From assembly GCA_964001325.1 (NCBI GenBank), contig CAXFCR010000082.1:1-11550 (forward strand): 11,550 nt of DNA. Direction: 5' to 3'. The position numbers and the translations under genes are program-made. The stretch is from an uncultured Gammaproteobacteria bacterium (GTDB lineage: Bacteria; Pseudomonadota; Gammaproteobacteria; Enterobacterales; UBA3532). A model generated the notes under the pieces. That model was not told the DNA's origin. It did no database searches and saw only the letters and a list, made by a program, of their open reading frames with translations. Positions 1-11,550 of the stretch are shown piece after piece (the stretch's first letter is position 1; each line of letters begins with the position of its first letter).

Positions 1-94
1 GGCTATATCTGTTCGCAAATGCGAGAAGTATCTTTTACTAAGCGCTGGCGTTATAGATTAGGTTTGGTTTTGTAAAACTGCTTTGATTGGTTGG

Positions 95-146
95 GCTTCG
101 ACAGGCTCAGCCAGCGGAGATCTACGTTCGCTGAGCTTGTCGAAGC
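95..146. other. Long hairpin: 17-bp inverted repeat (GCTTCGACAGGCTCAGC / GCTGAGCTTGTCGAAGC, one G-T wobble) with an 18-nt loop; no U-tract follows on either strand
   Basis: Arms at 95-111 and 130-146, paired base by base. Only position 104 versus 137 is non-Watson-Crick. The downstream sequence is C/T-rich, not U-rich. Confidence 0.5.
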
Positions 147-270
147 GCCACCTCTTCTCCGCCCTTCTCTGAAATTTCATCATATTCGACTACCTTATAT
201 ATGAGACAAGCGATTGAGGTAGCCTCGTTGCATCTCTGATCTCCTGAATAAAATTTCTTCAACAATCTAT

Positions 271-299
271 TGACATAAAATGTCTGTGCGCATAAAGTA
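271..299 (+). promoter_or_regulatory. Sigma70-like promoter: -35 TTGACA (271-276), 17-bp spacer, -10 TAAAGT (294-299); predicted TSS about 306-308
   Basis: Perfect consensus -35 hexamer. The -10 matches TATAAT at 4 of 6 positions including the key T1, A2 and T6. It lies about 40 bp upstream of the RBS (AAGGAAG 326-332) of the first gene. Confidence 0.5.
272..284. promoter_or_regulatory. Operator-like palindrome 1: GACAT-AAA-ATGTC, overlapping the -35 element
   Basis: Perfect 5-bp inverted arms with a 3-bp A/T centre. It shares the 12-bp core ACATAAWATGTC with the site at 303-317. Confidence 0.5.
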
Positions 300-302
300 A
301 TA

Positions 303-317
303 GACATAATATGTCTA
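303..317. promoter_or_regulatory. Operator-like palindrome 2: AGACAT-AAT-ATGTCT, overlapping the predicted TSS
   Basis: Perfect 6-bp inverted arms. Its centre is 32 bp (about 3 helical turns) from the centre of site 1. Confidence 0.5.
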
Positions 318-336
318 ACAGCAAAAAGGAAGACCG

Positions 337-744
337 ATGAATTGCATAAAAGAGTTAACGCTAAAGTTGGCCGAAGCCAATTATCAAGGGCACCGCTTCA
401 ACTGTTTGCCCATTGAAGGCGAGCAGCCAGTGCTTCGAGTCGAAGTATCTGAGCTGGATGATTTGCCGATATTTGTGACTGCCAGCGAAACTCAGTTGTT
501 GTGCATTGTTTACTTGTTTAAAGACAGTGAAGTGGCTGAGGGCAGGCACGATGAGTTAAACCAGTATTTGCTTGAGCTTAATGTACCGATGCCACTTAGC
601 TCGTTTGCCAAGATTGACGAATATTATGTGGTGTTTGGGTCGATGGCGACGGATTCAACACTAGAGAATGTGATGCTAGAGCTTGTCACTCTGGCTCAGA
701 ACGCCAACAGCGCACTTCCGGCATTGGAAGAGTTTATTAGTTAA
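337..744 (+). CDS. yjfI: DUF2170 family protein (YjfI-like)
   Basis: 135-aa ORF with RBS AAGGAAG. The acidic profile and the segment DLPIFVTASETQLLCIVYLF resemble E. coli YjfI as I remember it, which sits immediately upstream of yjfJ. The same synteny is seen here. Family-level call only. Confidence 0.65.
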   Translation: MNCIKELTLKLAEANYQGHRFNCLPIEGEQPVLRVEVSELDDLPIFVTASETQLLCIVYLFKDSEVAEGRHDELNQYLLELNVPMPLSSFAKIDEYYVVFGSMATDSTLENVMLELVTLAQNANSALPALEEFIS

Positions 745-773
745 TACATATCAATAGGTTGTGGAGAAAAATC

Positions 774-1466
774 ATGGATATTTTCAAAAAGTTGTTTACT
801 GCGGTTCGTGGTGGAACGCGTGAAATCGGTGAAGCCATTGTTGATAGCCAATCGATGCGTATTTTCGAACAAGAAATTGAAGACGCAAAGAAAAGCCTGG
901 AAGAGGCAAAAGACGGACTAACTGAAGTCGTGGCGCGAAAAATGGCCAGCGAACGACAGTACAAAGCGTTGCAAACCGAAATTGCTGAAAACGAAGGTTA
1001 TGCAGCTAAGGCCTTGGATAAAGGCGATGAAACACTGGCATTGGAAGTCGCAGGTAAAATCGCAGAGCTGGAGGCGAATGCAGCAGAGATTCAAGGTCAT
1101 ATTAATGCCTATGAAACCCACGCTGAAACCCTGAAACAGCAAATCCATCGTGCTGAGCAGCAAATCGCAGAGCATGAGCGTGAATTGACAATGGTGAAAA
1201 CCCAGGAGTCGGTGCATAAAGCCACTGAAGCGGTGACGCAAAGTGTGACCATGAACCAGTCTTCTTTAGGTTCAGCTCGTGAGTCTTTGGAGCGGATCAA
1301 AAAGAAACAGCAATTGCGACAGGATAAAGTGGTTGCCGGTGAGCAGTTACATGCTGAGTTTTCAGGTAGTGAGCTTGATAAAAAGTTGACAGATGCCGGT
1401 ATCAAGGGAGAAGCTTCGAAAGCTGAAGATGTTCTGGCGAGGTTAAAAGCGAAACAAAATGGCTAA
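774..1466 (+). CDS. yjfJ: PspA/IM30 family protein (YjfJ-like; ESCRT-III superfamily)
   Basis: I chose the ATG at 774 (MDIFKKLFTAVRGG...), which is preceded by GGAGA at 760-764, over the tool's start at 759. About 231 aa, matching E. coli YjfJ (232 aa). Long amphipathic coiled-coil content (EQEIEDAKKSLEEAKDGL..., ELEANAAEIQGHINAYE...) is typical of PspA/Vipp1/YjfJ. Confidence 0.85.
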   Translation: MDIFKKLFTAVRGGTREIGEAIVDSQSMRIFEQEIEDAKKSLEEAKDGLTEVVARKMASERQYKALQTEIAENEGYAAKALDKGDETLALEVAGKIAELEANAAEIQGHINAYETHAETLKQQIHRAEQQIAEHERELTMVKTQESVHKATEAVTQSVTMNQSSLGSARESLERIKKKQQLRQDKVVAGEQLHAEFSGSELDKKLTDAGIKGEASKAEDVLARLKAKQNG

Positions 1467-1785
1467 AAAAGATCTGTGGCCCCAAGAAACGAAGGCCATC
1501 AAAGCAACACAGGTGGCTTTCGATATATCAACCGAGGCGCAACGCTGTATCAAACAGGAAGCGCTGGATAATGAAATATCACCATCGGATCAAATGCGGC
1601 GTATTCTGGGCCTGCCGGTTAAAAAGCCGGTCAGGCCTCGACTAACCATTTCGTTGTCGGTGGCAGATTATGAAATGCTCGGTGAAAGATACGGGGTTTC
1701 ACCGGCTGATCGCTTAGCGATAAAGGAAAAAGCGGCTCAGGTATTGATTGAGCATGTGAAGGCGAAACATGGAGAAGGACACTAG
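1459..1785 (+). CDS. Small protein with two tandem ribbon-helix-helix (CopG/Arc/MetJ-like) motifs; putative DNA-binding regulator
   Basis: The ATG overlaps the pspA-like stop (ATGGCTAA). Two repeats of the beta-strand plus helix-turn-helix pattern: VAFDISTEAQRCIKQEALDNEISPSDQMRRIL and RLTISLSVADYEMLGERYGVSPADRLAIKEKAAQVL. The second is a textbook RHH signature. Confidence 0.55.
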   Translation: MAKKDLWPQETKAIKATQVAFDISTEAQRCIKQEALDNEISPSDQMRRILGLPVKKPVRPRLTISLSVADYEMLGERYGVSPADRLAIKEKAAQVLIEHVKAKHGEGH

Positions 1786-1788
1786 GTT

Positions 1789-2355
1789 ATGAAAATGCTC
1801 AGTGTCGGTGCCAGGGTGGTGCTGGTGATACTGGGTTTGATGTGGCTCATTCATGGTGTCGCACTGGCAATTGACTATCCGGTTGTTCGTTATGGAATAT
1901 ACCCCCGCGAGATCCAAGGATTAACCGGTATTGTCACCGCGCCTGTTTTACATGCCAGCTGGAGCCATTTATTGGCCAATTCGCTGCCATTTTTGGGCTT
2001 AGGGATTTTGGTCTATAGCGTTCGGGCATTTTGGTCAGCTACGCTGTTTATTGTCTTGGTTGGAGGCCTTTTGGTCTGGATTTTTGGCCGCTCAGCCATC
2101 CATATTGGTGCCAGTGGTTTGATTATGGGATATTTCGGCTTTCTGTTGGCTTATGGATGGTATGCCAAGCAGTGGAAGCCGCTATTGGTGGCTTTTATAA
2201 CATTGGTATGTTTTGGCGGTTTGGCTTTTACCCTGCTCGACTTTCGCCAGCATATCAGCTTCGAAGGTCATATTTTCGGCTTTATCGCCGGGTTACTATT
2301 TGCACGGCTATGGTCCGGTCGGAGAGGTAAAAAAAATGGACGCGTTTCTCGTTAA
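1789..2355 (+). CDS. Rhomboid family intramembrane serine protease (minimal 6-TM core, 188 aa)
   Basis: RBS GGAGAAGGA at 1771-1779. Rhomboid motifs: TM2 H-x4-H-x3-N (HASWSHLLAN), catalytic GxSG in TM4 (HIGASGLIMGYFG), and catalytic His in the AHxxGxxxG context of TM6 (GHIFGFIAGLLFA). Confidence 0.8.
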   Translation: MKMLSVGARVVLVILGLMWLIHGVALAIDYPVVRYGIYPREIQGLTGIVTAPVLHASWSHLLANSLPFLGLGILVYSVRAFWSATLFIVLVGGLLVWIFGRSAIHIGASGLIMGYFGFLLAYGWYAKQWKPLLVAFITLVCFGGLAFTLLDFRQHISFEGHIFGFIAGLLFARLWSGRRGKKNGRVSR

Positions 2356-2992
2356 TATCAGTAGTTTTCCAACCATCATCTATACCATATTGGTCGGCAG
2401 TCTCATCGTTTATTGGATACTGCTAATCATGGGCATATTCGACTTCGATTTTCTGGAAGTTGATATTGATATGGATGCAGACGCCGATGTTGATGAAATG
2501 GGAAAAATGATGGGATTTTTGGCTACCTGCGGCTTAACAGGCGTCCCTATAATGATCGTCGCCACCTTGCTTATCATCATCGGCTGGCTGGTTAGCTACT
2601 ATGCTTCTCTATATGGCATGTTCTGGGTGCCTGATGGCGTTTTGCGCTATGCAGCCGGATGTGGAGTGATCGCTGTCAGCTTTGGGGTTTCCATTATTGT
2701 TACTGCTACACTTATTCGTCCGATGCGACCATTTTTTCGCCGTTTGAATGCATCACCATCCAATAAATCGATGGTGGGTATGCCATGCATTATTCGAACA
2801 ACTGAAGTGACGGATACGAAAGGTGAGGCCACTTGCTCATATAACGGCGCGAGCATGCTGATTAAGGTGCGAGCTGTTACAGAGCTTCCTCTAAAGCGTG
2901 GTGATAATGCTGTTATCGTGGAATACGACCCATCGAAGAGTCTTTACTTCGTAGTGACTGAACAAGAGTTTAAGCAAGGAGGGTTGAGCTAA
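2337..2992 (+). CDS. yqiJ: NfeD-like inner-membrane protein with C-terminal OB-fold (YqiJ/DUF1449-like)
   Basis: I preferred the ATG at 2337 (RBS GGAGAGG 2322-2328) over the tool's TTG start at 2213, which lies inside the rhomboid gene. N-terminal TM segments, an acidic insert (DFDFLEVDIDMDADADVDEMG), then a beta-rich C-terminus (MVGMPCIIRTTEVTDTKGEATCSYNGASMLIKVRAV...GDNAVIVEYDPSKSLYFVV) typical of the NfeD OB-fold. It sits immediately upstream of a flotillin gene, as in E. coli yqiJK. Confidence 0.75.
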
Positions 2993-3057
2993 CATAAATG
3001 TGTATCCTTCGTAAAAAATATACAGCCTCTATGGTTAATTAAAAACAGGAGATAAAT

Positions 3058-5088
3058 ATGGATGTAAGCATGATTATGCCAATTATTATTGGCATTGCTG
3101 TGGTGGTTGGTGGCCTATTTGTGCTGGCGCTATTATTTAATGCGTTTTACAAGAAGGTTCCTCAGGGGTTTGCGCTGATCAAGAATGATATGTCAGCCAA
3201 GCCCAAAGTCTATTTTACCGGGGCCTTTGTTGTGCCGGTTGTCCACAAAATGGAGATCATGAAGATCTCCCTTATCACATTAGAAGTTGACCGGCGTGGC
3301 AAAGACGGTTTGATCTGTAAAGACAACCTGCGCGCCGATATTACGGTGGCTTTCTATCTGCGAGTTAACGAAACACAAGAAGATGTGTTGAAGGTGGCGA
3401 AAGCCATTAGCGTCGACCGTGCTTCGGATCGAGCCGCTGTAAACGAACTGTTTAATGCTAAGTTCTCTGAAGCGCTCAAAACTGTGGGTAAGCAACTACA
3501 GTTTTTGGATCTGTTTGAAAATCGCATCATGTTCCGCGAAAAAATTGTCGAAGTTATCGGTGACGACTTAAATGGCTATGTGCTGGAAGATGTCGCGATT
3601 GATTATCTGGAGCAAACCCCCCGCAACCAGCTAGACCCCAATAATATCCTCGATTCCGAAGGTATTCGCCGCATTACCGAAATTACTGCTACCCAAAACG
3701 TAGAAACTAATCGTTTGGAGCGTGATGAAGAGCTGGCGATCAAAAAGAAAAATGTTGAAACCAAAGAAGCGACCCTGTCTTTAGAACGTCAACAATCGGA
3801 TGCTGAAGCGCGTCAAAAACGTGAAATTGAAACCATTCAAGCGCGAGAGCAGGCCGAGACCGATAAAGTACGTCAGGAAGAGTTACTTCGTTCTGAGCAG
3901 GCTCGTTTGCAAACCGAAGAGCAAGTGGCGGTTGGCGAAGAAAATAAAAACCGTCAAATTGAAGTGGCCGAGCAGAACCGCTTGCGTGCTATCGAAATTG
4001 AGAAAGAAAAGGTCATTAAAGCCCGCGAGCTGGAAATCGTGCATCGCCAGCGTGAAGTCGAGCTGGAAGAAATCAACAAAGAAAAGGCGCTGGAAGAAGA
4101 GCGCAAGATCATCGCTAACACTATTTCTGAGCGTATTGCGGTAGAGCGCAAGGTCGCTGAAGAAGAAGAGCGTATTAAAGAAGTGCGTGAAGTGTCTGAA
4201 GCGGATCGTGCTAAGCAAGTCCAAATAATGGATGCCGAAGCCAAAGCTCAGGAAGAGTTGATTCGTCAGGTGAAAGCGGCAGAAGCTGACGAGCAACGGG
4301 CAGTATTCAAGGCGAAAGAAATCAACTTAATGGCTCAGGCTGATCTCGAAGCGGCTGCCAAGCAAGCTGAAGCAATGAAGAAGAAAGCCGAAGGTGATCA
4401 GGCTGAACAGGCTGCACCTGGTCTTGCTAAAGCCAAAGTACTTGAAATCACTGCGGCAGCGCGAGAGAAAGAAGGCTTGGCCGAAGCGAAAATCATTGAG
4501 GCCAAAGCCGGAGCCAAAGAGAAAGATGGCTTAGCTGAAGCTAAAGTGCTCGAAGAGAAAATGCGCGCTGAGGCGATTGGCGTGAAAGAGAAAGGCCTAT
4601 CTGAGGCAGCGACTATTCAGGCTAAGGGTGATTCAGAAGCCCATGCTGAAAAAGCCAAAGGTCTGGCAGTGGCAGATGCGAAAGCGGCACAAGGTAAAGC
4701 CGAAGCAGAAGTGTTGTTGGCCAAAGCGAAAGCTGAAGCAGATGGCTTGATGGAGAAATTCTCCGCCATGAACAACATGAGCCCAGATTCACGCGAATTC
4801 GAAGAGTTCCGCATGAAGCTCGAATATGGCTTGCAGGAAATGCTGGCGTCGCTGGATGCCAATAAAGACGTTGCTAAAGAGCAGGCTGCGGTTATTGCGG
4901 CGGCCCTTGAAAACTCCAATATCGATATTGTTGGGGGGCAAGGTGAATATTTCGACAAGCTATCCAAAGGCCTGGGTCTGGGTAACGCCTTGAATGGCTT
5001 CCTGGAGAAAAGCCCAATTGCTGATATTTTGGTCAATCGTTTCCTTGGTGGTGACGACAAAGCCAAAGACAGCAAAGAAGTTAACTAA
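3058..5088 (+). CDS. yqiK: SPFH/Band-7 flotillin-like protein (YqiK-like) with extended Ala/Glu/Lys-rich coiled-coil repeat tail
   Basis: RBS AGGAGA at 3045-3050. N-terminal TM helix, then an SPFH domain (PQGFALIKNDMSAKPKVYFTGAFVVPVVHKMEIMKISLITLEVD...DNLRADITVAFYLRV). The tail has flotillin-type EA repeats (EKEGLAEAKIIEAKAGAK / EKDGLAEAKVLEEK / EKGLSEAATIQAKG). 676 aa. Confidence 0.9.
   Translation: MDVSMIMPIIIGIAVVVGGLFVLALLFNAFYKKVPQGFALIKNDMSAKPKVYFTGAFVVPVVHKMEIMKISLITLEVDRRGKDGLICKDNLRADITVAFYLRVNETQEDVLKVAKAISVDRASDRAAVNELFNAKFSEALKTVGKQLQFLDLFENRIMFREKIVEVIGDDLNGYVLEDVAIDYLEQTPRNQLDPNNILDSEGIRRITEITATQNVETNRLERDEELAIKKKNVETKEATLSLERQQSDAEARQKREIETIQAREQAETDKVRQEELLRSEQARLQTEEQVAVGEENKNRQIEVAEQNRLRAIEIEKEKVIKARELEIVHRQREVELEEINKEKALEEERKIIANTISERIAVERKVAEEEERIKEVREVSEADRAKQVQIMDAEAKAQEELIRQVKAAEADEQRAVFKAKEINLMAQADLEAAAKQAEAMKKKAEGDQAEQAAPGLAKAKVLEITAAAREKEGLAEAKIIEAKAGAKEKDGLAEAKVLEEKMRAEAIGVKEKGLSEAATIQAKGDSEAHAEKAKGLAVADAKAAQGKAEAEVLLAKAKAEADGLMEKFSAMNNMSPDSREFEEFRMKLEYGLQEMLASLDANKDVAKEQAAVIAAALENSNIDIVGGQGEYFDKLSKGLGLGNALNGFLEKSPIADILVNRFLGGDDKAKDSKEVN
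4440..4700 (+). repeat. In-frame tandem roughly 20-codon repeats encoding flotillin EA/coiled-coil repeats
   Basis: Nucleotide-level periodicity: gagaaagaaggcttggccgaagcgaaaatcattgag / gagaaagatggcttagctgaagctaaagtgctcgaa / gagaaaggcctatctgaggcagcgactattcag. Confidence 0.4.
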
Positions 5089-5105
5089 CCTAACAGTCAG
5101 GCATC

Positions 5106-5143
5106 AGGGTTTAACCGTGTTTCGGTTAAACCCTTCCCCCTTT
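5106..5143 (+). terminator. Hairpin AGGGTTTAACCG-tgttt-CGGTTAAACCCT followed by TCCCCCTTTC. Weak or partial intrinsic terminator, or attenuator, between the flotillin gene and the giant ORF
   Basis: Perfect 12-bp stem with a 5-nt loop at 5106-5134. The downstream tract is pyrimidine-rich with only a short T run, so termination efficiency is probably partial. Confidence 0.4.
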
Positions 5144-5189
5144 CACCCACTTTCGTATCCCCAACGCTTCAATCATCGAGGGAAGACAG

Positions 5190-8100
5190 ATGACGGATTC
5201 TGAACAAAAGAACAACGCGGTTGAACAGGCAGTTGCAGACGGCGGCGCCTATGAAGTGATTCGCCAGCGCCTGACTAGTCAGGGTAAGGCCCTGCAAGAC
5301 GCGGCAAAGTCGGTCAATCAGGCACGTATCGATGAATTTGGTTCGACCGAGATGTCGGTTCTTGGACGGCTGCGATTGCGTACAGAGCATAATTGTTTAG
5401 CGCGAGATTTGGTGATTGTTGGGGATATTGTGCTCCTCGGTTACAACGTCTTTATGGGCCTGAAAAAGGAAACGCGGGTCGAAGACGTATTTGCTTTATA
5501 TCGAATCCAGCAAAATGATGATCAGTTTGAAGCTGAAGCCATCGATTATCAGCAAAGCTTTCTCGCTGATCAGCGCTTTGTTAGCGACTTTGACGAGTTG
5601 TATGCCTACTACAAAGATACCCAGCTGGTGCAACTGGTGGTGCGTGATGGCAAGCTGCTGGCATCATTTCAAATTGGCCAGCGCCTGACGGATATTCGGG
5701 TTTTTCGCTGGTCGCTAGCGCCAGATGGTAAGGTGCTTGAATATATAGATAATCGCGGCGAGCGTGATATTGCCTTGCCGAACAAGTTTGACTTTGAATG
5801 GGTGGCCTCCAAGCGTGAAGACGTTATTGATGGCCGCAATCCTCACGTAAATATTCTGGATACCTTGTTTGTTGATACCCTGCGCGGTGATCTAACCGTT
5901 AAAGTTGAAGACAACACCAATACTGGTCAAGGCATCTACTCTGACCCCGTTGATGATAGCAGTCAGTCTTTAGATGATGCTGAGATCCACTATGCCTCCC
6001 TTGGTGATCTTATCCTGCTGCGTATTAAGCCCTATCAAGAGCAAGATTACCGATATCTGGTGTTCAACCGCAACAACGAAAGCGTCACGCGAATTGATGC
6101 CATTGGTGAGTCTTGTGTGCAGCTACCAGAGGATCACGGCATTATCTTCCCTGGCGGTATGTATCTGGCCACCGGTGAATACAAAACCTTTGATGACGAT
6201 GTTTCAAACCTCAAATACAAGCGTGTTTTTCGTTCGCCGAATGGCGAAGACGTGCTGTACATGTTCTATCGTGAAGAAGATGGCTTAGGTGCATTATACG
6301 GCTACAACCTAATTGAAAAAAGTCTGCAAAACCCATTATTCGCCCATGGCTATGGTTTCTATGAAGACGGCCGCTTGATTATTTTTTACGCCGAAACCGA
6401 GGCCACGCGGGTGCATCCGATCCAGATCTGGAAAACGCCCTACTTTTCTGATGAATTCGCTGCAGCACAACCAGAGCGCCAGTCATTCTACGGCAAAATT
6501 GGCAATGCCGAGTTGGTACGCGGCATCTCAGAACTATATAGCTTGTCGCGCTCGGTTCTAGAAGCGAATGTTTCATCCAGTCATTACAACGATTTGGCCA
6601 AACGCTGCCAGAAACTGTTTGATGCCTACCATTGGCTCACCAGCAGTCAGCTCGATGGCATTGATGATCTGGTCAAGCAAATTGGTGAAACCGCTGAAAT
6701 GGTGCTCGACGAATACGAAAAAGTCGAAAGCATTCGAGCTCAGTCGAATAAAGCTTTGCAAGAGGCGGTAGCCGAGCAGCAAGAAATCCAGCGCCACATC
6801 GATCCCGACGCTTGGAGCAGTCCTAATGACTTTGTTCAAGGTTTGGATCGGTTGCGCTCGCAGCGCGGTCACTTGCTGACTATCCGTGAATACCGCTATA
6901 TGGATATCGAGCGCATCGATGCGCTTGAGCGGCAGGTGATTGAATGGGAAGAGGAGCTGAATCAGGCCACGGTCGACTTTTTGGCCAGCGATGGGGCGTT
7001 GAAGCAGTATTATGATGACTTAGCCCATGTAGCCAAAGAAGCCCCGTCCCAACAAACGGTTGCTGAGTTAAAACCGCTGGTCGATATTCTGGAAAATATG
7101 GCAGCTGGTCTGGATTTGTTGTCGGAGCTGATGGCCACGCTTAAGGTGCCGGATGCGACATTGCAAACCCGCATTGTCGATAATATTTCTGAGCTGTATG
7201 CCAAGCTTAATCAGCAAAAAGCCAAGCTGGAGCATCAACGAAAATCGATGGGATCGGCTGAAGCCGTCGCTCAGTTTGGTGCTCAATTTAAGCTCTTTGG
7301 TCAAAGCATTAACAATGCGCTGAGCCTGGCATCGACACCGGATAAATGCGATGAGCAACTGTCACGCCTATTAGTGCAATTGGAAGAACTGGAAGGTCAG
7401 TTCAGTGATTACGACGAATTTTTGGGCGATATTTTAGCCAAGCGCGATGAGGTGTATGAAACCTTTGAAGCGCATAAACAAAAGCTGCTCGAACAGCGCC
7501 AACGCAAGTGTCAAAACCTGTTTGATGCTGCTGAGCGTATTCTGAACAGTATCGAGCGGCGCTCACAAAAATTTACAGACCAGGATGAACTTAACAGCTT
7601 CTTTGCCTCAGATGGCTTAGTGCAAAAAATCCGCTCGATGAGCAAGGAGCTGCGAGAGCTGGATGATAGTGTTAAAGCGGATGACCTGGAATCGCGGTTA
7701 AAATCGGCTAAGGACAACGCCGTTCGTAGTTTGCGTGATAAGTCGGACATCTATGAAGATGGCGGCAATATCATTAAGCTGGGGCCAAGGCACAAGTTCA
7801 GCGTCAATACCCAAGCGCTGGATCTGACCATCGTGCCACGTTCCGATGGGCTATACAGCCACCTTACCGGCACCGATTATTTTGAATACTTGGACGATGC
7901 TGATCTCAATGCCTTAAAGCCCTATTGGGATATGAGTATTCCGTCGGAAAGCCCGGAGGTGTATCGGGCTGAATATTTGGCGTTTAAACTGCTGATGGCG
8001 GCGCGAGATGGTGAAGGTCGCACCCTCACTGAGCTGGCCACACTGTGCAGCGACGAGCAAAAGCTCGCCGCAGCCGTGCGCGACTTTGCCACCCCGCGTT

Positions 8101-10502
8101 ATCGTGAAGGCTATGAAAAAGGCATTCATGATCATGATGCTGCGCGAATTTTGGTGCCGCTTGTTTCATCCTATCAACAGGCAGGCCCATTGCGCTATGA
8201 TCCAACAAGTCGCGCACTGGCGATCCTGTTCTGGTTGCAATACATGGAAAGCGACGCGACTGCCGGTTGGGAGGCGCGGGCGCGTGATGGCTTGAAACTG
8301 GCTGAGCTATTTAATAGCCGTAAAGCGCTAGAGCGGTTGCAGGATGAGGTCTATAAAGCATTGGCAGCCTTTGCTGAGGAAGAGTCGATCCCCGTTCATA
8401 CCACACAGCTTCGTCAAGCTTCGGTCTATTTAGCGTGGGAGCTGGGGCAAGACATCGTCTCGTTTGCGACGACCAAGTATGCATCCCAGCTTGCTGAGCA
8501 GTTTGAAATGCAACTCCGCTCAGCCAGCGGTTGGGACGGCTTTGAAAGTGCATTGCAAAACCTGGCCAGTCAACCCGGCAAAGCCTGGGCATTGGCGCAA
8601 AACTGGCTGGCGGCCTTTGTAGAAAATACCAACAACGATAGCGGCCATTTTATTGATGAAGCGGTTGCCATTGTTATTGGTGATAATCGACTTAGTCGAA
8701 CCGTCGTTAATGTTGATCTGCAATTGGATATTGAGCAACTCCTTGGCAGCCATCCTCGCCTTGAAGATCAATGTTTACGACTGACGCTGGATGATTTCTT
8801 ATTACGGTTGAATAAGCATATCGAGGATGTCGAGCCAGGCTACTATCGCTTTCAAGATGTGCGGCAATTGGTTATCGAGCGAGAGCGCGATGCATTAAAG
8901 CTCGAAGCCTTTAAGCCACGCCCGCTGTCGTCATTTGTGCGCAATAAGCTGATCAACGACGTCTATTTACCCATCATTGGTGACAATCTGGCCAAGCAAA
9001 TGGGGACGGTGGGCGATAGCAAGCGAACCGATTTGATGGGGCTGTTGCTGATGATCTCCCCGCCGGGCTACGGTAAAACCACTTTGATGGAATATGTAGC
9101 CAGCCGCTTGGGCTTGATCTTTATGAAGGTGAATTGCCCTGCTCTTGGTCATGATGTGACGTCGGTCGATCCGGCGAATGCGCCTAACAGCACAGCTCGG
9201 CAGGAGCTGGAAAAGCTCAACTTGGCGTTGGAGATGGGCAATAATGTGATGCTGTATTTAGATGATATTCAGCACACCCATCCTGAGTTTTTGCAGAAGT
9301 TTATTTCGCTGTGTGATGGTACGCGTCGTATTGAAGGCGTGTGGCGTGGCGAAACCAAAACTTACGACATGCGTGGCAAAAAATTCTGCGTGGTGATGGC
9401 CGGTAATCCATACACCGAGTCAGGCGAAACCTTCAAGATCCCAGACATGCTGGCCAACCGTGCCGATATCTATAACCTCGGTGATGTATTGGGCGGTAAA
9501 GAAGAGGTATTTGCGCTGAGTTATATTGAAAACTCGCTGACATCGAACAATGTGCTGGCACCGCTTGGCACGCGCGATATGAAAGACGTGTATAAGTTTG
9601 TCGCCTTGGCTCAGGGCGAGCAAGTGGCAAATAGCGATTTCAGCCATAGCTATTCGGGTGCCGAGATCAACGAGATCAAAACCGTACTGCAAAAAATGTT
9701 TGCCGTGCGCGATGTGATCCTCAAGGTCAATCAGCAATACATTGCATCGAGTGCCCAAGCAGATGACTACCGCACTGAGCCACCCTTCAAGCTTCAAGGC
9801 TCGTATCGGAACATGAACAAGATGGCCGAAAAGCTTTCCAGCGTGATGACAGACGATGAGTTGATGCGGGTAATTGCCGATCACTATCAGGGCGAATCGC
9901 AGTTGTTGACGGCAGGTGCCGAAGAAAACCTGCTCAAGCTGGCTGAATTGCGCGGCAACATGACCGATGAAGAAAAAGCTCGCTGGGACAGCATCAAAAC
10001 CAACTTCCAACGCAACAAGGCGATGGGCGGCAGTGATGCTGATGTTGGCACACGCGTCGTCGGGCAGTTGCGTGACATTGCTAGCGGGCTTGGTGAGCTG
10101 ACCAAGGCCTCGCTGCTTCAGTCTAAACACGCTTCAAGTGATGATGGCTCGGCTCAGTGGGCACAAATGATTCAACCCTTGCTGGAAAGTCAGCAGCAGA
10201 TCAGCGCGCTTGGAGAGAAAATCAACAAAGCAGTCGGAGCGTTGCAGTCTATGGAAACGCCGACACCACATATTGAAGTCATCAACCAGCCAGTTCCAGG
10301 CGTCGATCAAATTTTGCGAACCTTGTCAGATACGGTACAAAACAGCATTCAACCGTTGCTAAGAGTGATGGATGGCAAGCTCGATCTGGATCTAAAAACC
10401 CATACCAAAATGCATGAGATTGATAGCGCGCTCACCGGCCTGCGTAACATCGTTAATGAAGAGAAAAAAGCGCGTAAAGAGCGTGAGGATAAAGAGGCAT
10501 GA
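5190..10502 (+). CDS. Giant (1770 aa) uncharacterised protein with one C-terminal AAA+ ATPase module (MoxR/AAA_5-like)
   Basis: RBS GAGGGAAG at 5176-5183. Walker A GYGKTT (nt 9066-9083, aa about 1293-1298). Walker B LYLDDIQH (aa about 1355-1359, a DD variant). Sensor-1 Asn in VVMAGNPYT (N about 1406). Arg in LANRADIY (R about 1424), resembling the MoxR/dynein AAA_5 pattern. No second P-loop anywhere. The N-terminal third (about aa 60-470) is beta-rich. About aa 470-1250 is helical/coiled-coil (many E/Q/K/L-rich heptad-like stretches). There is a C-terminal helical region of about 300 aa. No TM segments. Confidence 0.85.
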   Translation: MTDSEQKNNAVEQAVADGGAYEVIRQRLTSQGKALQDAAKSVNQARIDEFGSTEMSVLGRLRLRTEHNCLARDLVIVGDIVLLGYNVFMGLKKETRVEDVFALYRIQQNDDQFEAEAIDYQQSFLADQRFVSDFDELYAYYKDTQLVQLVVRDGKLLASFQIGQRLTDIRVFRWSLAPDGKVLEYIDNRGERDIALPNKFDFEWVASKREDVIDGRNPHVNILDTLFVDTLRGDLTVKVEDNTNTGQGIYSDPVDDSSQSLDDAEIHYASLGDLILLRIKPYQEQDYRYLVFNRNNESVTRIDAIGESCVQLPEDHGIIFPGGMYLATGEYKTFDDDVSNLKYKRVFRSPNGEDVLYMFYREEDGLGALYGYNLIEKSLQNPLFAHGYGFYEDGRLIIFYAETEATRVHPIQIWKTPYFSDEFAAAQPERQSFYGKIGNAELVRGISELYSLSRSVLEANVSSSHYNDLAKRCQKLFDAYHWLTSSQLDGIDDLVKQIGETAEMVLDEYEKVESIRAQSNKALQEAVAEQQEIQRHIDPDAWSSPNDFVQGLDRLRSQRGHLLTIREYRYMDIERIDALERQVIEWEEELNQATVDFLASDGALKQYYDDLAHVAKEAPSQQTVAELKPLVDILENMAAGLDLLSELMATLKVPDATLQTRIVDNISELYAKLNQQKAKLEHQRKSMGSAEAVAQFGAQFKLFGQSINNALSLASTPDKCDEQLSRLLVQLEELEGQFSDYDEFLGDILAKRDEVYETFEAHKQKLLEQRQRKCQNLFDAAERILNSIERRSQKFTDQDELNSFFASDGLVQKIRSMSKELRELDDSVKADDLESRLKSAKDNAVRSLRDKSDIYEDGGNIIKLGPRHKFSVNTQALDLTIVPRSDGLYSHLTGTDYFEYLDDADLNALKPYWDMSIPSESPEVYRAEYLAFKLLMAARDGEGRTLTELATLCSDEQKLAAAVRDFATPRYREGYEKGIHDHDAARILVPLVSSYQQAGPLRYDPTSRALAILFWLQYMESDATAGWEARARDGLKLAELFNSRKALERLQDEVYKALAAFAEEESIPVHTTQLRQASVYLAWELGQDIVSFATTKYASQLAEQFEMQLRSASGWDGFESALQNLASQPGKAWALAQNWLAAFVENTNNDSGHFIDEAVAIVIGDNRLSRTVVNVDLQLDIEQLLGSHPRLEDQCLRLTLDDFLLRLNKHIEDVEPGYYRFQDVRQLVIERERDALKLEAFKPRPLSSFVRNKLINDVYLPIIGDNLAKQMGTVGDSKRTDLMGLLLMISPPGYGKTTLMEYVASRLGLIFMKVNCPALGHDVTSVDPANAPNSTARQELEKLNLALEMGNNVMLYLDDIQHTHPEFLQKFISLCDGTRRIEGVWRGETKTYDMRGKKFCVVMAGNPYTESGETFKIPDMLANRADIYNLGDVLGGKEEVFALSYIENSLTSNNVLAPLGTRDMKDVYKFVALAQGEQVANSDFSHSYSGAEINEIKTVLQKMFAVRDVILKVNQQYIASSAQADDYRTEPPFKLQGSYRNMNKMAEKLSSVMTDDELMRVIADHYQGESQLLTAGAEENLLKLAELRGNMTDEEKARWDSIKTNFQRNKAMGGSDADVGTRVVGQLRDIASGLGELTKASLLQSKHASSDDGSAQWAQMIQPLLESQQQISALGEKINKAVGALQSMETPTPHIEVINQPVPGVDQILRTLSDTVQNSIQPLLRVMDGKLDLDLKTHTKMHEIDSALTGLRNIVNEEKKARKEREDKEA

Positions 10503-10834
10503 TCGACAGGGAGCACTCTTCTGAAATGACGCATTATGCCGAACGACATGCCAACAAAACCAACCTTGTTATCCACCTTATAGCGGTGCCAGTGTTTATA
10601 CTGGCACACATAGGTCTGGTTTCATCATTACTCAGCAAACATTGGCTGGGTGTCGGAGTGAACTTGATGATGATCTTGCTGAGTTTGGCGATGCAGGGTA
10701 AAGGACATAAGCTGGAGCATACCCCGCCAGATCCCTTTGCCAGCCCTATAGACTTCGTAAAACGTATTTATCGTGAGCAGTTTTGGGTATTTCCAAGGTT
10801 TATGCTGGCGACAAAATCTAATGAGAATGAATAA
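10499..10834 (+). CDS. Small membrane protein, DUF962/Mpo1-like (YGL010w family)
   Basis: The ATG overlaps the giant ORF stop (ATGA). The N-terminus THYAERHANKTNLVIHLIAVPVF matches the DUF962 Y-x-x-x-H-x-x-N-x-x-x-H-x-x-x-x-P His/Asn motif as I recall it, followed by two hydrophobic helices. Confidence 0.5.
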   Translation: MIDREHSSEMTHYAERHANKTNLVIHLIAVPVFILAHIGLVSSLLSKHWLGVGVNLMMILLSLAMQGKGHKLEHTPPDPFASPIDFVKRIYREQFWVFPRFMLATKSNENE

Positions 10835-10847
10835 CTGAAAAGCTTCC

Positions 10848-11474
10848 CTAGTGAGCCATCTCAAATAGCTGTCGGATAATATTGACTGGCGTCGCATAGG
10901 ACTGCCCTGCGTTGACCAGACCATACTCCGTTTGATGGGCAACGTAAGAGCGAAGTATGCCGCTGAGTTCCCATTGGTTTTCGTAGCAATGGAGCAAAGC
11001 GCCACCAGAACTACCTGCATCGATGTGGGCGCTGGTGTGCAATCCTTTTAAGCGCTGGCGAATAAAACGGCCATGGGACACTTTTTGTGAGTGAGTTCCA
11101 GGATAGCCTATGGCAATAACTGGTTCGTTGTCGCGTAGTGGTTTGGCACTTAGTGGGATGGGTGGCGTGTTCAGCGTTTCAGCGCGTAGTAAGGCAATGT
11201 CTGCTCCCTGATGGGCCGCTACGAGCGATGCGCTGACATGCTGTCCTTGAATATCAACAATGACCTCACCATCGGTCGGCAAGCCGTGAAACACGGTCAC
11301 AATGCTATCAGACTCCACCACCACACCACTAAAGCTGCTATTGCCAACCTGGATGCGCACGATCGATGGGTAGTAGTCAACGATGCTGCAACCGGATGAA
11401 TTCGATGCTGCTGGAGTGGTGAATAGTAATCCGCCAATCAGGCTGAAAATAGTCCCTAATAACGGTGTACGCAC
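10848..11474 (-). CDS. Secreted trypsin-fold (S1/DegP-like, no PDZ) serine protease
   Basis: GTG start with AGG 7-9 nt upstream. The N-terminus has a signal-peptide shape (MRTPLLGTIFSLIGGLLFTTPAAS). Catalytic triad candidates: His (TVFHGLP), Asp (GADIALL), Ser in GSSGGAL (GDSGG-like). Confidence 0.8.
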   Translation of the reverse strand: MRTPLLGTIFSLIGGLLFTTPAASNSSGCSIVDYYPSIVRIQVGNSSFSGVVVESDSIVTVFHGLPTDGEVIVDIQGQHVSASLVAAHQGADIALLRAETLNTPPIPLSAKPLRDNEPVIAIGYPGTHSQKVSHGRFIRQRLKGLHTSAHIDAGSSGGALLHCYENQWELSGILRSYVAHQTEYGLVNAGQSYATPVNIIRQLFEMAH

Positions 11475-11518
11475 GGTGGTAGCCTGAGCCTTATGTTTAG
11501 GGTATCCGGAATTTCTGG

Positions 11519-11542
11519 TTGATAAAATGCCAAAGATGTAAA
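11519..11542 (-). promoter_or_regulatory. Possible promoter for the protease gene (TTTACA -35-like on the minus strand)
   Basis: The minus-strand read ctTTACAtctttggcattttatcaacc contains a 5-of-6 match to the -35 hexamer. The -10 is ambiguous. The window ends at 11550, so this call is weak. Confidence 0.2.
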
Positions 11543-11550
11543 GAAGAAAA

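Follow-up and report, generated by a model that had tools for sequence, protein, structure and literature searches.

Ravi et al. (2024, PMC11237479) described a conserved operon with the gene order YjfI/CesT-like protein, PspA, YqiJ, flotillin and giant DUF3686-AAA+ ATPase. In Pseudomonas aeruginosa, RT-PCR across the bacABCDEF operon (PA3732-PA3727 / PA14_16140-16200) yielded a product for each junction, and biofilm and virulence phenotypes have been described (PMC10948618, PMC2587700). BacA, whose crystal structure is CesT-like, exerts negative control in this species, and all Bac proteins are up 6- to 13-fold in a bacA mutant (PMC10948618). Deletion of the flotillin (PaFlo3) lowered biofilm by only ~20% with no other phenotype (PMC13086221); the physiological role is therefore subtle or conditional.

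Likenesses are also found in Bacillus subtilis, where there is a functional link between PspA and an SPFH protein (pspA-ydjGHI), as proposed here, and where a flotillin has an NfeD2-type partner (yuaFGI, FloT/NfeD2), as it does here (PMC8581546, PMC9239133, PMC2636767). However, these loci encode another SPFH subfamily (YdjI is cytosolic) and lack the giant ATPase, the DUF2170 protein and the rhomboid.

Gene content of the Kangiellaceae locus

The window, by which we mean the whole stretch of 11,550 nucleotides analyzed, carries eight co-directional, tightly packed genes (g1 to g8) at 337-10834, behind its best sigma-70-like promoter (Table 1). All eight ORFs lie on the + strand at the coordinates first reported, an independent gene caller placed the same eight genes on four public contigs carrying this locus, and the gene identities given in the initial annotation were all verified. 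Neighboring genes are separated by 29 nt (g1-g2, counting g2 from ATG 774 instead of the TTG 759 ORF start), 3 nt (g3-g4), 65 nt (g5-g6) and 101 nt (g6-g7), or overlap by 8 nt (g2/g3, ATGGCTAA), 20 nt (g4/g5, 2336-2355, rather than the 19 nt first counted) and an ATGA (g7/g8).

Table 1. Positions of genes, domains and regulatory elements in the window.
Feature	Position	Strand	Basis or remark
Long inverted repeat	89..152	.	32-nt arms, 81% complementary; between upstream 147-aa gene and operon promoter
Sigma-70-like promoter	270..298	+	TTGACA, 17-nt spacer, TAAAGT; score 10/12, best in window
Operator O1, GACATAAAATGTC (predicted)	272..284	.	overlaps -35 hexamer
Operator O2, GACATAATATGTC (predicted)	303..315	.	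a short way downstream of -10 hexamer
g1, YjfI/BacA-like DUF2170 protein, 135 aa	337..744	+	Pfam E 2.9e-37
g2, YjfJ/BacB-like PspA/IM30 protein, ESCRT-III superfamily, 230 aa	774..1466	+	Pfam PspA_IM30 E 1.7e-42
g3, tandem ribbon-helix-helix (RHH) protein, 108 aa	1459..1785	+	start overlaps pspA stop (ATGGCTAA)
g4, compact rhomboid intramembrane serine protease, 188 aa	1789..2355	+	Pfam Rhomboid E 8e-19
g5, YqiJ/BacC-like membrane protein, NfeD2 type, 218 aa	2336..2992	+	hhalign to E. coli YqiJ
g6, YqiK/BacD-like flotillin (SPFH2), 676 aa	3058..5088	+	BLASTP E 8e-41 to E. coli YqiK
Hairpin, perfect 11-12 bp, no U-tract	5108..5134	+	g6-g7 gap
g7, giant BacE-like ATPase, 1770 aa	5190..10502	+	Pfam DUF3686 + DUF7902 + AAA_5/AAA
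g7 DUF3686 N-domain	aa 35-481, nt 5292-6632	+	Pfam
g7 coiled-coil/DUF7902	aa 603-686, nt 6996-7247	+	Pfam; helical middle region follows
g7 single AAA+ module, AAA_5	aa 1286-1409, nt 9045-9416	+	Pfam
g7 Walker A	GYGKT 1293-1297	+	invariant in 18 homologues
g7 Walker B	LYLDD 1355-1359	+	invariant in 18 homologues
g8, short Mpo1-like/DUF962 membrane protein, 111 aa	10499..10834	+	Pfam PF06127 E 6.4e-6

Judged by their sequences, the five core genes are the orthologues of bacA-E and stand in the canonical order. The bac operon shares them in identical order and is likewise tightly packed and co-directional, and the domain architectures and linkage exactly match the class of Ravi et al. (PMC11237479). 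At the bac locus of the sister species P. paraeruginosa (L014, YjfI-PspA-YqiJ-Flot-Giant-PLD), identities are 32% for g1, 62% over the full length for g6 and ~57% for g7. The CesT/Tir fold of g1, a soluble chaperone, is assigned from earlier work (PMC11237479, PMC10948618).

The E. coli proteins of yjfIJ(KLMC) and yqiJK are homologous to g1 (29% identity), g2 (35%, E 7e-32), g5 and g6. As stated in the initial annotation, they are encoded at separate loci (yqiJK at 3.19 Mb and yjfIJKLMC at 4.41 Mb in MG1655); these lie 1.2 Mb apart and lack the giant ATPase, rhomboid and RHH genes, and yjfIJ is the polyamine-ligase type of PspA operon. Searched against Pfam, neither g5 nor g6 gave a match. The g5 family profile aligned with E. 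coli YqiJ, an NfeD2 protein (PMC2636767), at 91.5% probability (hhalign, E 8.4e-7), and g5 has three transmembrane regions. Flotillin g6 combines an N-terminal transmembrane anchor (residues 1-34) with an SPFH domain and a long coiled coil rich in Ala and Glu; it matched NCBIfam FloT weakly (2e-4), and Pfam Band_7 matched 2/26 members of its family.

The joining of PspA, YqiJ/flotillin, rhomboid and AAA+ genes is genuine and tightly coupled, but its core is not novel: the claim that it had not been described as a unit fails against the work of Ravi et al. and the bacABCDEF studies (PMC10948618, PMC2587700). What is new is a putative repressor with its predicted operator, a moved rhomboid gene and an Mpo1-like tail gene. 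Unlike bac, whose sixth gene encodes a PLD protein (BacF), the operon in the window has no PLD gene, carries the rhomboid before yqiJ and the Mpo1-like gene after the ATPase, and has both an RHH gene and the GACAT-N3-ATGTC operator, which bac lacks. In the main text of PMC11237479 the word rhomboid has 0 occurrences and no operator is described; an RHH factor is mentioned solely for spermine-synthase PspA operons.

Conservation of the core and its accessory genes

We compared 80 species loci, the closest of 583 confirmed matches (from at least 600 pattern matches), and the census frequencies are for this reason biased towards gamma- and betaproteobacteria. In these best 80 of 583, the giant ATPase gene was immediately preceded by those for YqiJ and flotillin in 71/71 loci that could be evaluated, a synteny far above chance. 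The YjfI-PspA pair was co-directional in 46/69 loci, divergent in 3/69 and not nearby in 20/69, and PspA was linked to the giant ATPase in 49/69 (again the best 80 of 583). The 20 loci without the pair match the shorter flotillin-YqiJ-ATPase operons also noted in PMC11237479. The initial annotation had proposed this check of neighborhood conservation; it finds the core gene order to be common as well as already annotated. Far from being inserted, the giant ATPase accompanies this YqiJ/flotillin subfamily in every evaluable locus, and the PspA pair is the optional module.

Rhomboids of one subfamily recur in 19/80 loci (best 80 of 583), usually after the ATPase; the subfamily also stands alone, for example in Teredinibacter turnerae. 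In Kangiellaceae the gene precedes yqiJ, and the four relatives examined have Rhom-YqiJ-Flot-Giant (two Pleionea-type loci, one Aliikangiella and one Kangiellaceae MAG). The relocated gene is a new feature of this copy. Its product has four to five hydrophobic segments (Kyte-Doolittle scan) and is predicted to be catalytically intact, with H55, H60, N64, G107-x-S109-G110 and H161 invariant in 18 system-linked homologues. Through its overlap the gene is coupled to yqiJ.

The tail gene g8, ATGA-coupled to g7, was present only in four contigs of the source organism among 85 loci and is a lineage-specific new feature. It scores 26.7 bits against PF06127 (cutoff 24) and has a transmembrane segment at residues 20-47.

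One possibility is an anti-phage or abortive-infection system, in which a large ATPase sensor would be coupled to interchangeable effectors that attack membranes or lipids (rhomboid, PLD, M50 protease). The slot beside the ATPase varies in content and is effector-like, the native contig carries toxin-antitoxin genes upstream, and PspA is historically phage-induced. However, PADLOC on all nine proteins gave just coiled-coil and P-loop noise, the five core genes encode structural membrane proteins that many genera retain in stable chromosomal settings, other loci are flanked by housekeeping genes such as polA and iPGM, and the P. aeruginosa phenotypes are biofilm, rhamnolipid and virulence. We regard this explanation as very doubtful. 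Of the initial proposal of a membrane remodeling system or phage-response island, the membrane theme is reasonable and the island is unsupported.

Promoter, operators and the RHH protein

The promoter lies 39 nt upstream of the g1 ATG. The authors of the bac studies propose a sigma-54 promoter; here the promoter is sigma-70-like, and a sigma-54-like match in the window was no better than background. The inverted repeat upstream of the promoter, which follows a gene whose end we took from gene calls on L001, may mark the boundary of a transcript or be a REP-like element. No promoter-like site was found in the internal gaps of the operon. The hairpin region in the g6-g7 gap (folding energy -26.8 kcal/mol, z = -2.47) is possibly an attenuator, or a processing or stabilizing element setting the flotillin:ATPase ratio; transcript ends or starts could conceivably occur there or in the 65-nt and 101-nt gaps.

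The RHH fold is supported for g3, whose family has no Pfam model and whose gene is translationally coupled to pspA. Single-chain double-RHH DNA-binding proteins include F-plasmid TraY, lipothrixvirus AvtR and engineered single-chain Arc. g3 has no sequence similarity to these, and its context would be operon autoregulation rather than the relaxosome or virus of TraY and AvtR.

A 13-bp palindrome occurs twice at the operon promoter, flanking or overlapping it. The exact motif GACAT-N3-ATGTC was found at the promoter in 9/10 loci that carry g3 and in 0/75 that lack it (1.69 Mb searched), and in six further loci; it was confined to YjfI/PspA operon promoters in g3-encoding genomes. In several genera the left half-site overlaps the -35 TTGACA. 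In one of the six, Aliikangiella L089, the operators precede PspA-Rhom-YqiJ-Flot-Giant, and the g3 gene belongs to a second PspA operon (L091) with operators of its own. We infer that g3 is an autorepressor binding O1 and O2: the RHH protein would bind GACATAWTATGTC and occlude the -35 and -10 region, so that the operon would be autorepressed. Its own putative repressor and predicted DNA operator set the Kangiellaceae copy apart from the known operon. An envelope signal would induce this copy; one option is partner-switching of the RHH protein with PspA or YjfI, by analogy with PspA-PspF.

Another possibility is that two functionally independent units abut here, an RHH-regulated YjfI-PspA-RHH stress module and a rhomboid-YqiJ-flotillin-ATPase(-Mpo1) module. 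The g3 regulator always accompanies the YjfI-PspA pair, which is missing nearby from the 20 loci counted above. The pair is divergent or distant in Pleionea, Hahella, Marinobacter and one Cellvibrionaceae MAG; it is divergent in L025, L067, L077, L092 and L093, and in Pleionea it sits in a spermine-synthase operon 4 kb away. On the other hand, co-directional pairs prevail in the census, the g3-rhomboid gap is just 3 nt with no promoter-like site, and in P. aeruginosa the operon was RT-PCR positive throughout with its proteins up-regulated together. In Aliikangiella and the Kangiellaceae MAG the operators stand directly upstream of PspA-Rhom-YqiJ-Flot-Giant, and both modules are therefore in one regulon. 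Independent units are thus an improbable explanation.

The giant ATPase and a proposed mechanism

More than 4136 homologues of g7 were found, and its N-domain is carried by 728 clusters at 50% identity. Its Walker B motif has DD instead of DE, a fold search returned generic AAA+ matches, and the structure model was poor (pLDDT 55.6). A transmembrane scan of g7 found no segment; this protein, the DNA-binding g3 and the soluble g1 contradict the statement that every component is membrane-associated.

The names 'DNA repair ATPase/protein' (NCBI) and 'ATPase involved in DNA repair' (Pfam DUF3686) would make this a DNA repair system. Beyond these inherited names, there are a RuvB_N P-loop match below threshold (E 0.0085) and generic RuvB/MCM fold matches. 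P-loop matches are generic to AAA+ proteins, however; no nuclease, helicase or DNA-binding domain is present, and the invariant neighbors of the ATPase in the best 80 of 583 loci are membrane proteins. A role in DNA repair is scarcely credible.

Could g7 instead be the bacterial counterpart of Vps4, disassembling or turning over ESCRT-III-like PspA polymers with flotillin only as a platform? ESCRT-III is regulated by AAA+ proteins in archaea and eukaryotes, PspA is regulated by PspF, and a Vps4-like partner has been noted in reviews as missing in bacteria (PMC7619361). The linkage of PspA to the ATPase in 49/69 loci (best 80 of 583) fits this explanation. However, the other 20 loci lack PspA and YqiJ with flotillin is present in 71/71, no MIT or Vps4_C domain was found in g7 among its Pfam matches, and the sensor region (N-P-x-x-E-x-G...P-x-x-L-x-N-R) appears to resemble MoxR/CbbQ/NorQ more than the classical clade. 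We consider a Vps4 counterpart unlikely.

In SPFH cage-protease hubs, such as HflK/C-FtsH, archaeal stomatin-STOPP (NfeD1b) and mitochondrial SLP2-PARL-YME1L, an SPFH scaffold is encoded or assembled together with an AAA+ machine and a membrane protease, which in the case of PARL is a rhomboid. The AAA+ protein of the present operon differs in type from FtsH and lacks a protease domain.

By analogy with these hubs, we propose that flotillin and its NfeD-like partner YqiJ would build a cytoplasmic-face SPFH cage or microdomain, which may enclose the rhomboid together with its substrates, in the way that other SPFH cages enclose FtsH, STOPP or PARL. The beta-propeller and coiled-coil arm of the giant MoxR-like ATPase would dock on this scaffold, and ATP would be spent to assemble, remodel or empty it. 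PspA, held by the CesT-like chaperone, would polymerize on damaged inner membrane. The slot beside the ATPase would hold an exchangeable accessory, which can be a rhomboid, a PLD or an M50B protease and in this operon is an Mpo1-like lipid enzyme. It is quite probable that the locus is the marine Kangiellaceae version of the Bac-type PspA-flotillin-AAA+ operon, regulated and functioning as proposed. Its net role would be envelope-stress maintenance and the quality control of membrane proteins or lipids.

Operon layout and flanking sequence

An ORF scan of the window returned eight consecutive co-directional genes (g1 to g8), and independent gene calls on four public contigs that carry an identical copy (from the TARA and ENA marine metagenome set and the Kangiellaceae MAG GCA_002707725.1) gave the same gene models. 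ORFs and junctions thus bear out the eight-gene unit proposed in the initial annotation. The overlap that it had described between g4 and g5 is also present, with a length of 20 nt and not 19 nt.

Features of the operon and its flanks in the window; junctions were read from the sequence
Feature	Position	Strand	Description
Inverted repeat	89-152		32-nt arms, 81% complementary, no spacer; separates the 3' end of the upstream 147-aa gene from the operon promoter
Promoter TTGACA-17-TAAAGT	270-298	+	sigma-70-like, directly 5' of g1; 10/12, top score in the whole window
Candidate operator O1	272-284		GACATAAAATGTC; 13-bp palindrome, overlaps the -35 hexamer
Candidate operator O2	303-315		GACATAATATGTC; 13-bp palindrome, just 3' of the -10 hexamer
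Operon g1 to g8	337-10834	+	eight consecutive ORFs
g1-g2 junction		+	29-nt gap; g2 starts at ATG 774
g2/g3 junction		+	overlap ATGGCTAA
g3-g4 junction		+	3-nt gap
g4/g5 junction		+	20-nt overlap
g5-g6 junction		+	65-nt gap
Flotillin gene (g6)	3058-5088	+	BacD/PaFlo3-like
g6-g7 junction		+	101-nt gap
Hairpin	5108-5134		GGGTTTAACCG-TGTTT-CGGTTAAACCC, perfect, in the g6-g7 gap; no U-tract; region z = -2.47
g7/g8 junction		+	ATGA overlap
Trypsin-like gene	10848-11474	-	convergent, ends 13 nt past g8

An internal promoter scan of the window found no promoter-like sites in the gaps between operon genes, and a terminator scan returned terminator-like matches only within coding regions or on the minus strand. 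Overlaps and short gaps between genes, one strong promoter, internal gaps free of promoter-like sites and the RT-PCR results for P. aeruginosa (see below) indirectly favour transcription of g1 to g8 as one operon. The best match to a sigma-54 (-24/-12) promoter 5' of g1 scored 8/11, which is the background mode, and scores in a sigma-54 scan across the collected loci were the same as background, including the AGG-N10-TTGCA site at 226-241. The hairpin between the flotillin and ATPase genes could act in attenuation or transcript processing and so tune how much scaffold is made relative to enzyme; for the inverted repeat upstream of the promoter, a terminator that lacks a U-tract and a REP-like element are both conceivable.

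Downstream, the convergent gene ends so close to g8 that there is no room for a terminator. It encodes a protease of the Trypsin_2 family (DegS/HtrA-related) whose N-terminus has a hydrophobic, signal-like stretch, and the gene is kept in all four contigs of the organism and absent from the other loci. Upstream of the window, the native contig (L001, 929-4886) carries Gp49/HTH (HigBA-like) and TacA/GNAT toxin-antitoxin pairs, an NrtR-type NUDIX regulator, an ADP-ribosylglycohydrolase and a 147-aa protein without an assigned identity. This flank looks variable and island-like.

The giant ATPase and its partners

Pfam recognised five of the eight operon proteins (g1, g2, g4, g7 and g8) and gave essentially no matches for g3, g5 and g6, so these three were identified by BLASTP or hhalign against E. 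coli YqiK and YqiJ and by structure modelling. Among the operon proteins, transmembrane (TM) segments are confined to g4, g5, g6 and g8. The first gene, g1, encodes a DUF2170 protein (YjfI/BacA, CesT/Tir-like; Pfam E 2.9e-37) with 29% identity to E. coli YjfI (BLASTP 9e-14) and a match to the BacA equivalent of P. paraeruginosa (BLASTP 6e-12). It scored 49.6 against a cutoff of 300 with the NCBIfam BacA equivalog model and is therefore a homologue rather than an equivalog. Immediately 3' of it, g2 encodes a YjfJ-type PspA_IM30 protein (Pfam E 1.7e-42; 35% identity to E. coli YjfJ). The last gene, g8, encodes a predicted Mpo1-like/DUF962 protein that passes the gathering score of PF06127, formerly DUF962, marginally (26.7 bits, with the cutoff at 24; E 6.4e-6; match over profile positions 5-78 of 95).

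The gene preceding the flotillin gene, g5, encodes three TM regions. A profile of 26 sequences aligned to E. coli YqiJ with 91.5% hhalign probability (E 8.4e-7) and Pfam YqiJ_N matched weakly, in 4 of the 26 members; by these comparisons g5 is a predicted YqiJ/YuaF-type multi-TM protein (NfeD2). The flotillin (Flot) encoded by g6 shares 27% identity with E. coli YqiK across 461 residues (BLASTP E 8e-41) and 62% over its full length with the BacD-equivalent flotillin of the P. paraeruginosa bac locus. It has an N-terminal TM segment and the TM, SPFH/band-7 and coiled-coil architecture of a flotillin. Pfam Band_7 did not match g6 of the window and matched 2 of the 26 members in the family alignment, while PDB sequence and profile searches with g5, g6 and g7 were empty. 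This BacD/PaFlo3-like subfamily is thus clearly homologous to YqiK yet escapes Band_7 and PDB profiles, so domain-based surveys under-count it.

The product of g7, directly 3' of the flotillin gene, matched DUF3686 (E 2.8e-197), DUF7902 and AAA_5/AAA in Pfam. In this giant ATPase (Giant) the DUF3686 N-domain is followed by a coiled coil and one AAA+ module only. Walker A (G1293-Y-G-K-T1297), Walker B (L-Y-L-D1358-D1359), the sensor-1 Asn (N1406) and R1424 are invariant in 18 homologues, the second acidic residue of Walker B being Asp (DD, not DE). By our own motif reading the sensor region (N-P-Y-T-E-S-G...P-D-M-L-A-N-R) resembles that of MoxR/CbbQ/NorQ. An AF2 model of the AAA+ module, built from a shallow 7-sequence alignment, reached a pLDDT of 55.6, and a fold search with this low-confidence model returned generic AAA+ matches only and did not settle the AAA+ clade; the MoxR-like call, made from the motifs, is tentative. 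There are more than 4000 homologues of the ATPase, the DUF3686 N-domain occurs in 728 clusters at 50% identity, and a literature search on DUF3686 returned no papers. One possibility is that the ATPase is a Vps4-like disassemblase of PspA, which would be compatible with the mode of action outlined below. We consider this unlikely, as Pfam found neither an MIT domain nor a Vps4 C-terminal oligomerisation domain in g7, whose architecture is DUF3686, coiled coil and AAA_5. Another possibility, DNA repair, is prompted by a database name only; no domain and no genomic context supports it, and we give it almost no credence.

A pattern scan that covered a single genome for each GTDB species gave at least 600 matching stretches and 583 confirmed giant-ATPase relatives. 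The best 80 of the 583 were kept as loci and searched in all six reading frames; the queries were the proteins of the window plus profiles recomputed after the first round of matches. These 80 are the closest relatives of the query, and the frequencies are biased accordingly. Among them, flotillin and YqiJ genes lay directly upstream of the ATPase in all 71 evaluable loci. The YjfI-PspA pair was co-directional and upstream in 46 of 69 loci, divergent in 3 and absent from 20. A rhomboid of the window's subfamily followed the ATPase immediately, often with an ATGA overlap, in 18 of 76 loci, and lay elsewhere in one. The ATPase, which the initial annotation had regarded as inserted, is therefore no insertion; this synteny makes it an obligate partner of the YqiJ/flotillin lineage and PspA a facultative module. 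By the same invariant linkage, the primary client of the ATPase is more likely to be the SPFH scaffold than PspA. That two independent modules merely lie side by side seems to us distinctly improbable. The earlier statement that the two gene pairs are separate in E. coli was correct: in MG1655 yqiJK lies at 3.19 Mb and yjfIJKLMC at 4.41 Mb.

A tandem-RHH protein and its candidate operator

The g3 protein contains the beta-alpha-alpha fold twice in one chain, and the tandem ribbon-helix-helix (RHH) call of the initial annotation was right. Its homologues form a family of 1931 proteins without a Pfam model, and in three further independent look-ups they were encoded directly 3' of a YjfI-PspA pair. 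Among the 85 loci first collected, an exact GACAT-N3-ATGTC palindrome occurred in 9 of the 10 with a g3 homologue, each time near the promoter of the YjfI/PspA genes, whereas the 75 loci that lack g3 (1.69 Mb of sequence) contained no copy. In the tenth g3 locus (L078) the half-sites are degenerate. The palindrome is also present in all six loci added later. It is found in the window and in L005, L025, L066, L067, L077 and L088-L093, with g3 in the locus or the genome. Particularly informative is one Aliikangiella genome, in which two palindromes lie 5' of PspA-Rhom-YqiJ-Flot-Giant (L089; Rhom, rhomboid) and g3 is encoded in the other PspA operon (L091), which has a palindrome pair of its own. 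The left half-site is embedded in the -35 hexamer TTGACA in the window and in Thiodiazotropha, Hahella, a Cellvibrionaceae MAG and Methylomonas.

From this co-occurrence we infer that g3 is a sequence-specific repressor of a small PspA/flotillin regulon. To our knowledge, this predicted RHH/operator regulon is new. The bac operon of P. aeruginosa has no g3 and no palindromic operator, and a sigma-54 promoter has been proposed for it, whereas the window has g3, the candidate operators and a sigma-70-like promoter.

The rhomboid, the accessory slot and the known Bac operons

The product of g4 is a rhomboid (Pfam E 8e-19) in which the catalytic GxSG serine motif (G107-A-S109-G110), the TM6 histidine (H161) and the TM2 motif HxxxxHxxxN (H55, H60 and N64) are invariant in 18 sequences. 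Rhomboids linked to the system share 33-40% identity with g4, are all about 185 aa long and all retain H55/H60/N64, G-x-S109-G and H161. The subfamily comprises at least 4205 proteins, and a stand-alone copy in Teredinibacter turnerae rules out that it is exclusive to Bac-type systems.

The slot 3' of the ATPase is variable and may hold a rhomboid, a phospholipase D (PLD) or nothing, among other contents. PLD is present in L014, L018, L019, L022, L039, L076, L080, L095 and L096. In the window the last gene is the Mpo1-like g8, found only in this organism among the loci collected, and not a PLD (HKD) hydrolase (BacF). L095 and L096 carry a different eight-gene operon (373-11805), YjfI-PspA-YqiJ-Flot-Giant-Rhomboid-PLD-Zn-ribbon protein, and the rhomboid of L093 carries a fused Zn-ribbon domain. 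In L066 the slot holds a Peptidase_M50B. In three Comamonas loci (L081, L083 and L084, about 15506-18997) an MscK/MscS-family mechanosensitive channel of about 1150 aa lies directly 3' of the ATPase, which could be another link of the system to membrane tension. The Xanthomonadales slot protein (L046, L048, L050, L053, L059, L065, L072, L074 and L082) is soluble, helical and 210-260 aa long, with a conserved W-x-G-R-L-L-G-R-D and no Pfam match. It rules out that the slot always encodes a membrane or lipid enzyme, and the many loci without an adjacent co-directional gene also speak against this.

In the Kangiellaceae relatives of the window the rhomboid sits 5' of yqiJ. Two Pleionea-type loci are arranged STK-PP2C-FHA-Rhom-YqiJ-Flot-Giant, with YjfI-PspA-x-g3 in a convergent spermine-synthase operon. 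Their Ser/Thr kinase, PP2C phosphatase and FHA protein genes (L005, 3904-6640; L088, 1913-4649) suggest that phospho-signalling control replaces the PspA/RHH module. In Aliikangiella coralliicola and another Kangiellaceae MAG the order is PspA-Rhom-YqiJ-Flot-Giant-PHA_gran_rgn, in which a 93-aa PHA-granule-associated-region protein (L089, 13293-13574; L090, 13416-13697) takes the place that g8 has in the window. In the metagenomic locus L093, YjfI-PspA-g3-Rhomboid is divergent from YqiJ-Flot-Giant. Since the modules are found apart in relatives, the window operon looks like a head-to-tail fusion of separately existing modules and not a unique invention.

According to passages of Ravi et al. 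(mSystems 2024; preprint 2020; PMC11237479), an operon joins the CesT/Tir(YjfI)-PspA pair with three further genes, including a YqiJ/YuaF protein; some versions add PLD, which is thus optional, and abbreviated versions without PspA are more widespread. For bacABCDEF of P. aeruginosa, RT-PCR products were obtained at all five junctions, a bacA mutant had all Bac proteins elevated 6- to 13-fold, and the crystal structure of BacA is CesT-like (PMC10948618). Biofilm formation, rhamnolipid secretion and virulence are impaired in bacA and bacB mutants (PMC10948618, PMC2587700), and single deletion of the flotillin BacD (PaFlo3) has a mild biofilm effect only (PMC13086221). The order YjfI-PspA-YqiJ-Flot-Giant-PLD in the sister species of P. 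aeruginosa (L014) identifies BacC as YqiJ-like, BacD as the flotillin, BacE as the giant ATPase and BacF as PLD. The initial annotation was therefore right in what it observed and only partly in its interpretation: the core that it held to be undescribed as a unit is published in bacABCDEF and in those passages of Ravi et al., the very outcome it had named as counting against itself. The window operon falls within an existing category of system. What is new is the predicted RHH/operator regulon, the recognition that a rhomboid is associated with the system and that the accessory slot is variable, and this eight-gene order.

The initial annotation had also offered a phage-response island. The variable "effector" slot and the toxin-antitoxin genes upstream on the native contig would suit phage defence; however, PADLOC (PADLOC-DB 2.0) run on all nine proteins returned only coiled-coil (LmuB/JetC) and P-loop noise (E 1e-7 or weaker, partial regions), and we regard this role as very improbable.

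SPFH cages characteristically enclose proteases, as in HflKC-FtsH, stomatin-STOPP and SLP2-PARL-YME1L. From knowledge of the families, PspA would seal or stabilise damaged inner membrane, YjfI/BacA would act as its chaperone or negative regulator, and flotillin with its NfeD-like partner would form an SPFH cage or microdomain. The recurrent rhomboid (an M50B protease in one locus) is plausibly the protease enclosed by this cage, and YqiJ or the N-out/C-in anchor of the flotillin is a candidate substrate. A bolder and rather improbable reading is that the flotillin/YqiJ scaffold, the dedicated rhomboid and the giant AAA+ protein form a bacterial proteolytic and remodelling hub like SLP2-PARL-YME1L or HflKC-FtsH, which a tandem-RHH/operator regulon not recognised before would co-regulate with the ESCRT-III-like PspA. 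If so, bacteria would have in the giant ATPase the ATP-driven remodeller of PspA or SPFH assemblies that has long been missing, and the rhomboid would process YqiJ or the flotillin anchor.

Bac-type systems are widespread and are tied to biofilm formation and virulence in P. aeruginosa. The putative repressor/operator pair of the RHH protein and GACATAWTATGTC would define a regulon and could help to find the inducing signal. The repeated joining of an intact rhomboid to the system suggests that regulated intramembrane proteolysis takes place within an SPFH microdomain. That the ATPase is always paired with YqiJ and flotillin, and not with PspA, redirects the search for its substrate.
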